DNA from: Escherichia coli | Lineage (GTDB): Bacteria > Pseudomonadota > Gammaproteobacteria > Enterobacterales > Enterobacteriaceae | NCBI RefSeq assembly: GCF_050920415.1 | Contig: NZ_CP169309.1 | DNA: 64,000 nt | Direction: 5' to 3' (one strand) | Shown: positions 1-64,000 of the stretch, piece after piece | How the letters are laid out: each line of letters starts with the position of its first letter | Position numbering within the stretch: position 1 is the first letter of the stretch | Notes under the pieces: model-generated | The model's input: only the letters and a program-made list of their open reading frames with translations | The model's database searches: none | What the model was told of the DNA's origin: nothing | Program-made: the position numbers and the translations under genes

Positions 1-134
1 CCTAATTGCTCCGCCAGATTTTTAGTAATCAGGCGTGCGCCAGGTTTTAGTGCGCCAATACTTAGTTGATGTTTCAGGTCGTTCTCAACCTGCATAGTCA
101 AACTGACATGTTTCATTTTTTCCGTTCCAGGCAT
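1..134 (-). CDS. mcbR: GntR-family transcriptional regulator McbR (YncC), 5' portion only; gene continues beyond window start
   Basis: Reverse-complement of 1-134 translates MPGTEKMKHVSLTMQVENDLKHQLSIGALKPGARLITKNLAEQL, matching the remembered McbR N-terminus; position next to curA agrees with K-12 order. Confidence 0.7.
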   Translation of the reverse strand, partial: MPGTEKMKHVSLTMQVENDLKHQLSIGALKPGARLITKNLAEQL

Positions 135-332
135 TTTACTTCCTTCGCGTGTTTTCTTTCCGACCCTGCCTGCATAGCAGAAGGCGTTCACCTGGTGTGT
201 TAAAATGAATAATCATAAGCCACTCACCTTTGTAGTTATTAGCAGCAGAACAATGATGTGGTCAGTTAATTAAAGCTGAAAATAAGCTTTTTGCCTGGAT
301 TTTTATGGCGGCCTTACGCCGCCGTTGAAACT

Positions 333-1370
333 TTAATCATCATCCGCCACGCGGATCACCACTTTGCCAAAGTTTTTACCCTTCAGCAGGCCGATAAACG
401 TCTGTGGGGCGTTCTCCAAACCGTTGGTAATTTGTTCACGATAGTGAATTTTCCCCTCTTTCACCCATTGTCCCATCTCCTGCTGAAACTCATGGATACG
501 GTGACCATAATCCTGACCAATAATAAACCCTTGCAAGCGAATGCGTTTTTTCAGCACCGTTGCCATCAACAGGGGTAAACGATCCGGACCGGGTGGTAGC
601 TCTGTAGCGTTATAGCTGCTCACTAAGCCGCAGACGGGAATGCGCGCGGATGTATTGAGTAACGGTAGCACCGCATCAAATACCTTACCGCCAACGTTTT
701 CATAATAAATATCGATACCTTTTGGGCACGCTTTCGCCAGTTGCTCGGCAAAATCATCCGCGTGATGGTCAAGGCAGACATCGAAGCCCAACACCTCGGT
801 AGCATGGCGGCATTTTTCCGCGCCACCAGCTACCCCCACCACTCTGCAACCTTTAAGTTTGCCGATTTGCCCCACCGTCGCCCCCACTGGTCCTGTCGCT
901 GCAGCTACCACCAACGTTTCGCCTTCTTTGGGCTGACCGATATCCAGCAGGCCCATATAAGCGGTAAAGCCTGGCATCCCCAGCACACCCAGCGACCACG
1001 ATGGATTTTGCGGATGATCGCCAAGTTTCACCAAATCATCACCACTGGATATGTCATAGTCCTGCCATCCACTGTAGCCCAGCACCCAGTCACCAGGCTG
1101 GTAATCAGGATGATTTGACTCCACGACACGGCTCACCGTACCGCCGACTATCACGCCGTCAATGTCAACCGGCGGTGAATAAGATGGCTCATCGCTCATA
1201 CGTCCACGCATATACGGGTCCAGTGACAAATAAACTGTGCGCAGTAATACCTGTCCTTCACCCGGTGTGGCGACATCATCTTCTTCAAGACGAAAATTCT
1301 CCGGAACCGGCGCGCCATGCGGACGCGAGGCCAGAACCCAACGGCGGTTACGCTGCTTTTGTTGCCCCAT
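333..1370 (-). CDS. curA: NADPH-dependent curcumin/dihydrocurcumin reductase (zinc-independent MDR family), 345 aa
   Basis: ORF 333..1463 (-); product matches CurA from internal Met MGQQKQRNRRWVLASRP (ATG at 1370); upstream part of ORF treated as over-extension. Confidence 0.92.
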   Translation of the reverse strand: MGQQKQRNRRWVLASRPHGAPVPENFRLEEDDVATPGEGQVLLRTVYLSLDPYMRGRMSDEPSYSPPVDIDGVIVGGTVSRVVESNHPDYQPGDWVLGYSGWQDYDISSGDDLVKLGDHPQNPSWSLGVLGMPGFTAYMGLLDIGQPKEGETLVVAAATGPVGATVGQIGKLKGCRVVGVAGGAEKCRHATEVLGFDVCLDHHADDFAEQLAKACPKGIDIYYENVGGKVFDAVLPLLNTSARIPVCGLVSSYNATELPPGPDRLPLLMATVLKKRIRLQGFIIGQDYGHRIHEFQQEMGQWVKEGKIHYREQITNGLENAPQTFIGLLKGKNFGKVVIRVADDD

Positions 1371-1550
1371 AATGCTCTCCTGTGCTTTTGGCATGAATCC
1401 ATCAATAGTAGCAGGCTCGCAGGATTGGTTTTGTTTGCAGTCGTCACATCCCCTCTGCAACACGCAATAATTTCATCGAGGAATCCGTTGCTTCGGGCTG
1501 TTTTCGATAGTATTGATAACGTCATTATCATTATTTTATCGAGGCCAGAC

Positions 1551-2066
1551 ATGTCCATCCGTTTTGCCCGCAAAGCCGACTGTGCTGCCATTGCGGAAAT
1601 TTATAACCACGCCGTGTTGTATACGGCGGCTATCTGGAATGACCAAACGGTGGATGCAGATAACCGCATTGCCTGGTTTGAAGCGCGGACCATAGCAGGT
1701 TATCCGGTGCTGGTGAGTGAAGAAGATGGCGTGGTGACGGGATATGCCTCGTTTGGCGACTGGCGTAGTTTCGATGGTTTTCGCCATACCGTGGAGCATT
1801 CGGTTTATGTCCATCCTGATCATCAGGGCAAAGGTCTTGGGCGTAAATTGTTAAGCCGATTGATTGATGAAGCGCGGGATTGCGGGAAGCATGTTATGGT
1901 CGCCGGGATCGAATCGCAAAATCAGGCTTCGCTGCATCTCCACCAGTCGCTGGGATTTGTCATCACCGCACAAATGCCGCAGGTGGGCACTAAATTTGGG
2001 CGCTGGCTGGATCTGACATTTATGCAGTTGCAACTCGACGAACGCAGTGAACCGGACGCAATCTGA
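1551..2066 (+). CDS. mnaT: L-amino acid N-acyltransferase (GNAT family) MnaT/YncA
   Basis: ORF 1317..2066 (+); MnaT-like sequence begins at internal ATG 1551 (MSIRFARKADCAAIAEIYNH...); stop overlaps ydcZ start (ATGA). Confidence 0.92.
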   Translation: MSIRFARKADCAAIAEIYNHAVLYTAAIWNDQTVDADNRIAWFEARTIAGYPVLVSEEDGVVTGYASFGDWRSFDGFRHTVEHSVYVHPDHQGKGLGRKLLSRLIDEARDCGKHVMVAGIESQNQASLHLHQSLGFVITAQMPQVGTKFGRWLDLTFMQLQLDERSEPDAI

Positions 2067-2515
2067 TGAATCAGTCGCTTACCCTTGCCTTTTTGATTGC
2101 CGCAGGGATTGGTCTGGTCGTCCAGAACACGCTAATGGTGCGCATCACCCAGACCTCCTCTACCATTCTCATCGCCATGTTGCTGAACTCACTGGTAGGG
2201 ATTGTGCTCTTTGTTTCTATTTTATGGTTTAAACAAGGCATGGCGGGGTTTGGCGAACTGGTGTCCAGCGTACGCTGGTGGACACTTATACCCGGCTTGC
2301 TGGGATCTTTTTTTGTCTTCGCCAGTATCAGCGGATATCAGAATTTGGGAGCGGCGACAACTATTGCAGTACTGGTCGCCAGCCAACTGATTGGTGGTCT
2401 GGTGCTGGATATCTTCCGCAGTCATGGCGTACCACTACGGGCGTTGATCGGCCCAATTTGTGGCGCAATTTTACTTGTGGTTGGTGCCTGGCTGGTGGCC
2501 AGGCGCACATTTTAA
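2066..2515 (+). CDS. ydcZ: Inner-membrane protein YdcZ (DMT-like, 149 aa)
   Basis: ORF 2066..2515, ATG start, hydrophobic multi-TM sequence MNQSLTLAFLIAAGIGLVVQ...; coupled to mnaT. Confidence 0.9.
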   Translation: MNQSLTLAFLIAAGIGLVVQNTLMVRITQTSSTILIAMLLNSLVGIVLFVSILWFKQGMAGFGELVSSVRWWTLIPGLLGSFFVFASISGYQNLGAATTIAVLVASQLIGGLVLDIFRSHGVPLRALIGPICGAILLVVGAWLVARRTF

Positions 2516-2749
2516 TCAGAGGATGGTGCCGCCTTTGGTTAACTGTTCGTGGCGCGCTTCCATATCTTCTTTATGCTTGCGACCGTGATGGGCGATCGCT
2601 GTGCGCAGACGCTGCTGCTGGGTGTAGCGATCTTCCCGACTTAACTCCGCGTCATCGCTCAGGGCGATTAATAATTCGTTCATATGGGCAATGACGCTCT
2701 CTTCAATCGCGGCATCCACGCGCGCGATGACTTCATCCAGATGCGACAT
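2516..2749 (-). CDS. ydcY: Small protein YdcY (DUF2526), 77 aa
   Basis: ORF 2516..2791 (-); YdcY sequence begins at internal Met MSHLDEVIARVDAAIEES... Confidence 0.85.
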   Translation of the reverse strand: MSHLDEVIARVDAAIEESVIAHMNELLIALSDDAELSREDRYTQQQRLRTAIAHHGRKHKEDMEARHEQLTKGGTIL

Positions 2750-2834
2750 ACTTTCTCCTAAGCCACTTGTGAAATTTATCGATTCATCCAAATGATATAA
2801 GTCTGCGTGGTGCCGTCAAGCCAGTGCGTAAGAT

Positions 2835-3008
2835 TTAAAACAGTGAAAACAACAGCGCCACCGGGAAACTCATCGGCCATGTTGCCCCCACCAGAAAGGC
2901 GCTTAAGAAACGGATGCGTTTCTTATCGTGAGAAAGAAACCAGGTGATAAGAAATGCGATTGCTGCCATAACCGCATAAAAAACAAGCATGTGTTGATAG
3001 AGAGACAT
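2835..3008 (-). CDS. ortT: Orphan membrane toxin OrtT (YdcX), GhoT-like, 57 aa
   Basis: ORF 2835..3083 (-); internal Met MSLYQHMLVFYAVMAAIAFLITWFLSHDKKRIRFLSAFLVGATWPMSFPVALLFSLF matches OrtT. Confidence 0.85.
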   Translation of the reverse strand: MSLYQHMLVFYAVMAAIAFLITWFLSHDKKRIRFLSAFLVGATWPMSFPVALLFSLF

Positions 3009-3202
3009 GTACGGGCGTCCAGCCAGATGAATAAAACGCGCGCAAATATGCGTCATTTTTTGACGTGCATCAAGTTTTTTCACCAGTTTGAGAAAAAATC
3101 ATCAAACAGCAACTTGCCCTTATCCATCTTCAGAATGAGTATTATTGCGGATTTTCTTAACCCGTACTATACACATAGGGGCAATGATAAAAGGTGGCAA
3201 AA

Positions 3203-3298
3203 ATGAATGTTTCCAGTAGAACTGTAGTACTGATAAATGTCTTTGCTGCTGTTGGTTTGTTTACTCTTATCTCTATGAGATTTGGCTGGTTTATTTGA
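3203..3298 (+). CDS. yncL: Small membrane protein YncL (31 aa)
   Basis: Hand-translated ATG at 3203: MNVSSRTVVLINVFAAVGLFTLISMRFGWFI, stop TGA 3296-3298; below the ORF-track length cutoff; matches remembered YncL. Confidence 0.75.
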   Translation: MNVSSRTVVLINVFAAVGLFTLISMRFGWFI

Positions 3299-3697
3299 TG
3301 TAGTGATTTTGCACGCAGCACGTACTGTCAGAGAAATCACTGCTCTGACAGTACGCAAGATCATCTCATACTCTCCAGGTTTACAACATTATCCTTAATA
3401 TTTACTTCTTTTTGCTGACATCTACATTGAAATAAGTAGAAAACATCCCCCTCCTATCGTCCTTACAGACAGCTTACTGATTCAAAGGGAACTTTGTTTT
3501 CACATTTTTCTATCATCATTACTTTAGACGCGCGGGGTCTATAAATGCTTTGTACTTTCAGGGAATAAAGTAAATATAAAAAGATGGCATAAAGTTTATG
3601 CATGGCAGGATGTTTGCAACCTCCTTGAGGACGCTGTCCCATTGAAATTGCAAACCCCGCACTGGTTATCTGCCCATTTATCATGTAAAACAGACAA

Positions 3698-4507
3698 TTA
3701 TAGGTCTCTGAATATCTCAGAAAGATTGAATTTTTTATAGTCCCTCTCTTGGATATTTCCATTTGATATCAATCGATTCATCTCTTCAACAAAATAATTT
3801 ATATCATCACATTTGTTATTATCCGGAAGATCTGAATAATTATAATTCCACCACTTTATTCTCAACAATTCATCAATAATATTTGAATCAAATCTAAATC
3901 TGATTATTTTTGCAGGAACTCCTGCAACTATGGCATATGGTGGCACATCTTTGGTAACAACGGAATTGGCAGCAATAACAGCACCATCACCTATTGCGAT
4001 GCCACCTTTCAATACAACATCATTTCCTATCCAGACATCGTTTCCTATAATCGGATTTTCAGGTTTGGTAATGAATGGTTTCAATGTCCATGGCCGTTCG
4101 AACTCACTCAAGGCAAATTTATCAAATTCACCGTTATAAGTCATCATGTGAGTAGTAAAACGATTCATAGGATGATTTCCACCCATTATTTTTACATTTG
4201 ATGCAATACTACAAAATCGTCCTATATGTATATTCCCTGAAAAATGACAAGTTGGAAATGAAAATGCACCTACACTGGAAAAATTTTTTACAGGCATTGT
4301 TGAATATTCTTCAGCAATAACATTCTCTTCAATTGATATTTTGTCACCTTTTGAGAAAAGAAATAAATTCCTTTCTTTGTAAGACTTCTTCCCTTTATGA
4401 TTTAAAAATATTTTATTATCCATGCAAAATTCAAAGTGTTTTTTCGTCCACCTAAAGGTAATGGTTTTATTTTTATCTTCCGTGAATTTATATAACTGTA
4501 CGTTCAT
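3698..4507 (-). CDS. Hexapeptide-repeat (left-handed beta-helix) O-acetyltransferase, xenobiotic acetyltransferase (XAT/CatB/Vat)-like, with N- and C-terminal extensions; start codon uncertain
   Basis: ORF 3698..4507 (-), 269 aa; core ...NHPMNRFTTH...GNDVWIGNDVVLKGGIAIGDGAVIAANSVVTKDVPPYAIVAGVPAKIIRFRF is a typical XAT hexapeptide signature; strongly AT-rich unlike flanking genes; not recalled at this site in K-12. Confidence 0.8.
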   Translation of the reverse strand: MNVQLYKFTEDKNKTITFRWTKKHFEFCMDNKIFLNHKGKKSYKERNLFLFSKGDKISIEENVIAEEYSTMPVKNFSSVGAFSFPTCHFSGNIHIGRFCSIASNVKIMGGNHPMNRFTTHMMTYNGEFDKFALSEFERPWTLKPFITKPENPIIGNDVWIGNDVVLKGGIAIGDGAVIAANSVVTKDVPPYAIVAGVPAKIIRFRFDSNIIDELLRIKWWNYNYSDLPDNNKCDDINYFVEEMNRLISNGNIQERDYKKFNLSEIFRDL

Positions 4508-4740
4508 ACTAAAGACATCTACTTTTACTTATAAATTATTAGTTGAATAACGATACTCTAAAGTCTTCTATGAATCAACCATGACAGGATGAAAAATCAC
4601 CATCATACCTTTAGCGCATAATAGTCGTCTAACTTTTCCACTCGTTTTAATGTATTCATTCTTATTAATCGCCAATGACTCAAAACTTCAAACGATAGTG
4701 GCCATCATATAATTTCATATAACAGCCACTAACATTTAAC

Positions 4741-6165
4741 TTAATGTTTAACCATGACATGGCGGACGACGGTGTAATCCTCCAGCCCATAAAGTGACAT
4801 ATCCTTGCCGTAACCAGAAAGTTTCTGTCCACCGTGCGGCATTTCACTTACCAGCATAAAATGGGTATTGACCCAGGTACAACCATATTGCAGCCGTGCG
4901 CTGACACGATGCGCCCTGCCCACATCTTTAGTCCATACCGAAGATGCAAGTCCGTACTGGCTGTCATTCGCCCAGTTCACCACCTGTTCTTCATTGTCAA
5001 AGGCCGTCACGCTCACCACCGGACCAAATACCTCTTTTTGCACGATGGCATCGTCCTGTAACGCGCCAGCCAGCAGCGTAGGCGCATAGTAATAACCATT
5101 ACCCTTGCGCTTTTCACCACCGGTGATCACTTTGATGTGCCCTGTCTCTTTCGCCTCTTCTACCGCCTTGCTGACACGTTCGAGATGTGCCAGCGAACTT
5201 AACGGTCCAAGCTCCGTGGACTCGTCATCCGGCGCACCAGATTTTAACGTTGCCACTGCAGCACCGAGTTTTTCCACCAGCGTATCGTAAATACCTTTTT
5301 GCGCGTAGATCCGACAAGCCGCAGTACAATCCTGTCCGGCATTGTAATAGCCAAAAGTGCGAACACCTTCGACCACTGCTTCAATATCAGCATCATCAAA
5401 AACAATCACTGGCGCTTTGCCACCAAGTTCCATATGAGTACGCTTAATAGACGGCGCTGTATGGCTGATGATGTGCTCGCCGGTGGCGATAGAGCCCGTC
5501 AGCGACACCATCCGCACTTTGGGATGTCCGGTCAGCGGATCGCCCACTGTTTTGCCTCTGCCAAACAGCACATTAATCACGCCAGCCGGGAAGATATCTT
5601 TCGCCAGTTCAGCCAGCTTCAACGCTGTCAGCGGCGTAATTTCTGATGGTTTAAGCACTACGCAGTTCCCTGCCGCCAGCGCCGGAGCCAGTTTCCACGC
5701 GGCCATCATCAGCGGATAATTCCACGGTGCGATAGAAGCCACGACCCCCAACGGATCCCGACGGATCATTGAAGTATGACCTTCAAGGTATTCGCCGGCC
5801 GCCAGACCATTGAGGCAGCGCGCCGCCCCGGCGAAAAAGCGAAAGACATCGACAATCGCCGGAATTTCATCATTGAACGCACTATGCAGCGGTTTGCCAC
5901 AATTACGGGACTCCAATTCGGCAAAAACCTGACCATTTTCTTCAATAACATCGGCCAGTTTCAGCAGGCATTCCGCACGCGCTTTCGGCGTGGTTTGCCC
6001 CCATTCGGCAAATGCTGCATCTGCCGCGCGAACAGCAGCATCCACCTGCTCTGCGGATGCCTCGGCAATCTCCAGTAAAACGTCCCCCGTTGCCGGATTA
6101 TAGACAGGCTGTTTTTCCCCTTCGCCGCTAACCAGTTCTCCGTTAATCAGTAACTTATGTTGCAT
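4741..6165 (-). CDS. patD: Gamma-aminobutyraldehyde dehydrogenase PatD (YdcW), 474 aa
   Basis: ORF 4741..6165 (-), [29 protein letters not shown]..., aldehyde dehydrogenase family. Confidence 0.95.
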
Positions 6166-6186
6166 AGCATATTCCTGTATCAGTGG

Positions 6187-6981
6187 TTATTGACCATTGT
6201 CGCCTTCGCGGGTTAGCCACCAGGCCCCCAGGATCGGCAAGGTTGTTACCAACATAACCAGCAGTGCCACCACGTTGGTTACCGGTACATCACGTGGTCG
6301 CCCAAGCTGATTGAGCAACCACAACGGTAACGTTCGTTCATGACCTGCCGTAAAGGTCGTCACGATGATTTCATCGAACGACAAGGCAAACGCCAGCATT
6401 CCTCCTGCCAGTAGCGCCGAACTGAGATTCGGCAACACCACGTAGCGGAAGGTTTGCCAGCCATTGGCCCCAAGATCCATTGACGCCTCAACCAGACTCC
6501 AGGAGGTACGGCGAAAACGGGCGATGACATTGTTAAACACCACCACTACGCAAAAAGTCGCATGACCGACCACGATGGTGAAAAATCCCGGCTCCAGATT
6601 GATGGTTTTAAAAGCAGTTAATAGCGCCAGACCAGTGACAATGCCCGGCAGCGCAATGGGCAGCAGCAATAGCAATGAAATGGCGCTTTTACCGAAAAAG
6701 TCCCGACGCCACAGCGCAGCAGCGGCCAGTGTCCCTAATACCAGCGCAATTAATGTCGCCAGCGCCGCCACTTTAAGTGACAGCGTCACGGCTTCAAGAA
6801 TATCACTACGCTGTGCTGCCACGCTAAACCAGCGCAGCGTCAGGCCTTGCGGTGGAAAACTAAACGCTGCATCTTCGGTATTAAAAGCATAGGCGGCGAT
6901 AATCAGGATGGGAAAATGAAGGAAAACCACGCCGCCCCAGGCCGCCAGTTTAAGGAAAAACGGTGCGCGTTCAGAGTGCAT
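6187..6981 (-). CDS. ydcV: ABC transporter permease YdcV
   Basis: ORF 6187..6981 (-), 264 aa, multi-TM permease; in operon ydcSTUV-patD. Confidence 0.92.
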
Positions 6982-7912
6982 CGAATGCTCCCAGACGTTT
7001 CACGAACGCCAGGTACAGTGCGATGAGAACAATCGGCACCAGGGTGAATGCCGCAGCCATCGGCATATTGCCAATCGCCCCCTGCTGGGAATAAACCATA
7101 TTGCCGATAAAATATCCTGGAGGGCCAACCAGCTGCGGAACGATAAAATCGCCCAGTGTGAGTGAAAAGGTAAAGATAGAGCCAGCGGCAATACCCGGGA
7201 TCGCCAGCGGCAGCACCACATAGCGAAAGGTTTGCCGTGGACGCGCGCCAAGATCAGCCGACGCCTGCAACAATGACGGCGGCAAACGCTCAAGCGCCGC
7301 CTGCACGGGCAGGATCATGAACGGCAGCCAGATATAGAGAAACACCAGAAAGCGCCCCAGCCCGGAAGTTGACAACGTGTTACCGCCCACCGCGGGTAAT
7401 GTAAGGAACGCTGTCAGCAGTGGTTCCAGCCCCAGATGTTGTAAAAACCACTGCGCCACGCCATCTTTTGCCAGCAATAAGGTCCAGGCATAGGCTTTTA
7501 CGATATAACTCGCCCACATTGGCAGCATCACCGCAATATAAAAGAACGCTTTCATTTTCCCGCAGGTATAGCGCGCCATATACCACGCCATCGGAAAAGC
7601 CAGAATGGCGCTGGCGATAGTGACAGCCACAGCCATGGTTAGCGTGCGGAGGATGATGTCGTAATTCGCCGGATTAAACAGCGCACGGATATTCGCCAGC
7701 GTCAGTTCTGGCGTTACCGACATGGTGAAATCGTCAAAGGTATAAAAGCCCTGCCATAACAACGTCAGGAGTGAACCAAAATAGACAATGCCAAACCACA
7801 TCAGCGGACCAAGCAGCAGCAAAAACAGCCCCAGTCCCTGTTTCCGCCAGAAGAAACCTGACACCTTACCCAACCCTGGGCGCGCAGGTGATTGCAATAC
7901 GTTCATCGCCAT
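6971..7912 (-). CDS. ydcU: ABC transporter permease YdcU
   Basis: ORF 6971..7912 (-), 313 aa, multi-TM permease; 11-nt overlap with ydcV. Confidence 0.92.
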
Positions 7913-8926
7913 TCACCTCTCCTCAACCAGCGGCACCATCACATCGCGCGACCAGGAAACCATCACCTGTTGTCCGGGCGTGAGCGTGGCAGGCAGTTCT
8001 TCGCCTGTCATATTGGCCTGACTCACCAGCAGTTTTTCACCGCCATTCAGTCTCAGTTCAAAACGGGTCGCCGCGCCCTGATACTGCACCGCCTGGATCG
8101 TGCCATTAACTTGCACTTCGCCGGGGGTGTTGAGGCGGATATGTTCCGGTCTCAGGGCAAAACTGCCTATCATGCCGCAAAGATTCTCGGCCATTAGCGG
8201 CTCAAAAACGTTGGATGTCCCGACGAATCCGGCAACAAACGGCGTGCGCGGACGCATATAGAGATCGCGCGGGGAATCGACCTGCTCAATACGACCGTTG
8301 TTGAATACCGCAACACGATCGGACATCGATAATGCCTCGCCCTGATCGTGGGTGACGAAAATAAAGGTGATGCCAAGAGACTGTTGTAGCTTTTTTAGCT
8401 CCAGTTGCATCTGCTCACGCAGCTTAAGATCCAGTGCGCCGAGCGGTTCATCCAGCAGCAATACGCGCGGTTCATTCACTAACGCTCTGGCAATGGCAAC
8501 CCGCTGACGCTGACCACCAGAAAGTTGTGACGGTTTACGTTGCTGTACAAATCCGAGCGCCACTTTCTCCAGCGCCTCTTGCGCCATTACGTGTCGCTGT
8601 TTTTTATCCACCCCTTTGACCATCAGCCCATAGGCCACGTTGTCAAGAATCGACATATGCGGAAAAAGCGCGTAGTCCTGGAAAACGGTATTCACGTCCC
8701 GCTCCCACGGTGGCAGATTGCTGGCGGGTTTACCAAAGATAGATATAGTCCCGCCGGAAAGCTGTTCGAATCCAGCAATCAGGCGCAGGCAGGTGGTTTT
8801 GCCGGAGCCAGACGGCCCCAGCATTGAGAAAAACTCACCATCTTTTATCGCAATACTGACACCATCTACCGCGCGCACATCACCATACAGTCGCGATACG
8901 TTGTCAAACTCCACTGCGTACGTCAT
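7913..8926 (-). CDS. ydcT: ABC transporter ATP-binding protein YdcT
   Basis: ORF 7913..8926 (-), 337 aa; Walker A GPSGSGKTT, ABC signature LSGGQRQR. Confidence 0.93.
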   Translation of the reverse strand: MTYAVEFDNVSRLYGDVRAVDGVSIAIKDGEFFSMLGPSGSGKTTCLRLIAGFEQLSGGTISIFGKPASNLPPWERDVNTVFQDYALFPHMSILDNVAYGLMVKGVDKKQRHVMAQEALEKVALGFVQQRKPSQLSGGQRQRVAIARALVNEPRVLLLDEPLGALDLKLREQMQLELKKLQQSLGITFIFVTHDQGEALSMSDRVAVFNNGRIEQVDSPRDLYMRPRTPFVAGFVGTSNVFEPLMAENLCGMIGSFALRPEHIRLNTPGEVQVNGTIQAVQYQGAATRFELRLNGGEKLLVSQANMTGEELPATLTPGQQVMVSWSRDVMVPLVEER

Positions 8927-8943
8927 AAAACACCCCAGCGAAG

Positions 8944-10089
8944 TTAGCGGCCGCCCATAATGGCAATATAATCCTGCGTCCAGCGACTGTAGGGAACAAA
9001 CTTGCCCCCTTCTGCTATAGGCGTTTTCCAGAAGGCGATTTTATCGAAATAGTTAAAACCGTTTGTTTCACAACCTTTTTCGCCTAATAACGGACTGGCT
9101 TTACACCCTTCCGGCACTACCGGTAACGAGCCAAACCAGGCCGCCACATCGCCCTGCACTTTTGGCGTTAATGACCAGTTCATCCATTTGTAGGCGCAAA
9201 CCGGATGTTTCGCTTCGCTATGTAGCATGGTGGTGTCAGCCCAACCGGTAACGCCCTCCTTCGGGAAAACGGTAGCGACAGGCTGGCCTTCGGCTTTCAG
9301 GGCGTTGGCCTGATAGGGCCATGCACTGGAAGCAACCACACCCTCGTTTTTGAAATCGCTCATTTGCACGGTAGTGTCATGCCAGTAGCGATGGATCAAA
9401 CTATGTTGATCGCGCAGCACTTTCAGCACCGCCTGGTACTGTTCTTCGGTGAGTTGATAAGGATCGCTGATGCCCAACCGCGGCTGAGTGGCTTTAACGA
9501 ACAACGCAGCATCCGCAATATAAATAGGGCCATCATAAGCCTGAACGCGGCCTTTATTGCTCTTACCGTCCGGCAGATTCTGCGCAACAAAAACCACTTG
9601 CCAGCTATCCGGCGGCGTCGGGAAGGTTTTCGTGTTGTACATCAACAGGTTCGGACCCCATTGGTAAGGTGTGCCATAAACTTTGCCACTAACGTTAAAC
9701 CAGTCGCCTTTAACCACGCGCGGATCGAGCGTTTTCCAGTTGGGAATCAATGCGGTATTAATCGGCTGCACGCGTTTGCCCATAATCAGGCGCAGCGAGG
9801 CATCGCCGGATGCTGTAACCAGATCGTAACCCCCTTTGGTCATCAGACTGACCATTTCATCAGAAGTCGCGGCGGTTTTCACATTTACCGCGCAGCCTGT
9901 CTCTTTTTCGAATTGCGTTACCCAGTCGTATTGTTTATCAGTTTGTCCGCGTTCGATGTATCCCGGCCAGGCGATAATATCCAGTCGCCCTTCCGGTTTA
10001 TCTAAATTGGTAGGCGGTTCGGCGGCGTGAGCGGTCATTATTGTCATGGTGAGCGCACACAGGCTGCTGCGGGCAAATGTCTTGCTCAT
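8944..10089 (-). CDS. ydcS: Periplasmic substrate-binding protein YdcS (polyamine-type SBP)
   Basis: ORF 8944..10089 (-), 381 aa, N-terminal signal peptide MSKTFARSSLCALTMTIMTAHAAEPP. Confidence 0.93.
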   Translation of the reverse strand: MSKTFARSSLCALTMTIMTAHAAEPPTNLDKPEGRLDIIAWPGYIERGQTDKQYDWVTQFEKETGCAVNVKTAATSDEMVSLMTKGGYDLVTASGDASLRLIMGKRVQPINTALIPNWKTLDPRVVKGDWFNVSGKVYGTPYQWGPNLLMYNTKTFPTPPDSWQVVFVAQNLPDGKSNKGRVQAYDGPIYIADAALFVKATQPRLGISDPYQLTEEQYQAVLKVLRDQHSLIHRYWHDTTVQMSDFKNEGVVASSAWPYQANALKAEGQPVATVFPKEGVTGWADTTMLHSEAKHPVCAYKWMNWSLTPKVQGDVAAWFGSLPVVPEGCKASPLLGEKGCETNGFNYFDKIAFWKTPIAEGGKFVPYSRWTQDYIAIMGGR

Positions 10090-10333
10090 AAGGTCTTACT
10101 CCTGTCGTAATTAATTGTTCAGCCGCCGTGCCGTAAAAATATCTCCTTGTTTAACCATAGACGGCGGCTTGCAGGCACACCTTCGCCCCTGAGAAAATTT
10201 AATCAGGTTGTGAGCTACCGCGCATTATGCCGTCTGTGAGATTATCTTCTGGAGTATAGACAAGGGGTTAGGAAATATGACTGCTATTCGAAATTCATAT
10301 TACCCAACCTAAGAGGAATTAAATTAAACGCTA

Positions 10334-11740
10334 TTACAGCCGTTCTTGAATAAGTTTGCCTAATTGTTTAACCGCCTGTTCTTCGCGCTCGCCCCACTGC
10401 CATGCAGTATTAAAACGAAAAAAATGTGACCAATTTGCACCGGTAGAAAACATTTTACCCGGCGCAATACTGATATGATGCGTCAGTGCCGCAAGGCTTA
10501 ATTCGCCCGCATCTAACGGCGCGGGGAGTTCCAGCCAGAGAAAATAACCGCTGTCATTATGATGAATTTTCACTTCCGCAGGCAGATAACGCAGCAGCGC
10601 CTGCCAGGCACGTTGTTTACGTTCCGCAAGCTGACGACGTAAACGACGAAGATGGGCGTCGTAACGGCGCGTGGAAAGATAATCCACAAGCGCAAGCTGC
10701 ATCGGTGAACTGGTCGAAAGCGTACTCATCAATTGCAATCGTTGAATTTTGCGTGCGTGTTTTCCAGCGGCGACCCAACCAATACGAAAACCTGGCACCA
10801 GACATTTCGAAAACGAAGAGCAATGCAAAACACCATCGTGGCGATCCCACGCTTTCGCAGGCAGCGGTTTTTCCCGTCCAAAATAAAGTTCGCTGTAAAC
10901 GTCATCTTCAATCAGCGTTACGTTGTACTGATTGAGCAACGCTACCAGCCGCGCTTTTTTCTGCGGCGTTAAGGTAAATCCGAGTGGATTCTGGCTATTA
11001 GTCATCAGCCAGCACGCTTTCACCGGATACTCCTGCAACGCCAGTTCCAGCGCCTGAAGATCGATCCCTTCGTTAACGTCCGTCGCCACCGATAACGCCT
11101 TCAGCCGTAACCGCTCCAGCGCCTGCAACGCGCCGTAGAAACAAGGATTCTCTACTATCACCCAATCGCCTGGTTCCGTTACCGCTTGTAAACTGAGGTT
11201 TAATGCCTCTAACGCCCCGGCGGTAATGACAATTTCATCAGGAGAAATAGTGATGCCCTGTAAGGCATAGCGACGAGCAATAGCCTGACGCAGTTCTGCG
11301 TTTCCTGGCGGTAAGTTTTCAATCACGCTCATCGCCGTGGCGGTTTTGCTTACCTGCGCCAGCGAGCGGTTTAGTTGTTGGAGGGGGAAAAGTCGCGGGT
11401 CGGGAAAGGCCGAGGCAAACGGAACTACCGACGGATCGCGACTGGCCTGCAACATATCAAAAATATAGGTGTTGATATCGACTGCTTCATCTCGAGTGAC
11501 TGGAATGACTGGCGCTTTCGGCATTTTTATTGCCTGTGGCGCAACGTAATAACCCGACTGCGGTCGCGCGATAATATGTCCCTGACTTTCGAGCAACTGA
11601 TAGGCATGGCTGACAGTCATAAAGCTCATGCCAGAAAGCGCCACCTGGTCACGCAACGAAGGCAAACGATCTCCGGGTTGCCAGATCCCCGACGCAATCT
11701 GCTCGCGTAATTGTTCTGCAAGCTGCTGGTATTTTTTCAT
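10334..11740 (-). CDS. ydcR: MocR/GntR-family regulator with aminotransferase-like domain YdcR
   Basis: ORF 10334..11740 (-), 468 aa; N-terminal HTH plus PLP fold-type I-like domain. Confidence 0.92.
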   Translation of the reverse strand: MKKYQQLAEQLREQIASGIWQPGDRLPSLRDQVALSGMSFMTVSHAYQLLESQGHIIARPQSGYYVAPQAIKMPKAPVIPVTRDEAVDINTYIFDMLQASRDPSVVPFASAFPDPRLFPLQQLNRSLAQVSKTATAMSVIENLPPGNAELRQAIARRYALQGITISPDEIVITAGALEALNLSLQAVTEPGDWVIVENPCFYGALQALERLRLKALSVATDVNEGIDLQALELALQEYPVKACWLMTNSQNPLGFTLTPQKKARLVALLNQYNVTLIEDDVYSELYFGREKPLPAKAWDRHDGVLHCSSFSKCLVPGFRIGWVAAGKHARKIQRLQLMSTLSTSSPMQLALVDYLSTRRYDAHLRRLRRQLAERKQRAWQALLRYLPAEVKIHHNDSGYFLWLELPAPLDAGELSLAALTHHISIAPGKMFSTGANWSHFFRFNTAWQWGEREEQAVKQLGKLIQERL

Positions 11741-11818
11741 TATCGAATCGTTATTATGTGCAGGTGATTCGGCAGTCTATATCAGTTGTTAAAAATGACA
11801 ACTTTTCATTAACTGTTA

Positions 11819-12058
<240 letters not shown>

Positions 12059-12233
12059 TTACCTCCGTGTGTAATGTGCTCGAAAATAGCACTAAATCGC
12101 CGCAACGGCAGAATGCAATGCAAAATCAGGAAGGAAGATTCCAGAATTTCTTTGCGCTAATTTGCAAAACTGAATAATAACCTCAAGAAACGATCGGCAT
12201 CATAGCGGCAAAAGGTGAGAAAAAGGTGGCGGG

Positions 12234-12464
12234 ATGTTTACGAAGGCGTTATCGGTTGTCTTATTAACGTGTGCGCTGTTCTCAGGACAACTCATGGCAG
12301 GGCACAAAGGACATGAATTTATGTGGGTAAAGAATGTGGATCATCAGCTGCGTCATGAAGCGGACAGCGATGAATTGCGTGCTGTGGCGGAAGAGTCGGC
12401 GGAAGGTTTGCGCGAGCATTTTTACTGGCAAAAATCGCGCAAACCAGAAGCGGGACAACGTTGA
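12234..12464 (+). CDS. yncJ: Small protein YncJ (DUF2554), 76 aa, signal peptide
   Basis: ORF 12234..12464 (+), ATG start, MFTKALSVVLLTCALFSGQLMAGHKGHEF... Confidence 0.85.
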   Translation: MFTKALSVVLLTCALFSGQLMAGHKGHEFMWVKNVDHQLRHEADSDELRAVAEESAEGLREHFYWQKSRKPEAGQR

Positions 12465-12477
12465 GTCATTTATTTAT

Positions 12478-12510
12478 TGCCGGATGCGGCGTGACGCCTT
12501 ACCCGGCCGA
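12478..12510. repeat. REP (repetitive extragenic palindromic) element
   Basis: tgccggatgcggcgtgacgccttacccggcc closely matches the canonical E. coli REP consensus; lies between convergent yncJ and ydcP. Confidence 0.6.
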
Positions 12511-12559
12511 CAAGATCATGCAGATTCAATAAGTTGTGAGTAACCAGAAAACTGGCGTT

Positions 12560-14563
12560 TTACCCTTTTCGCTTCGGCAATGTTTTCAGCAGATCATCCG
12601 GACTTACGGATGCCACTACGCTTCCCGGTAACGGCATTTTCAGTATGTGATTTTTGATTTTGCCAATGACGTGCATCTCGCATGGGCGGCAATCAAACTT
12701 TAGCGTTAACACTTCATCGCCGTTAACCAGTTGCATTGGCGTCGCCTTCCAGCTTTTGATATTGCCTTTCGCCTGTTTCGGGCACAGATTGAAGGCAAAG
12801 CGCAGACAATGCTTGGTGATCATCACCGGCACTTCGCCCTTCTCTTCATGTGCCTCATACGCCGCGTCAATCAGTTGCACACCATAGCGATGATAAAATT
12901 CACGCGCTTTCTGGTTGTATACGTTCGCGAGGAAACTCAGATGCGTTTGCGGATAAACCGGCGCAGGGTCAGCAACCGGTTTACGACTGCCGCGCTGATA
13001 ACTGGCAAGACGCGCAGCATCCAGCATTTCGGCGGCCTCACGGCGGAACTGATTTAACAGACTGTTCGGTACAAACAGCGCCCCCGGCAAATTAATTTGC
13101 ACATTGCGGGCGTAATAGATGGTTTGCCCCAGTTTTGCCAGACCATCCTTCAGATTGTTCATTGCTTTTTCGGCGTTATTGGCTTCGTCGAACTGCCCGT
13201 CCAGCGTATGCGTAATGCTGACACCCTCTTCACTGGTGAGGGTCAGAATCAGTTGTTCCTGCCAGCCGCCCAGTTCAATGTCTACCGCTACGCGACGTTC
13301 GCTGGAGGTTTTTGTCAGTGCCTGCTGCCAGTTATGATCAAGATTACGGTTTAGTGGGTGATGAGGACGAATTTTGTGCAAATCTGCTGGCATTTCATTT
13401 GGCCAGACGCGGTACTGATTTTGCCCGGTTTTTTCGACTGTATTGGCGCGAAAGCCAACCACTTCACGTTTAATCATCACATTCAGACCATCGCCATTAG
13501 CTAACGGCTCGGTGACGGCAACATCGAGATGATCCTTCGCCACTTTTAATACTTCACCGACCGGCAGGCCGATAAACTTGGGGGAGTCGAACGCGCCGAT
13601 ATCCCCTTTACGGGCGTTAACAAAGTAGTCGGTACTGCCACGATGGAAGGTTTTTTCCGTCGACGGTACGAAGAAATGCTCGGTACGACCGGATGAAGCA
13701 CGCGCCAGATCGCCACGTTCATCAATAATGGCGTCCAGCATTTGGCGATAATGCGCGGTGATATTCTTCACGTAGCTCATATCTTTGTAACGCCCTTCAA
13801 TCTTGAAGGAGCGCACGCCAGCATCAATCAGCGCGCCAAGGTTAGCAGTCTGATCGTTATCTTTCATCGACAGCAGATGTTTTTCATAGGAAACCACCCG
13901 CCCCTGATCGTCTTTCAATGTGTATGGCAAACGGCATGCCTGCGAGCAATCGCCACGGTTGGCGCTACGCCCTGTTTGCGCATGAGAAATGTAGCACTGA
14001 CCAGAATAGGCCACGCACAATGCACCATGAATAAAGAATTCAATGGTCGCGTCCGTGGCCTGGTGAATCGCGCGGATCTGCTCAAGATTCAGCTCTCGCG
14101 CCAGCACAATCTGCGTAAAGCCAACATCAGAGAGGAACTTCGCTTTTTCTACTGTGCGAATATCGCACTGGGTACTGGCGTGCAGTTCAATCGGCGGAAT
14201 ATCAAGTTCCAGAATCCCCATATCCTGAACAATCAGCGCATCGACGCCGGTCTGGTAGAGGTCGGTAATCAGCCGTTGCGCAGGTTCCAGCTCATCATCA
14301 TGCAAAATGGTGTTAAGCGTGACGAAAATTTTTGCACCATAACGATGGGCAAACGGCACCAGTTCGGCAATATCTTTCAGGCTATTACTGGCATTATGAC
14401 GGGCACCAAAACCAGGGCCGCCGATATAAACAGCATCGGCACCGTGCAAAATAGCTTCGCGGGCAATGGCGGCATCGCGTGCCGGGCTTAACAGTTCAAG
14501 TCGATGAGAAGATACGGTCACATTCTTATCCAGTAGCTGAAAAATGGCGGCTATTTTAGCCAC
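12560..14563 (-). CDS. ydcP: Peptidase U32-family protein YdcP/RlhA (23S rRNA 5-hydroxycytidine synthesis)
   Basis: ORF 12560..14563 (-) begins at a GTG; a second GTG at 14521 would give 653 aa; start ambiguous between the two. Confidence 0.88.
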   Translation of the reverse strand: MAKIAAIFQLLDKNVTVSSHRLELLSPARDAAIAREAILHGADAVYIGGPGFGARHNASNSLKDIAELVPFAHRYGAKIFVTLNTILHDDELEPAQRLITDLYQTGVDALIVQDMGILELDIPPIELHASTQCDIRTVEKAKFLSDVGFTQIVLARELNLEQIRAIHQATDATIEFFIHGALCVAYSGQCYISHAQTGRSANRGDCSQACRLPYTLKDDQGRVVSYEKHLLSMKDNDQTANLGALIDAGVRSFKIEGRYKDMSYVKNITAHYRQMLDAIIDERGDLARASSGRTEHFFVPSTEKTFHRGSTDYFVNARKGDIGAFDSPKFIGLPVGEVLKVAKDHLDVAVTEPLANGDGLNVMIKREVVGFRANTVEKTGQNQYRVWPNEMPADLHKIRPHHPLNRNLDHNWQQALTKTSSERRVAVDIELGGWQEQLILTLTSEEGVSITHTLDGQFDEANNAEKAMNNLKDGLAKLGQTIYYARNVQINLPGALFVPNSLLNQFRREAAEMLDAARLASYQRGSRKPVADPAPVYPQTHLSFLANVYNQKAREFYHRYGVQLIDAAYEAHEEKGEVPVMITKHCLRFAFNLCPKQAKGNIKSWKATPMQLVNGDEVLTLKFDCRPCEMHVIGKIKNHILKMPLPGSVVASVSPDDLLKTLPKRKG

Positions 14564-14593
14564 AAGCGCGACGTTGCGAAATAGTTTTCCCGC

Positions 14594-15130
14594 TTAACTG
14601 CGTGGGTAATGGATGAGGGAATGAAAATGTACGATTTGCTCCCCACCATTACGATAGACATGCGTAACGTCTGCAGCAAATCGAGCGCCTTCTTCACAAT
14701 TAAGGCTCTGCCATTCACCATCAACGCACAGATCAAGTTGCCCATCAATGACGACAACATGTTCGATTACTCCCTTCTCATGGGGCGTCGATTCACTTAT
14801 TGCACCAGGTGCCATCTGAATCGAGAAGTGTTCAAAGCAGAGTTGTGGATCATAAGGAAACAGCGAAGTGATCACCATCGCCTGCTGTTGCGGATCATAA
14901 ACTGAAGGCGTAGCGGACTGCGGCGGAGAAATAAATGTCGAAAATGGCACATTCAACCCGGTGGCAATTTTCCATAATGTCGCGACCGTCGGGCTGGATT
15001 CATTACGTTCAATCTGCCCTAACATCGCTTTAGAAACACCCGTCGCTTCTGCCAGTCGCGAAAGACTCCAACCGCGCTGCTGACGTAGTTGTTTAAGTGT
15101 GGTGGATAAAAAGCGAGTGAGATTTTCCAT
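14594..15130 (-). CDS. sutR: HTH(XRE)-cupin transcriptional regulator SutR (YdcN)
   Basis: ORF 14594..15130 (-), 178 aa; N-terminal HTH ...LSRLAEATGVSKAMLGQIERNESSPTVATL..., C-terminal cupin. Confidence 0.9.
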   Translation of the reverse strand: MENLTRFLSTTLKQLRQQRGWSLSRLAEATGVSKAMLGQIERNESSPTVATLWKIATGLNVPFSTFISPPQSATPSVYDPQQQAMVITSLFPYDPQLCFEHFSIQMAPGAISESTPHEKGVIEHVVVIDGQLDLCVDGEWQSLNCEEGARFAADVTHVYRNGGEQIVHFHSLIHYPRS

Positions 15131-15221
15131 GTGACTCCTCCGGCAAAGCGGAAGTTTATCACTTGTGCGTTATAACGGACAAATGCTACGGTACCTGTAC
15201 GCTATAACGCACGAGGTGACC

Positions 15222-16394
15222 ATGCGTCTGTTTTCTATTCCTCCACCCACGCTACTGGCGGGGTTTCTGGCGGTATTAATTAGCTACGCCAGTTCAGCGG
15301 CAATAATCTGGCAAGCAGCGATGGTCGCCGGAGCCACCACTGCACAAATCTCTGGCTGGATGACGGCGCTGGGGCTGGCAATGGGCGTCAGTACGCTGGC
15401 TCTGACATTATGGTATCGCGTGCCTGTTCTCACCGCATGGTCAACGCCTGGCGCGGCTTTGTTGGTCACCGGATTACAGGGACTAACACTTAACGAAGCC
15501 ATCGGCGTTTTTATTGTCACCAACGCGTTAATAATCCTCTGCGGCATAACGGGACTCTTTGCTCGTCTGATGCGTATTATTCCGCACTCGCTGGCAGCGG
15601 CGATGCTGGCCGGAATTTTGTTACGCTTTGGTTTACAGGCGTTTGCAAGTCTGGATGGTCAGTTTACGTTATGCGGTAGTATGTTGCTGGCGTGGCTGGC
15701 GACGAAAGCTATTGCGCCACGGTATGCGGTTATTGCGGCGATGATAGTTGGCATCGTAATCGTTATTTTACAAGGTGACGTTGTCACAGGGGATATTGCC
15801 TTTAAACCCGTTCTCCCCGCTTATATTGCCCCTGAATTTTCGTTTGCTCACAGTCTGAGCGTTGCACTCCCCCTTTTTCTGGTGACGATGGCATCGCAAA
15901 ACGCACCGGGTATTGCGGCAATGAAAGCGGCCGGGTATTCGGCTCCTGTTTCGCCGTTGATTGTATTTACTGGATTGCTGGCGCTGGTATTTTCCCCTTT
16001 CGGGGTTTATTCCGTCGGTATTGCAGCAATCACCGCGGCTATTTGCCAAAGCCCGGAAGCGCATCCGGATAAAGATCAACGTTGGCTGGCAGCTGCCGTC
16101 GCAGGCGTTGTTTATTTGTTTGCAGGTCTGTTTGGTAGCGCCATAACTGGAATGATGGCCGCGCTGCCCGTGAGTTGGATCCAGATGCTGGCAGGTCTGG
16201 CGCTGTTGAGTACCATTGGCGGCAGTTTGTATCAGGCGCTGCATAATGAGCGTGAGCGCGACGCGGCGGTGGTCGCATTTCTGGTAACGGCAAGTGGACT
16301 AACGCTTGTCGGGATTGGTTCTGCGTTTTGGGGATTAATTGCCGGTGGCGTTTGTTACATGGTGTTAAATTTAATCGCTGACAGAAACCGATAA
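15222..16394 (+). CDS. ydcO: BenE-family inner-membrane transporter YdcO
   Basis: ORF 15165..16394 (+); YdcO-like sequence from ATG 15222 (MRLFSIPPPTLLAGFLAVLISY...), highly hydrophobic. Confidence 0.9.
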   Translation: MRLFSIPPPTLLAGFLAVLISYASSAAIIWQAAMVAGATTAQISGWMTALGLAMGVSTLALTLWYRVPVLTAWSTPGAALLVTGLQGLTLNEAIGVFIVTNALIILCGITGLFARLMRIIPHSLAAAMLAGILLRFGLQAFASLDGQFTLCGSMLLAWLATKAIAPRYAVIAAMIVGIVIVILQGDVVTGDIAFKPVLPAYIAPEFSFAHSLSVALPLFLVTMASQNAPGIAAMKAAGYSAPVSPLIVFTGLLALVFSPFGVYSVGIAAITAAICQSPEAHPDKDQRWLAAAVAGVVYLFAGLFGSAITGMMAALPVSWIQMLAGLALLSTIGGSLYQALHNERERDAAVVAFLVTASGLTLVGIGSAFWGLIAGGVCYMVLNLIADRNR

Positions 16395-16395
16395 T

Positions 16396-16425
16396 AAAAA
16401 GCGCCATCTTACGATGGCGCGACTG
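16396..16425 (-). terminator. Hairpin terminator in the 34-bp ydcO/ydcL convergent gap, U-run on the minus strand
   Basis: gcgccatc-ttac-gatggcgc stem-loop at 16401-16420, flanked by A-run on + strand (T-run on - strand). Confidence 0.55.
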
Positions 16426-16428
16426 GAA

Positions 16429-17097
16429 TTACTTTTTGTTAACGTCAAACATGGTGGCATCGGTCGCCATGTCATCAATAACTTGCTTAATATTCTCGAA
16501 AGCCATTGGCGTACTTTCATTATTCAGGTCTTTACCTTCGCCCTGACGAACGACTTTGATAACCGGTTTATTAGTAGCTGCATCAATTAGCTCACCTTCA
16601 AAATACAGGCGAGTATCCATGGTACGGTGGCCCGTCGCCATTTGCGTCCCCGCGACCACTAATGCGACAGGAACCACTTCATAGAATTGCAGCCCTTCTT
16701 TGCTGGTATCTACACCGGTAATGGCCCCACGGAAAATCAGACTACGCGGCCCAGCGGTGGTAACCAGTGGTTTACGCTGCGCAATCGCTTCTTTCATTTC
16801 GGTGTTGGTATAACTCAAAATTTTATCCAGAACTTTCTGCCCTACCTGGGTAGATGGTTTCGGTACCGGATAATAAGTGACTGGGTTCCAGACGATGCTG
16901 TCATATTTGCTTTGATCAAAACTCGGGTCTACCCAACGTAAAACAGGCTTACCCGTTGCAGAAGTTGTTTCTTTTAAATCAGAGTAATTGTTTAAAAAGC
17001 CAGAATATTTATCTGGCTGGGTGATTTTAGAGGCACAACCAGACAGAGCCAACAAGCCGCATAAAGCTGCAACTTTCGCAAATGATGTGGTACGCAT
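16429..17097 (-). CDS. ydcL: Lipoprotein YdcL (DUF3313)
   Basis: ORF 16429..17097 (-), 222 aa; lipobox MRTTSFAKVAALCGLLALSGCASK. Confidence 0.9.
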   Translation of the reverse strand: MRTTSFAKVAALCGLLALSGCASKITQPDKYSGFLNNYSDLKETTSATGKPVLRWVDPSFDQSKYDSIVWNPVTYYPVPKPSTQVGQKVLDKILSYTNTEMKEAIAQRKPLVTTAGPRSLIFRGAITGVDTSKEGLQFYEVVPVALVVAGTQMATGHRTMDTRLYFEGELIDAATNKPVIKVVRQGEGKDLNNESTPMAFENIKQVIDDMATDATMFDVNKK

Positions 17098-17398
17098 GAA
17101 TAGTTTCCTGAGATGATTATATTACTTTTTAAGTTATAGCAAAAAGCACCGCTTCGTGTTGTGGCAAAAAAAGTGTTGGTAAAAATAAATTTATCAGCCC
17201 CTTTTCAGACGACATAGTCAATGCCGAAAAAGGGGCTAAGTCAATCATCAGTAGTTAAATATCAGTGCGTTAAGCTGATGAAAAACTTCGACTACCGTGA
17301 TTAATTTCACATCCTTTTGATTAAAAATATGCTTACCGAAAAGAACAACGGTTAACCATCTCAACGCGGGGCATTTTCACGCGCCTTGTTCTACCGGG

Positions 17399-17992
17399 TC
17401 ATTTTTTACGTGCCAGTATCGTGGCGAAACGCAGTTTAATCCGATTACCGTTGGCATCGGTGCGGTGCAACTCACCGACGTTTTCATTGTATTTCACCAT
17501 CTCCCAGCCTTCGTAATATCGACGTAATTCTCCCTCTTTGAAGGCAAACGGGAAGCCGACGGTACATGGATAATCAGCGGTATCCATCGCCGCCACAATC
17601 AGGTTGTAACCACCAGGTTTAGTGCAACGTTGCATATTGGCAATCAGCCCTGGGATGGTTTTAGCCTCAAGGAACATCAGCACCACAGTCGAAAGAATAA
17701 AATCGTATTGCCCATCAAAGGTGAGGTTATTCAGATCAACGACCCGGGTATGTAAATTATCCAGATTTTCAATGGATTTAATGCGCTCGACGTTGGCGAT
17801 ACTCATGGCATTTTTATCCCATGCGTCAACTTCATAACCATTGGCTGCCAGGTAAAGACTGTTACGACCATTGCCACAGCCCAGATCCAGCGTTTTACCG
17901 GGTTTAACCACTTTCACCGCTTCCAGTACTTCAGAGTGTGTGCGGGTTAATTCATATTTTTCAGTAAAATAGTTTTCGTCACGGATGATCAT
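17399..17992 (-). CDS. tehB: Tellurite resistance SAM-dependent methyltransferase TehB
   Basis: ORF 17399..17992 (-), 197 aa; SAM motif [15 protein letters not shown]. Confidence 0.95.
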
Positions 17993-18981
17993 TCTTTGTC
18001 CTCAACTTTCATTAAAACAGCGCGCTCTGTTCTGATTAACAATTTCCCCTGCATCAGAAGCGCGAAAGTTCGGATGAGCAGTATTGCAATTATAAAATTG
18101 GTAAAGATAAACAGCGGCACCGCCAGCGTATGGAAAAATCCATTATCGCTGCCACTCCCCAAATGCAAACCGGTGGTTGCCAGTGCAGATACGCCGAACG
18201 AGAAACTCCAGAATGAAGCATTAAATGGCTGGGAGAGATACCATGGCATCAGACGTAGCATAAACAGCAGTTGCAGCAGCCCATAACCGAAAAGCATTTT
18301 CGCCAGCGTGTCACCCTCGCCGCCGTTGACGCTCAGCCAGGCACTACAGGCCACCAGCGCAGGAGCGAGCTGAATGCCGAGTGATGTCCGCAGCGCCGTG
18401 GGTAATTCTCCCGAACTGCGCAGACGCTGCAAGATCACCGGTTCCAGGCTTAACCATGAGAAAACGCCTGCGCCTAAAAACACCAGACCGGCGTCGGTGT
18501 AGCCCAATGCACCACAGGCCATTGCGCTGATAAAGTTGTTGGCAACTGTCGGCAGATACAGTCCAGGCGTGGTAGCTTCTTCAGGATGAGATCCGCGCCA
18601 TAATCCCGCAGTTTGCCAGGCGGCATAAGCCAACTGAACCACGACACCAAAACTGAACAGGCATACCGCCAGTGGGCGAAACCACGGAACAAAACCAATC
18701 GCTACCAGCATCGTCGTTGCAGGAAACAAACTCACAAAACTGCTCATCACTGGATGGCGCACTTCCGCCAGCACGCTATTCGGAAAGCGTATGAGTCGGG
18801 TAATAAATGCGCTAGTCAATAATCCCCAGATGATCATCGCCAGAATTACCAGCCCATCTCCTAACCAGTGGCTGACCTGCCAAACCTGGCTGGCATAGCG
18901 CCAGGCAAATCCCATCCCTATCGTCCCCAACACAATACCAAAGTAGCCTGCCGGCAAATTGAGCACTTTATCGCTCTGCAT
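17989..18981 (-). CDS. tehA: Tellurite resistance / dicarboxylate-type membrane transporter TehA
   Basis: ORF 17989..19089 (-); TehA-like sequence from internal Met [19 protein letters not shown]... (330 aa); 4-nt overlap with tehB. Confidence 0.92.
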
Positions 18982-19104
18982 CTTCTTACTCATTTTGTTT
19001 AATTTATAAAGTATATTTGAAATACATTTTATGGAATTTTCTCGAGCATAGCCAGACTCGCAGAATTTGCTACGGTTATAGTAAGTCACCTGTGGGAAAA
19101 CGCT

Positions 19105-20085
19105 ATGCGCAAATATCGTCTAAGTGAAGAACAGCGAGCCTTTAGTTATCAGGATGATGGCACTAAAAAAAGTGTGTTATTACGGCAAATTATCGCCATG
19201 AGCGATTTTAACGATGTGATAGCAGGAACCGCTGGCGGCTGGATCGATCGCGAAACGGTGTTAGCGCAGGAAGGTAATTGCTGGATTTACGATCAGAATG
19301 CTATTGCGTTCGGCGGAACGGTGATTTCCGGTAATACGCGTATCACCGGCACCAGCGTCCTTTGGGGAGAGGTTTACGCAACGGATAACGTCTGGATCGA
19401 TAATAGTGAAGTCAGTCAGGGTGCATATATAAGTGACAGTGTCACCATTCGTGACTCATTAGTTTGCGGTCAATGTAGAATATTTGGTCACGCCTTAATT
19501 GATCAACATTCTATGATCGTCGCCGCGCAAGGCTTAACCTCCGACCATCAACTCCTGCTACAAATTTATGATCGCGCAAGGATTAGCGCCTCGCGTATTG
19601 TCCATCAGGCACAAATTTATGGCGATGCCGTCGTCCGGTATGCTTTTATTGAACATCGCGCCGAAGTTTTTGATTTTGCCAGTATTGAAGGTAATGAAGA
19701 GAACAACGTCTGGCTATGCGATTGCGCTAAAGTCTACGGTCACGCGCAGGTGAAAGCTGGCATAGAAGAAGATGCCATTCCGACAATTCATTACAGTTCG
19801 CAGGTAGCGGAATATGCCATTGTGGAAGGTAATTGTGTGTTAAAACATCATGTCTTGATTGGCGGAAAGGCAGTGGTACGTGGCGGACCGATTCTGCTCG
19901 ACGAGCACGTTGTAATACAAGGTGAGAGCCGTATTACAGGTGCGGTGATAATTGAAAACCATGTGGAGTTGACCGACCACGCCGTCGTTGAAGCCTTTGA
20001 TGGCGACACGGTTCATGTCCGTGGTCCAAAAGTCATTAACGGCGAAGAGCGCATTACGCGAACGCCGCTGGCAGGGTTATTGTGA
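19105..20085 (+). CDS. ydcK: Uncharacterised left-handed beta-helix (hexapeptide-like) protein YdcK
   Basis: ORF 19105..20085 (+), 326 aa. Confidence 0.9.
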
Positions 20086-20616
20086 ATCGATAATACGCGC
20101 GTATAAGTTCACATCATCATAGGCATCATTCAGGAACTCAGCCTGTTTCAGGCAACCTTCAAGGATAAAACCATTGCGCAAAGCGACCTGGTTGCTTTGC
20201 GCATTGTCCACCCGACATTTGATCACGAAGCGTCTAAGTTCACCAGACTGAGCGTAATGATGAATCAATGCCTGCAGCGCCTGAGAAATGATCCCCTGCC
20301 CCTGATGAGATTCGTCCAGCCAGTAGCCGATTTCAGCGGTTTTATTCAGTGGTTCAATACGATTAAACGAGATAACGCCGATAAGTTCATCTTCTTTGAA
20401 AATCATGAACATTTTGGCATAGCCGCGTTGATGCAACATTACATTGCCCTGCACCGTTTTTCGCGTGTCCTCTTCACTTTGAACAAACTGCGGCCAGTTT
20501 AGCGACTGCTGTAACCAGGTTCTATTTTTACAGATTAACTGATAAAGAGGTGTGACATGACTTTCTGCAACAGCATGTAATTCAAGTGATTCACTTACTT
20601 TTATCGTTTCAGCCAT
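20077..20616 (-). CDS. rimL: Ribosomal protein L7/L12 N-acetyltransferase RimL (GNAT)
   Basis: ORF 20077..20631 (-); RimL from internal Met [16 protein letters not shown]...; 3' end overlaps ydcK 3' end by 9 nt. Confidence 0.9.
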
Positions 20617-20644
20617 CTTATCTCCAGTCAATCCATGCAGTTGT

Positions 20645-20669
20645 TAAAAAAGCCGCCTGGCTGGCGGCT
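20645..20669 (-). terminator. Rho-independent terminator downstream of ydcH
   Basis: agccgcc-tggct-ggcggct hairpin followed by T-run on the minus strand. Confidence 0.55.
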
Positions 20670-20678
20670 TAGGAAAGT

Positions 20679-20903
20679 TTACACCTCTTTGACGCTCTCC
20701 TGCTGCAGGATTTTGAGCATCTCATCTTTTAACTGTAGCTTTTGTTTTTTCATGCGGACCACTTCCGCATTGTACCCTCGACCGTCGGAACCTTCCTTTC
20801 TGGCAATTTCATGATCAAGTTTATTGTGTTTATCGAACAAGGACATAAAGCGAGGATTTTCGTTTTTCAGACGGGATATTAAATCTCGGTATTCTGGAAA
20901 CAT
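20679..20903 (-). CDS. ydcH: Small protein YdcH (DUF465), 74 aa
   Basis: ORF 20679..20909 (-); internal Met MFPEYRDLISRLKNENPRF... Confidence 0.85.
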   Translation of the reverse strand: MFPEYRDLISRLKNENPRFMSLFDKHNKLDHEIARKEGSDGRGYNAEVVRMKKQKLQLKDEMLKILQQESVKEV

Positions 20904-21043
20904 ACGCACTCCCTGTTAGTGGCTGACAAGGTGTATCTGAAATACACACCATCAGATTACTCATTTAACTTAGGGAAAAATGCGAGCGGGATCGTGTTTA
21001 ACCAGACGGCACCTCCCGAAGAAGGTGCCGAAGAAAAAAACGA

Positions 21044-22699
21044 TTAACTCATCACGCGGTCGTCAACATACTGACGTTTATCCGGCGCTGGCGGGAAATA
21101 CTGATACAGCCATGTTTCACTGATAGCGTCGCCCTGACAACGCAGATACATCCGCATATCGACCGGATCAGTGGAGTCCGAAGTCGGATACCAGTCAAAC
21201 TGAATACGATAACCATCAATGGGTTCAATATAGAGAATTTCGATTTGCTTCGCTTCCCCACTGGAAAGCGTAATCACCGGCTCAATGCCTTTTGGTGCGG
21301 CAGCTTTCAGATCACCACCAACGAAATCGACGGCAAAACGACGCGCCCATTTTTCGGGATAGTGTTCACCAGGCGCCCAACCTTCCGGGAAACCGCCCAT
21401 GCCGGTACGCGTTGCCATAACGCGCGCTAATGGGCAATGAACAGGCGGTTGCGCACTCCAGTACAGACGATACTGGAATGCAAACTCATCACCCGCTTTT
21501 ACAGCTTTTTCTGGCTGCCAGAAGCAGACAATGTTATCCAGCGTTTCGCCCGTTGTTGGGATTTCCATCAGGCCGATGGTGCCCTTACCCCACTTGTTAC
21601 GCGGTTCCACCCACAGACTTGGGCGTTTGTTATACCAGCCCATAATGTCCTGATAATGAGAGAAATCACGATCCAGTTGCAATAAACCAAACCCTTTCGG
21701 GTTGTTGTCGGTGTAAGCATTGAACTGCAATTTTTGCGGATTATTCAGCGGACGGCAAATCCACTCGCCGTTGCCCCGCCACATGGACAGACGATCAGAG
21801 TCATGGATTTGCGGATGAATGGTGTCGCACATCCGACGTTCATTAGTGCCGCAGCTGAACATGCTGGTCATCGGCGCAATGCCCAGCTGTTTAATGTCTT
21901 TGCGCGCATACAGGTGATTTTCCACATCCATAATCACCTGACTTTTCTCACAATGGATAGTGAACTTATAGGCACCAGTAATGCTGGCGCTATCGAGCAA
22001 CGCATAAACGGTAAAGGTGGTTGCCCCCGGTTTTACCGTATCAAACCAGAAGGCGGTAAAGTCGGGGAACTCTTCTTTACTGTCGGTGTAAGTGTCGATC
22101 GCCAGGCCGCGAGCCGACAAACCGTATTGATATGTATCATCAACCGCGCGGAAATAACTCGCACCGAGGAATGATACGACATCACGGCGCGCCAGTTCGG
22201 GGGCTTTAAACACGCGAAAACCGGCAAAACCGAGATCGCTTTGCCCTTCTAATTGTTTGGTATCAACACCCGCATCGTTGTATTTGAACAACTCCGGGCG
22301 AAAGTGAATTTCACGCGCCAGATGTGTTGCGGGATCAACAGAAAACATACGAACGCGGCGACGGAATCCCATTCCCATATGGAAGAACTGAGCGTCCAGT
22401 TGACGGTTCTCAACGTTATGCCAGAGCGATTTTTCGGCGTCGTATTGAATACTGTTATAAGCCTGCGGCGTCATTGTCGCCAGAGTGTCAGGTAACGGAC
22501 GCGGCGCACCACGCCACGCGGTTTGCGCTAAGTCGTGCGCCATTGACTGTAGAATGGAGAAGTCAAAACGCTGGGTTTGCCCGTCGGCAATATCAGAATC
22601 TGCCGCGAATGCCGCCTGAGAAAAAAGAGAAGCAATGCCGCTGGTACCGCACACGGCGGCCATAGCCATTGAACCTTTAATAAATCGTCTACGATCCAT
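21044..22699 (-). CDS. opgD: Glucan biosynthesis protein OpgD (MdoD), Tat-exported
   Basis: ORF 21044..22699 (-), 551 aa; twin-arginine motif [16 protein letters not shown]...AFA. Confidence 0.95.
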
Positions 22700-22923
22700 A
22701 CCTGAAAGTGAGTCCTTCTGGTGTTGTGAATGGTCCCGCGCTGGTCGTTTTCAGCGGCAAGAAAGTGCTTATTTATGACCGCTCACTCTAGACAATATTT
22801 ATTAATAATCCAATTGTTGAACTCAGAGAATATGCATTAATCGGCAATTTTTTTATGTCGATGGGATGAGCCTGATTCGTTTGTAAAATCAGGCAAATTT
22901 TTGCAAAGGCGGATGGTCAGAAT

Positions 22924-24267
22924 TTAAAGCAAACCACAGCGACGTTTACTGCGTTCTTCCGCTTCCTGATAAAGCTGGAACTCATCCAAAACCGGGCAGC
23001 CCAACGCCTGCTCAAATGCTTCGCGACTGGCATTACCGTGACTGCGTGCCTGCGTTTCATTACCCAGATTTGACTGGAAGATCCCCGCCGCGCTAACGGG
23101 CAAGAAATCTTCATAGGTAATGGGTTGCGCCACTATCCAACCACGTTCAATTAAGGGCTGTGGATCGTCTCCGGGATGAATCGCCTGACGATGCGCCTCA
23201 CCCGAAGGCGTCAAACGGTACCGGAACCATGCCAACCCTTGCTGACGCATTAAAAACTCACTGTCAGGAAAAGTGCGGAAGGTTTCCTGTAAATGCATTT
23301 GGTGAGTGAGATTATCCTGCCCGGTTCCAGCGTTCCGCAGTAGATCATCATACAGTTGTCGTCCTTTCGGCGTTAATGCCACGCCACGCTGCTCTATTTC
23401 ACCAAAGCGCGCGGTATGCGTGCCCTGTTTCTGCCCCGCAAACAACACCGTCTCTTCCAGTGCTTTAAAGCTGGTCTGGCGTAGTAAAATCGGTACCTCG
23501 CGGCGCGGCGGCCCTTCGATCAGAATTTTGGGTTCAATTCCGCATTCAGGCATCATCGACTGCACCCGGTCAATATCCAGCGTGCGTGGCGTCAGGTGGT
23601 TGATATGGCATCCAGGAAAACAGACCACATCAGCAATCAGCCGATGTTCGTTATGCAAGGCGCGATAGGTTACTTCATCCACCGTTGCTGACTGGTGCCA
23701 GCGAAACGTTTCCAGGGCTTCCTGCACAAACTCCTGTGCCTGTGTTTCGTTAAAACCGCCCCGCTGCTCATACTCCTCTAACAGTTGTCGACAACGTGGG
23801 GTGAAGATATCGCGCTGACATAGAATCTCCGCCGCTTTCTGGCGCAAAAATTCGTTCTCGATAAGCTCCAGGCGGAGTAATGAGGTAAAAACGCGGAAGG
23901 GATTACGCGCCAGAGAAGCATCATCAATGGGCCGAAATGCTGTGGAATGTACCGGCACCCCCGCCTGCGAGAGATCGTAATAGCTCACCGGGTACATCCC
24001 CATAATGGCAAACATCCGCCGAAGAGTAGCAAGCTCTTGTGCAGTCCCAACGCGAATTGCCCCATGACGTTCAACATTCAGTCGCGCCAGCTCGTCTGCA
24101 TTTACCATTTTTTCGTGCAGTTGAGGATTGTTTTCCAGCACAGCCAGATTCACATCAGCTACCAGTTCCAGCAGCGTGCCGTACTGCGGAACTTCTTGCT
24201 GGTACATGGCTGACATTGCCTGCGAAAACTGTTCCCGAATCTCATCCGCCGTGATGCTGTTCGCCAT
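22924..24267 (-). CDS. ydcJ: DUF1338 (HglS-like 2-oxoacid dioxygenase family) protein YdcJ
   Basis: ORF 22924..24282 (-); YdcJ from internal Met MANSITADEIREQF... (447 aa). Confidence 0.9.
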   Translation of the reverse strand: MANSITADEIREQFSQAMSAMYQQEVPQYGTLLELVADVNLAVLENNPQLHEKMVNADELARLNVERHGAIRVGTAQELATLRRMFAIMGMYPVSYYDLSQAGVPVHSTAFRPIDDASLARNPFRVFTSLLRLELIENEFLRQKAAEILCQRDIFTPRCRQLLEEYEQRGGFNETQAQEFVQEALETFRWHQSATVDEVTYRALHNEHRLIADVVCFPGCHINHLTPRTLDIDRVQSMMPECGIEPKILIEGPPRREVPILLRQTSFKALEETVLFAGQKQGTHTARFGEIEQRGVALTPKGRQLYDDLLRNAGTGQDNLTHQMHLQETFRTFPDSEFLMRQQGLAWFRYRLTPSGEAHRQAIHPGDDPQPLIERGWIVAQPITYEDFLPVSAAGIFQSNLGNETQARSHGNASREAFEQALGCPVLDEFQLYQEAEERSKRRCGLL

Positions 24268-24483
24268 AATGTCTGCCTCCATTGGTCAGTAATCTGGAGT
24301 GTAGGTAACCACATTCACTCTGGCGGGAAGAATTTACAAACTGTGATCTCGCCGCGAAAACATCAATATTATCCATTTTCCTGTAACGCAATTGCTTTAA
24401 TTGTTAATAATATTTTGCAATCAAGTTATCATAATCAAACAACTTCACTTGTCAGCGACACCGCTTCGTTTTTAACATCGCTT

Positions 24484-25407
24484 ATGGAAAAAAATAGTCT
24501 GTTTAGTCAGCGCATCCGTTTGCGCCACCTTCATACATTCGTAGCTGTTGCACAACAAGGAACTTTGGGGCGCGCAGCTGAAACCCTTAATTTGAGTCAA
24601 CCTGCGCTCTCCAAGACATTGAATGAACTAGAGCAATTGACAGGTGCTCGCTTGTTTGAGCGTGGTCGTCAGGGGGCGCAACTTACCTTACCCGGCGAAC
24701 AATTTTTAACACATGCAGTCAGAGTTCTTGACGCTATTAACACTGCCGGACAGTCGCTTCATCGTAAAGAAGGTCTTAACAATGATGTCGTCAGGGTAGG
24801 TGCATTACCTACCGCGGCGCTGGGAATATTACCTTCAGTTATAGGTCAGTTTCATCAGCAACAAAAAGAGACGACCTTGCAAGTTGCGACAATGAGTAAC
24901 CCTATGATTCTGGCAGGTTTGAAGACCGGCGAAATCGATATCGGGATTGGTCGAATGTCAGATCCCGAACTGATGACCGGGCTTAATTATGAATTGCTGT
25001 TTCTTGAATCGCTGAAGTTGGTCGTTCGTCCCAATCACCCACTGCTTCAAGAGAACGTAACGCTAAGTCGGGTGCTGGAATGGCCTGTCGTTGTATCACC
25101 AGAAGGTACTGCACCACGCCAGCATTCAGATGCATTAGTGCAGAGCCAGGGCTGTAAAATTCCTTCGGGCTGTATCGAAACGCTGTCTGCTTCGCTATCT
25201 CGTCAACTTACGGTTGAATACGACTACGTGTGGTTTGTCCCTTCTGGCGCTGTAAAAGACGACCTGCGTCATGCCACGCTGGTGGCCCTGCCTGTTCCGG
25301 GGCATGGTGCAGGCGAACCGATCGGAATATTGACCCGCGTAGATGCGACGTTCTCTTCCGGTTGCCAATTGATGATTAACGCTATTCGAAAATCAATGCC
25401 GTTCTGA
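24484..25407 (+). CDS. ydcI: LysR-type transcriptional regulator YdcI
   Basis: ORF 24343..25407 (+); YdcI from ATG 24484 (MEKNSLFSQRIRLRHLHTFVAVAQQGTLGRAAETLNLSQPALSKTL...), 307 aa. Confidence 0.9.
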   Translation: MEKNSLFSQRIRLRHLHTFVAVAQQGTLGRAAETLNLSQPALSKTLNELEQLTGARLFERGRQGAQLTLPGEQFLTHAVRVLDAINTAGQSLHRKEGLNNDVVRVGALPTAALGILPSVIGQFHQQQKETTLQVATMSNPMILAGLKTGEIDIGIGRMSDPELMTGLNYELLFLESLKLVVRPNHPLLQENVTLSRVLEWPVVVSPEGTAPRQHSDALVQSQGCKIPSGCIETLSASLSRQLTVEYDYVWFVPSGAVKDDLRHATLVALPVPGHGAGEPIGILTRVDATFSSGCQLMINAIRKSMPF

Positions 25408-25412
25408 AAAGT

Positions 25413-25440
25413 AAGGGATCTTTCGATCCCTTCTTTGATA
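25413..25440. terminator. Bidirectional hairpin terminator between convergent ydcI and trg
   Basis: aagggatc-tttc-gatccctt perfect stem-loop with T-rich flanks. Confidence 0.55.
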
Positions 25441-25443
25441 TTT

Positions 25444-27084
25444 TCACGCTGTTGCGAAACTAACAGACTCACCAGCTCCGCGTGATTCTGCCAACACAGA
25501 ATGTTTGTTCAGGCGGAAAACGTCTACCGCCTCAGTTAATCGTGCAGCCTGTTCTTCAAGGGACACCGCCGCCGCTGAGGCCTCTTCTACCAGAGAAGCA
25601 TTCTGTTGCGTCACCTTATCCATTTCGGAAATCGCCTGGCTCACCTGCGTTATGCCTCTACTTTGTTCATCCGAGGCGGCGGCAATCTCCTGCATGATAT
25701 GTGTGACACTCGCGACGGCATCAACAATCGTGCTCATGGTTTTCCCTGCCGTTGCCACTTCAACCGACCCCAGGTCAATTAACCTGACTGATTCACTGAT
25801 CAAGCCTTCAATCTCTTTCGCCGCCTGGGCGCTGCGACTTGCGAGTGTCCGTACTTCGCTGGCGACAACGGCAAATCCACGTCCTTGCTCACCCGCTCGT
25901 GCGGCTTCAACGGCAGCATTCAGCGCCAGAATATTTGTCTGGAAAGCAATGCTGTTGATGACGGCAGTGATCTCGGAAATTTTCTTTGAACTCGTGGAGA
26001 TTGCTCCCATCGTTCTAACTACACCGGAAACCGTCTCCCCGCCATCGCTGGCTTTAATGGAGGCCTCTTGCGCCAGTTTGCTGGCATGATGCGCGTTATC
26101 CGCATTCTGTTTCACCGTCGCAGTGAGTTGCTCCATGCTAGCGGCAGTTTGTTCGATTGCCGCCGCTTGTTCTTCGGTGCGAGATGAAAGGTCCGCATTG
26201 CCAGCGGAAATTTCGCTGGTGCCACGATAAATCTCTTCCGCGCCCTGTCGAACAGTCCCGACTGTCATCCCCAGTGAATGCTGCATTTGCTGTAAATGAT
26301 GACTTAAGCGACCGATTTCATTACGACCCGCCGGTTCATCATTCATCGTCAGATCGCCACTGGCAATTTTTTCAATCCGTTGTGCGGCATGTTGCAGTGG
26401 ACGAATGACGATCCGACGTAGCACCATAAATGTTATCAGCGTCATGACCACGGCAAGCACAAACGCGCCAATCATAAACATCACACCCAGGCGGGTACGC
26501 TGATGGGCCTGTTCCGCCAGTTGGTTGGCTCTGGTGCTACGTATCTTAACGGCTTTGTTCAAAATATCGGTATAAGCATTATCCAGCGGTCGGATCTGCT
26601 CACTTTCATGATTGATAATCGCTTCAAACATGCCATTTTTGGCATATTTCAACATAGGTTGCATACCCGTGATATAAGCCTGGAAACGTTGATTTAATTC
26701 AGCGTCGAGAGCTTCATCAGCAAGTGTTTTCACCGGCCGACTCTGGTAAGCCCGATAACCTTGCTGCGACTGTTTAATCTCCGATTCGGCTTGCGCAATA
26801 TTTCGCTTCATTGCTTCCATTTCCGCAATACGACTCGCCGCCCCGGCCTGAATCATATTGATCCGGGCCGAACGCAAAAAATCTGAGCTGTTCGCTAACC
26901 CGGTCCGAATCTCAATCTCCGCAGTCACATCACGCTGATCGCGATCGGCCTGCCAGAGGAAATAGCCAGCCAGGGCTGAACTCAAGGCAAACAGAAGTAA
27001 GATACCGCCAAGAATGCAGGCAAATAACGGAACCAGCCTGATGTGATGCAAAAAACCTAATCGCTGTGAGGGAGTTGTATTCAT
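25444..27084 (-). CDS. trg: Methyl-accepting chemotaxis protein III (ribose/galactose sensor) Trg
   Basis: ORF 25444..27084 (-), 546 aa; two TM segments, HAMP, conserved MCP signalling region. Confidence 0.95.
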
Positions 27085-27366
27085 TACCGTTGTCTCTCTT
27101 CCAGGTTTACTCCTGATAGAAAGTCATCGGCATTTGACGGTAATTACTTACGACTAAAAACCTCTTTGCGTCACATTTTTACAACAATTATTGCAGAGAA
27201 GATTAATGCCATTGGATTGAAGAAAGTGAGGAATGGTTAAACTGGCTAACCCGAATGACGAAAAATTCTGGAAAACAGCACGCTATTTCGTGAAGTGATT
27301 ATTTTCGTCCCTAAGGAAACCTCATAGGATGCCTGCGGGTGCCTGTACTGCCCCCCTTTTTACGCT

Positions 27367-27540
27367 TCAGTTAGTGCATGTTTTTTTCGATGCACTAATA
27401 GAACCATCATTACAGACAAATTTGCCGCCTGCTGTACAGTGAGAGATCCCCCCTTTCGAACCAGAGCAGGGTTTGCGCCCGGCATCGGCATAAAAGGAAA
27501 CAAGCGCTCCCATAACCAAGATAAGTGCCAATTTTTTCAT
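27367..27540 (-). CDS. ydcA: Small secreted protein YdcA (57 aa)
   Basis: Hand-translated from the minus strand: MKKLALILVMGALVSFYADA...KKTCTN, ATG revcomp at 27538-27540, stop at 27367-27369; below ORF-track cutoff. Confidence 0.8.
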   Translation of the reverse strand: MKKLALILVMGALVSFYADAGRKPCSGSKGGISHCTAGGKFVCNDGSISASKKTCTN

Positions 27541-27710
27541 ATAACCTCCATGGTTTATCGAATCTTATGTTCGATTTGAACGTTATACGCTGGTTTATTT
27601 TGATACCGTTGATGAGATCAAAGAACGGGTGAATTGATTAAAGATAAGCCAGATGGGCATATGGACAAGGATTATGGTTTTATTTGTCATACAAATAAAT
27701 ATAATAGGCG

Positions 27711-27774
27711 CTTCCGATGTAGGCCCGTATTCTTCGCCTGTACCACGGGTCGGTTTTAGTACAGGCGTTTTCTT
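27711..27774 (+). ncRNA. rydC: Hfq-dependent sRNA RydC
   Basis: cttccgatgtaggcccgtattcttcgcctgtaccacgggtcggttttagtacaggcgttttc matches the remembered RydC sequence with terminal hairpin and U-run; in the ydcA-cybB intergenic region convergent with cybB, as in K-12. Confidence 0.75.
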
Positions 27775-27784
27775 TAAATATCCT

Positions 27785-28315
27785 TCAGGAACGTTTACGC
27801 GGCATCATGCGTAGAAGTGTGTTGTCCTTCCAGAAATAGTGGTGTGCCAGTGCAGCCGCAGCGTGCAACCCGATGACAAAATATCCCAGATTCGCCAGCG
27901 TCTCATGCCACCACTTTAAGCTATCAACCCGTTCGAAATTGGCCTCTGCTGCGTAAGGCATTGTCATACCAAACGCAAACCATGGGTTGCCCCGGTTATA
28001 CATCATCACCAAACCAATCACTGGTAGCGCAATAAACAGGAGATAAATCACCAAATGTCCCAAATGTGCCAGTCCCGTCATCATCGGTTTTGGTTTAGGT
28101 ACAATCGGCGGAGTTGGGTATTTAAGCCTTAACAAAAGACGAACAACCATCAGCACGAGAATTGAGATGCCACAGGAAACATGAATCATGTTGATGAGCG
28201 GCCGATCGCTACGTGGGAAGAAACCACGAAACTCCATTGCGCAATACGCTGCGATAACCAGCAAAAAGACCAGCCAGTGAATGCCGATTTGTAACCTTGA
28301 ATATTTACTTTCCAT
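27785..28315 (-). CDS. cybB: Cytochrome b561 CybB
   Basis: ORF 27785..28351 (-); CybB from internal Met MESKYSRLQIGIHWLVFLLVIAAYCAMEF... (176 aa). Confidence 0.92.
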   Translation of the reverse strand: MESKYSRLQIGIHWLVFLLVIAAYCAMEFRGFFPRSDRPLINMIHVSCGISILVLMVVRLLLRLKYPTPPIVPKPKPMMTGLAHLGHLVIYLLFIALPVIGLVMMYNRGNPWFAFGMTMPYAAEANFERVDSLKWWHETLANLGYFVIGLHAAAALAHHYFWKDNTLLRMMPRKRS

Positions 28316-28503
28316 AACATTTCCTGCTTTAACATAATTTTCCGTTAACATAACGAGCTTTTCTTAAAATTTCATTAAATTTTGTTCACCCGTTTTCAGT
28401 ACGTTACGTTTCACGGCAAGAATGTAGATTGCCCATCCCGCCATCCTGGTCTAAGCCTGGAAAGGATCAATTTTCATCCGAACGTTCCTGACAGGAGAAG
28501 ACC

Positions 28504-29505
28504 ATGAGTAAAGTTGGTATTAACGGTTTTGGTCGTATCGGTCGACTGGTGTTGCGTCGATTACTTGAAGTCAAAAGCAACATAGACATTGTCGCTATTA
28601 ATGATCTCACTTCCCCAAAAATTCTCGCCTACCTGCTGAAACATGATTCAAACTACGGACCGTTCCCCTGGAGCGTTGATTTTACGGAAGATTCACTTAT
28701 CGTTGATGGAAAAAGTATCGCGGTTTACGCCGAAAAAGAGGCTAAAAATATTCCATGGAAAGCGAAAGGCGCAGAAATCATTGTCGAATGTACTGGCTTT
28801 TATACCTCCGCCGAGAAATCGCAGGCGCACCTTGATGCTGGTGCGAAGAAGGTGTTGATTTCCGCCCCTGCCGGTGAAATGAAAACCATCGTTTATAACG
28901 TCAATGACGACACACTGGATGGCAACGACACCATTGTTTCCGTGGCGTCATGCACCACTAACTGTCTTGCACCGATGGCCAAAGCCTTGCACGACAGTTT
29001 CGGAATAGAAGTCGGCACGATGACGACCATTCATGCCTATACTGGCACCCAGTCACTGGTGGATGGCCCGCGAGGTAAAGATCTACGCGCTTCACGTGCA
29101 GCGGCAGAAAATATCATTCCCCACACTACAGGCGCGGCAAAAGCCATTGGTCTGGTGATCCCAGAACTGAGCGGCAAACTGAAAGGTCATGCGCAACGCG
29201 TACCCGTGAAAACAGGTTCGGTGACTGAACTGGTGTCTATTCTTGGAAAAAAAGTGACTGCCGAAGAGGTGAACAACGCGCTTAAAAACGCGACAAACAA
29301 TAACGAGTCATTTGGTTATACCGATGAAGAAATAGTCTCTTCTGATATCATTGGCAGCCATTTCGGGTCGGTGTTTGATGCCACGCAAACCGAAATTACC
29401 GCCGTGGGCGATTTACAGCTGGTGAAAACGGTCGCCTGGTATGATAACGAATATGGCTTCGTCACGCAGCTTATTCGCACCCTCGAAAAATTCGCTAAAC
29501 TCTGA
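28504..29505 (+). CDS. gapC: Glyceraldehyde-3-phosphate dehydrogenase C (GapC), apparently intact 333-aa reading frame
   Basis: ORF 28504..29505 (+); NGFGRIGR Rossmann motif, catalytic SCTTNCLAP; uninterrupted. Confidence 0.9.
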
Positions 29506-29511
29506 CGAGCA

Positions 29512-29540
29512 AAGGCGGAGGGAAAAGCCTCCGCCTCTTT
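29512..29540. terminator. Bidirectional hairpin between convergent gapC and aldA
   Basis: ggcggagg-gaaaag-cctccgcc stem-loop. Confidence 0.5.
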
Positions 29541-29546
29541 CACTCA

Positions 29547-30986
29547 TTACGACTGTAAATAAACCACCTGGGTCTGCAGGTATTCATGCAAGCCATGTTT
29601 GCCATCTGCGCCGCCAATACCGGATTTACGCCATCCGGCGTGGAATCCTTGCATAGCTTCGAAGTTTTCACGGTTGATGTAAGTTTCACCAAACTTCAGC
29701 CCTTTAATAGCTTTCATCGCGACGTTCAGATTTTGGGTATAGAGTGATGAGGTCAGGCCGTAATCACTGTCATTAGCCATTGCGATAGCCTCTTCCAGCG
29801 TGTCAAATGCGACCACTGGCAGCACCGGGCCAAAGGTTTCCTCGTGCATAATCGACATTTCCTGACGAACATCCAGCAGCAAAGTCGGCGGATAATAATA
29901 TCCTTTCCCCTCAACCGCTTTGCCCCCCAACGCTACCCTCGCCCCCTCTTCGACTGCGCGCGCCACTTTTTGCTCGACCCTTTCCAGCGCCGCGGCGTTA
30001 ATCAACGGCCCCATCGCAATGTCGTTGCGTTCAGCGGGGTTACCAAATTGAACCGCCTGCATCGCTTCACCCAGCCGATTGACGAAATGATCATAAATGC
30101 CTTTCTGTACATAAACACGTTCTGCACAGTTACACACTTGCCCACTATTAATGACGCGTGAATCAACGATGGCTTTGACTGCCAGTTCAAGATCGGCATC
30201 GTCCATTACGATAGCTGGTGCTTTACCACCCAATTCCAGACACACTTTTGTGATATTTTTTGCTGCAGTCGCCATGATCTTTTCACCTGCAGAGACGCTG
30301 CCTGTCATACTGACCATTGCGACCTTTGGGTTACCCGCCAGTTCTTGCCCAACGGTTTCACCACGCCCCAGCACAAGGTTAAACACACCGCGTGGAAGGC
30401 CTATTTCATCGACAATTTTGGCAAAAGCAATCGCATTGTTTGGCGTAAATTCACTGGGTTTAATGACGATAGTATTACCGGTCAAAAGAGCGGGAGCCAT
30501 TTTGCGGGCAATGAGGAAGAACGGGAAGTTCCACGGCAGAATGCCGGTAGTCACGCCAAGCGCACGTTTAAAGAGAAGAATATTTTCTCCTGGACGATCG
30601 CTTTGAATAATCTCACCTTCGTAACGCCGCGCCCACTCTGCCATGTAATCGATATAATCCGCAGTAAATGCTACCTCAACTTCGGCCAGCTGCTGGAGCT
30701 TGCCCCCTTCTTCAACAATCAGCGCACTGATTTCACTGGCGCGTTCGCGGATCCCGACGGCGATTTTGCGTAACCAACTGGCGCGTTCAATGGCAGGCAA
30801 TGCTTCCCATTCTGGCTGCGCGCGCTCTGCGGCGTCGATTGCTTTGCGAGCATCTTCAGCCTGACCATCGGGAATGCGGGAAATCACCGCCTCTGTTGCG
30901 GGGTTAACCACATCAATCCATGCGTCTCCACGCCAGGTAACAAACTGTCCATCTATATACATAGGATGTTGAACGGGTACTGACAT
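29547..30986 (-). CDS. aldA: Lactaldehyde dehydrogenase AldA
   Basis: ORF 29547..30986 (-), 479 aa; aldehyde dehydrogenase family, MSVPVQHPMYIDGQFVTW... Confidence 0.95.
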   Translation of the reverse strand: MSVPVQHPMYIDGQFVTWRGDAWIDVVNPATEAVISRIPDGQAEDARKAIDAAERAQPEWEALPAIERASWLRKIAVGIRERASEISALIVEEGGKLQQLAEVEVAFTADYIDYMAEWARRYEGEIIQSDRPGENILLFKRALGVTTGILPWNFPFFLIARKMAPALLTGNTIVIKPSEFTPNNAIAFAKIVDEIGLPRGVFNLVLGRGETVGQELAGNPKVAMVSMTGSVSAGEKIMATAAKNITKVCLELGGKAPAIVMDDADLELAVKAIVDSRVINSGQVCNCAERVYVQKGIYDHFVNRLGEAMQAVQFGNPAERNDIAMGPLINAAALERVEQKVARAVEEGARVALGGKAVEGKGYYYPPTLLLDVRQEMSIMHEETFGPVLPVVAFDTLEEAIAMANDSDYGLTSSLYTQNLNVAMKAIKGLKFGETYINRENFEAMQGFHAGWRKSGIGGADGKHGLHEYLQTQVVYLQS

Positions 30987-31181
30987 GGGCGACTCCTGTG
31001 ATTTATATGTTTGTTTTTGGTAAATGTATTGTTAATTAACATCAATCATCATAGAGACGGCATCGTGAAAGGACAATTCTGTGAAGGGCTTCATAAAAAG
31101 AAGGGTAAAAGGAATAAAAGGCAGAAAAAAAAGTAAGGAGTCATGCCCGTTTGCAAACAGTTGTTCTCAAACGGGCAATTT

Positions 31182-31982
31182 TCAACGTAGCGAGCGACTT
31201 TCCATCGCCTCGATAAGCACAGCATCGTGTTTCAGCGTTTGCCATGCCTGGGTGACTTCTGCAGGAAAATCAACGTGAACGATAAAATCTCGCCCACGGG
31301 GACCATAGCCATCACTATCATCGCGTAAACGTGGCATCTCACCGGTAAGCAGTGATAGATAACGCTCAACCGGCCATAATCCTTCTAACTGGTTAATAAA
31401 GATTACACTGTCTTCGTTATTTCCCAACTGAGGAACGAATCCGGGATAACTTAACCAACGAGGTGCGTCTGGATTGTCACCGGTAATACGACGGAACGTC
31501 GCCATTGTGCGCCGCTGCATGGTGGGATCCTGTACAACAATAGCGGTGTGAACTCGTTCTACGGCCTGATTCAGTAGAGCAATGCTAAAGCGTGCGTTTT
31601 CACCGCAGTTTGTTGACTGGTCTTCAATCCAGATTTTTTCATGCGGAATGTGCCAGAACTGATGAGCGATATCCGCCAGGATGGTAGCTTCTGCTCTGCC
31701 AGTGGTGCGGATAGTGTTGTAGTGCGGATGCTGTGCGATGGCGCTATACAAAAAAGTTGTCGAGTGACCGATACCACCACTAATCAGTAGAGGAATTTGC
31801 TGATCGCGGGCAATCTTACATGCCGCATCGATAGTCGGCATAACCGCATTGCCTGCAAGGATCACGCAATCGGCCTGATACGGCACCTCACCGGAGAAAT
31901 CATCCTGCGCCAGCCACTGACCGATAACATTTATGGCATCTATGGTTGCCGGCGAAAGCGTCGGAAACGGGGTAATGTTCAT
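31182..31982 (-). CDS. ydcF: DUF218 (YdcF-like) protein
   Basis: ORF 31182..31982 (-), 266 aa, [24 protein letters not shown]... Confidence 0.9.
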
Positions 31983-32395
31983 GGTTCCTCCTTATCGTTC
32001 CCTTAAGAATACTGCGTGAGATAATAATGAGAAGCGGAGCACTCTGAAAGGAAGATGATGCTTTTTCTATCGCGCCATCGCGAACCAGACACTGGTTTTA
32101 GTCATACTGTATTTGCGGAGAAACTGTTGATAAAACATCAATAACATAATGTTCTATCATTTTTAAATGACAGATAATCTGGTGTGATATTTATATAATA
32201 TTCATTCTTATATTTCTCAATCAAGGGAACATTTGGTATCCAGTGTATCATCCTCATCAACCAGATGTGTTATAAGCACTTTACCTCGTTAATTTTAATA
32301 TTACGAGTTACAGGACAAAACATCACTCGCATTTAGTCCAGTAACTCGTAGTAGCCAGAGTATACATACCCATTGATAAAATGCCTGGCAATAAA

Positions 32396-33253
32396 TTAAC
32401 CCGCTATACTCGCACTCGTCGGCCCTGTTTCAATACTACCCACAATATCAATAATGTGACCCCAGAACATATCATCATCGTTATAATATAATGAATAATC
32501 TCCATTATAATCCATAGCCAACTCAACAAGATTTATTCTGCTAACAAACATATCTTCTGTAATTTCTTCATCTTCTTCATCTTGAAGCCAGTCATTGGCC
32601 AATTCAGTTAATTGTTCTGCAGCATATTGGCGGAACTCCTGATCTTTTTGTTGCATATGACTACATAAAAATCGCAGATTTTCAAAAGCCTGTTGCCAGG
32701 TATATCTATCATTCTTATCTACTTCCATAGATACAGAAATATTCTGATCATTCCATTTCACTTCCCCGCTAAAACAGGAGTAGTCTTTATTAAGCACGAA
32801 AGTCCCCAATTGCTGATCTTCAACAACAACTGGTTTGCGATATTCTTTCTGAATATTGAGCAGTTCCTCACACTGAACATGACTTTCAAGAACCTCAAGA
32901 ACATAAAACCGATTATAAAACTCGGCTAACTTTCCTTCCGGCACGGTCCTGTCAATCAAATCTCGTACTCTCAGGCGATATATACCACCAGACTGCATAT
33001 TAAACGGCCACGCACAGCCTTGAGTTTTCTCATTTTCTTCTGTTATCAACCAGTTGAGTCGTCCATCTCCAACGTGAATTTCTCCCGTAGTCAGACTCTT
33101 CCAGGCGAGTAAGTGTTCAACCGCTGTCCAGTAATTATCACCGTTACTCTTACCCGCGCCACCGCCAGTATCACTAAGAAGAACGATAATTTCTTCTTCT
33201 GTATCTTTAAATGTATGACTAAATTTTTTGTATTCTTCAGAATTTAAGTCCAT
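32396..33253 (-). CDS. Hypothetical acidic cytoplasmic protein (285 aa), no recognisable family; strain-variable islet gene
   Basis: ORF 32396..33253 (-); AT-rich coding sequence in an AT-rich 1.4-kb segment between ydcF and hrpA; no TM or signal peptide; Asp/Glu-rich C-terminal half; not recalled in K-12 at this site. Confidence 0.75.
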   Translation of the reverse strand: MDLNSEEYKKFSHTFKDTEEEIIVLLSDTGGGAGKSNGDNYWTAVEHLLAWKSLTTGEIHVGDGRLNWLITEENEKTQGCAWPFNMQSGGIYRLRVRDLIDRTVPEGKLAEFYNRFYVLEVLESHVQCEELLNIQKEYRKPVVVEDQQLGTFVLNKDYSCFSGEVKWNDQNISVSMEVDKNDRYTWQQAFENLRFLCSHMQQKDQEFRQYAAEQLTELANDWLQDEEDEEITEDMFVSRINLVELAMDYNGDYSLYYNDDDMFWGHIIDIVGSIETGPTSASIAG

Positions 33254-33402
33254 TTTTGCCCCGGTGAAAAATAAATTTGATCAATAACATTGAGTGCCGC
33301 AGTAAAGAATGTGTTATCGATAATTCAAAAATGACTGCGTACGCCACAAGCCTACTCCCCACGCGACGTAAGGAGTACCGCCCTTGCTATTTTTCAGAAT
33401 TC

Positions 33403-33440
33403 ATAAAGAAAAAACCCGGCGCTAAATGCTGACCGGGTTT
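33403..33440 (-). terminator. Rho-independent terminator of hrpA
   Basis: aacccgg...ccgggtt stem with T-run on the minus strand immediately downstream of the hrpA stop. Confidence 0.55.
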
Positions 33441-33465
33441 TAGATTTATCAGGTAAATAGCAGGA

Positions 33466-36400
33466 TTAACCGCTAATCTGCTCCATCGCCTGCAAAATAC
33501 GCTTATCCGAAATCGGATAAGGCGTACCAAGTTGTTGAGCGAAGTAGCTGACGCGCAGCTCTTCTATCATCCAGCGGATCTCTTTTACGTCTTCATCTTC
33601 ACGACGTGCTGGCGGCAGTTTGTTGATCCACTGCTGCCACGCCTGCTGGACATTTTCGACTTTCAGCATCTGGGCGCGGTCGCGATGTGGATCAACCGCC
33701 AGTTTTTCCAGACGTTTTTCAATCGCCTGTAAATAACGCAGCGTGTCGCCCAGCCGTTTAAAACCGTTGCCAGTGACAAAACCGCGATACACCAGCCCGC
33801 CCATCTGCGCTTTAATGTCAGAAAGCCCCAGCGCCATGGTCATATCCACCCGTCCTTTCAGGCGTTTGTTGATATTGAACACTGCCGTAAGGATTTGCTC
33901 GACCTGCTTCGCAATATCCACCACCGTGTCGTTCAGTTCAGCGCGGACTTTTTCATGAAGCGCGGCAAAGCCTTCTTCCGTCCAGACCGGGCCGCCCGCC
34001 TCATCAATCAACTTATCAACACCGCAGGAGATGCAGTCGTCAATGAGATCCAGCACTTTACCGTACGGGTTAAAGTAGAGACCCAGCTTCGCTTTGTTCG
34101 GCAGTTTCTCATGCAGATATTTAATTGGCGACGGAATGTTCAGCAACAGCAAGCGACGCAAACCACGCCACATAGCCTGCTGTTGTTCCTGCGGGTTATC
34201 AAAAAGCTTAATCGCTACGCTGTCACGCTCATCCACCAGCGCAGGCCAGGCCTTCACTTTGTAGTTGCCACGTTTCTGCTCGTAGTGATCCGGTAAATTA
34301 CCGAAGCTCCAGATATGTAACCCGCTTTGCTCAATACCATCATCGGCAACGGCGGAAAGCGTTTCCTGCACTTTGCCTTTCAGGGCGTCTTTCAGATCCT
34401 GTAATGAGCGCCCTTCTTTTAGCTTCTTATTTTTGTCGTCCACCACGCGGAAGGTGATTTTCAGGTGATCGGGCACCTGATCCCAGTGCCAGTCTTCGCG
34501 GTCAACGGTAACGCCGGTCATCCGCCGTAGCTCGCGCTCAAGGCTGTCGAGCAACGGCAGTTCCAACGGCGTGACGCGACCTAAAAACGCTTCGGCGTAG
34601 TTTGGCGCGGGTACAAAATTACGCCGTACCGGTTTCGGCAACGATTTGATTAGAGCAATCACCAGTTCACGGCGCAGGCCTGGGATCTGCCACTCAAACC
34701 CGCTTTCCTCAACCTGGTTAAGTAACGGCAGCGGAATATGCACGGTCACACCGTCAGCATCCGCCCCCGGCTCAAACTGATAGCTTAAACGCAGCTTGAG
34801 ATTGCCCTGATGCCAGAAGTTCGGGTAATCCAGCTTGCTGATTTTTTCCGCCCCTTCTTTGATCAACATGCTCTTTTCAAAGTTGAGCAAATCAGGTGTT
34901 TCGCGGCTGACTTTTTTCCACCAACTATCAAAGTGTCGTGAGGAGATCACATCGTGGCTGATGCGCTGGTCGTAAAATTCAAACAACGTTTCGTCATCCA
35001 CCAGAATATCGCGGCGACGTGATTTGTGTTCCAGTTCTTCCACTTCTGCCCGTAGTTTCAGGTTTTCACGGAAGAATGCGTGACGCGTCTGCCAGTCACC
35101 TTCCACCAGCGCGTGGCGAATAAAAAGTTCACGACACAGCGCAGGATCAATCTGGCTGTAGTTGACCTTACGCGCAGCAACAATCGGCAACCCGTAAACG
35201 GTGACTTTTTCAGTTGCCATCACCGCGCCCTGCGCCCGTTCCCAGTGCGGTTCGCTGTAGGAGCATTTAATCAAATGCTGGGCAACTGGCTCTACCCATT
35301 CCGGATCGATGCGTGCCGCAATGCGCCCCCACAGGCGGCTGGTTTCTACCAGTTCCGCCACCATTGCCCATTTCGGCGGCTTCTTGAATAAACCAGAACC
35401 GGGGAAGATGGAGAAACGCGCGTTACGTGCGCCGGTATATTCCTGTTTATCGGCATCTTTCATGCCGATATGCGAAAGCAAACCTGTCAGTAAGGCGATG
35501 TGAATTTCGCGATACTCCGCCGGTTCGCTGTTAACCGGAATGCCAAGTTCTTTCACCACCTGGCGCAACTGGGTGTAGATATCCTGCCATTCGCGCACGC
35601 GCAGATAGTTAAGGTAATCGGTACGGCACAGGCGACGGAAGGCGTTTGAAGAGAGCGCCTTTTGCTGCTCGCCGAGATAATTCCACAGATTTACAAACGC
35701 CAGGAAGTCGGATTCTTTATCGTGAAAGCGACGATGTTTTTCGTCCGATGCCTGCTGCTTGTCCATTGGCCGCTCACGCGGGTCCTGAATAGAGAGCGCG
35801 GAAGTGATAATCATCGCCTCACGCACGCAGCCATGTTTCTGCGCTTCCAGCACCATTCGCGCCAGACGAGGATCGACTGGCAGTTGCGAGAGCTGGCGAC
35901 CGAGCGGCGTCAGTTTATAGGCGCTGGCCTGTTCATCAGTGGTGATCGCGCCCAGCTCTTCGAGCAGACGCACGCCATCCTGGATATTGCGTTTATCCGG
36001 CGCTTCTACAAACGGGAACGCAGCGATATCGCCCAGCCCCAGCGCGGTCATCTGCAAAATAACCGAGGCCAGGTTGGTACGCAGAATCTCCGGATCGGTA
36101 AACTCCGGGCGCGAGAGGAAATCGTCTTCGGAATAAAGACGAATGCAGATCCCTTCTGACACACGACCACAGCGGCCTTTACGCTGATTAGCTGAAGCCT
36201 GCGAAATGGGCTCAATCGGCAGACGCTGCACTTTGGTGCGATAGCTGTAGCGGCTGATACGCGCCGTACCTGGGTCGATAACGTATTTAATCCCCGGCAC
36301 AGTCAGCGAGGTTTCCGCGACGTTAGTCGCCAGCACAATGCGCCGTCCGCTGTGCGACTGGAAGACGCGGTTCTGCTCGCTGTTCGAAAGCCGTGCATAA

Positions 36401-37368
36401 AGCGGAAGAATTTCCGTATGGCGTAAGTTCAGCTTGTTCAGCGCATCGGCGGTATCGCGAATTTCTCGCTCGCCGCTCATAAAAATCAGAATGTCGCCAG
36501 GGCTTTCCTGGCTCAGTTCATCTACGGCATCGAAAATCGCCTGCAACTGGTCGCGCTCGGTGTCATCAGCTTCTTCAACAATCGGGCGATAACGCACCTC
36601 CACCGGATAGGTACGACCGGAGACTTCGATAATCGGCGCATTATTAAAGTGGCGCGAAAAGCGTTCCGGGTCGATAGTCGCGGAAGTGATAATGATTTTT
36701 AGGTCAGGACGCCGCGGCAGTAACTCTTTCAAATAACCGAGGAGAAAATCGATATTCAGGCTACGTTCGTGCGCTTCGTCAATAATGATAGTGTCGTACT
36801 GCATCAGCAGGCGGTCTTGCTGGATCTCTGCCAGCAGGATACCGTCGGTCATCAGCTTGACCATCGTGTTATCACTGACGTGATCGCTGAAACGCACTTT
36901 ATACCCGATGCAACCGCCCGGCTCCGTTTGCAGCTCTTCCGCAATACGGTTCGCCACCGTTCGTGCCGCCAGACGACGCGGCTGGGTATGGCCGATCAGC
37001 CCTTTAATCCCGCGGCCCAGTTCCATACAGATTTTCGGTAACTGAGTCGTTTTACCGGAACCCGTTTCCCCGGCGACGATCACCACCTGGTGATCACGGA
37101 TTGCTTCGAGAATGTCCTGCTTTTTCTGACTAACCGGCAAATTGTCCGGATAAGTGATTTCCGGTCGTGCTGCTTCACGCAGCAGGACTTTCCCTGCCGC
37201 CTGGTCAATCTCTTTCGCCATCTCCTGGAAAATGGCCTGTTGTGCATCAGGATTTTTAACCTTCTTCACGCCGTGCAGACGGCGGGAAAAACGCAGTCTG
37301 TCACGCAGCATCAGCGAATCCAACCGTTGCTGCAAGGCCGTAAAGGTCAATTTTTGTTGTTCTGTCAT
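33466..37368 (-). CDS. hrpA: ATP-dependent DEAH-box RNA helicase HrpA
   Basis: ORF 33466..37368 (-), 1300 aa; Walker A GETGSGKTTQLP, DEAH box IIDEAHERS. Confidence 0.95.
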   Translation of the reverse strand: MTEQQKLTFTALQQRLDSLMLRDRLRFSRRLHGVKKVKNPDAQQAIFQEMAKEIDQAAGKVLLREAARPEITYPDNLPVSQKKQDILEAIRDHQVVIVAGETGSGKTTQLPKICMELGRGIKGLIGHTQPRRLAARTVANRIAEELQTEPGGCIGYKVRFSDHVSDNTMVKLMTDGILLAEIQQDRLLMQYDTIIIDEAHERSLNIDFLLGYLKELLPRRPDLKIIITSATIDPERFSRHFNNAPIIEVSGRTYPVEVRYRPIVEEADDTERDQLQAIFDAVDELSQESPGDILIFMSGEREIRDTADALNKLNLRHTEILPLYARLSNSEQNRVFQSHSGRRIVLATNVAETSLTVPGIKYVIDPGTARISRYSYRTKVQRLPIEPISQASANQRKGRCGRVSEGICIRLYSEDDFLSRPEFTDPEILRTNLASVILQMTALGLGDIAAFPFVEAPDKRNIQDGVRLLEELGAITTDEQASAYKLTPLGRQLSQLPVDPRLARMVLEAQKHGCVREAMIITSALSIQDPRERPMDKQQASDEKHRRFHDKESDFLAFVNLWNYLGEQQKALSSNAFRRLCRTDYLNYLRVREWQDIYTQLRQVVKELGIPVNSEPAEYREIHIALLTGLLSHIGMKDADKQEYTGARNARFSIFPGSGLFKKPPKWAMVAELVETSRLWGRIAARIDPEWVEPVAQHLIKCSYSEPHWERAQGAVMATEKVTVYGLPIVAARKVNYSQIDPALCRELFIRHALVEGDWQTRHAFFRENLKLRAEVEELEHKSRRRDILVDDETLFEFYDQRISHDVISSRHFDSWWKKVSRETPDLLNFEKSMLIKEGAEKISKLDYPNFWHQGNLKLRLSYQFEPGADADGVTVHIPLPLLNQVEESGFEWQIPGLRRELVIALIKSLPKPVRRNFVPAPNYAEAFLGRVTPLELPLLDSLERELRRMTGVTVDREDWHWDQVPDHLKITFRVVDDKNKKLKEGRSLQDLKDALKGKVQETLSAVADDGIEQSGLHIWSFGNLPDHYEQKRGNYKVKAWPALVDERDSVAIKLFDNPQEQQQAMWRGLRRLLLLNIPSPIKYLHEKLPNKAKLGLYFNPYGKVLDLIDDCISCGVDKLIDEAGGPVWTEEGFAALHEKVRAELNDTVVDIAKQVEQILTAVFNINKRLKGRVDMTMALGLSDIKAQMGGLVYRGFVTGNGFKRLGDTLRYLQAIEKRLEKLAVDPHRDRAQMLKVENVQQAWQQWINKLPPARREDEDVKEIRWMIEELRVSYFAQQLGTPYPISDKRILQAMEQISG

Positions 37369-37559
37369 AACGTTAGTGGGCAGTTGGCTGCCTGATTAAT
37401 TTTCTTTTAAATGATAGATATAGAGTACCACATCGCGGCTTTCTATGCGTTGTTCAATAAATTCGAACATAGGCTTCGATTTATTGCGCTATCTCTGTGG
37501 CAGGATTGTGAATAAAGTGTCAACAAGCAACGGGGCATCGCCCATTCAAACATCTATAA

Positions 37560-38174
<615 letters not shown>

Positions 38175-38227
38175 CCGGACACTATTTTGATGTGGACTGT
38201 AGATATTCAGTCCACATCTCAATCCAC

Positions 38228-41291
<3,064 letters not shown>

Positions 41292-41306
41292 TTTCTCTAT
41301 TTTCCT

Positions 41307-42203
41307 TCAGTAACAGCAGTAGCGAATAAAATAAAAAAATACCGGAGCGGTGAAAATTAATGAGTCAATCCTGTCAAGGAGTCCGCCATGTCCTGGTAAT
41401 AGTTTTCCACTATCTTTAACACCAATATCTCGTTTGATGGCTGACATCACTACATCGCCGCAAAAACCACTAATACCAATTAACAAACCCGCTAATAATG
41501 CCTGTAATGTATCTAGCGGTGTCAGCAACGGTCCAATAATCAGTGACGCAATCATGGTGGTGATTACGCCGCCCATCAGACCTTCCAATGTTTTTCCCGG
41601 GCTGACTTTAGGGACCACTTTTCTTCTGCCGCAGGATTTTCCCCATAAATACTGTGCAATATCGTTTGACTCGGTTAATGCCAAAAGAAATAACACCAGT
41701 AACGCCCCGCCCTGGATATTTGTGGTTGGCAACATTAATAACCAGGCGGCATGACTCAAGGCGAAAACGGTCATTATCCAGCCACAAAAAATGGCGCTCA
41801 CGGTATGCAGAAAACCAGAGGGGTCACCCACTAAAACTCGCCAGGTGGCTAATATCAGAAACCCAGCCAAAGGTATAAATAACAGAAACAGCTCAAAGCA
41901 ATTAAAACCGATAAGCAAATAGTTAAGAGGAATACCCCAATATAACCAACGCGGAAAATGTACAGATATAAGCGTACAATATTCTTTCAATGCCAGAAAA
42001 CTTATCAGCGCAAAAAACGTCAACGTCATCCAGCGTGGACCTGAAATCACCATTGAAAAACAAATGACGATGCCCCACCAGGTACGAATACGTAATGTAA
42101 CCTCACCCCCTTTTCTCTCCGGTAACCGCCATATCAGAAAACGGTTTATCAGCGTTGCTAAAATTAACAACGCGAAAAGTGTTGCCAGAGATTTTTCCAG
42201 CAT
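41307..42203 (-). CDS. ynbB: CdsA-like phosphatidate cytidylyltransferase-family membrane protein YnbB
   Basis: ORF 41307..42203 (-), 298 aa, polytopic; CTP-transferase family C-terminal region. Confidence 0.9.
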   Translation of the reverse strand: MLEKSLATLFALLILATLINRFLIWRLPERKGGEVTLRIRTWWGIVICFSMVISGPRWMTLTFFALISFLALKEYCTLISVHFPRWLYWGIPLNYLLIGFNCFELFLLFIPLAGFLILATWRVLVGDPSGFLHTVSAIFCGWIMTVFALSHAAWLLMLPTTNIQGGALLVLFLLALTESNDIAQYLWGKSCGRRKVVPKVSPGKTLEGLMGGVITTMIASLIIGPLLTPLDTLQALLAGLLIGISGFCGDVVMSAIKRDIGVKDSGKLLPGHGGLLDRIDSLIFTAPVFFYFIRYCCY

Positions 42204-42808
42204 TATCTTTCAGCACTCATAAAAAGCACACTCCGACAACGATTAATCGCAGTCCAGATAAGCAGAATTGAAGCAATACTCCATAATAAATTATTCCATT
42301 GCATCCACTGGGGATAAATGGCAATGGCCAGCCCCCACAAACCAAATATTAACGCACGATCGCTTTTGCCAAATGGACCGGCATAACTGCGAATACCGTT
42401 AATCGTCTGCGCGAGTAAACCGCAAAACTCAGTCAATATGGTGCAAAATAACATGAGTATTACGAGTGATGCGTTACTTTCCGGTAAAAATAAAAACGGT
42501 AAATAAAGCGCAATATCGGAAATAACATCGCCAGTTTCGTTCAAAATCGCCCCAAGACGTGTTTGCTGATTACACTCACGCGCCATCATGCCATCCAGCG
42601 CATTGAGTGCCATACGGACAAAAAGCACGATGGGCAATAGCAAAAAAAGGATGGGGCGTGCCACCAACATCAACAGCAATCCGGTAAGAAGAGAAAGCGC
42701 CAGTGCAGCAAGAGTGATGTGATTCGCTGTAACATGGTGCTTATAAAGCCAAAACATCGTCGGCCTTAACAGCGACTGAAAGAGCGGTTTTATCTGGTAG
42801 AGCGTCAT
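42203..42808 (-). CDS. ynbA: CDP-alcohol phosphatidyltransferase-family membrane protein YnbA
   Basis: ORF 42203..42814 (-); start taken at MTLYQIKPLF...; family assigned by recollection of YnbA, not from a motif check; 1-nt overlap with ynbB. Confidence 0.9.
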   Translation of the reverse strand: MTLYQIKPLFQSLLRPTMFWLYKHHVTANHITLAALALSLLTGLLLMLVARPILFLLLPIVLFVRMALNALDGMMARECNQQTRLGAILNETGDVISDIALYLPFLFLPESNASLVILMLFCTILTEFCGLLAQTINGIRSYAGPFGKSDRALIFGLWGLAIAIYPQWMQWNNLLWSIASILLIWTAINRCRSVLFMSAER

Positions 42809-42978
42809 TATCAATCCTTGATAATTCGGTTTGCGCTATGGTGCATCAATTCCCCTTACGGAGATATCGCAACACGCCGCTTCATTAAAAATTCAGAATA
42901 TATCAAGGTATTGGGGACTCACTGCCAGGAATGATTATCCCCAATTAATCAAATGGTTAAGAAACATTACGTTGTGGA

Positions 42979-45285
42979 TCAATACAACTCATCAAGTTTT
43001 CTCATCGCTTGTTCCCGTATTGCGCGCGTCTTACCGTTAAGCGCCAGCTGGCGAACTAAATCCAGTTCAGGGTTAACAAGCTCTAACGCCAGCAAAGGAT
43101 CACGTTTCAGCCTCGCCTTTAATACATCAACTGGAAAACGGGGATTATTCATCGCCACAATCCACCACTCGGGATCAATTTCTGCCGCCAGTGCCGCAGG
43201 GGGGGTGTGGCGGTTGCTAAGTGCGCCGAACTTGAAAAATGTGAGATTGCTTTTCGCCAGTGTACTCCACCATATACGATCCGGTTGTTTTGCCAGTACA
43301 TCCAGTTGTGCTAACGCATCGGGGTCGAGTGCATAATAAACACGTAACGCTTCGTTAACCTGCGCACGGGAGCTGTTTTCCTGCCTCAGAAAAAACTTCG
43401 CCCAAATATCATTGCGTGGCGTGTTTTTCTGTAATTCTTTGAGAACAACAGCGGGTAAATTATCCCAACTAATTAATGCACTCTCTAAAAAGTCCCAGTC
43501 GTCCGAACGTATCAGAGAGGTGGCATTTAATAGCATCTGGTCATCAACTTCACCGTAGCTGATAAGCTCAGACAAAATCATATCAGCGCTGGTTTCATAT
43601 GCATCTGAATCTGCTTTGGGATTATTTTTCCGATGCGATAAAGCACGTTGCCAAATTTTTTGTTTCATCGACGTGCTCAGATACTGATTTTTCGCCAGAT
43701 TACTCCACCCCTCAGGATCGTTGAAACGTGTCAATAATCGTTGTAGAGCAGCGTCAGAGTGAATTACCTGCATATCCCGACAGCAAAAGTAGGCAGGGGA
43801 TTTTTTCTCCATCCTTTTAACAAAATTAAACTGTAAGTTATCTGGCAATGCTAAAAATAACACACGTATTAGATCATCGTCATTCTCGAATTTTTGGTAT
43901 AAATATACTGCAACTTTGTCACTCTCTTGTGGCGTCATCCGCAACAATTGACCATGGTGTTTCATCTCTGCCAGCTTTGACGCTAAGCTTGTGACAACAT
44001 CGTTTGATGAATCGTTCGCCAACTGCATTGCCTGATTGTAGGTGAGTTGTCCTCCAGCACCGACCTGACGAATAGAGGGATCATCACTGCGGATATAGCC
44101 ATCAATAATGGATTCGGGCAATAACCACGCATCTTTATAAAGCTCCTGAATGATCATATCCCAATCTCTTTTCGCCAGAGTCATGACGATATCCAGAGGG
44201 AGATTTTCACGTAGCGCAAGATTCAACGGACCGACACCATCAGGTAGATGACTCATTCGCGTCATTATTTCGACAGAGAGCGGTTCACGGTCGAGCAACC
44301 CCAGAACAACAGGCTGGTAACCCAATTGCTGATCGGTCAACTCCAGAATCTCATTGTCAGGCATATATCTCGCCATACTTGCAATCGTTTGTCCATCATT
44401 GCTATTAATAAGTTGTTTGCGTAGGTTAGCTGAAATTCCTTTAATCCTTGGGAGAGTTCGCATTATGGCAAGATCAAATGTCGCAATATCTCGTCCTTCA
44501 AATGCAGCAACGTTGCCTTCATCCAGCATTTGCAATTCCTGCACTAACTCAGGAGAAGGCTTAGGGCGAAACAGCGCTTCTTTTTTCATCAGATTACAGA
44601 TATTCCCTGCCATGCGAATATTGCTTCGCTTAAAAATTTCTTTCAGAGCATCTTCATCATTTATTAGACCCCAATAATATGCATCAGGATTTATTATCAT
44701 CAGCGCTTTTTTGACATTTTCAGTGTCATTTTTATCACTCGCACGGACCATGAATTCACTATTTGTCGAAGACGCAACAACAGGTGCAATTATGTCATTG
44801 ATAAATATCCCACGCGCATTAATACTCCCCTTAATCGTAGACGGATTATCGTAATATGAATCGATAAATACCAGTCCACTTGCATTTATCGAACCGGTAA
44901 TTAACAGTGGTGAATCTGTAACTATATTCGTTGCCGTCACGTTACCGAGAATAACCCATGGATTAGAAAGAGAGAAAGTGGAAATATTACCTTTGACTGT
45001 CAAATTGCCAAGAACAATCAATTTTTGATTACTCTCTATATTACCTTCTACCACTAAATCGCCACGATGCACTTTCCAGTCCGATGCAGATAAACCGAAG
45101 GGGACAAGATTCACGCTACTGTTGATAGCTTGTTCAACTTGCTGTTTATCTTCAGCGGTAGCCGCAGATAAAAATGGATTAATATCAACTGCATTTGCAA
45201 CACATCGAAGTTCCGCCTGTACTGGAAGACTCAGGATAAACAGGGGAAGTAAACGTATCCAGCCGCAAATCCTGGCCTTAAACAT
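42979..45285 (-). CDS. ydbD: Large uncharacterised secreted protein YdbD (about 768 aa)
   Basis: ORF 42979..45291 (-); signal peptide ...LLPLFILSLPVQAEL; start at first or second Met. Confidence 0.85.
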   Translation of the reverse strand: MFKARICGWIRLLPLFILSLPVQAELRCVANAVDINPFLSAATAEDKQQVEQAINSSVNLVPFGLSASDWKVHRGDLVVEGNIESNQKLIVLGNLTVKGNISTFSLSNPWVILGNVTATNIVTDSPLLITGSINASGLVFIDSYYDNPSTIKGSINARGIFINDIIAPVVASSTNSEFMVRASDKNDTENVKKALMIINPDAYYWGLINDEDALKEIFKRSNIRMAGNICNLMKKEALFRPKPSPELVQELQMLDEGNVAAFEGRDIATFDLAIMRTLPRIKGISANLRKQLINSNDGQTIASMARYMPDNEILELTDQQLGYQPVVLGLLDREPLSVEIMTRMSHLPDGVGPLNLALRENLPLDIVMTLAKRDWDMIIQELYKDAWLLPESIIDGYIRSDDPSIRQVGAGGQLTYNQAMQLANDSSNDVVTSLASKLAEMKHHGQLLRMTPQESDKVAVYLYQKFENDDDLIRVLFLALPDNLQFNFVKRMEKKSPAYFCCRDMQVIHSDAALQRLLTRFNDPEGWSNLAKNQYLSTSMKQKIWQRALSHRKNNPKADSDAYETSADMILSELISYGEVDDQMLLNATSLIRSDDWDFLESALISWDNLPAVVLKELQKNTPRNDIWAKFFLRQENSSRAQVNEALRVYYALDPDALAQLDVLAKQPDRIWWSTLAKSNLTFFKFGALSNRHTPPAALAAEIDPEWWIVAMNNPRFPVDVLKARLKRDPLLALELVNPELDLVRQLALNGKTRAIREQAMRKLDELY

Positions 45286-45348
45286 ATGCACTCCATGCCA
45301 TTAAAAAAGAAACAAAAGGGAAATGCATCTTTCCCTTTTGTATATTCG

Positions 45349-46209
45349 TTATTCTCGCGAAATACCATCCAACGTAGACAACACGTCCGCAGAAAGATGC
45401 AATTTTTCTGCGGCCATATTCTCCCGTAAATGAGCAACAGAAGACGTTCCTGGGATCAGCAAAATATTCGGTGAACGCTGTAAAAGCCACGCCAGCGCCA
45501 CCTGCATTGGTGTCGCATTAAGGCTCGTAGCAACATCGGAAAGCGTGGAGGATTGCAGTGGCGTAAAGCCCCCCAGCGGGAAGAACGGCACGTAGGCAAT
45601 GCCATCATGAGCCAAAGCATCAATCATTGCGTCATCAGCACGATGAGCAATGTTGTATTCATTCTGCACACAGACGATTTCGGTAATCTTACGCGCCTCT
45701 GCAACCTGCGTCGGTGTTACATTGCTCAGGCCAATATGTTTTACCAGGCCTTGTTGTTGCATCTCTGCCAGCACGGTCAGGCTGGCTTCAATCGATCCTT
45801 CTGCTGGGCCATGACCATCCCCCATCATAACGCGCAGGTTAACCACATCCAGTACGTCCAGTCCGAGATTACGTAGATTATCGTGTACCGCTTTTTGCAA
45901 CTCTGCCGGAGAAAATGCGGGCAACCAGGAGGCGTCCTCTCCACGCCGCGCCCCAATTTTAGTAACAATGGTCAGGTCGTCAGAGTAAGGATAAAGCGCT
46001 TCGCGGATAATCTGATTGGTGACGTGCGGACCATAAAAGTCACTGGTATCAATGTGATTGACGCCCAATGCTAGCGCCTCGCGCAGAACGGTTATAGCGA
46101 CGTGGCGATCTCTGGGCGGGCCGAAAACCCCAGGACCTGCCAGTTGCATCGCGCCATAACCAAGACGGTTAACGGATTTTGTACCGAGAGTAAATGTGTT
46201 GCTGCTCAT
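45349..46209 (-). CDS. ydbC: Aldo-keto reductase YdbC
   Basis: ORF 45349..46209 (-), 286 aa; AKR family (...LGYGAMQLAG...). Confidence 0.9.
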   Translation of the reverse strand: MSSNTFTLGTKSVNRLGYGAMQLAGPGVFGPPRDRHVAITVLREALALGVNHIDTSDFYGPHVTNQIIREALYPYSDDLTIVTKIGARRGEDASWLPAFSPAELQKAVHDNLRNLGLDVLDVVNLRVMMGDGHGPAEGSIEASLTVLAEMQQQGLVKHIGLSNVTPTQVAEARKITEIVCVQNEYNIAHRADDAMIDALAHDGIAYVPFFPLGGFTPLQSSTLSDVATSLNATPMQVALAWLLQRSPNILLIPGTSSVAHLRENMAAEKLHLSADVLSTLDGISRE

Positions 46210-46362
46210 CGCACCCTGCCCTGTAATAAAACGAATTCAGAAAAATCAGTATAGAAATGAAAAGAGATAAATAATGCGAAGGCGTAAACAAGATTACTGG
46301 ATGAGTTGCTCTATTGTCCTGAAAAACACCAAAACAAAACGCGTCAAGCGCCGCATCCGGCA

Positions 46363-46394
46363 ATAAAAAACCGCAACCTGTATCAGCGTTGCGG
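46363..46394 (-). terminator. Rho-independent terminator of ydbA
   Basis: ccgcaac...gttgcgg hairpin followed by T-run on the minus strand. Confidence 0.55.
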
Positions 46395-46416
46395 TTTATG
46401 CATCACATACTAAAAA

Positions 46417-64000: not shown

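Follow-up and report, generated by a model that had tools for sequence, protein, structure and literature searches.

Conserved FNR-type site over the predicted promoter of ortT, an orphan membrane toxin gene of Escherichia coli

The stretch of Escherichia coli DNA analyzed here, which spans 64,000 nucleotides and is referred to below as the window, carries a short minus-strand gene that is very probably best explained as ortT (ydcX), encoding a 57-residue inner-membrane peptide that has no antitoxin and would be silenced at the level of expression by a weak promoter, a poor ribosome-binding site, and an FNR operator. The identification itself is correct but ordinary: both the gene and its orphan status are already known, from experiments published in 2015 and from standard annotation. 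What novelty there is lies in the conserved FNR operator that overlaps the ortT promoter.

RESULTS

Identity and reading frame of ortT

The product of the open reading frame, MSLYQHMLVFYAVMAAIAFLITWFLSHDKKRIRFLSAFLVGATWPMSFPVALLFSLF (57 aa by translation), matches the Pfam family Toxin_GhoT_OrtT (PF10753) with an E value of 8.3e-28 and a score of 96.9 bits, compared with a cut-off of 22.1, and the match covers profile positions 1 to 55 of 55, which places the protein within the family. PF10753 was formerly designated DUF2566. All residues are identical to those of K-12 OrtT (57/57), and 36/57 (63%) are identical to those of K-12 GhoT in an alignment without gaps (E value of 8e-27). Being closer to OrtT than to GhoT and standing in a patD-(yncL)-ortT context, the gene is assigned as an orthologue of ortT, in agreement with the RefSeq name at the locus, "ortT: orphan toxin OrtT," of 57 aa. 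The DNA from yncL through ortT, including all 194 bp of the upstream intergenic region, is 100% identical to that of strain MG1655 (K-12), and experiments performed in K-12 are therefore directly applicable to the window.

Two hydrophobic segments are apparent from the Kyte-Doolittle profile, with 15-residue means that reach 2.7 for segment one and about 1.4 for segment two, and the minimum falls at the basic HDKKRIR loop between them. OrtT thus shows the trait of its family, namely a length of about 57 residues and a pair of hydrophobic segments separated by a short basic loop; transmembrane segments have been predicted at residues 6-26 and 34-54 (Islam et al., PMC4344625). The 57-codon frame is intact in 81/81 sequences, comprising the window and 80 orthologous loci from about 20 genera, and across these orthologues substitutions are free at third codon positions and the encoded residues are conserved, which argues for a real gene and not a chance open reading frame. 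The pattern indicates that ortT is a protein-coding gene under purifying selection.

A preliminary description of this stretch had recognized the 57-aa hydrophobic protein as OrtT, a toxin of the GhoT type, and had suggested an alignment to GhoT and OrtT as a check; the similarity proved significant to both (PF10753 E value of 8e-28). Its coordinates and gene names, including those of the neighbors ydcY and yncL, agree exactly with the open reading frame calls and with the Pfam, NCBIfam, and RefSeq assignments, and it had correctly placed ortT beside a strain-variable acetyltransferase islet, which lies next to yncL. As a whole, that reading is supported as a correct restatement of published work and is not new (Islam et al. 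2015, PMC4344625).

Neighborhood of ortT

The gene order in the window is curA, mnaT, ydcZ, ydcY, ortT, yncL, a CatB-related O-acetyltransferase gene, and patD, and the coordinates of the features discussed are collected in Table 1. Of 5426 complete E. coli genomes, 5415 contain the sequence of a 1.1-kb query from the locus, with 100% identity in strain MFDS1022581. The promoter-like site between ortT and ydcY would be the own promoter of ydcY; an anaerobic sigma-70 ChIP-seq peak has been mapped near the ydcY start (PMC3688515 Table S1), and a separate sigma-D promoter has been predicted for this gene (Islam et al., PMC4344625). The acetyltransferase islet between yncL and patD is about 1.3 kb long and is absent from K-12. 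Its hexapeptide-repeat product scores below the cut-offs of all NCBIfam Vat and CatB models.

Table 1. Features at the ortT locus (positions in the window)
Feature	Position	Strand	Remarks
ortT (ydcX, b1445 orthologue) CDS	2835..3008	-	57 codons plus stop; ATG at 3008, stop at 2837..2835
GC-rich discriminator-like stretch and putative short 5' leader	3009..3044	-	weak SD-like GGA, no stable structure
-10-like hexamer CATATT	3045..3050	-	17 bp downstream of TTGATG, inside nearly invariant GCATATT(G); putative core promoter
FNR-type palindrome TTGATGCACGTCAA	3060..3073	-	9/10 to TTGAT-N4-ATCAA; center 58 nt before the ortT ATG
Sigma-70 promoter-like TTGACG-16-TATCAT between ortT and ydcY	2792..2819	-	promoter scan score 10/12
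ydcY (DUF2526), downstream neighbor of ortT	2516..2749	-	Pfam PF10735, E value of 1e-46
yncL, 31-aa small membrane protein, divergent from ortT	3203..3298	+	NCBIfam NF000537 YncL, E value of 1.8e-20
AT-rich strain-variable islet between the 3' ends of yncL and patD	3402..4740		in 1142/5426 E. coli genomes at coverage of at least 80%, mostly about 91% identical; GC 28-38% versus 51-57% in flanks
CatB-related (hexapeptide-repeat) O-acetyltransferase gene in islet	4507..3698	-	Pfam Hexapep match

To count neighbors across species, 80 orthologous ortT loci with 4-kb flanks were used. The gene patD lies within 4 kb upstream of ortT on the same strand in 67/80 loci, as it does in the window. YncL is detected near ortT by tblastn in 26/80, from Escherichia, Citrobacter, Salmonella, Intestinirhabdus, Raoultella, and one Enterobacteriaceae bacterium, and YdcY in 5/80 species, all of them Escherichia. 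The genes downstream of ortT vary by genus and include large convergent open reading frames, a hydrolase-like gene, and ABC genes. A conserved small partner gene in other genera was considered and rejected, as the neighbors were variable by tblastn and by inspection, single-linkage clustering of the open reading frames being too noisy for this purpose. A cryptic yncL-like frame at loci in which tblastn saw no yncL was also rejected, with a divergent small hydrophobic open reading frame found in only 1/53 of them. No neighbor travels with ortT, and ydcY and yncL are neighbors, not partners.

Searches for an antitoxin

With GhoS as the query (98 aa, PDB 2LLZ; PF11080, ferredoxin-like fold), tblastn found no homologue in the whole 64-kb window (best E value of 0.39), and GhoS was found beside ortT in 0/80 of the orthologous loci within their 4-kb flanks. 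A ghoS remnant upstream of ortT was likewise rejected, since searching the window with the K-12 ghoST operon by tblastn and blastn returned only the match between ghoT and ortT. The AlphaFold (AF2) model of YdcY is an all-helical, two-helix hairpin (pLDDT of 83); a Foldseek search of the PDB with this model gave a best E value of 0.97, with GhoS 2LLZ absent among the 50 matches listed, and the YdcY sequence had no significant match among PDB chains (best E value of 0.49). With a helical hairpin as its model and no significant match by sequence or fold, YdcY was rejected as a GhoS-like protein. The adjacent, co-transcribed GhoS-type endoribonuclease antitoxin of a type V system is thus not found at ortT.

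A regulatory RNA was sought in the same region. An Rfam scan of positions 1500-5000 returned nothing relevant, the only hit at an E value of 1 or less being a chance miRNA match (E value of 0.08, far below the gathering score), and the promoter scan gave no consensus promoter-like site on the plus strand opposite or beside ortT. Synonymous variation is nowhere suppressed along ortT in the 81 orthologues, and since third positions are free over the whole gene, no overlapping conserved RNA is detectable. Translational sequestration in the ortT leader was rejected because the predicted fold of 3038..2949 (-12.8 kcal/mol) is no better than that of shuffled sequences (z-score of +0.89). A weak terminator-like hairpin with a T-run is present on the plus strand at 3036-3053; it is probably explained by its overlap with the conserved -10/discriminator block in the promoter of ortT. 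An antisense promoter for ortT was rejected given this overlap and the lack of a plus-strand site. These scans thus revealed none of the antisense or nearby small RNAs, pairing with the toxin mRNA, that a type I system would have.

These results bear out the remaining claims of the preliminary description, which had seen no cognate GhoS-like antitoxin, had considered ydcY and yncL not to be antitoxin-like, and had proposed that the flanks be searched for a small antisense RNA or a GhoS-like fold: neither was found in the searches above, and published attempts at rescue were also negative (PMC4344625).

Control region of ortT and a conserved FNR box

Conservation was profiled over the 130 nt upstream of ortT in 80 distinct orthologous sequences (79 in the anchored profile). 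One block stands out, and the rest of this DNA is unalignable. The block contains an FNR-type palindrome that matches the FNR consensus in the window at 9/10 positions (3073..3060) and is the most conserved noncoding element at ortT. A box of at least 8/10 to TTGAT-N4-ATCAA, 54-60 nt before the ATG, is present in 79/80 orthologues (37 perfect, 29 at 9/10, and 13 at 8/10); as a background, boxes of at least 9/10 occur in 18/2967 of the 200-nt windows taken from the same loci (0.6%). The half-sites are nearly invariant, and the N4 spacer and flanks drift, a pattern that points to binding of a protein and not to recent shared descent.

The left half of the box coincides with a -35-like hexamer, TTGATG (3073..3068). 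Downstream, GCATATT has near-maximal information, with GCATA starting 15 nt after the box center in 75/80 sequences. From this arrangement we infer a sigma-70-family core promoter for ortT of the form TTGAT(G/C)-17 bp-CATATT. Such a promoter scores 8/12, below the threshold of 9/12, and was for this reason missed by the promoter scan. A GGA or GAG core at positions -17 to -5 is found in only 43/80 orthologues. An FNR dimer on the box would be centered at about -28.5, a geometry that rests on the phylogenetic footprint, and should occlude RNA polymerase. The class II activation geometry (-41.5) was judged less likely than occlusion, as the -10 element would then be GTTTT(A/T), without the conserved A2/T6 pattern. 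Alternatively, the block can be read as a sigma-32-type promoter, with CTTGAT (as in dnaK P1) followed by cGCATATT, a reading that may correspond to the "predicted sigma-H promoter" described by Islam et al. (PMC4344625).

The distance between box and ortT is kept where yncL is absent, for example, in Cedecea, where patD ends only about 137 bp upstream. It follows that ortT, and not yncL, is the likely target, and the box itself is likely to be functional. The gene is a candidate member of the FNR regulon.

Published genome-wide data can be placed alongside this footprint. Grainger et al. assigned a ChIP-chip peak of FNR, with AAAACTTGATGCACGTCAAAAAAT as its motif, to "ydcX," a target that was not seen in transcriptome data (PMC1802558 Table 2). 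A yncL/ydcX peak is present in all FNR ChIP data sets of Myers et al. 2013, with the same 14-mer predicted (PMC3688515 Tables S5-S7), and its value is higher than those of ompW, fnr, or fdnG (PMC3688515). During anaerobic growth in glucose minimal medium, no dependence of yncL/ydcX expression on FNR was detected, and the target was called "indistinguishable" (PMC3688515 Table S9). H-NS and IHF regions extend over the locus, and sigma-70 peaks lie in the yncL/ortT spacer and near ydcY (PMC3688515); Shimada et al. located a SELEX peak of the RpoS holoenzyme between yncL and ydcX (PMC5493296). In an anaerobic, nitrate-grown, NO-accumulating mutant of uropathogenic E. coli, YdcX was up 11.85-fold and among the 50 most induced (Mehta et al., PMC5320621). 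Genes of cyo and sdh were induced with it, and inactivation of FNR by NO was suggested by the authors to account for part of the response (PMC5320621), an indirect hint of control of ortT by FNR.

Distribution of ortT, ghoT, and ghoS

The orthologues of ortT come from about 20 genera, including Escherichia, Salmonella, Citrobacter, Enterobacter, Kosakonia, Lelliottia, Leclercia, Phytobacter, Cedecea, Buttiauxella, and Pantoea. Homologues of GhoS formed 47 clusters among 5.8 billion proteins, and those with a named source all belong to E. coli or Shigella; proteins of the GhoT lineage (at least 72% identity, source named) are all from E. coli or Escherichia fergusonii. Both distributions come from a word-based protein search, which limits their sensitivity. 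The GC content of ortT is 45%, versus 35% for ghoT. No member of the PF10753 family was found in 50,697 phage records, and matches to PHROG phage families were weak only, probably reflecting hydrophobic composition, and were rejected. Plasmid matches of the family are almost only to nonmobilizable Pantoea megaplasmids of about 0.5 Mb, and ortT has no match among PADLOC defense families.

GhoS and GhoT proper thus appear to be restricted to Escherichia (including Shigella), with ortT spread across the Enterobacteriaceae, and for this reason the orphan form looks older. The parsimonious reading, drawn from distribution, is that GhoT/GhoS would be a narrow later addition and that OrtT would not be a GhoT that lost its antitoxin.

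DISCUSSION

Much of the physiology of OrtT is already established. YdcX was renamed OrtT, "orphan toxin related to tetrahydrofolate," by Islam, Benedik, and Wood (Toxins 2015, PMC4344625), who observed that its induction stopped growth and lysed 99.99% of cells, with membrane damage visible by electron microscopy and a 27-fold decrease in ATP; all OrtT toxicity data come from IPTG overexpression. OrtT also raises antibiotic tolerance in K-12 (PMC4344625). A mutant in which the ATG was changed to ACG is harmless, and OrtT therefore acts as a protein (PMC4344625). Toxicity was weakened by the substitution F38R, which also disarms GhoT, and was not relieved by YdcY, by GhoS, or by the cloned upstream or downstream intergenic regions (PMC4344625). 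No rescue was obtained from a genomic library either (PMC4344625), although with about 3-fold coverage and 622-bp inserts, a trans-acting antidote is not rigorously excluded. Trimethoprim, mupirocin, serine hydroxamate, and RelA all raise the level of ortT mRNA, as does heat shock (2-fold) (PMC4344625), and ydcX is induced when persisters appear (bioRxiv 310961). For the protein of the window, membrane toxicity would carry over from the experiments on the identical K-12 protein (PMC4344625).

Comparison with known systems places the locus more precisely. K-12 has the same protein, the same 194 bp upstream, and the same neighbors yncL and ydcY, and it differs only outside the gene, in the missing acetyltransferase islet. 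GhoT belongs to the same Pfam family, has an equal length, aligns without gaps, and has the two hydrophobic segments and a conserved F38, and both proteins are reported to damage membranes and deplete ATP (PMC4344625). In contrast to ortT, which has no ghoS nearby, ghoT is co-transcribed behind ghoS, whose RNase cleaves ghoT mRNA, and GhoS fails to rescue OrtT toxicity; the two toxins also respond to different stresses (PMC4344625). In addition, ortT carries two GCU sites, and ghoT has none. The locus further shares the traits of FNR-bound promoters without a change in expression (Myers et al. 2013, categories 3-5; PMC3688515), with a strong FNR peak, the near-consensus TTGATGCACGTCAA, H-NS and IHF, and no expression change. 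It differs from them in that the distance between the site and the ortT start codon has been kept in 79/80 species.

Similarly, OrtT resembles the type I toxins Hok, TisB, Ibs, and Ldr, which are small hydrophobic inner-membrane peptides, although it has two transmembrane segments and they have one. When expressed, type I membrane toxins collapse the membrane potential, deplete ATP, and favor persistence. They are kept under control by antisense RNAs, encoded in cis or in trans, and by structured leaders, none of which was found at ortT. As OrtT is small, hydrophobic, and membrane depolarizing as these toxins are, it could be speculated that it too is silenced, by a cis-antisense RNA or by a trans-acting small RNA encoded elsewhere, and the plus-strand hairpin could then terminate an antisense transcript. 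That hairpin coincides with the ortT promoter block, however, and the absence of an Rfam family or a plus-strand promoter, the free third codon positions, the unremarkable fold of the 5' region, and the ineffectiveness of the cloned flanking regions (PMC4344625) all argue against it. We consider RNA silencing highly improbable, with a trans-acting small RNA encoded beyond the window as the form of it that remains. Hardly more can be said for an unrecognized two-gene toxin-antitoxin pair, in which ydcY would be a protein antitoxin or the divergent YncL a membrane-level antagonist. It is conceivable on the grounds that ortT and ydcY lie 85 bp apart on the same strand with no terminator-like site found between them, that ortT and yncL have an intergenic control region in common, and that YncL itself was not among the constructs of Islam et al., who cloned only the intergenic regions (PMC4344625). 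Nevertheless, co-expression of YdcY had no effect on OrtT toxicity (PMC4344625), ydcY has a promoter-like site of its own, its helical hairpin has no significant fold match, and neither gene adjoins ortT in most species; loci without yncL offer almost no substitute for it, yet ortT is intact throughout. YdcY as the antitoxin is already largely refuted, and we rate a pair of either kind as very unlikely. Least credible of all is a longer product, either an 82-aa protein from GTG 3083, as far as which the frame is open upstream of the ortT ATG, or a 77-97-aa form as given by some pipelines. N-terminally extended OrtT versions are found in many database entries, but the 82-aa start lies upstream of the conserved promoter and FNR box, in a region of indels and near-zero conservation among orthologues; the PF10753 domain begins at residue 4 of the 57-aa form, which is also that annotated by RefSeq, and mutation of the ATG to ACG abolishes toxicity (PMC4344625). 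The extended frame was rejected as beginning in unconserved DNA above the promoter block.

A more substantial objection is that "toxin" might be a label produced by overexpression. OrtT would then be primarily a small membrane protein for redox, NO, or envelope stress, and would damage membranes only at nonphysiological levels. Several observations are consistent with this: ortT is a single-copy core gene under purifying selection, preceded on its own strand by patD in most Enterobacteriaceae, it has no link to phages, mobilizable plasmids, or defense families, and its conserved FNR box is occupied by FNR in vivo (PMC1802558, PMC3688515). Moreover, loss of ortT is harmful in some stresses, as the mutant is hypersensitive to antimicrobial blue light (PMC10782963) and a plasmid-borne copy in Pantoea aids survival in acidic contaminated groundwater, with a fitness of -1.7 on loss (PMC11467524), and the transcript rises in NO-accumulating culture (PMC5320621) and reportedly inside macrophages (PMC11951105). 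On the other hand, the deletion mutant grows and respires better under trimethoprim and sulfamethoxazole, and its faster growth under trimethoprim is as expected of a growth-braking toxin (PMC4344625). The shared sensitivity of GhoT and OrtT to F38R points the same way (PMC4344625), and no alternative molecular function for OrtT has been proposed. We therefore regard this reading as unlikely, though far less so than the others.

Returning to OrtT as a toxin without an antidote, the following mechanism can be proposed. The gene belongs to the vertically inherited core of E. coli and of most Enterobacteriaceae and would be kept quiet at the level of expression instead of by an antitoxin. Its putative promoter, a weak one of the sigma-70 family (TTGATG-17 bp-CATATT), would limit expression, as would a poor ribosome-binding site, and the conserved FNR operator, lying over the -35 hexamer and the spacer at about -28.5, would have the geometry of occlusion. 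Active FNR, as in anaerobiosis, would then shut the ortT promoter, and expression would be permitted when the FNR cluster is lost to O2 or NO and stress signals, such as ppGpp and alternative sigma factors, act in addition. Taken jointly, that the orphan state is ancestral, that the FNR operator is the control device, and that GhoT/GhoS is a later AT-rich derivative to which an RNase antitoxin was added is a tentative proposal, possible but still doubtful.

Promoter occlusion gated by oxygen or NO is a candidate answer to the question of how a gene for a lytic peptide can be carried safely without an antidote, and the FNR operator would then be a candidate substitute for the antitoxin. The footprint also joins two literatures that have been unlinked, namely the work on toxin-antitoxin systems and the FNR ChIP maps, in which a peak at this position has stood unexplained.

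Control region and probable terminator of the ortT-yncL locus

For a pair of genes that encode tiny membrane proteins, the divergent yncL and ydcX (ortT) have an unusually crowded control region in the spacer between them. Within the 194 bp of this spacer, binding of FNR, IHF, H-NS, sigma-70, and the RpoS holoenzyme is recorded in published tables (PMC3688515, Tables S1, S3, S4, and S11; PMC5493296), and oxygen-dependent expression of yncL was reported solely in an hns stpA mutant (PMC3688515).

Just 3' of the yncL stop codon lies a perfect inverted repeat, with arms CGTACTGTCAGAG and CTCTGACAGTACG, which is shared by K-12. As the K-12 copy is positioned between the convergent genes yncL and patD, the repeat is probably a bidirectional terminator, and the lack of a T-run accounts for its having gone unflagged by the terminator scan. 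The patD-yncL pair is listed as a convergent transcriptional overlap by a published tool (PMC12288877).

Features of the ortT locus and of related loci in other genomes
Feature	Sequence	Position	Strand	Remarks
ortT (ydcX)	window	3008..2835	-	57 aa
yncL/ydcX spacer	window	3009-3202
Inverted repeat	window	3321-3355		13-bp arms, 9-nt loop
AT-rich islet	window	3402-4740		GC 28-38%
O-acetyltransferase CDS	window	4507..3698	-	in islet; hexapeptide repeat, 269 aa; RefSeq name "CatB-related"
Two large convergent ORFs	loci L008, L004, L009, L044, L066, L029	~4200-8170
IS1A	locus L084, E. coli WP7-S17-ESBL-01	1347-2044
Second GhoT/OrtT-family ORF	locus L054, Phytobacter massiliensis	4175-4447	same as ortT

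Variable flanks of ortT

The islet is found in only 1142 of the 5426 E. coli genomes. At its left junction, the patD-end sequence recurs in degenerate form (ACATTATCCTTA versus ATATTATCCTTA in K-12). Most copies are ~91% identical to that in the window, and since just 8 genomes reach at least 95% identity, the allele seen here is rare. The O-acetyltransferase falls well short of the NCBIfam cut-offs for the resistance enzymes Vat, CatB, and ApmA (126.7 bits against the Vat model, with a cut-off of 300), and consequently a role in resistance is not established. In some strains (WP7-S17-ESBL-01; database matches H13-H15), an IS1A insertion separates yncL from the acetyltransferase gene, with ortT, ydcY, and yncL all intact.

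Outside Escherichia (Salmonella, Citrobacter, Intestinirhabdus, and Pseudescherichia, among others), a pair of large convergent ORFs, ~720 and 580-610 aa long, stands where E. coli has ydcY-ydcZ-mnaT; these ORFs may resemble the Salmonella srfC/srfB genes. The ydcY side is therefore the lineage-specific side of the locus.

The ortT family in other genera and conservation of OrtT

In P. massiliensis, an antitoxin-less toxin gene is duplicated in tandem, the second copy (core MDLYLKMLVFYAVMAVLSAIATWFLSKETRTMKTLSACLVGATWPISFPVALAFSLF) lying immediately 3' of ortT. The Pantoea family member (plasmid matches H35-H52; loci L078-L080) resides on ~0.5-Mb nonmobilizable megaplasmids, and these account for 78 of 95 plasmid records that gave an ortT-family match. 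Several E. coli "plasmid" matches are records of 4.7-4.9 Mb that look like mislabeled chromosomes. The FNR-type box upstream of ortT is retained by the megaplasmid copies, as exemplified by L079 (TTGATCTGGATCAC).

Replacing Phe38 with Arg disarms GhoT, and the same substitution weakens OrtT. In the alignment of natural OrtT orthologues, this position is not invariant, with V, A, and I also seen, and the C-terminal motif TWP(M/I)SFPVAL is near-invariant within the OrtT lineage. The motif may be a more informative functional signature than Phe38.

Follow-up and report, generated by a model that had tools for sequence, protein, structure and literature searches.

The locus between yncL and patD in Escherichia coli raises the question of whether a solitary acetyltransferase gene encodes a resistance determinant or a modifier of surface polysaccharide, both of which were proposed in the initial annotation. 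About a fifth of the E. coli genomes sequenced carry the gene, under a name that invites the former reading. Its product, WP_001102745.1, is listed in RefSeq as “CatB-related O-acetyltransferase” because of its likeness to type B chloramphenicol acetyltransferases; the xenobiotic acetyltransferase (XAT) class itself is already known. The label “antibiotic acetyltransferase” is also seen at times. The evidence presented here argues against a resistance gene and places the gene with glycan O-acetyltransferases. Judged by analogy with its relatives, the enzyme may be a cytoplasmic glycan O-acetyltransferase whose acceptor would be located on an envelope glycoconjugate, a reading to which a probability of roughly one half is assigned. 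One glycan O-acetyltransferase relative, Campylobacter Orf11, shapes ganglioside mimicry. If a shared envelope glycan is modified in E. coli, this would represent an unrecognised lineage-specific surface difference of relevance to serology, to interaction with the host and to susceptibility to phages. Otherwise, the enzyme would be one more orphan accessory enzyme. In either case, the practical outcome is a corrected annotation.

The window, that is, the whole stretch of 64,000 nucleotides that was analysed, belongs to a rare divergent lineage of islet-bearing E. coli. The 269-aa minus-strand open reading frame was recovered from the ORF list with exactly the hexapeptide motifs quoted previously, in agreement with the CDS called by RefSeq in the 100%-identical genome NZ_CP169399. 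Windowed GC content was 0.28-0.39 across approximately 3000-4800 as compared with 0.50-0.57 in the flanks, while the acetyltransferase frame displayed a GC of 0.317 and a GC3 of 0.26 against 0.53 and 0.53 for patD, demonstrating that the gene is, as proposed, far richer in AT than the core genes beside it. The features of the interval are collected in Table 1.

Table 1. Features of the yncL-patD interval, in window coordinates unless given as residues of the acetyltransferase.
Feature	Position	Strand	Basis
yncL, left core flank	3203..3298	+	RefSeq annotation transferred from locus L002
Left copy of 10-bp imperfect direct repeat, TTAATATTTA	3395..3404	.	Empty-site and four-allele comparison
AT-rich islet, 1336 bp, GC 0.33	3405..4740	.	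blastn against empty site, four-allele alignment, population counts, GC
292-bp non-coding stretch 3' of the gene, GC 0.38	3405..3697	.	Kept in four aligned E. coli haplotypes
XAT-class left-handed beta-helix acetyltransferase WP_001102745.1	3698..4507	-	ORF list, RefSeq CDS, Pfam, alignments, AF2, Foldseek, dN/dS
Subfamily-specific N-terminal extension	residues ~1-60		
Catalytic histidine	His112		
Extended loop	residues ~113-150		
Trp-Trp pair in C-terminal helix	WW219-220		
Subfamily-specific C-terminal extension	residues ~231-269		
5' leader/promoter-proximal stretch upstream of ATG	4508..4594	-	blastn to loci L004-L006 reaches 4594
Remaining non-coding spacer, patD stop to gene	4595..4740	.	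Indels between E. coli alleles
Right copy of direct repeat, TTAATGTTTA, overlapping the patD stop codon (4741-4743)	4741..4750	.	Empty-site and four-allele comparison
patD, right core flank, directly upstream of the acetyltransferase gene	4741..6165	-	ORF list, RefSeq

Fold and catalytic features of the enzyme

The islet gene encodes an intact XAT-class left-handed beta-helix (LbH) enzyme with its catalytic histidine. Pfam matches to Hexapep (E=1.8e-9) and Hexapep_2 (E=7.5e-6), alignment with VatD and VatA and structural matches all bear out the clear XAT-class hexapeptide core described in the initial annotation. The AF2 monomer model (pLDDT 88.6) displayed the regular short-strand pattern of an LbH, followed by helices at 208-217 and 236-248, and the top 50 Foldseek matches in the PDB were all VatD, VatA, CatB, PaXAT or ApmA, at a probability of 1.00. 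The segment 'GGNHPMNRF' aligned with 'GANHRMDGS' of VatD, covering the 'NH' catalytic motif, and 'LLRIKWWNY' aligned with 'LLDIKWWNW'. The histidine of the extended loop is the catalytic residue in XATs, corresponding to His82 in VatD, His87 in VatA and His135 in ApmA (PMC7885111). In the islet protein, H112, W159 and W219-W220 were invariant among 38 homologues whose alignment is collinear to the end. The LbH repeats, the extended loop with its histidine, the C-terminal WW helix and the overall fold are thus all those of an XAT.

With respect to length, residues 28-192 of VatD (209 in total) align to 61-230 of the islet protein, from which it follows that the excess over a canonical XAT amounts to approximately 33 residues at the N-terminus and 22 at the C-terminus; the earlier estimate of about 70 and about 55 was overstated. 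Neither is the Trp/Tyr/Asn-rich tail an addition, since 'IKWWNYNY' corresponds to a motif that is canonical for XATs (VatD has 'IKWWNW') and is located in an ordinary C-terminal helix.

The extended XAT clade and its probable acceptor

In all 200 of 200 bootstraps of a neighbour-joining (NJ) tree, the extended family stood apart from an outgroup of just three sequences, namely VatD, CatB2 and a Vat of Priestia. Judged from sequence, the islet protein is a member of a separate “extended XAT” clade outside the Vat and CatB resistance families. Homology within the clade is full-length and includes the C-terminal extension: BLASTP alignments reached residue 269 with P0127, a protein of Campylobacter jejuni, and residue 262 with a protein from a Vibrio waa cluster. 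The gene for P0127 lies directly after cst, neuB, neuC and neuA, the position of orf11 in the lipooligosaccharide (LOS) locus, and is followed by an opposite-strand glycosyltransferase gene and a heptosyltransferase (waaF-type) gene. From this synteny and the published gene order, P0127 is most probably Orf11. Orf11 of C. jejuni has been described as a sialate O-acetyltransferase (SOAT), the published activity being 9-O-acetylation (Houliston et al. 2006, cited in PMC2174954, PMC3513307 and PMC8319020). P0127 is 38-39% identical to the islet protein in an alignment that spans residues 45-269 and so takes in all of the C-terminal extension (142 bits). The two proteins share the extended XAT architecture (276 and 269 aa), the catalytic His-Pro motif, the clade and even the generic RefSeq name, although the first ~45 residues fail to align and P0127 is located within a LOS sialylation locus directly after neuA whereas the E. 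coli gene is solitary. Most islet-bearing E. coli make no sialic acid, so that the acceptor in E. coli is probably other than that of Orf11.

The surroundings of the relatives are the main guide to the acceptor. In a search of genome contigs with a profile of the family alignment, the matches listed were mostly generic XATs from unrelated phyla, and those of use among them were L015, L017, L018, L020 and L027. Full-length relatives were located inside the waa (LPS-core) cluster of Pectobacterium and in two waa clusters of Vibrio; further ones lie directly after neuA in C. lari and in a wall-polysaccharide cluster of Enterococcus. Others are carried by prophages, adjoining a GT52 gene in Providencia, after tail-fibre genes in Kluyvera and as a cargo gene in Dickeya. 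Glycan clusters and cargo positions in prophages together account for eight contexts. These informative relatives are just 36-55% identical to the islet protein. In E. coli, no glycan-biosynthesis locus surrounds the gene between yncL and patD, and it likewise stands alone, away from any glycan genes, in Citrobacter, Cedecea/Enterobacter and Rahnella; therefore the closest homologues (>70% identity) offer no direct clue from context. It should be added, on the side against the glycan reading, that XATs with different substrates stand about as far apart as the islet protein and its informative relatives, VatD being 35% identical.

A sugar acceptor is favoured because the informative relatives are located in LOS, LPS-core and wall-polysaccharide clusters and among prophage cargo. 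By this analogy, the single gene of the islet would provide an acetyl-CoA-dependent O-acetyltransferase, probably cytoplasmic. XAT enzymes are homotrimers of left-handed beta-helices with active sites at the interfaces between subunits, and the histidine of the extended loop serves as their general base; the islet protein is presumably a trimer as well. Acetate would then be transferred to a hydroxyl group on a sugar of some envelope glycoconjugate, presumably during glycan assembly at the cytoplasmic face of the inner membrane. The islet is found across many O-serotypes, which implies that the acceptor cannot be serotype-specific; we know of no description of an O-acetylated conserved core structure in E. 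coli. A more far-reaching version, considered rather unlikely, is that the enzyme marks lineages by O-acetylating a glycan common to all carriers and thereby alters phage adsorption or immune recognition in lineages to which many enteroaggregative and Shiga-toxigenic strains belong. LPS inner core, ECA, another shared polymer or scavenged sialic acid are examples of such glycans. If this version is true, no earlier member of the Campylobacter SOAT clade would have had a role in E. coli, and a difference in envelope chemistry between B1/D and K-12-like strains would have been overlooked.

Transfer to a free small molecule deserves the most serious attention as an alternative, although we consider it unlikely. 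Here, the enzyme would work on its own in the cytoplasm, in the manner of LacA or Maa, and O-acetylate a sugar, metabolite or xenobiotic; hydroxyl compounds that are toxic or cannot be metabolised would thereby be detoxified or kept out. A gene that stands alone in E. coli, Citrobacter, Cedecea and Rahnella is what a self-contained one-enzyme function would lead one to expect, and small molecules are known acceptors of XAT enzymes (PMC7885111). Furthermore, the best single NCBIfam match was the phosphonate-metabolism hexapeptide transferase TIGR03308, albeit below its cut-off (131.9 against 201.65 bits), yet no phn genes were found near the acetyltransferase gene in any locus examined. No relative examined lies within a catabolic, transport or biosynthetic small-molecule pathway, and the eight contexts described above point elsewhere. 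The sugar acetyltransferases NeuO, OatWY, WbbJ, LacA and Maa have the LbH in common with the islet protein and O-acetylate sugars at the expense of acetyl-CoA, as the islet enzyme is proposed to do, and NeuO is likewise a single gene, borne by a prophage (PMC3046976). However, they form another subfamily without the extended loop and C-terminal helices of XATs, and just the last hexapeptide coil of this group aligns, approximately 50 residues (~150-205).

Comparison with resistance families

Regarding the resistance reading, the gene would encode a latent or low-level acetyltransferase of chloramphenicol, streptogramin A or an aminocyclitol, which is regarded as improbable. The nearest solved structures and the best-scoring named families are indeed VatD, VatA, CatB and ApmA, and the catalytic histidine is conserved. 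However, the curated equivalog cut-offs were missed by factors of 2.4 to 7: 126.7 bits against 300 for the Vat model NF000311, 104.1 against 350 for the CatB model NF000490, and 81 against 550 for the ApmA model NF000084, the last match being confined to residues 70-230. P0127, from the SOAT clade, displayed the same pattern of sub-threshold NCBIfam matches as the E. coli protein, which implies that likeness to Vat and CatB reflects the fold and not the substrate. It was the polysaccharide-modifier half of the earlier proposal that was favoured by the contexts of the relatives, while the resistance half found no support.

Vat(D) and Vat(A) resemble the islet protein in the LbH core, in the extended loop that bears the catalytic histidine and in the C-terminal helix with its 'IKWWNW/Y' motif (for VatD, 35% identity across 170 residues and 107 bits; Foldseek E ~1e-11), but are shorter at both ends. 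At the position of the oxyanion tyrosine (Tyr42 in VatA, Tyr37 in VatD), sequence alignment places Thr70, a residue that is variable in the family and would argue against antibiotic modification. Moreover, Vat genes are plasmid-borne in Gram-positives, whereas the islet gene is chromosomal and inherited with the lineage. CatB and PaXAT have the XAT fold and the catalytic histidine, with 27-32% identity to solved CatB structures, yet the islet gene lacks a plasmid or integron-cassette setting and branches outside CatB2. ApmA is an XAT of 274 aa with an unusual N-terminal extension, demonstrating that N-terminally extended XATs are able to gain new antibiotic substrates; its N-terminal region comprises 82 residues with four strands and two helices (PMC7885111). 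The N-terminus of the islet protein, by contrast, was modelled as one short strand, one helix and then a low-confidence loop, and the two N-termini do not align.

The genetic setting also counts against resistance. No close copy of the gene was found in the plasmid collection, where the remaining matches were short XAT-core alignments to vat and catB-like genes, and no integron or transposon surrounds it. The sole good match in that collection was a record of 4.9 Mb, presumably a chromosome mislabelled as a plasmid, and in the E. coli genome search 2 of 1160 matches fell on plasmid records. In addition, streptogramins have little effect on E. coli in any case, owing to intrinsic insensitivity, and, to our knowledge, B1 E. 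coli are not intrinsically resistant to chloramphenicol.

Inheritance and neighbourhood of the islet

The limits of the islet were set by blastn alignment with E. coli C, in which the site is empty. In K-12 MG1655, the patD-yncL spacer is 96 bp only and contains no gene, in line with the initial annotation. Of 5426 complete E. coli genomes, 1155 (21%) carry the islet, always at the yncL-patD site, as befits an accessory element. It is seen in strains that we take to be of phylogroups B1 and D, in Shigella flexneri and in the rare divergent lineage of the window; E. coli 042 and strains of O104:H4, O111, O103 and O121 are among the carriers. The direct repeats at the junctions agree at 9 of 10 positions and are present as a single copy at the empty site, which fits either deletion between microhomologies or an old insertion. 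They are the sole feature of a mobile island, since no terminal inverted repeats or IS-like ends were detected in the repeat search and no integrase or transposase frames in the ORF list. Junctions were identical in four of four alleles aligned, and dS to other alleles was 0.22-0.28 for the islet gene as compared with 0.21-0.25 for patD. Because one junction pair is common to the alleles and dS equals that of patD, the islet is an old, stably inherited single-gene haplotype, and not the recent mobile insertion that had been implied.

The gene is intact and kept by purifying selection. It is therefore very improbable that it is a functionless remnant, now decaying, of DNA acquired horizontally long ago. 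AT-rich DNA of this kind is typically silenced by H-NS, some copies are truncated or broken by IS5 or IS1, and the search for a promoter, a Shine-Dalgarno sequence and a terminator of the gene gave nothing convincing, all of which would suit a relic. Against this, dN/dS across alleles was 0.05-0.14 while synonymous divergence reached 0.28, the 269-aa frame was intact in nearly all sampled genomes, and every catalytic and structural invariant was kept.

It is least credible of all that the gene is a co-transcribed accessory last member of the ydcSTUV-patD polyamine operon, acting on an intermediate of that pathway: it lies 233 bp downstream of patD on the same strand with no terminator-like site detected between them, but homologues in every other genus examined have no patD or polyamine neighbours, the operon runs without the islet gene in 79% of E. 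coli, and the chemistry of all characterised XATs that we know of, ApmA excepted, is hydroxyl O-acetylation.

Scans of the surrounding DNA yielded little else. Terminator-like sites were lacking after the gene as well, with counts at chance level, and the 7 sites of the promoter scan compared with 8.0 expected, so that a weak sigma-70-like match in the leader (4562->4535) is not above chance. A single sub-threshold match to a miRNA family was obtained in an Rfam scan of 2500-5200. The 3' non-coding stretch had no Rfam or phage match and was absent from all homologous loci compared in other genera. No defence-system model was matched in PADLOC, no full-length relative was found in phage collections by tblastn, and a literature search for the RefSeq name or a B1/patD link returned nothing relevant to the islet; in PHROGs, the protein matched only a family of unknown function. 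A candidate second gene at 3463-3762 on the minus strand, overlapping the 3' end of the acetyltransferase gene, was rejected because it is of low complexity and has no counterpart in other genera. In the Citrobacter homologue, conservation of 77% extended by blastn over the gene together with the 5' leader.

The islet between yncL and patD

The AT-rich ORF with hexapeptide motifs that the initial annotation had placed between yncL and patD is real, as demonstrated by the ORF list, the GC scan and a RefSeq coding sequence. Windowed GC is 0.28-0.39 at approximately 3000-4800, compared with 0.50-0.57 on both sides, while the ORF itself has a GC of 0.317 and a GC3 of 0.26, against 0.53 and 0.53 for patD. 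The region 2800-5000 matches NZ_CP169399 (strain MFDS1022581) at 100% identity, and in that genome the RefSeq gene order is curA, mnaT, ydcZ, ydcY, ortT, yncL, acetyltransferase, patD, ydcV, ydcU, ydcT and the islet protein is named "CatB-related O-acetyltransferase" (WP_001102745.1). The expected lack of the gene at this site in K-12 was also observed, the patD-yncL spacer of MG1655 being only 96 bp. The boundaries were set by comparison with the empty site of E. coli C, a patD-yncL junction without the islet, against which the left flank can be followed to about 3404 and the right one from about 4740-4741 onwards. The junction repeat is present as a single copy at the empty site; it is compatible with an old insertion as well as with a deletion between microhomologies. 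No second credible gene, transposase or integrase was found within the islet in the ORF list, and no terminal inverted repeats were found at its ends in a repeat search.

Features of the islet and its junctions
Feature	Position	Strand	Size	Basis or remark
Acetyltransferase ORF	3698-4507	minus	269 aa	ORF list; carries the motifs quoted in the initial annotation
Islet	3405-4740		1336 bp	Window vs E. coli C empty site
Direct repeat, left copy TTAATATTTA	3395-3404			9/10 match to right copy
Direct repeat, right copy TTAATGTTTA	4741-4750			Includes patD stop codon
Perfect inverted repeat CGTACTGTCAGAG...CTCTGACAGTACG	3321-3355		13 bp, 9-nt loop	23 nt past yncL stop

The inverted repeat past yncL is common to islet-bearing and empty haplotypes, and in K-12-like genomes falls between the convergent yncL and patD; lacking a T-run, it does not qualify as a canonical intrinsic terminator. 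Just left of the junction, at 3374-3390, islet-bearing and empty haplotypes differ by six substitutions within 14 nt (TCCAGGTTTACAAC vs TTACGATCTGCAAT), suggesting that the two have long been separate.

Distribution, age and selection

Of 5426 complete E. coli genomes, 1155 carry the islet, as one copy and always at this site. A search of the plasmid collection returned no islet except in one presumably mislabelled chromosome, and the search of the E. coli genomes gave 1160 matches, 2 of them on plasmid records. The allele group nearest the window comprises 5 genomes (98-100% identity), that at about 92% roughly 170 genomes, E. coli 042 among them, and that at about 90.4% roughly 920 genomes, including O104:H4, O111:H8, O103 and O121:H19 strains; we take 042 to belong to phylogroup D and the latter strains to B1. 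The exact protein occurs on 175 contigs of the collection, and its cluster also contains Shigella flexneri entries.

Islet junctions were identical across all four aligned alleles. Divergence was calculated by the Nei-Gojobori method for the acetyltransferase gene and for patD from the same strains. Between the window and the other alleles, the acetyltransferase gene displayed dS of 0.22-0.28 and dN/dS of 0.07-0.09 (0.05-0.14 over all allele pairs), and patD dS of 0.21-0.25 and dN/dS of 0.02-0.08 (all strain pairs). The shared junctions and a dS similar to that of patD indicate that the islet and the divergence of its flanks are of equal age and that it was inherited together with them, which rules out a recent insertion. 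The acetyltransferase gene is under purifying selection. The islet thus represents an old, selectively maintained haplotype that marks particular E. coli lineages.

In a few strains the islet is interrupted by IS5 or IS1, for example in NZ_CP122507 (H7) and NZ_CP100933 (H82); in H82 the coding sequence is split, with "antibiotic acetyltransferase" as the annotation of one part. The flanking core genes ydcZ, patD and ydcV (2066-6981) are unusually divergent from their counterparts in other E. coli, with dS of 0.13-0.26 against the O104:H4, 042 and 2012C-4221 alleles, and the islet allele of the window (at least 98%) is found in only 5 of the 5426 genomes, which together imply that the haplotype of this strain is rare and divergent over the whole region. 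The GC of the entire 64-kb window is 0.487, under the 0.50-0.57 found for the sampled core genes, and the window probably holds further accessory segments of AT-rich DNA outside this region.

The protein and its relatives

Pfam detects hexapeptide repeats in the islet protein. Among solved structures it is closest to VatD and VatA (about 35% identity), followed by CatB enzymes and ApmA. AlphaFold modelling with 38 homologues gave a mean pLDDT of 88.6, and the best 50 Foldseek matches of the model in the PDB were all enzymes of the xenobiotic acetyltransferase (XAT) class. The catalytic histidine is His82 in VatD, His87 in VatA and His135 in ApmA (PMC7885111). Alignment to VatD and VatA identifies His112 as its counterpart, invariant in the family alignment together with W159 and W219-W220, and the proposed XAT core is upheld, with its catalytic residue conserved. 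The terminal additions had been overestimated: VatD residues 28-192 (of 209) align with residues 61-230, leaving an excess of about 33 N-terminal and 22 C-terminal residues instead of about 70 and 55, and the supposed Trp/Tyr/Asn tail, IKWWNYNY, is a standard XAT helix (IKWWNW in VatD). Scored against their own cut-offs, NCBI curated models gave 132 bits for TIGR03308 (cut-off 202), 127 for Vat (300), 104 for CatB (350) and 81 for ApmA (550). The protein is an XAT outside every named XAT family.

Full-length homologues of 255-280 aa with both extensions occur in Atlantibacter, Citrobacter, Cedecea, Salmonella, Providencia, Kluyvera, Pectobacterium, Rahnella, Dickeya, Vibrio, Campylobacter and several Firmicutes. 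Their neighbourhoods form three groups. The gene is solitary in E. coli, Citrobacter, Cedecea, Enterobacter sp. Ag1, Rahnella and Salmonella, adjoining pagK in the last. It occupies prophage cargo positions in Kluyvera (immediately past tail-fibre and tail-fibre-assembly genes), Dickeya (adjoining a phage terminase gene) and Providencia. Envelope-glycan clusters carry it in Pectobacterium fontis (LPS-core, waa), in two Vibrio LPS-core clusters (flanked by waaA and heptosyltransferase genes), in Enterococcus (wall polysaccharide), and in Campylobacter lari and C. jejuni, straight after sialyltransferase, neuB, neuC and neuA genes.

In Cedecea (L007/L008), Enterobacter sp. Ag1 (L015) and Rahnella (L011/L012), the homologue directly follows a methyl-accepting chemotaxis protein gene of the same orientation; this linkage in three genera may be coincidence or a common transfer unit. 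At the two Providencia rettgeri loci, it adjoins a GT52-family glycosyltransferase gene in divergent orientation, both within an accessory region of a prophage; this region is next to DarT/DarG-type genes in L009 and to reverse-transcriptase and AAA-ATPase genes in L010, forming a mixed cargo and defence hotspot. Some epsilonproteobacterial relatives (L018, P0137, P0141, P0144) have an extra fused N-terminal domain (Pfam PF28160; 370-420 aa), and in Helicobacter sp. MIT 05-5294 (L018) the fused gene comes after glmS.

In C. jejuni class A/B LOS loci, orf11 follows neuA1 (orf10) and is an experimentally characterised sialate O-acetyltransferase (PMC2174954, PMC8319020, PMC3513307). P0127, a 276-aa C. 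jejuni protein placed at the orf11 position by synteny, shares 38-39% identity with residues 45-269 of the E. coli protein, including the whole C-terminal extension, and scores 142 bits, compared with 107 bits for VatD. Both proteins display the same sub-threshold Vat/CatB/TIGR03308 pattern and the same RefSeq name, so that "CatB-related" is a statement about fold and not about substrate. A neighbour-joining tree separated the extended family in 200/200 bootstraps from an outgroup of only three sequences: VatD, a Priestia Vat, and CatB2 (whose sequence matched an annotated catB2 gene at 100% identity). The clade of the islet protein includes the sialate O-acetyltransferase and genes in LPS/LOS and wall-polysaccharide clusters. 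Many members of the P0127 cluster (1560 sequences) are truncated, at 137-256 aa, suggesting that the orf11-position gene is often inactivated in C. jejuni populations.

Proposed function and expression

RefSeq already listed the gene, with a generic name, and no paper on it was found in the literature; its grouping with the Campylobacter sialate O-acetyltransferase and LPS-cluster clade, not with CatB or Vat, is new, as is the age and maintenance of the islet. Judged from its sequence, the gene encodes an intact XAT-class enzyme with a general-base histidine. By analogy with its clade, the enzyme may be a glycan O-acetyltransferase, to which we assign a probability of about one half. It would be a trimer that uses acetyl-CoA as donor to O-acetylate a sugar hydroxyl of a glycoconjugate. 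Its action would be cytoplasmic, because the sequence has no signal peptide and the assembly of LPS/LOS units takes place at the inner membrane, on its cytoplasmic face. The islet occurs across many O-serotypes, which makes an O-antigen specific to one serotype an unlikely target. A gene-dependent O-acetyl group on a common envelope glycan, if found, would raise the significance of the gene.

Acetylation of a free small-molecule acceptor, in the style of LacA or Maa, is a tentative second explanation. Modification of an antibiotic appears unlikely; no relative was located in an integron, resistance plasmid or antibiotic-biosynthesis cluster. That the gene is a decaying relic is very improbable, as its dN/dS of 0.05-0.14 argues against decay. 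The gene lies on the same strand as patD and 233 bp downstream, an arrangement favouring a patD-linked role, which nevertheless we hardly credit. With no terminator-like site detected by a terminator scan of this interval, read-through transcription from the ydcSTUV-patD operon would be possible. When homologous loci of other genera were compared, the 292-bp 3' stretch was not common to them, and it had no RNA-family or phage match. Approximately 87 bp 5' of the ATG are conserved with Citrobacter, which suggests that the gene may travel with its own leader.

Follow-up and report, generated by a model that had tools for sequence, protein, structure and literature searches.

A covarying, U-less stem-loop probably protects the 3' end of the Rho-terminated yncL mRNA in Escherichia coli

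The window analyzed here, a 64-kb stretch of Escherichia coli DNA, contains the ydcZ-ydcY-ortT-yncL region. We placed yncL with the RefSeq annotation of an identical record, L002, in which the gene occupies positions 854-949 of the locus, corresponding to 3203-3298 of the window. A palindrome lies downstream of yncL, followed by a variable islet and by patD. The features of the locus are as follows.

3167-3173, + strand: putative sigma-S-type -10 element of the yncL promoter, CTATACA, predicted from sequence only
3203-3298, + strand: yncL coding sequence, 31 aa, a small stress-response membrane protein (open reading frame and RefSeq annotation)
3321-3333, + strand: 5' arm of the hairpin, CGTACTGTCAGAG, whose pairing is kept with compensatory changes
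3334-3342, + strand: hairpin loop, AAATCACTG, 9 nt, varying in sequence within E. coli
3343-3355, + strand: 3' arm of the hairpin, CTCTGACAGTACG
3356-3455, + strand: C-rich, G-poor tract (26 C and 8 G in 100 nt), a candidate Rho-utilization region
3358, + strand: inferred steady-state yncL 3' end, ...GUACGCAA-3', transferred from K-12 position 1517039(-)
3396-3406, no strand: left copy of an 11-bp direct repeat, CTTAATATTTA, at the islet junction and outside the hairpin element
3407-4739, no strand: variable islet with a CatB-related O-acetyltransferase gene, absent from K-12 and most E. coli
3698-4507, - strand: the CatB-related O-acetyltransferase gene, inside the islet
4740-4750, no strand: right copy of the 11-bp direct repeat, CTTAATGTTTA, overlapping the patD stop codon
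4741-6165, - strand: patD, downstream of the islet

Published data connect yncL with sigma-S. An RpoS holoenzyme SELEX peak falls in the spacer between yncL and ydcX (PMC5493296), and the Salmonella yncL ortholog lies inside the sigma-S-dependent sRNA STnc1110 (PMC5437024). Counted from the putative -10 element, with the start site predicted accordingly, the yncL transcript would be ~180 nt long. When this predicted transcript was folded, the terminal hairpin was the only helix that survived in the centroid structure. The hairpin starts 23 nt past the yncL stop codon and belongs to the yncL 3' UTR.

The original prediction described the palindrome as a perfect 13-bp stem with a 9-nt loop, and the window sequence bears this out: the arms at 3321-3333 and 3343-3355 are 100% complementary and flank a 9-nt spacer. 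This is the longest perfect hairpin-type inverted repeat within the 64-kb window. By chance, as simulated with a first-order Markov model of the window, 64 kb should contain ~0.02 repeats with arms of 13 bp or longer and a 3-20 nt spacer; any such repeat was present in 2 of 100 simulations. G-C pairs make up 7 of the 13 pairs of the stem, and the hairpin alone has a folding energy of -20.5 kcal/mol on the + strand and -20.2 kcal/mol on the - strand. Beyond the stem, the + strand continues with CAAGATCATCTC and the - strand with TGCTGCGTGCAAAATC; read directly, the sequence contains no T-run after the stem on either strand, and no A-tract precedes the stem in the window. The palindrome was also not called by a consensus terminator scan, and the earlier judgment that it is not a classical intrinsic terminator holds. 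The switch in base composition that had been placed at the palindrome was not found, as yncL and its flanks already have a GC content of 36-41%. An Rfam scan of 2500-5000 with E-values up to 10 returned no match at the hairpin or at yncL. A sigma-70 consensus scan picked out a weak promoter-like match at 3345-3372 on the + strand (CTGACA, 16 nt, CATACT) that runs across the 3' arm; it is probably a chance match, the number of matches in the region being no higher than in shuffled sequence. Elsewhere in the window, other perfect hairpin-type repeats of 11-12 bp lie at 45312-45341, 38189-38218, and 50870-50903. The one at 45312-45341 (ACAAAAGGGAAA...TTTCCCTTTTGT) has outer stem ends that are A-rich on one side and T-rich on the other and, judged by its sequence, resembles a two-way intrinsic terminator.

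The region was matched in 5,415 of 5,426 complete E. coli genomes, and the islet is present in only 1,151 of them. A 53-bp segment around the palindrome is present in 5,411 of the 5,426. Each record returned two places for it, which are most simply explained by the palindrome matching both strands of one locus; on this reading the palindrome would be single-copy, with one locus per genome. In the window, a search for further copies of the 13-mer found none beyond chance-level matches with 2 mismatches. K-12, which is islet-free, has identical arms and a single different base in the loop, and the window sequence downstream of the hairpin diverges from K-12 after position 3375. In K-12 and other islet-free genomes, the hairpin occupies a 97-bp gap between the convergent genes yncL and patD. 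The palindrome thus belongs to the E. coli core genome as one of its ordinary features and does not form the edge of the neighboring islet.

The islet itself was inserted at the patD stop codon and left the hairpin element untouched. The 51 bp between the palindrome and the junction are core sequence, common to islet-free Escherichia. The 11-bp direct repeat that brackets the islet is imperfect, and its right copy spans the stop codon and last codons of patD; it resembles a target-site duplication or a microhomology junction. We saw no terminal inverted repeats and no mobility gene at the islet. Because the hairpin is intact, yncL expression should match in strains with and without the islet. 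With 3150-4800 of the window, which is mostly islet, as the query, identity to the best place was at least 99% in only 4 records, while the other ~1,150 islet-bearing genomes matched at 91-93% and the matched yncL and patD flanks of islet-free genomes were ~96-97% identical. Measured with this query against E. coli genomes, the islet alleles are unusually divergent. Among the E. coli genomes that were read, the loop haplotype AACT was found only in islet-bearing ones (P15-385, E29, SJ7, and 2013C-4361). In the region ~150-400 bp after the hairpin, Escherichia sp. MOD1-EC7003 retains ~150 bp that are similar to the islet's left end. Its sequence then continues into a stretch with the inverted repeat GGTTTGCGCGA...TCGCGCAAACC, which also occurs at 12405-12445 of the window. 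A search for patD within 3 kb in this strain found no copy, which suggests a larger deletion or replacement that removed patD and the ydcSTUV operon.

We examined the conservation of the hairpin in 80 Enterobacteriaceae loci anchored on ydcY. Among these loci, yncL, ortT, and patD adjoin ydcY only in Escherichia, so that a single genus supplies all of the covariation described below. The neighbor of ydcY in Salmonella enterica subsp. arizonae is an unrelated 441-aa open reading frame (1453-2778 of the fetched locus). Since the Salmonella ydcY neighborhood lacks yncL, the yncL of STnc1110 must lie elsewhere or be too divergent for a 31-aa query. Our alignment comprised 12 distinct sequences, drawn from six further Escherichia species or clades and from rare E. 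coli variants. Stem pairing is kept across all 12, with 97.4% of cells able to pair, and 4 of the 13 pairs have changed on both sides (G-C to A-U, U-A to C-G, and U-A to A-U). The stem base, for example, reads CGCAC.../...GTGCG, CACAC.../...GTGTG, or CATAC.../...GTATG, and the stem arms of E. albertii are ATCCACAGTCAG/CTGACTGTGGAT. The observed covariation score was reached by none of 500 shuffles. In a control in which the partner was slid by 1-3 columns, pairing fell to 22-55%. RNAalifold recovered the same 13-bp helix. The hairpin structure is thus real and has been maintained in evolution. Most of the covariation lies in the three basal pairs; the apical nine are almost invariant and hence uninformative.

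The variation has further features. The loop has three sequence haplotypes within E. coli and a length of 9 or 11 nt depending on the species. With the AACT haplotype the stem grows to 14 bp and the loop is 7 nt. E. whittamii and Escherichia sp. E1V33 have two extra apical pairs (columns 39-40 with 48-49) and a 7-nt loop; the extended stem is perfect at 15 bp in E. whittamii and has one A.C at the second basal pair in E1V33. Given these apical extensions, the effective loop is often 7 nt rather than 9-11 nt. In three sequences (E1V33, SJ7, and E. albertii), an A.C mismatch on the yncL strand corresponds to G.U on the opposite strand, and the E. coli variant E29 has the reverse pattern, with U.G on the yncL strand. 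The three A.C cases are a weak hint that the complementary RNA may also matter. A larger structure on the + strand, with an outer 10-bp helix formed by GUGAUUUUGC/GCAAGAUCAU, was considered and rejected: 82% of its cells pair, compensatory change is essentially nil (one cell in one pair), and the mapped 3' end described below cuts off most of its 3' strand.

Transcript data for this locus come from the map of RNA 3' ends in MG1655 by Adams et al. 2021 (PMC7815308). A 3' end at 1517039(-), on the sense strand of yncL, appears in their Supplementary file 1 for all three growth conditions (PMC7815308), with 75,265 reads in LB at OD 0.4 and 536,300 in LB at OD 2.0 (PMC7815308). The 61-nt string listed for this end is the hairpin sequence, and its 3' nucleotide is position 51 of the string, as calibrated by the sgrS and dapD rows. 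The K-12 RNA accordingly ends ...CUCUGACAGUACGCAA, 3 nt past the stem, and 1517039(-) corresponds to 3358(+) of the window. The published table labels this end "antisense patD" (PMC7815308), and yncL was apparently absent from the annotation behind the label. We conclude that this strong end is really the primary 3' end of yncL, and we credit the published Term-seq peak to this small-protein gene instead of counting it as patD antisense. The end is already in the published table, under the wrong gene, and was never discussed. From OD 0.4 to OD 2.0 the Term-seq signal increases seven-fold, which fits with the RpoS SELEX peak in the yncL promoter region.

Supplementary file 2 of the same study places a Rho termination region on this strand, with its peak at 1516753(-) (PMC7815308), 286 nt downstream of the 3' end. 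It has a Rho score of 16.6 (p = 5e-21; PMC7815308), a coarse measure computed in 800-nt windows in K-12 only that does not resolve the exact Rho site. Downstream coverage was 9 reads without bicyclomycin and 72 with it (PMC7815308). In K-12, yncL RNA has a precise 3' end, and transcription is terminated downstream of it in a bicyclomycin-sensitive manner. Some polymerases may stop at the hairpin itself, which is compatible with the coarse Rho score. The ratio of C to G after the stem is 25:17 in K-12 versus 26:8 in the window, and the GC skew is -0.23 over 3300-3499. In ExcludonFinder, patD and yncL are a convergent pair with overlapping transcripts, which fits read-through beyond the hairpin. 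All of these transcript data are from K-12, which is islet-free, and are applied to the islet-bearing strain by inference.

Based on these results, we think it likely that the hairpin is a protective 3' stem-loop of the yncL mRNA, which polymerase passes on its way to termination by Rho, to which exonucleases trim the RNA back, and which stabilizes the message. In this model, a sigma-S promoter would drive a ~180-nt yncL transcript in which the palindrome is transcribed and folds as a 13-bp stem-loop at the 3' end. RNA polymerase would run past the hairpin, which lacks the U-tract that could stop it, and would enter C-rich untranslated sequence that is antisense to patD in K-12 and islet sequence in the window. 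Rho would then end transcription in this C-rich sequence beyond the hairpin. The resulting tail would be trimmed by 3'-to-5' exonucleases (PNPase and RNase II) until the stem base halts them, and what remains would be a stable yncL RNA ending ~3 nt past the stem. Exonuclease trimming, rather than direct release at the hairpin, would thus make the yncL end; the hairpin would prolong the life of the mRNA; and the same events would be expected in the islet-bearing strain.

Four other explanations were weighed against this model, two of which had been offered in the original prediction together with an RNA stability element. The least credible of these, with next to no chance of being correct in our estimate, is that the palindrome serves the acetyltransferase islet as its insertion boundary or attachment site. 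Its proximity to the islet, 51 bp, is the one point in its favor. An islet terminus should occur only with the insert and at the junction, and this palindrome does neither: it is present in 5,411 genomes against 1,151 with the islet, its arms are identical in K-12 and ~4,260 other islet-free genomes, and the junction, at 3407, lies 51 bp beyond it, marked instead by the 11-bp direct repeat at the patD stop codon. The palindrome therefore does not sit at the islet edge as first proposed. Its occurrence in islet-free strains, together with the absence of other copies in the window or the genomes, means that it is not an islet boundary, and this is the very combination that the original prediction had named as speaking against such a role. 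A DNA-level operator, in which the palindrome would be the site of a dimeric transcription factor, is very unlikely. The dyad symmetry is perfect, the 9 inner base pairs of both arms hardly vary among Escherichia, and TACTGT/ACAGTA resemble LexA half-sites. In a LexA box, however, the CTGT and ACAG half-sites are 8 nt apart, and here they are separated by 19 nt, a spacing on which we rejected a LexA box. Neither a fixed half-site nor a fixed spacing is seen: the arms are 9 nt apart in some species and 11 nt in others, a shift of 2 nt, and substitutions in one arm are matched by complementary ones in the other, as in the change from CTGT to CAGT in E. albertii, which keeps the pairing and not the half-site. 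The site is also downstream of both neighboring genes, away from a promoter. Of the readings first offered, the RNA stability element is the one that gains support, from the covariation of the stem, the Term-seq end in K-12, and the Rho-dependent read-through downstream.

The remaining two explanations also place the function in RNA. A non-canonical intrinsic terminator, in which the U-less hairpin itself releases polymerase and the mapped end is the site of termination, would account for a very stable stem and for a precise 3' end only 3 nt from it. We consider this unlikely, as a U-tract is wholly absent (CAAGAUCAUC), the consensus scan is silent, and the ends of intrinsic terminators in the same table (sgrS and dapD) fall inside U-runs. 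Moreover, the eight-fold increase in downstream coverage with bicyclomycin indicates that many polymerases pass the hairpin. Alternatively, the hairpin could be a two-way element that, on the opposite strand, also ends or protects the RNAs of patD, or of patD and the acetyltransferase gene, and insulates the convergent units. On that strand the hairpin lies 40 nt past the patD stop codon in the K-12-like arrangement and 340 nt past the acetyltransferase stop codon here. We regard this as possible, if somewhat doubtful, and it would add to the protective function on the yncL strand rather than replace it. The - strand hairpin is equally stable (-20.2 kcal/mol), in islet-free genomes only 97 bp, with the hairpin inside, separate the convergent genes yncL and patD, and no other terminator-like site was found on the - strand from 3698 to 3355. 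Where a change on one side disrupts the yncL-strand pairing (E1V33, SJ7, and E. albertii), the - strand would have G.U; E29, however, shows the opposite pattern, with U.G on the yncL strand, and the sample of intermediates is tiny. The K-12 Term-seq tables list no 3' end on the patD strand near the hairpin, although patD may be poorly expressed in the media used.

Within the interpretation that we favor, a protective stem-loop at the yncL 3' end, a more speculative role can be proposed for the apical half of the hairpin. The apical nine pairs are almost invariant while the basal pairs covary, and in length and abundance the transcript resembles an sRNA. For these reasons the apical half could conceivably dock a partner in a sequence-specific way, be it an RNA chaperone (ProQ or Hfq, for example) or RprA and KilS, the sRNAs that RIL-seq links to yncL, or else be the core of a two-strand element that insulates yncL and patD; we rate this idea as improbable. 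If a two-strand excludon core were correct, its function would be altered in the 21% of strains in which the islet shifts patD by 1.3 kb.

How does the yncL hairpin compare with known systems? Like canonical intrinsic terminators, it is a stable hairpin at an RNA 3' end and, in K-12, lies between convergent genes. Unlike them, it has no U-tract on either strand, and the RNA ends 3 nt from the stem and not in a U-rich tract after the hairpin. It is similar to REP elements acting as mRNA 3' stabilizers in being an extragenic palindrome that would block 3' exonucleases. Unlike REP elements, which have many dispersed copies with a shared consensus, the yncL palindrome appears to be single-copy (one locus per genome, as deduced from two-strand matching) and matches no Rfam family. 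To our knowledge, it bears no resemblance to the REP consensus. Salmonella STnc1110 (PMC5437024) has the same gene product and is likewise a short, abundant, sigma-S-linked transcript, with the difference that, in the 80 loci, Escherichia alone has ortT-yncL-patD as neighbors of ydcY.

Finally, Dar and Sorek 2018 described Rho-dependent transcripts that end precisely just past stable stem-loops without U-tracts (PMC6061677). These transcripts have a bias of C over G downstream, and PNPase and RNase II shorten their long tails as far as the stem (PMC6061677). The yncL hairpin shares the hallmarks of these protective stem-loops (PMC6061677). A stable stem-loop (-20.5 kcal/mol) lies immediately 5' of the RNA 3' end, which is precise in K-12; no U-rich tract follows the stem and no A-tract precedes it; downstream transcription is Rho-dependent, with bicyclomycin-sensitive read-through, as scored in K-12 in 800-nt windows; and C exceeds G downstream in a rut-like manner (26:8 in the window and 25:17 in K-12). 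The yncL case differs from the class in its 13-bp stem, whose length and perfection are unusual, and in its host transcript, a very short mRNA resembling a "coding sRNA"; the exonuclease step is proposed by analogy. The hairpin is an ordinary member of a well-described class, of little importance beyond good annotation, and adds a clean case, backed by covariation, of a protective hairpin that lacks a U-tract on a transcript terminated by Rho.

Follow-up and report, generated by a model that had tools for sequence, protein, structure and literature searches.

Excision of elements of the IS200/IS605 family is scarless and leaves the target motif (TAM) abutting the flank of the right end (10.1101/2023.03.14.532601). 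The omega-RNA of the family is made from the 3′ end of tnpB together with the right end of the element, the flank beyond the right end being its guide, and TnpB cuts the vacant site composed of the TAM and the right-end flank, which is the donor joint (10.1101/2023.03.14.532601). In the case of TnpB2 of ISGst2 the TAM is TTTAT (Meers et al., 10.1101/2023.03.14.532601). In E. coli K-12, the element IS609, which by its proteins and its ends belongs with this family as described below, is found between ydcO and ydcL as a 1,748-bp insertion carrying insQ (ydcM), which is its tnpB, and a tnpA pseudogene. We compared it with the same locus in a 64-kb stretch of E. coli DNA, referred to here as the window, in which the whole element is missing and the two flanks are joined between positions 16393 and 16394. 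We consider 16378..16428 of the window to be an unoccupied allele of the chromosomal IS609 site, adjoining the rho-independent terminator of ydcL, and would place the probability of this reading at about 93%.

The ydcO/ydcL junction compared with K-12

The gene ydcO, which codes for a BenE-family transporter, is present at 15183..16394 on the + strand, and its TAA stop is at 16392-16394 in the list of open reading frames (ORFs). Convergent to it is ydcL, coding for a DUF3313 lipoprotein, at 16429..17097 on the − strand, with the stop codon at 16429-16431 and a hairpin as the predicted terminator. Both genes were identified from the ORF list, from Pfam (BenE at 1.7e-158 for the ydcO product and DUF3313 at 5.7e-63 for the ydcL product) and from the RefSeq annotation of strain MFDS1022581, which is 100% identical here, was mapped onto the window by an offset of 12,899 and has the names ydcO (BenE family transporter) and ydcL (DUF3313). 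The ORF ends leave an intergenic spacer of 34 bp between the convergent genes (16395..16428), exactly as an earlier note made from the letters of this DNA had stated, and the hairpin that it placed in the spacer was found as a perfect stem-loop of 8 bp and 4 nt at 16401-16420. The same note had reported that insQ is absent from the site. This holds across the whole 64-kb window, in which blastn with the K-12 element as query gave no IS609 DNA and tblastn with InsQ as query gave no TnpB-like coding sequence. That the ydcO/ydcL spacer of the source strain is free of IS609 is a confirmed observation.

In the orientation of the window, the gene order of MG1655 is rlhA, sutR, ydcO (+), insQ (−), tnpA pseudogene (+), ydcL (−), tehB and tehA. 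In K-12, insQ does lie between these two genes, where the earlier note had placed the transposase gene of an IS609 family, and the condition that it had set for its own refutation is thereby not fulfilled by the K-12 coordinates. The position was right and the labels were not, as the product is predicted to be a TnpB-type nuclease (it is annotated in the MG1655 record as 'RNA-guided endonuclease TnpB family protein') and the family is IS200/IS605. On reading both junctions we find ...aaccgata, then the 1,748 bp, then ataaaaagcgcc... in K-12, and ...aaccgata followed directly by ataaaaagcgcc... in the window. Alignment with the K-12 ydcL-insQ-ydcO region, which had been proposed as the check, thus gives for the window junction the K-12 flanks with 1,748 bp cleanly removed. 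The K-12 and E20 junctions fix the insertion point base-exactly between 16393 and 16394, as a shift of the boundary by one base either way breaks the match. The window being equal to the K-12 left flank plus the right flank, the number of duplicated target bases is 0 and so is the number of lost flank bases. Homologous genomes have the element at exactly this same point with collinear flanks, and the flanks of the window are only about 95-97% identical to those of K-12.

The point of insertion falls within the stop codon of ydcO, one base outside the interval 16395-16428 to which attention had been drawn originally. In occupied genomes IS609 interrupts this TAA (16392-16394), and the K-12 YdcO has the C-terminus ...NRY, with a TGA taken from the end of the element, as opposed to ...NR and stop in the window. 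This difference is of use for annotation, in which the hairpin should also be labelled as the ydcL terminator. The hairpin itself is 7 nt away from this point, and genomes that carry the element have it undamaged. Therefore, of the suggestion that the hairpin looks like the unoccupied target, the empty site is retained and the hairpin as target is given up, since the insertion is between 16393 and 16394 and K-12 has the hairpin in one piece.

IS609 and its target motif

The domains found by Pfam in InsQ are OrfB_IS605, Cas12f1-like TNB and HTH_OrfB_IS605. InsQ matches the solved structures of ISDra2 TnpB over nearly its full length (E = 1.9e-54) and, when aligned to its top PDB match, an AI-designed TnpB-type nuclease, keeps the GLDAG, IEDL and NADVNGA motifs. 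By these features insQ is predicted to code for a TnpB-type RNA-guided nuclease and not for a transposase. The transposase of IS609 is TnpA, a Y1 HUH enzyme, whose gene is a pseudogene in the K-12 copy and is divergent to insQ in the element; the intact TnpA of the O157:H7 copy is a Y1_Tnp protein according to Pfam. Both ends of IS609 have similar subterminal hairpins with a GCCCTGAAGGA core, which are on the same strand and in direct orientation and are not inverted repeats. Such direct subterminal hairpins, along with the domains of InsQ and TnpA, are hallmarks of the IS200/IS605 family, so that IS609 is a member of this family and not a family of its own, the RefSeq label on tnpA being 'IS609 family'. 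At the ydcO/ydcL site tnpA has a nonsense codon at codon 96 in K-12 and at codon 76 in E20, and insQ is of full length.

On the top strand (the sense strand of insQ) the occupied locus reads 5′-...GCGCTTTTTAT followed by the left end, and at the other side the right end closing in GTCAA followed by TATCGGTTTCTGTCAG.... From the K-12 and E20 junctions, the target motif (TAM) in the window is 5′-TTTAT at 16394..16398 on the − strand, and the left end of IS609 follows immediately on its 3′ side, after 16394 and before 16393. This TTTAT (16398..16394) is formed by the last five bases of the TTTTTAT in the T tract of the ydcL terminator. The same motif (ATAAA, which is TTTAT on the top strand) is present at the left end, with no duplication, where IS609 is inserted within a DUF3251 gene near tsx and also where it interrupts a TetR gene located between ytfB and yjfZ. 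An Arsenophonus plasmid carries an element of 77% identity that has TTTAT at its left end as well, again with no duplication. The motif rests on these four independent sites only (three IS609 loci and the Arsenophonus element), and since TTTAT stands at the left end of all four we take it as the target. A plasmid match in H156 was considered as a new insertion site and was rejected on being the ytfB site again. In strain ST2747 the tsx-site copy has the same tnpA stop as K-12, and an intact TnpA of 143 aa was found only in the ytfB-site copy of O157:H7, among the copies examined. Literature searches combining IS609 with TnpB and insQ with ydcO returned nothing on the target of IS609 or the activity of InsQ.

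The GC skew is negative on the + strand throughout the window. The − strand, which bears TTTAT, is therefore the G-rich one and has the sequence of the lagging-strand template, and it is the lagging-strand template that the IS200/IS605 family prefers, as is the case for IS608 and ISDra2. By the mechanism of the family, a single-stranded circular IS609 would have been integrated by TnpA into the lagging-strand template, on the 3′ side of TTTAT, the − strand having here the sequence of that template.

The hairpin after ydcL

The stem-loop at 16401..16420 has the sequence GCGCCATC-TTAC-GATGGCGC, in which 16401-16408 pair with 16413-16420 (8 pairs, 6 of them G-C) and 16409-16412 form the 4-nt loop, and it begins 8 nt past the ydcL stop. 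It folds at −18.7 kcal/mol on the + strand and at −16.3 kcal/mol on the − strand, with z-scores of −4.35 and −3.04 respectively, and on either strand 0 of 200 shuffles folded as well. A terminator scan called the hairpin terminator-like on the − strand with TTTTTATTAT as the tail; this T tract is at 16391..16400 (−) and overlaps the stop codon of ydcO. As there is no T run directly after the stem on the + strand, the hairpin would be at best a weak terminator for ydcO. The GC-rich 8-bp stem, the 4-nt loop and the TTTTTATTAT tail are as in enterobacterial rho-independent terminators, with the stem conserved across genera and the loop varying. Unlike in typical terminators of this type, the T tract here enters the stop codon of a convergent gene.

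The same 8-bp stem is found with other loops in K-12 (TAAC as against TTAC in the window), in the cryptic Escherichia clade and in Citrobacter koseri and C. farmeri. Citrobacter are the nearest usable outgroups, as all Escherichia YdcL collapse into one 90% cluster in the protein search. Both species retain the synteny rimL-ydcK-tehA-tehB-ydcL ... ydcO-sutR-rlhA, and their ydcL-ydcO interval contains two genes, for an EamA-family transporter and an AraC-family regulator, and no IS. The GCGCCATC/GATGGCGC stem follows directly after ydcL in both, with different loops and a T-rich tail, which in C. koseri is TTTTTTTAT. On account of the two extra genes, the direct ydcL/ydcO junction is taken to be specific to Escherichia, and Citrobacter cannot polarise the IS state. 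The stem is thus kept after ydcL when another gene is beside it, which indicates that the hairpin travels with ydcL whatever the neighbour. Its pairs are invariant across the compared genomes and hence carry no covariation evidence. The earlier note had called the hairpin a terminator, and the scan and the conservation in Citrobacter now assign it, within the 34-bp spacer, to ydcL. From these comparisons the hairpin is predicted to be the intrinsic terminator of ydcL and not a part of IS609, and this terminator would be older than the Escherichia ydcL/ydcO junction. Apart from terminating ydcL and ending ydcO, the site most likely has no role.

A different view of the hairpin would be that it is itself derived from a mobile element, as an IS footprint, as a REP/BIME-type repeat or as a target structure recognised by a transposase. 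It is only 7 nt off the insertion point and its loop is TTAC, which is the target of IS608. But the loop is TAAC in K-12, where the hairpin is intact next to the element as in other occupied genomes; the other IS609 sites are within genes and have no such hairpin; and the same stem is found in C. koseri and C. farmeri by the EamA-family gene with the IS absent. The hairpin is also unique in the window and matches no Rfam family. As judged from these sequences the origin from a mobile element is already contradicted, and we give it next to no credence. Two particular candidates of this kind were tried and rejected. A REP/BIME-type repeated palindrome does not fit, as the hairpin pattern occurs once in 64 kb (0.03 expected by chance), is still single copy with 2 mismatches allowed, and the window junction has in Rfam a chance-level snoRNA match only, with no family for the hairpin. 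The loop TTAC as an IS608-like target fails since the element is not in the loop.

Frequency of the empty and occupied states

The survey covered 5,426 complete E. coli genomes, with the junction query matched in 5,416. The contiguous empty junction was found in 2,135 of the 5,426 (about 39%), including O157:H7 strains and strain 042, and IS609 was found at the site in 3,250 (60%), where a genome is counted as occupied if its match spans 80% or more of a K-12 query, 54% of which is the IS. The empty allele is common, and the presence or absence of IS609 is a known polymorphism that is explained by the known biology of the family. In one genome an IS4-like (ISVsa5 family) transposase is annotated inside the matched span.

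Over all of its length the window has an identity of only 93.6-96.8% to K-12, and its ydcO/ydcL allele is common, at an identity of at least 99.8%, to three complete genomes only (MFDS1022581, N96 and RMDEC465). The low identity to K-12 and the rarity of the allele point to a divergent E. coli lineage as the source. The finding records an IS609-free allele in this lineage; such an allele of the ydcO/ydcL locus could serve as a strain marker, and the wider significance is small.

Some relatives are in neither of the two states in a simple form. In HH45 (NZ_CP116411.1, 953-994 of the locus) the sequence between the exact boundaries consists of 20 nt from the start of the right end, GCT and about 19 C, and this internally deleted IS609 may be a genuine scar or may have arisen in the assembly. 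MOD1-EC7003, which belongs to the cryptic Escherichia clade, has beside the ydcL terminator a collapsed IS609 of about 42 nt in which the right-end and left-end hairpins are fused (NZ_PTRE01000219.1, 216-330 of the locus); it is the only match listed in a species-wide scan of genome contigs with the terminator pattern. This genome has lost sutR and the greater part of ydcO, along with much of tehA. The remnant indicates that IS609 at some time also occupied this site beyond typical E. coli. EcN_Sk, which is labelled as Nissle-derived, has a 21.5-kb stretch (NZ_CP172017.1:2615278-2636780) that is 99.8-100% identical to K-12; compared with K-12, IS609 is seamlessly absent from it, hicA and the 5′ portion of hicB are missing, and it has a hokB-trg deletion. 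Its state may be due to natural excision, recombination or engineering.

Origin of the empty state

Excision in this family being scarless, the sequence alone cannot separate a site that was never occupied from one that was excised. Most likely the lineage of the window retains the pre-insertion state. Both the dead tnpA copies and the linkage of occupancy to the flank haplotype speak for an old and mostly vertical polymorphism. The K-12 and E20 copies at the ydcO/ydcL site differ at 17 of 1,748 positions (1%). All genomes were searched with a K-12 sequence from which the element had been removed seamlessly in silico. Of 2,110 empty genomes, just 1 had flanks more than 99.1% identical to K-12 in this search, and in 2,183 genomes the best match was at least 99% identical to the K-12 flanks. 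As few empty genomes reach at least 99%, we infer that these 2,183 are mostly occupied.

The junction could instead be a restored donor joint, which would mean that an ancestor carried IS609, that TnpA excised it scarlessly and that the loss was fixed. By sequence this is the same as the pre-insertion state, and scarless excision is the normal chemistry of the family (10.1101/2023.03.14.532601). An intact tnpA is present at another IS609 locus in O157:H7, but tnpA is a pseudogene in both copies examined at the present site (K-12 and E20). EcN_Sk has a seamless empty site whose flanks match K-12 at 100% over 9.5 kb on one side and 4.3 kb on the other, and the IS609 remnant in Escherichia sp. 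MOD1-EC7003 is accompanied by the window-type allele on the ydcL-side flank, both being consistent with excision; yet all losses that can be seen in the data are imprecise, with scars left behind, and occupancy is tightly linked to the flank haplotype. There is also no IS609 anywhere in the window, and an intact TnpB is expected to counteract the loss (10.1101/2023.03.14.532601). We therefore regard excision in the ancestry of the window as unlikely, and prefer the retained pre-insertion state.

Loss of IS609 by ordinary deletion or recombination, with no transposase taking part, has its examples in HH45, which keeps 20 nt of the right end and a poly-C run, and in MOD1-EC7003, which keeps the fusion of about 42 nt of the right-end and left-end hairpins. 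The window junction, however, is base-exact, with no remnant and no flank loss, and a chance deletion must hit both boundaries exactly. An imprecise deletion is already contradicted by this exact junction. Homologous recombination with an empty allele would give it, but is equal to inheriting the empty allele. Ordinary loss of this kind is thus very improbable, and a lineage that has kept the state before insertion is again the preferred reading.

Proposed guide RNA and donor joint

The 16 nt flanking the right end in occupied genomes, TATCGGTTTCTGTCAG, are at 16378..16393 on the − strand of the window, and are the putative guide-matching target of the omega-RNA of K-12 InsQ. They are identical (16/16) to the K-12 right-end flank, and TTTAT with TATCGGTTTCTGTCAG on the − strand (16398..16378) is unique in the window. 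For the K-12 element all Rfam matches were below threshold. Three of these sub-threshold matches, to HgcC (E = 0.021), RAGATH-18 (E = 0.067) and sot0042 (E = 0.39), are at the 3′ end of insQ and the right end of IS609 and overlap at 2243-2369 (−) of the K-12 locus sequence, the match to HgcC extending 10 nt into the ydcO flank. HgcC and sot0042 overlap the 3′ ends of tnpB genes. RNAs derived from RAGATH-18 have been reported as guide RNAs of IS607 TnpBs (PMC11061315). The stacking of the sub-threshold matches suggests that they mark the IS609 omega-RNA, which would then be one that fits no Rfam family above threshold. The guide role of TATCGGTTTCTGTCAG is proposed on the basis of the family rule and of the sub-threshold HgcC match that reaches into the K-12 flank.

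In occupied strains, the omega-RNA of TnpB would carry TATCGGTTTCTGTCAG as its guide, and the empty allele of the window has the architecture of a donor joint, first the TAM and then the guide match, and would be cut by a TnpB so guided. The layout consists of TTTAT and the 16/16 match to the K-12 right-end flank, for an omega-RNA predicted from sub-threshold Rfam matches and in a window with no resident IS609. As in the donor joints of IS608, ISDra2 and ISGst2, the TAM abuts the right-end flank with no duplication and no scar; in contrast to these, the guide and the omega-RNA of IS609 are predictions made here from sequence alone. If InsQ is active, the empty allele would be a natural InsQ target, one that fits the putative guide of the K-12 InsQ/TnpB perfectly, and it is a convenient native substrate for testing the activity of the IS609 TnpB.

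It has further been considered that the ydcO/ydcL junction is a natural and partly frozen homing-drive locus. The grounds for this are that TnpB is intact, that TnpA is dead repeatedly and that the proposed guide matches the empty allele perfectly. If it were so, empty alleles would be cut and converted when an occupied allele enters by recombination, and this would explain how the insertion reached the cryptic Escherichia clade. We regard this as a quite doubtful proposition.

Other differences of the window from K-12

The window lacks, at about 12057, the 445-bp segment of K-12 with hicA and the 5′ portion of hicB. EcN_Sk has identical breakpoints, although its flanks and those of the window are about 5% divergent. 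In the region 46417-63043, ydbA is present as an intact ORF of 1,845 aa, which in K-12 is split by IS2 and IS30; genes for a YdbH-like protein, a 2-hydroxyacid dehydrogenase, a pyruvate:flavodoxin oxidoreductase and a porin come close after it, and nothing in the window corresponds to the paa operon of K-12. Two genes of the window, at 3698-4507 (−) and 32396-33253 (−), are in segments with no K-12 counterpart, and their products are a hexapeptide-repeat transferase and a DUF7021/DUF2262 protein.

Follow-up and report, generated by a model that had tools for sequence, protein, structure and literature searches.

The spacer between tehB and ydcL

Does the inverted repeat that lies between tehB and ydcL of Escherichia coli end the tehAB transcript, or does it serve another purpose, for example as a site for a DNA-binding protein? 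The first-pass annotation of this locus described a 10-bp inverted repeat downstream of tehB and took it for the probable tehAB terminator, with the reservation that a large loop is atypical and could point to a protein-binding site. We examined the repeat in its genomic context, a stretch of 64 000 nucleotides of E. coli DNA (hereafter the window), and compared it with other enterobacterial genomes and with published maps of RNA ends. The features discussed are collected in table 1.

The spacer is unannotated in a RefSeq genome whose tehB-ydcL spacer is 100% identical to that of the window and in which the flanking genes are annotated as they are here. In K-12 MG1655, the spacer (1502156-1502456) is likewise 301 bp long and unannotated. 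On the other side of ydcL, this gene and ydcO converge and are about 34 bp apart (16395-16428); the element IS609 (insQ) is absent between them in the window, unlike in K-12 MG1655.

Table 1. Features of the tehB-ydcL region and other inverted repeats of the window.
Feature	Position	Strand	Remarks
tehA	17989-19089	minus	ORFs
tehB	17399-17992	minus	ORFs and RefSeq annotation of spacer-identical genome
ydcL	16429-17097	minus	ORFs and RefSeq annotation of spacer-identical genome
tehB-ydcL spacer	17098-17398		301 bp
tehB-proximal part of 3' UTR	17270-17396	minus	fast-evolving, dispensable
full tehB-sense RNA hairpin	17194-17239	minus	RNAfold
repeat arm AAAAGGGGCT	17228-17237	plus-strand reading	5' arm of minus-strand RNA hairpin
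inner stem CGGCAU/AUGUCG (one G-U pair) and UGACU loop	17210-17226	minus	RNAfold
repeat arm AGCCCCTTTT	17196-17205	plus-strand reading	3' arm of minus-strand RNA hairpin
A/U-rich tail UAAAUUUAUUUUUACCAA	17176-17193	minus	sequence and folding
window equivalent of K-12 terminus region	17186-17195	minus	coordinate mapping
conserved ydcL promoter-like block	17133-17167	minus	TTGCCACAAC at 17167-17158 and TTGCTATAAC at 17142-17133
other inverted repeats, part 1	3321-3355, 12405-12445, 15165-15212, 20175-20203, 31144-31177, 32302-32350
other inverted repeats, part 2	38189-38218, 45312-45341, 46368-46397, 50870-50903, 61579-61602

A perfect inverted repeat downstream of tehB

Both a repeat search and a pattern search recovered a perfect 10-bp inverted repeat in the spacer, with 22 nt between its arms. 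The existence of the repeat is confirmed by these searches, and its earlier coordinates (arms at 17199-17208 and 17233-17242, loop of about 24 nt) have to be shifted by 3-5 nt. The exact pattern has a single match in the window and was found in none of 100 shuffled sequences. The window as a whole has more such perfect repeats than expected: with arms of 10 bp or longer and gaps of 3-30 nt, there are 12 of them, against 1.6 under a first-order Markov model. The eleven further ones, about seven times the random expectation by themselves, are presumably terminators and similar elements.

Structure of the hairpin and of its tail

In the tehB-sense RNA (minus strand), the repeat is part of a longer hairpin of 19 bp, composed of a 13-bp outer stem, a 3-nt bulge, a 6-bp inner stem and the 5-nt loop UGACU. 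The outer stem continues the perfect arms with U-A, U-G and U-G pairs, and a GCCCC/GGGGC clamp closes the hairpin at its base. The 22 nt between the arms, which had been taken for a large atypical loop, form six more pairs on the sense RNA and leave only five nucleotides unpaired, so that the ground for suspecting a protein site is removed.

The sense strand folds with -25.2 kcal/mol (z = -6.5), and none of 200 shuffled sequences folds as well; the antisense (plus) strand reaches -16.7 kcal/mol (z = -3.8). The sense-strand structure is the same in contexts of 56, 81 and 136 nt and in a fold of the complete 301 nt. A stable G+C-rich stem-loop on the transcribed strand is what is expected of an intrinsic terminator, and the position also agrees: the hairpin is on the same strand as tehB, starts 160 nt past its stop codon and precedes the promoter-like motif of ydcL (see below). 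A consensus terminator scan did not call the hairpin, nor did it find any other terminator-like site on the sense strand from the tehB stop to ydcL.

The tail is less typical. The T-rich stretch that had been noticed after the stem on the minus strand is present (GATAAATTTATTTTTACC), but no uninterrupted T-run adjoins the stem. The sequence that follows the stem, UAAAUUUAUUUUUACC, consists of A and U only for 13 nt but forms no continuous U-tract beside the stem, and the tail UAAAUUUAUUUUU falls short of the approximately five or more U residues that an intrinsic terminator has within the first 8 nt. These 8 nt read UAAAUUUA in the window and AAAAUUUA in K-12. The corresponding TransTermHP-style tail scores are -2.88 (borderline) for the window and -1.90 (failing) for K-12, the usual cut-off being -2.5.

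An RNA 3' end maps to the base of the hairpin in K-12

The K-12 hairpin is identical to that of the window and spans 1502315-1502360, with no insertions or deletions relative to the window in this stretch. A sense-strand (+) RNA 3' terminus is listed in three tables at 1502359-1502368 of K-12 by Bar et al. (2023; PMC10687069, Supplementary Data 2 and 3), both in two sheets compiled from earlier data sets and in the authors' own matched RNAtag-seq/Term-seq tables, obtained from exponential-phase cultures in LB and in minimal medium. The terminus coincides with the end of the hairpin at 1502360 and does not map elsewhere, as a transcript end of tehAB at this site would predict. The same hairpin is printed in these tables as the structure upstream of the terminus, with -25.4 kcal/mol, and the '1 minus read-through' statistic is 0.81-0.94 (PMC10687069). 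The proposal of a probable tehAB terminator is supported by this mapped end and by the identity of the two hairpins, with the qualification that the tail is not a canonical U-tract.

The peaks of the terminus, at 1502361, 1502363 and 1502365 (PMC10687069), correspond to positions 17193, 17191 and 17189 of the window. The mapped ends are therefore located 1-5 nt past the stem, in the A-run that precedes the U-rich stretch. Canonical terminators in the same table, those of opgD and ydcL, have tails of 7-8 nt (PMC10687069). RNA 3' ends are thus found at the site in vivo, as is expected of an intrinsic terminator, in data from K-12 rather than from the strain of the window; 3' ends that abut a stable hairpin without a U-tract are also what a block to exonucleases leaves behind.

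In the published table, the terminus is classified as "5' UTR, ydcL" (PMC10687069). The 3' end is 92-96 nt from the ydcL ATG versus about 206-210 nt from the tehB stop, and since the methods of that study assign the class by a distance rule, the label is most simply a by-product of this rule, positional and not biological. This 3' end has already been catalogued in print, under a wrong label, and is missing from the genome annotation. No 3' end at the site appears in the Term-seq tables of Adams et al. (2021), whether looked up by gene name or by coordinate, and the SMRT-Cappable-seq, TERMITe and Cappable-seq data sets have no entry for it. A literature search with the hairpin sequence itself found nothing, and one that combined tehB with ProQ, Hfq or RIL-seq found nothing relevant.

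Conservation in Escherichia and related genera

In 5400 of the 5411 matching E. coli genomes, identity is 95-99% in the ydcL-proximal half of the spacer, hairpin included. The tehB-proximal half has diverged so much from the window's version that megablast matched it in only 115 of 5426 E. coli genomes. In Escherichia sp. MOD1-EC7003 (L003; 2325-2345), the 127 nt equivalent to 17270-17396 are missing, and the hairpin and everything downstream of it are kept. This segment is by far the fastest-evolving part of the spacer, and the spacers of other genera are only about 150-180 nt long; it may have arisen by an insertion long ago, or be 3' UTR under no constraint.

The GCCCCUUUU/AAAAGGGGC clamp has been retained across seven Escherichia lineages; 92% of its alignment cells are paired. 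The inner stem is as in the window in E. coli proper and is differently re-paired in other Escherichia species. One-sided substitutions within Escherichia lead to G-U wobbles on the sense RNA, and 90% of the cells are paired in the sense orientation versus 80% in the antisense orientation. Covariation among the seven Escherichia sequences is not significant: the one compensatory pair observed was reached by 211 of 500 shuffles.

The comparison was extended to a set of 82 ydcL loci of Enterobacteriaceae. Among these, the sequence of the hairpin is confined to Escherichia. In most genera, however, a hairpin of some kind ends about 95-106 nt before the ydcL ATG, whichever gene is located upstream. 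With a gene other than tehB in that place, such as the 532-aa ORF of Enterobacter, the hairpins are canonical terminators with good U-tails; with tehB there (Citrobacter, Salmonella and Kluyvera), they are strong hairpins with poor tails, like that of the window. The hairpin of Citrobacter and Salmonella has compensatory changes in 8 of its 9 pairs. The recurrence of a hairpin at the same place in such varied genera indicates selection for the presence of a hairpin here, with replacement of its actual sequence over time.

In Citrobacter and Salmonella (L008-L027, approx. 2370-2415), the hairpin after tehB has a U-rich loop, GCAUUUUUUGUGC. Its 5' arm can instead pair with the last codons of tehB (UGCUGGCGCG...), and the U-run would then come directly after this alternative stem. 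The two structures are mutually exclusive and reminiscent of an attenuator.

A promoter-like block upstream of ydcL

Downstream of the hairpin, the spacer contains a block similar to an extended -10 promoter that has C at -13; its part TTGCTATAAC includes the extended -10-like sequence TGCTATAAC. The block is shared across genera of Enterobacteriaceae (L003-L082) in the form TTGYCACAAC-N15-TTGCTATAAC, approximately -45 to -70 from the ydcL ATG. TTGCTATAAC is found with at most one mismatch in 60 of the 82 loci, and the offset from TTGYCACAAC to TTGCTATAAC is fixed at 25 nt in 47 of the 50 loci scored. TTGYCA and TATAAC are separated by 23 nt, more than a -35/-10 pair allows, and on this basis the upstream motif TTGYCACAAC may be an activator site.

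A SELEX peak of the sigma-S holoenzyme is reported in the tehB/ydcL spacer (PMC5493296), and ydcL is reported to be downregulated in a rob mutant (PMC7537768). The ydcL promoter downstream of the hairpin is probably sigma-S-dependent. That ydcL has a promoter of its own past the hairpin argues against a location of the hairpin in the ydcL leader.

Other elements considered in the spacer

Several other identities were considered for the hairpin and its surroundings. Like the REP/BIME elements, it is an intergenic imperfect palindrome 3' of a gene and able to protect an mRNA 3' end. It is nevertheless single-copy (5417 places in 5411 records, median of one per genome), and the REP consensus was not seen. 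An Rfam search at permissive thresholds gave no family that reached its threshold; the best score, 17.9 bits, was to a Tetrahymena C/D snoRNA model with a threshold of 70. A C/D snoRNA or k-turn (17192-17259, minus strand), suggested by two motifs, UGAUGA (5' flank) and CUGA (3' end of the stem), was discarded, as CUGA is not conserved in Escherichia; the hit was judged coincidental.

A 39-aa ORF overlaps the hairpin (17129-17248, minus strand). It was rejected as a gene: its ATG is changed to ACG in one relative (L005) and to ATA in another (L007), both loci carry indels, and the changes observed alter amino acids. A promoter in or beside the hairpin was considered because of the two occurrences of TTGACT; no usable -10 was seen by eye at 16-19 nt and none was called by the scan.

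For Shigella flexneri 2a 301, a small RNA named 'Ssr15' has been predicted in the same spacer, encoded opposite to tehB (PMC4782007). The prediction is purely computational, and Ssr15 is not among the RT-PCR-validated candidates of that study (PMC4782007). A promoter-like site is present on the plus strand of the window at 17306-17333.

Alternative explanations

Because the tail is not a canonical U-tract, the word terminator is ambiguous here, and may mean either a weak intrinsic terminator or a hairpin that stops exonucleases. If the hairpin were only a stabiliser of the 3' end, termination would take place further downstream, by Rho or after transcription into or through ydcL, and the transcripts would be trimmed back by PNPase- or RNase II-like activity. 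Trimming alone is favoured by the weak tail score, by the negative consensus scan and by the position of the ends, which stop only 1-5 nt after the stem and short of the U-rich run; the hairpins that follow tehB in Citrobacter, Salmonella and Kluyvera are likewise without U-tracts, and Dar and Sorek (2018; PMC6061677) document the trimming mechanism in E. coli. Intrinsic release is favoured, on the other hand, by the A/U-only hybrid after the stem, which is compatible with weak release, by the low read-through, with few read starts just downstream of the terminus (PMC10687069), and by the lack of any tehB/ydcL entry in the Rho-region tables of Adams et al. (2021), although low expression could explain this absence. 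We regard a purely stabilizing role as possible but on balance doubtful, and on the preferred reading release at the hairpin would be intrinsic rather than factor-dependent.

It is unlikely that the hairpin acts as a premature terminator or attenuator within an extended ydcL leader, or that it terminates a small RNA born in the spacer. The published class label (PMC10687069) would agree with such a role, and conservation extends as one block from just 5' of the hairpin to the ydcL ATG. Between the tehB end of the spacer and the hairpin, however, our scan found no promoter-like site on the sense strand, and the promoter-like motif shared across genera is downstream of the hairpin; in addition, the genera with another upstream gene carry the terminator of that gene at the same place. 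RNAs that end at the hairpin would be expected to start at the tehAB promoter.

We also considered that a regulator of ydcL or tehAB may bind the repeat as a palindrome in the DNA, the RNA fold being incidental. Its arms are perfect 10-mers, the motif ATTGACT is present twice (in the 5' flank and in the loop), with both copies conserved in Escherichia, and ydcL responds to the deletion of rob (PMC7537768). A gap of 22 bp between half-sites would nevertheless be unusual for a dimeric regulator, and no marbox-like match was seen by eye. The substitutions in Escherichia preserve G-U pairs of the RNA and not the symmetry of the DNA, in other genera the sequence is wholly replaced, yet a hairpin persists and shows compensatory changes, and the base of the structure is where an RNA 3' end has been mapped. 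We found no support for the protein-binding site offered initially as the alternative, and consider it very improbable. A functionless chance repeat (about 1.6 are expected per 64 kb anyway) is effectively refuted by the mapped RNA end, and only about 0.008 such repeats are expected in a spacer of 301 bp, the pairing extends beyond the arms, and the structure is kept in 5400 genomes and across Escherichia species.

The tehAB transcript and its probable 3' end

The repeat is best read as an ordinary end-of-operon hairpin that ends the tehAB transcripts without a clean U-tract. More precisely, we estimate with a probability of about 0.55 that the hairpin and the A/U stretch after it constitute a non-canonical, weak intrinsic terminator, the tail of which is subsequently trimmed. 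RNA polymerase would read about 160 nt of 3' UTR beyond the tehB stop and then transcribe the GC-clamped, bulged hairpin of 19 bp. The transcript would be released within AAAUUU(A)UUUU, at 5-10 nt from the stem, and its tail would afterwards be shortened to 1-5 nt by 3' exonucleases. The expected outcome is stable ends of the tehAB mRNA and little read-through to the separate ydcL promoter, about 30 nt further on.

The hairpin shares with the intrinsic terminators of Enterobacteriaceae a G+C-rich base on the sense strand, its location past the last gene of an operon, the A/U-rich sequence after the stem and the RNA 3' end at the base. It differs from them in the absence of a contiguous U-tract, in its long and bulged stem, in its distance from the tehB stop and in the tails of 1-5 nt instead of 7-9 nt. 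The exonuclease-trimmed stem-loops of Rho-terminated transcripts are similar in that the hairpin has no U-tract and the RNA ends a few nucleotides past the stem; unlike these, the tehB hairpin is at a locus without a catalogued Rho region (in one data set), and its A/U-rich flank would permit weak intrinsic release.

A regulatory role would be compatible with three observations: the U-tract is missing from the hairpins after tehB in four genera, the ATTGACT flank and the loop are strictly conserved in Escherichia, and the site adjoins a promoter of the sigma-S type. The hairpin might accordingly be a selectively maintained terminator without a U-tract, or a site for an RNA-binding protein, that tunes the flow of tehAB transcription into ydcL, or it might yield a stable functional RNA derived from the 3' UTR. 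We consider a role of this kind improbable.

With the hairpin as the end of its transcript, the tehAB operon gains a defined 3' end and a 3' UTR of about 205 nt. The site adds one more E. coli 3' end at a strong hairpin without a proper U-tract, and it is a useful test case for terminator predictors.

Follow-up and report, generated by a model that had tools for sequence, protein, structure and literature searches.

The interval between trg and ydcA in this Escherichia coli chromosome is almost certainly what remains after the secondary deletion of a chromosomal hokB/sokB type I toxin-antitoxin cassette. Our study covered a 64-kb stretch of DNA (the window), which runs in reverse orientation relative to K-12. 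By a number of different approaches, we demonstrate the deletion and where it begins and ends, and we show that it is derived, rare and confined to a single lineage; the locus is best described as a hokB/sokB deletion allele that carries a probable scar of the insertion sequence IS150.

The alignment with K-12 MG1655 locates the event to the base. In that strain the trg-ydcA interval measures 619 bp and is annotated with yncP, hokB, mokB and sokB. All four lie entirely within one clean gap of the pairwise alignment, 337 bp long and equivalent to NC_000913 1,491,872-1,492,208, and the sequences that flank this gap are collinear with K-12 and about 96% identical. The absence is a derived deletion of these 337 bp, which left a promoter stub and took yncP along with hokB, mokB and sokB. 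An earlier note, made from the letters of the window, had claimed that the hokB/mokB/sokB locus is missing between trg and ydcA and that the interval amounts to only 282 bp. The first claim is borne out by the K-12 alignment, which the note had proposed as a check and which places the gap between 27345 and 27346, and also by protein searches and an RNA family search; the second, including the two flanking genes as the note had placed them, is confirmed by the open reading frames and the sequence (Table 1). The promoter listed for trg is a putative one of the sigma-28 type, read against the consensus. Further genes of the window include cybB, aldA and an intact gapC. The latter (28504-29505) is a 333-aa open reading frame, annotated as a type I GAPDH in a near-identical genome, whereas the K-12 copy is a pseudogene.

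Table 1. Coordinates of the features in and around the trg-ydcA interval of the window.
Feature	Position	Strand	Evidence and remarks
trg (methyl-accepting chemotaxis protein), intact, 546 aa	25444-27084	-	ORF; annotated trg in near-identical MFDS1022581
trg-ydcA intergenic interval	27085-27366	.	282 bp vs 619 bp in K-12 MG1655; ORF list, sequence, K-12 annotation, alignment
Putative sigma-28 (FliA) promoter of trg, TAAGTAAT-N11-GCCGATGA	27124-27150	-	Read from sequence; K-12 conserved; left untouched by the deletion
Retained hokB promoter-proximal segment, with inferred -10 TAGGAT at 27325-27330	27279-27336 (about 60 bp)	+	K-12 conservation up to the junction; hokC alignment; E69 repeat
hokB mRNA leader, first 9 nt (GGGTGCCTG), 5' partner of hok mRNA 5'/3' end pairing	27337-27345	+	Rfam leader model; hokB/hokC conservation
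Putative IS150 scar, TGTACTGC = nt 1-8 of the IS150 left inverted repeat	27344-27351	+	IS150 site of 17 genomes; edit-distance test
Deletion junction	27345-27346	.	337 bp of K-12 missing; alignments
hokB 3' flank remnant (CCCCCTTTTTACGCT), counterpart of K-12 CCCCTTTTACACT, which follows directly on the 3' pairing element	27352-27366	+	Alignment
ydcA, intact (57-aa secreted small protein)	27367-27540	-	ORF; annotation
RydC sRNA gene, retained	27711-27774	+	Rfam RF00505, 90.5 bits

The HokB tblastn that the earlier note had also proposed, run over the whole 64-kb window, returned no match better than E = 2.7 and no Hok peptide. A blastn with the K-12 cassette had a sole match in the window, a 21-nt promoter/leader stub (27325-27345) that precedes the junction. 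Four open reading frames of at least 20 aa lie in or overlap the interval, and we rejected them as diverged toxins since none has a Pfam match or Hok-like features; K-12 HokB, as a positive control, matched PF01848 at 1e-23. The Rfam sok model (RF01794), which scores 109.7 bits on the K-12 control, found nothing at E <= 10 in window positions 26500-28500, where a permissive scan gave RydC only, and nothing at gathering score across the whole window. No mok reading frame overlapping hok is left, the mokB-homologous region being wholly inside the 337-bp gap. The tac/fbi pairing of the mRNA ends is likewise absent, with the 5' element reduced to GGGTGCCTG and its 3' partner to GCCCCCC. A mini-hairpin at the junction has a folding energy of -5.1 kcal/mol (z = 0), no better than shuffled sequence. 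A scan for terminators flagged GGGTGCCTGTACTGCCC with a T-run at the junction; its folding energy equals that of the shuffles and we make no claim of a terminator. Apart from the retained segment homologous to the hok promoter, the locus shows none of the features that define hok/sok. The earlier note's statement that no Hok-like open reading frame and no mok- or sok-like sequence can be found there stands according to tblastn, Pfam, Rfam and the alignment, but the interval is not entirely free of hok-derived sequence, as it keeps the promoter region, the first nine nucleotides of the leader and, on the 3' side, a few flanking bases.

These remnants lie on both sides of the junction. To the left, the window matches K-12 up to ...CATAGGATGCCTGCGGGTGCCTG, and this stub aligns with the promoter and leader of the paralogue hokC: the -10 element TAGGAT stands opposite the hokC TATAAT and is followed by the conserved leader start GGGTGC(C/T)TGAG. 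A simple scan for the sigma-70 consensus made no call on the retained segment (27279-27336), though it is homologous to the hokC promoter. In K-12, the match to the Rfam sok/hok-leader model begins at the base that is homologous to position 27337. To the right of the junction, the window sequence CCCCCTTTTTACGCTTCAG aligns with K-12 CCCCTTTTACACTTCAG, which lies immediately past the 3' pairing element. The GGCCCCCC variant of the 3' flank is shared by strain 100117, a hokB+ member of the window's lineage.

The retained stub bears directly on whether anything was lost at all. It could be argued that the site is an ancestral empty one, that is, that this lineage never acquired hokB and that the cassette was inserted in other E. 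coli. The indel does span almost exactly the hok transcription unit, resembling a cassette boundary, and the lineage of the window is deep-branching. Nevertheless, the window keeps the promoter segment and the first nine nucleotides of the hok mRNA, which are homologous to hokC and are part of a duplicated unit in E. coli strain E69 (CP089930.1, L008, about 3180-4050), where the whole hokB cassette, from promoter to 3' end, occurs twice in tandem between trg and ydcA. The E69 repeat unit includes the ~60-bp promoter segment kept in the window, and this segment therefore belongs to the cassette. Furthermore, hokB lies between trg and ydcA in at least two divergent Escherichia genomes, one of them E69 (flanks 80-92% identical to the window), in the closest relatives at the locus (R32_14_1F, RMDEC465 and EC42405, with flanks 98-99% identical) and in all of the other 14 of the 18 genomes of the window's lineage. 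A YdcA-based outgroup search gave, among the matches listed, two Escherichia loci, the others being distant YdcA homologues from Pseudomonas and other genera that are uninformative here. Because the promoter and nine nucleotides of leader are kept, and because relatives and outgroups are hokB+ at the exact site, we conclude that a secondary deletion took place; the empty ancestral site is very improbable, and we reject it on the retained stub and the outgroups.

The deletion allele is rare. The 337-bp hokB cassette was matched in 5409 of 5426 complete E. coli genomes (99.7%), and only four of the 5426 carry the deletion, all in one deep-branching lineage (n = 18). When complete E. coli genomes were searched with a 48-nt probe spanning the junction, the exact sequence was found in two, MFDS1022581, which is near-identical to the window, and N96; the same deletion, with CT replacing TG at 27344-27345, is present in 2013C-4282 and WL297. 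That the structure is an artefact of assembly or sequencing, or that hokB has moved elsewhere in the genome, is scarcely credible. Nothing specific speaks for either, our coverage of the genome being the 64-kb window and the chromosomes of the four genomes, and an artefact is contradicted by the same structure in four complete genomes sequenced independently (Korea, Tibet, USA and China). Relocation is contradicted by a chimeric query made of hrpA and the cassette, which identified exactly those four chromosomes as being without the cassette anywhere (one match place, against 2-3 in the 14 hokB+ relatives), and by the lack of any Hok signal in the 64-kb window. As separate observations on this interval, about 880 of the 5426 genomes have no match to the 5' half of trg plus the intergenic region, and in Eco-15 trg is a truncated pseudogene adjoining an intact hokB.

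The lineage itself is defined by its divergence. Overall identity between the window and K-12 is 93.6-96.8%, and for a 3-kb hrpA segment (34000-37000), only 18 of 5426 genomes reach an identity of 95% or more, the others standing at about 93.5%. These values place the strain in a deep-branching lineage that bears the label E. coli and may correspond to cryptic clade I. From ydcI to aldA (24400-30900), deletion included, N96 and the window are 99.9-100% identical, but in hrpA, about 7 kb away, the two differ by 1.5%. The region is therefore mosaic through recombination, and the comparison indicates a breakpoint that lies somewhere from about 31 to 34 kb.

On its left side, the deletion breaks at precisely the base where IS150 inserts recurrently. 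The first 39 nt of the junction probe match 17 other genomes, each with a complete IS150 at exactly GGGTGCC^TGAGAC and a duplicated GCC target; the left end of the element (TGTACTGCACCC..., TGTACTGCACCCATTTT...) faces trg, which is the orientation that the route proposed below requires. K-12 HMS174 is an example of a strain with IS150 at this point (GGGTGCC^TG). The window reads GGGTGCC-TGTACTGC-CCCCCTTTTT, and the eight nucleotides past the insertion point are identical to nt 1-8 of IS150, its left terminus. In addition, TGCACCCATTTT at the left end of IS150 forms a direct repeat with the 3' flank of hokB, which reads GGCACCCCTTTT or, in strain 100117, GGCCCCCCTTTT. The window contains no copy of IS150, as judged from its 25-nt left inverted repeat, which is unmatched at up to three mismatches. 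The 3-bp target duplication is absent as well: HMS174 shows GCC...GCC and the window a single GCC, which would be expected had the right end of the element been deleted. A second recurrent IS150 site was observed in the hokB leader/sokB region (TTCTATCAAC^, AAC duplication) in MB64, 100117 and E200086, with the element in the same orientation as at GCC^TG and the hokB open reading frame still annotated as intact. Two of these three strains, 100117 and E200086, are members of the window's lineage with IS150 in the hokB leader at this second site (ATCAAC^). Recurrent IS150 insertions at trg/mokB have been reported in laboratory evolution (PMC5419217). A literature search for hokB in combination with IS150 yielded no paper, and it was a broader search that led to this report; in a 2026 preprint that surveys Hok, neither trg nor ydcA nor IS150 is mentioned.

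Based on these coincidences, a two-step route can be proposed. IS150 would first insert at the start of the hokB transcript, in its recurrent target GGGTGCC^TGAGAC and with its left end towards trg. Recombination or replication slippage would then occur between TGTACTGCACCCATTTT, at the left end of IS150, and a similar repeat in direct orientation at the 3' end of hokB (CATGGC[A/C]CCCCTTTT), with TGCACCC/GGCACCCC as the pair of microhomologous repeats. This second step would remove about 1.8 kb, namely the entire cassette and nearly all of IS150, of which just the terminal 8 nt, TGTACTGC, would stay behind. The unmutated product predicted from this route is TGTACTGCACCCCTTTTAC / GGGTGCCTGTACTGCACCCCTTTTAC, and the junction sequences to be sought alongside it would be GGGTGCCTGTACTGCCCCCC and GGGTGCCCTTACTGCCCCCC; in metagenomes, no sequence matched the pattern GGGTGCCNNTACTGCNCCCCTTTT, which would capture the junction both as observed and in its predicted pristine form. 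If IS150 was involved, the hokB+ alleles of the lineage would not be expected to read GCCTGTACT in the leader already. No intermediate with IS150 at the exact GCC^TG site was seen within the window's lineage.

The route was evaluated by an edit-distance test in which all two-breakpoint deletion products were compared with the observed junction. The best products of a hokB+ allele with IS150 at the site come within 2-3 edits, against 4-5 for those without IS150. When the IS150 end was swapped for 300 random 40-nt ends, the products were always more than two edits away, the best value being three (2 of 300). The IS150 signature comes down to only four non-templated bases (TACT); the TG is common to the hokB leader and the GC to the hokB 3' flank. 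Two edits, an extra T and an A-to-G change, are unexplained under the IS150 model, as is the CT variant in two of the four genomes. From all of this, we infer that IS150 probably took part in the deletion, and we consider the explanation as a whole, a secondary loss of the cassette that includes the IS150 step, to be probable to the same degree.

A plain 337-bp deletion within the hokB cassette, independent of any insertion sequence, is the chief competing explanation, although we rather doubt it. Such a deletion would have joined GGGTGCCTGAGACT to GCCCCCCTTTT and been followed by small changes at the junction, and the resemblance to IS150 would be a coincidence. Its deleted length is exactly that of the 337-bp gap and its best product is only four edits away, two more than with the IS150 model. 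Moreover, the junction has clearly mutated since the event, as TG and CT variants exist, and the hokB leader TGAGACT resembles TGTACT, such that GGGTGCCTGAGACT followed by GCCCCCC, with an AG-to-T change, yields the same sequence. However, this reading needs an extra substitution and a 1-nt deletion exactly at the junction, the breakpoints share no microhomology, and the CT variant is further still from the product. Nor does it account for the left breakpoint lying at the IS150 insertion site of 17 genomes, or for eight consecutive bases being those of the IS150 terminus.

The likeness to known systems is limited to what the deletion spared. With the K-12 hokB/mokB/sokB locus (b4428/b1420/b4429) and yncP, the window shares the site, the promoter region, nine nucleotides of leader and the distal 3' flank. 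Unlike that locus, it has no toxin open reading frame, mok frame, sok antisense gene or yncP and has lost most of the 5'/3' pairing elements; without the toxin frame, mok, sok and the pairing elements, it cannot work as a toxin-antitoxin system. The hokB alleles disrupted by IS150 have a complete 1443-bp IS150, a 3-bp target duplication and an intact hokB open reading frame, whereas the window has none of these, and under the IS150 route it would be the end state after both IS150 and hokB were deleted. The other chromosomal hok loci of K-12 (hokA, hokC and hokE) are reported to be flanked or inactivated by insertion sequences (Pedersen and Gerdes 1999). IS186 adjoins hokC in K-12. What the window has in common with hokA, hokC and hokE is the decay of hok/sok in association with insertion sequences, with the difference that there hok persists beside the element and here the whole cassette is gone. 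The kind of event is thus already known, the specific allele is rare and found in one lineage only, and the finding does not imply a novel system type or mechanism.

HokB is a pore-forming peptide linked to Obg/ppGpp-induced persistence (PMC6094483, PMC5349102). Judging from its sequence, the strain would make no HokB and would be without the HokB-dependent (Obg/ppGpp-induced) membrane-pore route to persistence, and the orphan hokB promoter would face the 3' end of ydcA. One could go further and suppose that the allele reflects selection and not neutral decay, the HokB persistence toxin having been disarmed through the targeting of hok leaders by IS150 that laboratory evolution shows, that the allele then spread by homologous recombination in the deep-branching lineage, and that the orphan promoter now transcribes antisense into ydcA. 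We regard this scenario as unlikely; the spread by recombination is suggested because MFDS1022581 and N96 are identical at the locus and yet 1.5% apart in hrpA. With hokB near-core in E. coli (present in 99.7% of the complete genomes), isolates that naturally lack it are uncommon, and studies of HokB-dependent persistence could use them as natural controls. IS150 insertions in a type I toxin-antitoxin leader are common among isolates and in laboratory evolution, and the junction would be a small natural example of one that ended in complete loss of the cassette. Beyond the description of the strain, the finding matters little.

Several other differences from K-12 were observed in the window. 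A second toxin-antitoxin locus is degraded at 11819-12057, where the window lacks ~444 bp that comprise hicA and the start of hicB, with the break near 12057, and the hicB remnant is a 67-aa open reading frame matching the HicB C-terminus (11819-12022). Two inserts of 1.3 kb were found. The first, between patD and yncL (3405-4739), contains an open reading frame on the minus strand (3698-4507) for a 269-aa hexapeptide-repeat acetyltransferase-like protein; the second lies between ydcF and hrpA (32056-33391), where the annotation of the near-identical genome has a gene fragment and a DUF2262 protein. The K-12 copy of IS609 (1,503,161-1,504,908) is absent, its flanks joining cleanly between 16393 and 16394. 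The ydbA region (48104-49458) is highly diverged, and the remainder of the window (49459-64000) has no counterpart in K-12 1.450-1.471 Mb, the paa/tynA region being missing. The MicC sRNA lies at 61565-61685, and the window therefore jumps to the ompN-ydbK neighbourhood.

Follow-up and report, generated by a model that had tools for sequence, protein, structure and literature searches.

The 64,000-nucleotide stretch of Escherichia coli DNA that was analysed (hereafter the window) carries on its plus strand, at positions 27711–27775, what is almost certainly rydC, the gene of an Hfq-dependent trans-acting small RNA, with the fold, regulation and action on cfa that are proposed below. The gene is intact and was already known, and the finding is an ordinary one. 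The identification follows from a full-length covariance match, near-identity to the K-12 gene, conserved synteny, retention of the seed, helices and U-tail of the RNA, and retention of its pairing site in cfa. Nothing was found against it.

Rfam cmscan of the 64-kb window was utilized in order to locate the RNA, and returned RF00505 (RydC) at 27711–27774 (+) with a score of 90.5 bits (gathering score 48 bits; E = 1.6e-16) over model positions 1–64 of 64. The initial annotation had read a RydC match at exactly these coordinates from the letters of the sequence, and both of the checks that it proposed, an Rfam scan and an alignment to RydC, found the RNA rather than coming back empty. In the alignment, 63 of 64 nucleotides were shared with b4597, the curated K-12 gene. 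The length of the RNA is 64 nt by Rfam and 65 nt by the K-12 annotation, in which rydC spans 1491442–1491506 and lies 9 nt past cybB and 170 nt from ydcA. A permissive cmscan of positions 27000–28500 gave no Rfam match besides RydC even at E ≤ 1. The only other Rfam match in the window is a full-length MicC small RNA at 61565–61685 (−) (RF00121, 124.4 bits; gathering score 90).

The gene is located in the intergenic region 27541–27784, which separates ydcA from cybB as had been described initially. On its 5' flank and divergent from it lies ydcA (27367–27540, −), which encodes a secreted small protein of 57 amino acids; this open reading frame is a RefSeq CDS in an identical genome, where it is labelled a hypothetical protein, and its K-12 counterpart b1419 is equally placed relative to rydC. 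On the 3' flank and convergent with rydC is cybB (27785–28315, −; K-12 b1418), the open reading frame of cytochrome b561/superoxide oxidase and likewise a RefSeq CDS, named cybB, in the identical genome. The cybB stop codon (TGA, minus strand) occupies 27785–27787 and 10 nt (27775–27784) remain between it and the RydC 3' end, in line with the convergent arrangement and the 10-nt distance first claimed. Synteny and orientation (ydcA −, rydC +, cybB −) are the same as in K-12 and agree with the description in PMC11340327, and the intergenic region is 99% identical to that of K-12 over a 250-nt alignment. The rydC locus was found in 5415 out of 5426 complete E. coli genomes. Matches to ydcA-rydC-cybB were also observed on plasmid-labelled records (5 of about 5420), which may be mis-assigned replicons or plasmids with chromosomal DNA.

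E. coli strain MFDS1022581 (NZ_CP169399.1) served as the reference relative, being 100% identical to the window over queries of 985 nt and 20 kb; nearly all of the remaining complete E. coli genomes were 95–99% identical to the same queries. In the RefSeq/PGAP annotation of this genome no feature is placed over rydC, and the same was true for 30 other sampled E. coli records, the feature being present only in the curated K-12 record. The initial remark that no ORF-based annotation captures the gene was thereby borne out. ORF-based views of the sampled genomes consequently miss RydC, a functional regulator.

Several further differences and features were observed around the locus. Absent here (27085–27366, with the break near 27346–27354) are two features that K-12 has between ydcA and trg, the hokB/mokB/sokB toxin-antitoxin module and yncP. 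The ydcA-trg spacer is 282 bp in the window versus 619 bp in K-12, and no sok was found in a permissive Rfam scan. One or two sok copies adjoin rydC in other Escherichia loci (L005, L007 and L008). On the other side, gapC (28504–29505, +; RefSeq 'gap') is an intact open reading frame for a glyceraldehyde-3-phosphate dehydrogenase of 333 amino acids, whereas K-12 gapC (b4493) is a pseudogene. The minus strand showed no terminator-like site between the cybB stop and the co-oriented ydcA; read-through from cybB would be antisense to RydC and could reach ydcA.

By sequence and covariation, the fold of the RNA is an H-type pseudoknot in which helix 1 (nt 12–18 with 35–41) is interleaved with helix 2 (nt 25/26–33 with 49–56/57), because the 5' arm of helix 2 falls within the loop of helix 1. 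Crystallography and mutagenesis had led to the same fold in published work on RydC (PMC4337610, PMC3985669). The 5' arm of helix 1 (27722–27728) forms seven standard pairs with the 3' arm (27745–27751), and the helix is modelled by Rfam and recovered by pair counts. The arms of helix 2, nt 25–33 (27735–27743) and nt 49–57 (27759–27767), are 9 nt long and 100% complementary, consist of GCCTGTAC and GTACAGGC plus a flanking C and G, and were identified by a repeat search and pair counts. All 16 pseudoknot pairs are standard in the window RydC (7 in helix 1 and 9 in helix 2). A11 and G42 are unpaired in this allele, which gives a helix 1 of 7 bp versus 8 bp in the Rfam consensus. Upstream of the helices, nt 1–11 are unpaired in the fold and lie within the single-stranded 5' seed that was assigned to nt 1–13 (27711–27723) from duplex prediction and conservation.

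The initial annotation had described the 3' part of the RNA as a terminal hairpin followed by a U-run. The complementary arms (GCCTGTAC at 27736–27743 and GTACAGGC at 27759–27766) and the U-run that follows (TTTTCTTT) are there as described. A simple hairpin they are not, since the 5' arm sits within the helix 1 loop and the structure is that of a pseudoknot. Nested MFE folding of RydC was unremarkable (z = −1.12), as is expected because the algorithm cannot represent a pseudoknot; the helices were thus evaluated singly and by pair counting.

[quoted passage not shown] Judged by sequence, these determinants are all present in the window RydC. The first U-U step, U23/U24 in loop 1 (27733–27734), is invariant in the alignment of orthologues. 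The second, U46/U47, belongs to the linker U44–U47 (27754–27757) and corresponds to conserved TT columns. The U-rich tail UUUUCUUUAA, which begins UUUUCUUU, occupies 27768–27777 and would provide both the proximal-face site and the U-run of the terminator. Hfq would thus grip the RNA by its tail and by both U-U steps, and helix 2 together with the U-run doubles as the intrinsic terminator of rydC.

Conservation was evaluated in an alignment of 11 RydC sequences, 8 of them distinct, from Escherichia and Salmonella-like genomes. A genome scan with CTTCCGATGT-N11-CTTCGCCTG gave six further Escherichia orthologues and matches on two MAG contigs. The latter two, L004 3558–3587 (Lachnospiraceae) and L006 2613–2642 (Verrucomicrobiaceae), were rejected as RydC as they are chance matches to the 19-base pattern and have no similarity beyond its fixed bases. 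No orthologue was found in metagenomes with a fixed-spacing pattern; patterns of this type miss the Salmonella-like RNAs because of one extra nucleotide in loop 1. A revised metagenome pattern returned two orthologues, L014 (73 bits) and L015 (83 bits), both above the Rfam threshold. The Salmonella RydC, which likewise exceeds this threshold, was rebuilt from the primer table of PMC4337610, in which two primers carry engineered mutations.

Across the 11 sequences, 97.1% of all pseudoknot cells were paired (93.8% for helix 1 and 100% for helix 2), and this value fell to 26–45% when the partners were slid. The outer five pairs of helix 2 were fixed by the search pattern in the two metagenome sequences, and their invariance there is uninformative. 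Three adjacent pairs of helix 2 are doubly changed, from U-A/A-U/C-G in Escherichia to C-G/G-C/U-A in the Salmonella-like sequences. This covariation reflects essentially one divergence, that of Escherichia from the Salmonella-like clade, and hence few independent events. The most conserved part of RydC is the seed (CUUCCGAUGUAG), with nt 1–12 unchanged in all 11 orthologues.

The same comparison bears on whether the region might code for a small protein instead of an RNA, a reading to which we assign practically no probability. Two open reading frames on the plus strand do overlap rydC, at 27653–27814 (53 amino acids) and 27634–27759 (41 amino acids). When E. albertii and both Salmonella-like orthologues were translated in the same register, however, the start codon was missing and in-frame stops were encountered. 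Two 1-nt indels within the RNA break the frame, and the substitutions are compensatory for the RNA helices.

The rydC promoter contains a perfect −10 box, TATAAT, at 27700–27705 (+), whose final base precedes the RydC 5' end at 27711 by 6 nt; it has no recognisable −35 element. This sigma-70 promoter matches the description in the literature of 'a perfect -10 box... no obvious -35 box', with the 5' end mapped at CUUCC (PMC11340327). A consensus scan missed both the promoter and the terminator of rydC, as the scan requires a −35 element and the 15-nt loop exceeds its limit.

The presence of this promoter is also relevant to the idea that the complementary arms and the U-run are merely the terminator of a neighbour, for example a bidirectional one serving cybB, and that no small RNA gene is present. 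The hairpin does lie 10 nt past the cybB stop codon, and its palindromic arms can fold on either strand. On the cybB strand, however, the hairpin is followed by AAGAAUACGGG and not by a U-run, and a scan of the gap found no terminator-like site on the minus strand. A terminator alone would further leave unexplained the perfect plus-strand −10 box just upstream, which stops 6 nt short of the mapped 5' end. No terminator would include the 5' 12 nt, and it is these that are best conserved and that pair with cfa. K-12 curators, moreover, annotate an independent ncRNA. We consider a terminator without an RNA gene to be exceedingly improbable, and the arms are taken to belong to rydC itself.

Immediately upstream of the −10 box lies a perfect 21-bp palindrome, TTTATTTGT-CAT-ACAAATAAA, at 27679–27699, with 9-nt arms that are 100% complementary and 3 nt apart. 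Counted from the transcription start it covers −32 to −12, and it abuts the −10 box, a position that overlaps the core promoter and is compatible with repression. YieP, of the GntR/FadR family, represses rydC, as deletion of yieP results in roughly 20-fold derepression; the site is undefined in that paper (PMC11340327). The YieP ChIP-exo consensus is atTTGTaTGAcaAAT, and rydC and ydcA are among the YieP candidates (PMC7642389); an earlier ChIP-exo regulon was without rydC, as remarked in PMC11340327. The 15-bp core of the palindrome, 27682–27696 read on the minus strand, has 0 mismatches to this consensus, a motif that may derive in part from the K-12 rydC site itself. About 1.5e-4 exact matches would be expected from base composition, and with up to two mismatches allowed the rydC core is the sole match in the 64-kb window. 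In 10 promoters, drawn from at least 5 species and including Escherichia and the two Salmonella-like orthologues, the sequence between −33 and −5 does not vary, and DNA farther upstream diverges. The yieP gene itself is carried by 5424 of 5426 E. coli genomes.

Based on the motif match, we infer that the palindrome at 27679–27699 is the YieP operator. YieP normally keeps rydC off, and a YieP dimer bound to the palindrome would fill the −35/spacer region and block RNA polymerase. A search of the literature found no footprint or EMSA of YieP on the rydC site, nor was the palindrome by the −10 box found spelled out there. The operator is a refinement of known regulation and not a discovery, because the motif had been published before and both rydC and ydcA had been listed as candidate targets of YieP.

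Two of the positions at which the locus differs from K-12 are of note. The first is RydC position 13 (27723, +), where the alignment shows a G instead of A, the sole difference within the RNA. G13 pairs with U40, which turns the A-U pair of K-12 into G-U and leaves helix 1 paired. An 85-nt stretch that contains the whole RNA with this allele recurs unchanged in 1113 of 5415 E. coli genomes (~20%), and E. albertii, E. whittamii and Escherichia sp. MOD1-EC7003 have G13 as well. G13 is a common allele and probably an old one, since it is widespread in E. coli and occurs in three other Escherichia species. The second position is 27686, a G in the window, where the palindrome is perfect, and an A in K-12 and in strain E69, where it has one mismatch. 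The 45-nt promoter allele with the perfect palindrome is the majority form (3962 of 5363 genomes).

Taken together, these differences might be read to mean that the gene is RydC by descent and that this allele is impaired, with G13 weakening helix 1 and a perfect YieP operator silencing rydC. Evaluated alone, helix 1 does lose 0.6 kcal/mol through G13 (−9.9 against −10.5 kcal/mol with A13), RydC becomes less stable in vivo when its pseudoknot is disrupted (PMC4337610), and the operator palindrome is perfect in the window and imperfect in K-12. G-U is nonetheless a standard pair, and the frequency of G13 in E. coli together with its occurrence in three other species suggests that it is tolerated. 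The seed, the U-U steps, the tail and the target site are all intact, and most genomes share the promoter with the perfect palindrome. Impairment is therefore judged very unlikely, and the window is taken to carry an intact rydC.

The converse view, that it is K-12 that carries an atypical regulatory allele of rydC, can be put forward tentatively and with more doubt than confidence. RydC regulation was worked out in K-12, which has the G-to-A change in one half-site, whereas the perfect palindrome with the YieP consensus is present in at least 73% of complete genomes, the one analysed here included. Independently of this, G13, which sits where the seed meets helix 1, is carried by about 20% of genomes, again including this one. 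Should the variants at 27686 and position 13 alter the affinity of YieP or the stability or reach of RydC, then rydC repression, cfa induction and tolerance to membrane stress would differ between lineages.

Pairing of the seed with cfa was evaluated by duplexfold. Nucleotides 3–12 of the window RydC and positions −99 to −108 of K-12 cfa were predicted to form a 10-bp duplex of −16.6 kcal/mol that includes C5:G-101, a pair that has been proven by the compensatory mutation C5G/G101C (10.1101/271551). Only 1 out of 1000 seed shuffles equalled this duplex. The cfa 5'UTR of MFDS1022581 has 7 differences from K-12, none of which is in the pairing site, and the same duplex was predicted. The pairing is in silico here and the effect on cfa is taken from the literature, where the RydC 5' end pairs with the long cfa mRNA, an RNase E site is protected, Rho-dependent termination is countered and the synthase is raised (10.1101/271551, PMC4337610, PMC3985669, PMC11340327). 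Weaker, repressed targets are also described in the literature (yejABEF, csgD, pheA and trpE).

The proposed action of the window RydC is the same. As the fold leaves nt 1–11 free, the 5' seed would pair with the long, sigma-70-dependent cfa mRNA isoform at −99 to −108. This would mask the RNase E site and counteract Rho-dependent termination, and more cyclopropane fatty acid synthase would in turn be made and stabilise the membrane.

The biological weight of the finding is small, as the structure of RydC with Hfq has been solved, cfa has been proven to be its main target and YieP has been identified as its repressor. What the window adds is an exact YieP consensus in the −35/−10 spacer of rydC, a concrete candidate operator to go with the repression that genetics alone has established to date, which also suggests that the K-12 mismatch is a minority allele.

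Compared with known systems, the window gene is closest to K-12 rydC, with which it shares the flanking genes, orientation, −10 box, seed, helices, U-U steps and U-tail. K-12 differs in A13, in the A at the equivalent of 27686 and in the hokB/sokB module next door. Salmonella RydC, L014 and L015 have the same nt 1–12, helix 1 core, outer six pairs of helix 2, U-U steps and tail. The Salmonella-like RNAs differ in one additional nucleotide in loop 1 and another in the linker, and in the inner three pairs of helix 2, which are C-G/G-C/U-A and not U-A/A-U/C-G. The 5' neighbour of rydC is STM1638 in Salmonella, whereas it is ydcA in the window. With respect to regulation, the site of yohJK, an established YieP-repressed operon, resembles that of rydC in having a TTGTATGA-type palindromic core near the start of the regulated gene. 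It matches the YieP consensus at 12 of 15 positions versus 15 of 15 for rydC, and the rydC site lies in the −35/−10 spacer of an ncRNA promoter. With respect to action, ArrS, the other small RNA that activates cfa, pairs with cfa at the same 5'UTR site, near G-101, and makes the long isoform more stable (10.1101/271551). Its sequence and locus are however unrelated to those of RydC and it has no pseudoknot, and the likeness between the two RNAs is functional only.

Follow-up and report, generated by a model that had tools for sequence, protein, structure and literature searches.

The gapC reading frame in the window (here the whole 64,000-nucleotide stretch of E. coli contig NZ_CP169309.1 that was analysed) is very probably an intact wild-type enterobacterial gapC gene, which encodes an active type I GAPDH accessory to GapA. 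This finding is correct but ordinary. Intact gapC outside K-12 is already known, because the gene has been described since 1998 and is represented by a curated UniProt entry, a qPCR marker, and crystal structures with kinetics; it is ordinary because most E. coli keep gapC whole and the broken copy of K-12 represents the minority state. Thus, a preliminary description of this DNA, made from the sequence alone, was right in presenting the gapC of this strain as intact, but this does not set the strain apart, and an intact gapC was reported in 1998 as a property of E. coli beyond K-12. The point that goes beyond the literature consulted concerns the K-12 null allele: it represents a natural haplotype that is common, being found in about 21% of complete E. 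coli genomes.

Re-translation of gapC gave one open reading frame without internal stop codons or frameshifts, in agreement with the 333-residue protein claimed in the preliminary description. The predicted product is identical to RefSeq WP_000048645.1, and at the nucleotide level the ORF is 100% identical to the gap genes annotated as intact in strains N96 and MFDS1022581. Pfam analysis revealed two full-length domains, Gp_dh_N (PF00044, residues 3-102, E = 9e-36) and Gp_dh_C (PF02800, residues 155-313, E = 4e-58), and these E-values exclude a chance ORF at this position. The gene order cybB-gapC-aldA is common to the window, K-12, N96, and MFDS1022581, which places the window gene at the position of a gapC orthologue. 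The features of the locus are collected in Table 1.

Table 1. Coordinates of gapC, its functional codons, and its flanking features in the window
Feature	Position	Strand	Basis or remark
gapC CDS, 333 aa, 1002 nt, ATG to TGA	28504..29505	+	ORF list, re-translation
Putative Shine-Dalgarno sequence AGGAG	28493..28497	+	6 nt 5' of the gapC ATG, sequence reading
cybB-gapC divergent intergenic region, presumed gapC promoter site	28316..28503	.	K-12 sigma-S ChIP-seq peak
GC-rich hairpin, 9-bp stem GGCGGAGGG/CCUCCGCCU, 6-nt loop	29513..29536	.	between convergent gapC and aldA
Catalytic Cys150 codon (TGC)	28951..28953	+	sequence reading
Catalytic His177 codon (CAT)	29032..29034	+	sequence reading
Codon 39, AAA (Lys); TAA in the K-12 null haplotype	28618..28620	+	alignment
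Run of seven A (A7), gene nt 744-750, codons 248-250; shortened to A6 with a -1 frameshift in the K-12 null haplotype	29247..29253	+	alignment
cybB (cytochrome b561), divergent upstream neighbour	27785..28315	-	synteny-defining
aldA (aldehyde dehydrogenase A), convergent downstream neighbour	29547..30986	-	synteny-defining

Published work provides several indications that gapC is transcribed. A sigma-S ChIP-seq peak has been located in the gapC/cybB intergenic region of K-12 (PMC4447067), and CsrA-responsive gapC transcripts were detected in an EPEC transcriptome. A consensus scan for a gapC promoter in the window yielded a single sigma-70-like match (28309-28338, 9 of 12 positions), with 1.7 matches expected by chance. 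The mechanical ORF of cybB starts at an ATG at 28351 (188 aa) and the RefSeq start lies at 28315 (176 aa); the longer form, if real, would reduce the intergenic region to 152 nt. Downstream of gapC, the hairpin listed in Table 1 has a calculated RNA folding energy of -20.3 kcal/mol (z = -3.6 against shuffled sequences) and likely functions as a bidirectional intrinsic terminator for gapC and aldA. It was not picked up by the terminator consensus scan because its T-tail consists of four Ts instead of five. An Rfam scan of the window identified the small RNAs RydC (27711-27774, + strand, 90.5 bits), located between ydcA and cybB, and MicC (61565-61685, - strand, 124 bits), located between nifJ/ydbK and ompN, and no other RNA families above the gathering score.

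The gapC product matches the type I GAPDH model TIGR01534 (EC 1.2.1.12, NCBIfam) over all of its positions (1-330 of 330) with 446.2 bits, exceeding the curated equivalog cut-off of 367.2 bits. Assignment to the GapA type (NF011954/PRK15425) was rejected, with 302 bits against a cut-off of 662 and 47% sequence identity to K-12 GapA. Since the protein shares just this level of identity with GapA and 40% with Epd, gapC represents a distinct third paralogue. The preliminary description had pointed to an NAD-binding motif and a SCTTNCLAP segment, and both are present, at residues 5-14 and 149-157, respectively. The former includes the Rossmann GxGxxG motif (Gly8-Phe-Gly10-Arg-Ile-Gly13), which is invariant, together with the NAD-preferring acidic residue Asp34, in an alignment of orthologues from five genera with GapA. 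The latter contains Cys150, and the second catalytic residue, His177, is located within a TTIHAYT sequence. A loss of either catalytic residue was looked for, and both were found to be kept in the window protein and invariant in the alignment. The same is true for the phosphate-site residues Thr180, Thr182, Arg198, and Arg232 (EcGAPDH1 numbering). The product also retains Arg11, Ile12, Lys78, Ser120, and Arg195; the cited NAD+-binding, catalytic, and phosphate-site residues are invariant across orthologues and GapA except for Lys78, which is replaced in GapA. As judged from these sequence features, the gapC product is predicted to be an NAD+-dependent type I GAPDH, not an erythrose-4-phosphate dehydrogenase (E4PDH).

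A structure search identified about 14 PDB entries (7C5F, 7C5H, 7C5P, 7C7K, and active-site mutants), which are identical to the gapC product at 330 of 333 residues. The crystallised enzyme, EcGAPDH1 (PMC8615399), is a product of gapC and shares all catalytic, NAD-binding, and phosphate-site residues with the window protein. The two proteins differ at three positions, with Ile29, Asn262, and Asn265 of the window protein replaced by Val, Gln, and Thr in EcGAPDH1 (I29V, N262Q, N265T), and all three positions are variable among orthologues. Strains LD39-1, elppa6, and HUSEC2011 carry the common intact allele, which encodes exactly the crystallised sequence. EcGAPDH1 has been shown to convert G3P (Km 0.73 mM) using NAD+, and it was crystallised with these two ligands; its activity was abolished by the C150A substitution and reduced ~38,000-fold by C150S and ~8,000-fold by H177A (PMC8615399). 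In its structures, NAD+ is contacted by Arg11, Ile12, Asp34, Lys78, and Ser120 and phosphate by Thr180, Thr182, and Arg232, with Arg198 also named as a phosphate-site residue (PMC8615399). The assays were run at pH 10 and 50 °C (PMC8615399), conditions that say little about the physiological role of the enzyme. Because of its near-identity to an active enzyme, with differences only at variable positions, there is a strong case that the window allele is functional, and we infer that it is both active and expressed.

GapC would act as a homotetrameric, NAD+-dependent, phosphorylating type I GAPDH. In the proposed mechanism, Cys150 would attack glyceraldehyde-3-phosphate to produce a hemithioacetal, from which, with His177 acting as the base, a hydride would be transferred to NAD+ held by the Rossmann motif and Asp34. 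Inorganic phosphate would then release 1,3-bisphosphoglycerate from the resulting thioacyl enzyme. According to published accounts, such an enzyme would be expressed mainly under stress, in stationary phase, or in fresh water and would be accessory to the housekeeping GapA.

The preliminary description was also correct in stating that K-12 carries a split gapC pseudogene: in K-12 MG1655, the syntenic site is occupied by gapC (b4493, formerly gapC_1/gapC_2), annotated as a pseudogene of 1001 nt. Like the window gene, it lies between cybB and aldA, and the two share 96.0% nucleotide identity with 40 differing positions, nearly all of which are third codon positions. Alignment of the two genes placed the K-12 lesions at nt 115, where an AAA>TAA change introduces a stop at codon 39 (K39*), and at nt 744-750, where one A has been lost from the run of seven. 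K-12 carries an additional C52G change (R18G), which affects an arginine invariant across orthologues and GapA. None of these three K-12 features is present in the window gene. The nearest intact allele, that of strain LD39-1, differs from K-12 gapC by exactly these three changes and by no synonymous substitution, and therefore the inactivation is recent relative to the divergence of the alleles. The window gene shares 93.8-100% nucleotide identity with 18 other E. coli alleles.

The population data are based on exact 59-mer counts and on inspection of 18 loci in addition to K-12. Of 5426 complete E. coli genomes, 5417 contain the gapC locus. Codon 39 was found as AAA in 3221 genomes and as TAA in 1152, R18G was found in 1148, and the A6 frameshift on the K-12 flank in at least 1045. 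Thus, R18G, K39*, and the A deletion form one null haplotype present in ~1150 of 5426 genomes (~21%), many of them from humans, livestock, and river water. It was observed in natural isolates among the inspected loci (L004-L006, L018, and L019), and the 60 listed exact carriers include more than 30 independent natural isolates. Isolates from river water (Japan), human stool (Pakistan), pig faeces (Belgium), and human urine (China) have a gapC that is base-for-base identical to that of MG1655, and on these grounds laboratory domestication was rejected as the origin of the K-12 lesions. The presence of the null haplotype in many natural isolates indicates that it predates the domestication of K-12, and its natural status is essentially demonstrated.

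For the frequency of intact genes, an evenly spaced sample of 40 matches was drawn from the gapC locus search of complete genomes. All seven inspected matches with an unchanged span were intact, and six of eight inspected matches with an altered span length were disrupted. Extrapolated from this sample, gapC is intact in roughly 75-80% of E. coli genomes; intactness is the ancestral and majority state, and K-12 carries a derived null haplotype, which is in the minority. Nine intact alleles had a mean dS of 0.105 and a mean dN of 0.0037, giving a dN/dS ratio of 0.035, which reveals clear purifying selection on GapC. Several lesions lie outside the null haplotype or have been added to it. Strain 201609 has a 1-nt deletion with a frameshift at nt 418 on a highly divergent allele, and in strain SCPM-O-B-7615 an IS1A element occupies the expected place of the 3' portion of gapC and of the aldA 3' end (locus L011, 2651-4828), so that aldA is truncated and gapC is reduced to a stub of 198 nt, an independent route to gapC loss. 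Strain ET490 contains a further deletion on the K-12 haplotype. The allele of strain 201609 (from urine; locus L010, 351-1351) has 56-63 differences relative to every other sampled allele and is 93.8% identical to the window gene; recombination may have imported it, or it may stem from a deep lineage. Since the null haplotype occurs in about a fifth of genomes and independent lesions are also found, gapC is dispensable in at least some lineages.

A match of at least 99% to the gapC stretch of the window was found in only 17 genomes. We rejected the idea of an exceptionally divergent gapC in this strain: identity to K-12 amounts to 94.6-96.4% across the entire trg-ydcF neighbourhood, which makes the divergence a regional feature instead of one peculiar to gapC. 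Over 21 kb, the window shows 100% identity to E. coli MFDS1022581 (NZ_CP169399.1), a strain from animal-source food in Korea, and in that record the gapC ORF is annotated as intact and as a type I GAPDH (WP_000048645.1).

Comparison of the window with K-12 and N96 also revealed several differences outside gapC. The hokB/mokB/sokB type I toxin-antitoxin module and yncP are missing at ~27345-27354, between trg and ydcA; they are present in K-12, which has ~345 nt extra at this site, and in every carrier of the gapC null haplotype that was sampled. Between ydcF and hrpA, the window has an insertion of ~1.35 kb (32053-33402) that is found neither in K-12 nor in N96, an otherwise nearly identical strain. 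The insertion contains an ORF (32396-33253, - strand) for a very acidic 285-aa protein with DUF7021 (E = 3e-31) and DUF2262 (E = 1e-44) domains, which adjoins a 66-nt gene remnant annotated in MFDS1022581. The ydbD gene (DUF2773 bactofilin; 42979-45285, - strand) is intact in the window and has an internal stop in the close relative N96. In the window, pdxI (45349-46209) is directly followed by an intact gene for an autotransporter of 1845 aa (46417-51954, - strand), whereas N96 has the paa (phenylacetate) operon after pdxI and its match to the window stops at 46426. The K-12 counterpart of the autotransporter gene, ydbA, is an IS-disrupted pseudogene, which would make this, after gapC, another gene that is broken in K-12 and whole in the window.

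Three other readings of the gapC data were considered. Given that the K-12 frameshift sits in a homopolymer, a typical site of long-read errors, the apparent intactness could be an assembly or sequencing artefact, for instance a miscalled A7 run hiding a frameshift. This is extremely improbable and was rejected: the same 1002 nt are found base-for-base in the two independent assemblies of N96 and MFDS1022581, an in-frame A7 run occurs in every intact allele sampled, and the K-12 stop codon is absent from the window gene as well. It is nearly as improbable that gapC encodes an enzyme of another specificity, such as an Epd-like E4PDH, a GAPDH coupled to ArsJ in arsenate detoxification, or an NADP-dependent enzyme of gluconeogenesis. 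The modest identity of this paralogue to GapA would allow such a reading, and the preliminary description, which proposed a functional third GAPDH/E4PDH paralogue, had left the choice between the two activities open. However, the protein scored just 277 and 280 bits with the E4PDH models TIGR01532 and NF010058 (cut-offs 530 and 539) and 307 bits with the ArsJ-associated GAPDH model NF033735 (cut-off 450), so that both assignments were rejected. No arsJ gene adjoins gapC, its neighbours being cybB and aldA. Asp34 argues against a preference for NADP, and the 99%-identical EcGAPDH1 uses G3P and NAD+ (PMC8615399). Thus, the GAPDH part of the earlier proposal holds, being consistent with the TIGR01534 score, the near-identity to an active enzyme, and the low dN/dS ratio, whereas the E4PDH part does not.

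A somewhat less remote, but still improbable, reading is that the ORF is intact yet cryptic, that is, expressed seldom or not at all, redundant with gapA, and heading for loss as in K-12. It would be compatible with the frequency of the null haplotype, with the independent lesions in strains 201609 and SCPM-O-B-7615, and with the failure of the consensus scan to find a promoter above chance. The selection data point the other way, since a dN/dS of 0.035 at a dS of ~0.1 reflects long-term purifying selection in the intact lineages, and orthologues have been kept across several genera. Moreover, gapC transcripts and promoter activity have been published, and the separation of the null haplotype from an intact allele by a mere three changes means that the loss is recent and lineage-restricted. 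We therefore retain the reading of gapC as an intact gene for an active accessory GAPDH.

These results have consequences for both annotation and the interpretation of gapC loss. The pseudogene annotations of K-12 should not be transferred to other strains. According to the author's later summary of the 1998 work (PMID 9622357), environmental isolates have an intact gapC, which is expressed in fresh water, and lesions had accumulated in laboratory strains. The natural null haplotype contradicts, or at least modifies, the laboratory-strain part of this account. We propose only tentatively, and with considerable doubt, that gapC is a natural functional polymorphism in E. coli as opposed to a gene broken only by laboratory domestication. 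The null haplotype makes gapC a convenient natural knock-out for studying the role of a second GAPDH outside the gut. If GapC helps cells to survive outside the host, which the fresh-water expression reported in 1998 suggests, its loss could mark an ecological shift at the lineage level, although this ecological meaning is speculation.

Beyond EcGAPDH1 and the K-12 pseudogene, the nearest known counterparts of the window protein are GapC of O157:H7, GapA, and Epd. GapC of E. coli O157:H7 (UniProt P58072) is also an intact 333-aa orthologue and has been annotated as a protein for more than two decades; gapC has been used as an E. coli qPCR marker in a clinical study citing this entry and Hidalgo et al. 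1996 (PMC10614358). The sampled O157:H7 allele (strain Z1825) is intact and differs from the window by I29V, N132K, N262Q, and N265T and by 45 nt. Orthologues with 87-96% identity are found in E. albertii, Citrobacter, Trabulsiella, the Klebsiella oxytoca group, and Enterobacter. The housekeeping GAPDH GapA shares the fold, the SCTTNCLAP segment, and the reaction with the gapC product, but besides its lower identity it is encoded at another locus and is presumably regulated in another way. Epd (GapB), the E4PDH of E. coli, shares the superfamily and the domain architecture with the gapC product.

Follow-up and report, generated by a model that had tools for sequence, protein, structure and literature searches.

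An AT-rich islet between ydcF and hrpA of Escherichia coli carries a DUF7021-DUF2262 gene, a candidate orphan immunity gene

In the Escherichia coli DNA analyzed here (the window, the whole stretch of 64,000 nucleotides from contig NZ_CP169309.1), the spacer between ydcF and hrpA carries a single gene coding for a protein that combines the DUF7021 and DUF2262 domains. The gene is confirmed as real and intact, is rare, has a foreign composition and evolves under purifying selection, and the family to which it belongs co-localizes with recognized immunity families. By association with these families we consider it somewhat probable that the product is an orphan cytoplasmic immunity protein directed against a polymorphic toxin, from a family not catalogued as immunity. 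The result is incremental and holds no conceptual surprise, being that of a chromosomal hotspot with an orphan cargo gene of the immunity type.

The islet and the ydcF-hrpA hotspot

The original prediction described an AT-rich islet bearing one minus-strand gene, placed between two genes that were described as neighbors in the K-12 strain. The adjacency of ydcF and hrpA in K-12 is borne out by a spacer of 272 nt, against 1,483 nt in the window, and the ORF listing contains the gene as described, with an ATG start and 285 codons for amino acids. The base composition agrees as well: GC is 0.34-0.43 over positions 31900-33400 and 0.49-0.57 in ydcF and hrpA, and the ORF itself has a GC of 0.388 and a GC3 of 0.329, compared to 0.503 and 0.479 for ydcF and 0.535 and 0.608 for hrpA. 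The features of the spacer are as follows:

31983-32052, no strand: ydcF-proximal spacer, the left border of the hotspot, common to nearly all E. coli (alignment with K-12)
32053-33391, no strand: variable islet with a GC of 0.38, DNA missing from K-12 (alignments and blastn against K-12, composition)
32098-32163, minus strand: 66-nt remnant of a 125-aa hypothetical gene that is ydcF-proximal in the O157-type four-gene allele; the 3' end alone is left
32228-32279, no strand: 52-nt spacer also found in the SMI1/KNR4 allele (blastn, 88% identity to that allele)
32299-32353, minus strand: strong hairpin with 22-nt arms, 45-95 nt downstream of the stop codon (inverted repeat)
32396-33253, minus strand: coding sequence of the acidic cytoplasmic 285-aa DUF7021-DUF2262 protein (ORF listing, Pfam, RefSeq)
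33254-33391, minus strand: islet-specific upstream non-coding region
33403-33449, minus strand: hrpA terminator hairpin, the right border of the hotspot (inverted repeat; alignment with the K-12, O157 and SMI1 alleles)

The flanks of the gene are AT-rich, as had been noted, but they are not featureless: on the left lies the 66-nt remnant of a cassette gene, which the identical RefSeq record lists as an incomplete CDS, and on the right the hrpA terminator hairpin, which is kept in K-12 and in all the alleles described below. In place of the variable islet K-12 holds about 130 nt of unrelated filler, and the stretch that the window has in common with the O157 allele extends to about 32150-32163. 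The hairpin downstream of the gene has a predicted RNA fold of -34 kcal/mol (z = -4.9 against shuffles) and is likely to be a transcript-end or stabilizing structure; lacking a T-run, it is ruled out as a canonical intrinsic terminator. A simple scan of the minus strand of the upstream region recovered no sigma-70-like promoter, and a weak GGGG stands 5 nt before the ATG. Neither the ORF listing nor the inverted-repeat search revealed direct repeats, att-like sites or mobility genes bounding the islet. We also rejected the idea that the islet arrived with unusually divergent flanks, as identity to K-12 is only 93.6-96.8% over the whole window; the strain belongs to a divergent lineage, and the islet flanks are unexceptional.

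Megablast and blastn searches of 5,426 complete E. coli genomes recovered the gene in four, each time between ydcF and hrpA, while in 5,319 of them the match is confined to roughly the initial 70 nt of the query, next to ydcF. The islet is therefore well beyond chance and is not core. The gene had been taken for a strain-specific, horizontally acquired one, and this is supported by its occurrence in 4 of 5,426 genomes together with a foreign codon composition (GC3 0.33); conservation across E. coli, core-like codons and homologs with a housekeeping annotation, any of which would have spoken against the proposal, were not encountered. Comparison of the site between genomes establishes that the ydcF-hrpA spacer is a multi-allelic cassette hotspot, at which the following alleles occur:

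empty, as in K-12
four hypothetical genes, as in O157:H7 and others
an SMI1/KNR4 (SUKH) gene with a 99-aa ORF
the DUF2262 gene, followed by four small genes
the DUF2262 gene alone, as in the window

In a spread sample of 60 of 5,418 records the rough shares were about 85% for the empty, about 10% for the four-gene and about 3% for the SUKH allele. No Pfam or NCBIfam family matches any of the four small proteins coded by the O157-type cassette. The 52-nt spacer is found on one side of the cargo in the window and on the other side in the SUKH allele, which suggests a modular exchange of cassettes. Moreover, E. albertii has a 52%-identical gene adjoining hrpA, and in E. fergusonii the interval between hrpA and ydcF contains a copy of about 90% identity, which is interrupted; the site is thus used genus-wide. 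All the Escherichia copies are chromosomal and are not accompanied by mobility genes.

Between alleles the gene shows a dN/dS of 0.22-0.33, with dN values of 0.053-0.096 as against 0.002-0.015 in ydcF and hrpA, i.e. 5-25 times those of the flanks. It is under purifying selection yet evolves faster than the flanking genes, and none of the four E. coli carrier genomes has a disrupted ORF.

A widespread two-domain family

No family could be assigned to the protein in the original prediction. A Pfam search identified two domains, and RefSeq lists the identical gene product as a 'DUF2262 domain-containing protein' (WP_000365422.1):

32840-33232, minus strand: N-terminal domain DUF7021, residues 8-138 (PF22886, i-Evalue 5.8e-31)
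32405-32818, minus strand: C-terminal domain DUF2262, residues 146-283 (PF10020, i-Evalue 2.2e-44, model positions 1-142 of 142)

This two-domain architecture recurs in nearly all of the 112 closest relatives, which are mostly 270-300 aa in length, a few being shorter fragments or DUF2262 alone, and none of these homologs carries a housekeeping annotation. An exhaustive profile search retrieved 3,340 cluster representatives at E <=0.001, of which 2,066 were found at E <=1e-10, and the family so delineated comprises about 3,340 clusters at 50% identity from Proteobacteria, Firmicutes, Actinobacteria, Bacteroidota and an archaeal MAG. Apparent 'solo' DUF2262 proteins were rejected as single-domain members, since their genes are split, with the DUF7021 half coded by an ORF directly upstream. 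Rare longer forms are membrane-anchored, possess a second DUF7021 (a duplicated N-terminal domain) or, in one fusion, are joined to DUF5713, a domain that is also found in array neighbors of the family (see below), and in a planctomycete protein ankyrin repeats are joined to a DUF2262-like domain. A search for fusions and long architectures among the 3,340 relatives revealed no toxin domain fused to any member.

In an alignment of 40 sequences the family invariants are W68, A211, L215, A219, F236, D259, F263, G265, H266 and the terminal G285, all of which are present in the window protein; an N-D-D-D-M-F-W-G-H motif and the C-terminal glycine are invariant across phyla. Scans against NCBIfam, PADLOC and PHROGs gave nothing significant, and across these and Pfam there was no match to an enzymatic, defense or phage family. 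Literature searches for DUF2262, DUF7021, DUF2004 and for DUF4241 in combination with immunity returned no papers, the matches to PF10020 being Plasmodium gene names, and the family is absent from the immunity-family lists of searchable papers.

The protein is as acidic as had been noted from its composition, with a pI of 4.38 (54 D+E against 24 K+R) that falls to 4.05 in the C-terminal half. It also agrees with the earlier description in having no transmembrane or signal segment, as no hydrophobic segment or export signal could be read in its sequence, and in containing the strings GGGAG (residues 30-34), DEEDEE (225-230) and DDD (259-261). DEEDEE falls in a loop of variable length and lower confidence, and GGGAGKS is not a conserved motif of the family; its interpretation as the Walker A element of a P-loop NTPase was rejected because TGGGAGKS is unconserved among the homologs and forms a loop between strands of the barrel. 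An AF2 model of the protein (pLDDT 93.8) predicts that the DUF7021 domain adopts an OB-like five-stranded barrel and that the DUF2262 domain assumes an alpha+beta fold with the variable acidic loop at 225-230. For the DUF2262 domain we found no convincing match to a solved structure, and a match in a profile search of PDB sequences (E = 0.6) was judged spurious.

Genomic neighborhoods and candidate function

To obtain contextual information we scanned one genome per species, which yielded at least 397 relatives, and analyzed 80 loci with flanks of up to 8 kb per side. The sources include gut Oscillospiraceae and Lachnospiraceae, Actinomyces and Schaalia, Bacteroidales, a spirochaete MAG and a Methanomassiliicoccales MAG; the distribution across phyla is patchy, and several genomes have more than one copy. 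Clustering of the neighbors placed the gene of many Clostridia within long co-directional arrays, the content and order of which are shuffled between genomes. The recurrent neighbors, as recognized by Pfam, are DUF4241, DUF6138, DUF6892, DUF5713, SUFU, DKNYY, Imm33, Imm-NTF2, SUKH-3, Imm17 and ankyrin proteins, and NADAR genes are likewise found among them. Recurrent array genes are present at 40 of the 80 loci, and at 29 of the 80 there is a neighbor from a cluster that maps to the Imm17, SUKH-3, Imm-NTF2, SUFU or ankyrin immunity families, with the qualification that array loci from related Oscillospiraceae elements, of which there are many, are not independent. For example, a tyrosine recombinase of Flavonifractor plautii (CP048436) adjoins a co-directional array that numbers at least 27 genes and contains two DUF2262 paralogs along with Imm17, SUKH-3, DUF5713, DUF4241, Imm-NTF2 and NADAR genes. 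An independent array combines a 45%-identical homolog with Imm44, Imm26/Imm51 and Imm68+DUF1963, and a Flammeovirgaceae copy comes after a DUF1963 gene. Several Firmicute arrays adjoin modules of integrative and conjugative elements (TraG/VirD4, relaxase, Maff2), and three Bacillus conjugative megaplasmids each have a copy, while none was found in 50,697 phage records. Solitary copies, standing beside housekeeping genes (parB, PPDK, atpC) or a Phd/Doc pair, occur in many lineages.

The arrays correspond to what Zhang et al. 2012 (PMC3482391) described as heterogeneous polyimmunity loci, which are devoid of toxins, co-directional, strain-variable and often situated by recombinases. The notion that the window gene has the profile of an orphan immunity gene thereby gains support, both from the embedding of its homologs among recognized immunity families and from the SUKH gene at the same site in other E. 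coli. Further traits expected of such a gene, namely strain-variable presence and fast evolution relative to the core, are seen in its occurrence in 4 of 5,426 genomes and in its dN of 0.053-0.096. The toxin-less polyimmunity context is that of the family, the window locus itself being single-gene. The classical context of an immunity gene lying directly after a toxin with a variable C-terminal domain is missing: as already remarked in the original prediction, the ORF listing has no toxin adjacent to the window gene, and none stands next to the DUF2262 gene in roughly 100 homologous loci. Upstream genes that were considered as candidate 'toxins' and rejected encode PPDK, MnmG, ParB, ATP synthase, GMP synthase, a Phd/Doc pair and TraG/VirD4.

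Based on these observations we propose that the acidic, two-domain cytoplasmic protein would bind the C-terminal toxic domain of a polymorphic toxin delivered by contact, which may be of the CDI, Rhs/T6SS or colicin-like type in Escherichia and of the LXG/T7SS type in Firmicutes. The acidity of the protein suggests that the target toxin is probably basic and acts on nucleic acids. Binding would block the active or substrate-binding surface of the toxin and thereby protect a non-producer cell. The gene is envisaged to spread by horizontal transfer, which in Firmicutes would take place on integrative and conjugative elements and conjugative plasmids and in Escherichia by allelic replacement via the conserved flanks, and may be retained through intermittent selection by toxin-bearing competitors.

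Certain features of the family would be unusual for a pure binder. The invariant motif and the C-terminal glycine could mark a catalytic or ligand-binding site, and this raises the alternative of a conflict protein that acts as an enzyme or binds a ligand, in which D259, D261 and H266 would form a metal or catalytic site and which would reverse a toxin modification or destroy a toxic small molecule in the manner of NADAR or ADP-ribosylglycohydrolase-type immunity proteins. Polar residues that are invariant or nearly so across phyla, the invariant C-terminus, the strong overall purifying selection and the co-occurrence of the gene with NADAR, itself an enzymatic member of the arrays, are consistent with this alternative, which we nevertheless regard as unlikely.

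A lower probability still attaches to an anti-defense role, for instance that of a DNA mimic or anti-restriction factor guarding the incoming DNA of mobile elements, which had been raised beside immunity when the gene was first described. The strong acidity of the protein (pI 4.4), the Firmicute copies near TraG/VirD4, relaxase and Maff2 genes of integrative elements and those on the conjugative Bacillus megaplasmids would be compatible with such a role. Against it, the phage records hold no copies, matches to PHROGs are insignificant, PADLOC and anti-restriction families are not matched and no fold match to ArdA, Ocr or similar proteins was found; neither the origin in phages or plasmid leading regions nor the match to a mimic that is typical of the ArdA and Ocr type was found. 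Furthermore, the Escherichia gene is chromosomal and has no mobility genes by it, and the array neighbors are immunity families and not known anti-defense genes.

A structural hint from AFDB connects the DUF2262 domain to the domain family of the Kiwa effector KwaB, whose DUF4868 is a DNA-binding domain family (PMC11785009). It could be imagined that DUF2262 is a distant structural relative of this domain fused to an OB-like barrel, and that the protein is a self-contained conflict module aimed at or mimicking nucleic acids, as opposed to a toxin-binding immunity protein; for example, it would then act as a decoy titrating DNA-targeting toxins or defense proteins. We hold this to be distinctly improbable. 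The hint was confirmed neither by a search of PDB sequences nor by hhalign, which gave a probability of 0.2% against a KwaB-like alignment built from a pMUT2 gene; Pfam recognizes DUF7021 and DUF2262 only, with no match to PF16162, and PADLOC gives 0 families and thus no KwaB; and there is no kwaA-like membrane-protein gene next to the gene in the islet, in contrast to the kwaA-kwaB pair of pMUT2. Were it true, some 'polyimmunity arrays' of gut integrative and conjugative elements would hold a new class of single-gene systems.

Less probable again is that the gene is a decaying remnant, functionless in this strain and left over, silenced, from a larger cassette array. The neighboring cassette gene is indeed cut to 66 nt, the E. 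fergusonii copy is interrupted and the scan of the upstream region yielded no promoter-like site; DNA rich in AT is a typical target of H-NS. However, the ORF is intact in 4 of 4 E. coli carriers with a dN/dS of 0.22-0.33, all the family invariants are kept and the fold is predicted with very high confidence. The least probable reading, which we consider very unlikely, is that of a KwaB-related nucleic-acid protein, in which DUF2262 would bind DNA with assistance from the OB-like barrel as a lone defense or regulatory factor.

Implications and comparison with known systems

If the orphan immunity interpretation is true, DUF7021-DUF2262 would represent a large immunity family that is missing from current catalogues, with a C-terminal fold for which there is no convincing solved relative. 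It would offer a handle for finding the cognate toxin and aid the annotation of the immunity arrays that are very common on integrative elements in Clostridia of the human gut. As a multi-allelic cassette hotspot, the ydcF-hrpA spacer, common to E. coli, E. albertii and E. fergusonii, could in addition serve as a marker of the history of interbacterial competition.

Among known systems, the family is reminiscent of the heterogeneous polyimmunity loci (PMC3482391) and of the acquired interbacterial defense (AID) arrays of gut Bacteroidales, in that its homologs occur in long, co-directional, strain-variable and toxin-less arrays with Imm families, with a tyrosine recombinase by one such array and modules of integrative and conjugative elements by others; the window gene, too, is a toxin-less, strain-variable cargo. 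Unlike these loci, the islet in the window has a single gene and no recombinase, and the family lies outside the named Imm families. SUKH (SMI1/KNR4) proteins occupy the same ydcF-hrpA site in other E. coli, and SUKH-3 is an array neighbor of DUF2262; members of both families are cytoplasmic and bear no enzymatic signature, but they have no kinship in sequence or fold, the DUF2262 proteins being made up of two domains, an OB-like barrel and an alpha+beta domain. The N-terminal domain shares an OB-like topology with OB-fold ssDNA-binding proteins (SSB, RPA, PriB), but it is acidic, with a pI of 4.9, and shows an identity to them of 5-14% with no family match, so that the likeness is that of a very common fold. 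Lastly, in comparison to the two-domain DUF7021-DUF2262 proteins, the DUF2004 proteins are single-domain, uncharacterized and without a literature of their own.

Divergence of the window from K-12

The window derives from a divergent lineage of Escherichia, possibly one of the cryptic clades of the genus. Its identity to K-12 is only 93.6-96.8% (in the comparison of 29983-35465 and in a blastn search with 1-48104), and just 18 of 5,418 complete E. coli genomes match the aldA-hrpA stretch at 95% identity or more. Two elements of K-12 are missing, the toxin-antitoxin pair hicAB and a remnant of insQ/IS200, the sites of these absences lying at about 12057 and 16393 of the window, with blastn breakpoints at 12057-12502 and 16834-18583 of the comparison locus L109. 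Two ORFs of the window are intact:

28504-29505, plus strand: gapC (gap), intact ORF of 333 aa
46417-51954, minus strand: intact ORF of 1,845 aa at the position of K-12 ydbA

The annotation of K-12 treats gapC, intact here, as a pseudogene with a frameshift; the K-12 ydbA is an IS-disrupted autotransporter pseudogene, and it is within the 1,845-aa ORF, beyond about 48104, that blastn similarity to K-12 falls. A second AT-rich replacement islet, for which no K-12 counterpart was matched, occupies 3404-4740, where K-12 carries ortT-yncL. It contains the following gene:

3698-4507, minus strand: ORF of 269 aa with a C-terminus of hexapeptide repeats

This protein is a candidate acetyltransferase of the Vat/CatB type.

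Other alleles of the ydcF-hrpA hotspot

Where the hotspot is occupied, its most frequent allele is a set of four co-directional small genes:

2117-3805 of L099 (E. coli O157:H7) and 8997-10685 of L005 (a further comparison locus): four-gene allele, products of 141, 112, 143 or 80, and 125 aa

None of the four small proteins of this O157-type allele matched a Pfam or NCBIfam family, and their genes may represent further uncharacterised immunity-type cassettes. A 52-nt spacer is common to the DUF2262 allele (window 32228-32279) and the SMI1/KNR4 allele (L002, 5136-5187), but the side of the cargo on which it stands differs between the two, which suggests either that the ancestor was an array of two cassettes or that insertion took place at two junctions. 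E. fergusonii CP040805 (L116, 10001-12056) has its DUF2262 gene at this hrpA-ydcF site too, but in two pieces: one encodes a product of 273 aa, and the other, some 1 kb downstream, a DUF2262 fragment of 63 aa. This implies an insertion or rearrangement within the gene.

The Flavonifractor array and a Kiwa-type pair

Two DUF2262 paralogues occur in an immunity-gene array of Flavonifractor plautii CP048436:

3155-20840 of L111: at least 27 genes arrayed in one direction, adjoining a tyrosine recombinase

Most members of this array lack a Pfam family. For the DUF2262 paralogue used as query, the assembly index lists 773 blocks; hence this paralogue is very common in gut metagenomes, as probably is the array that carries it. 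On the small cryptic plasmid pMUT2 of E. coli Nissle, which served solely for sequence comparison, kwaA is paired with a gene for a 380-aa KwaB-like protein (L115, 1946-3738), and this pair constitutes a Kiwa-type defence module.
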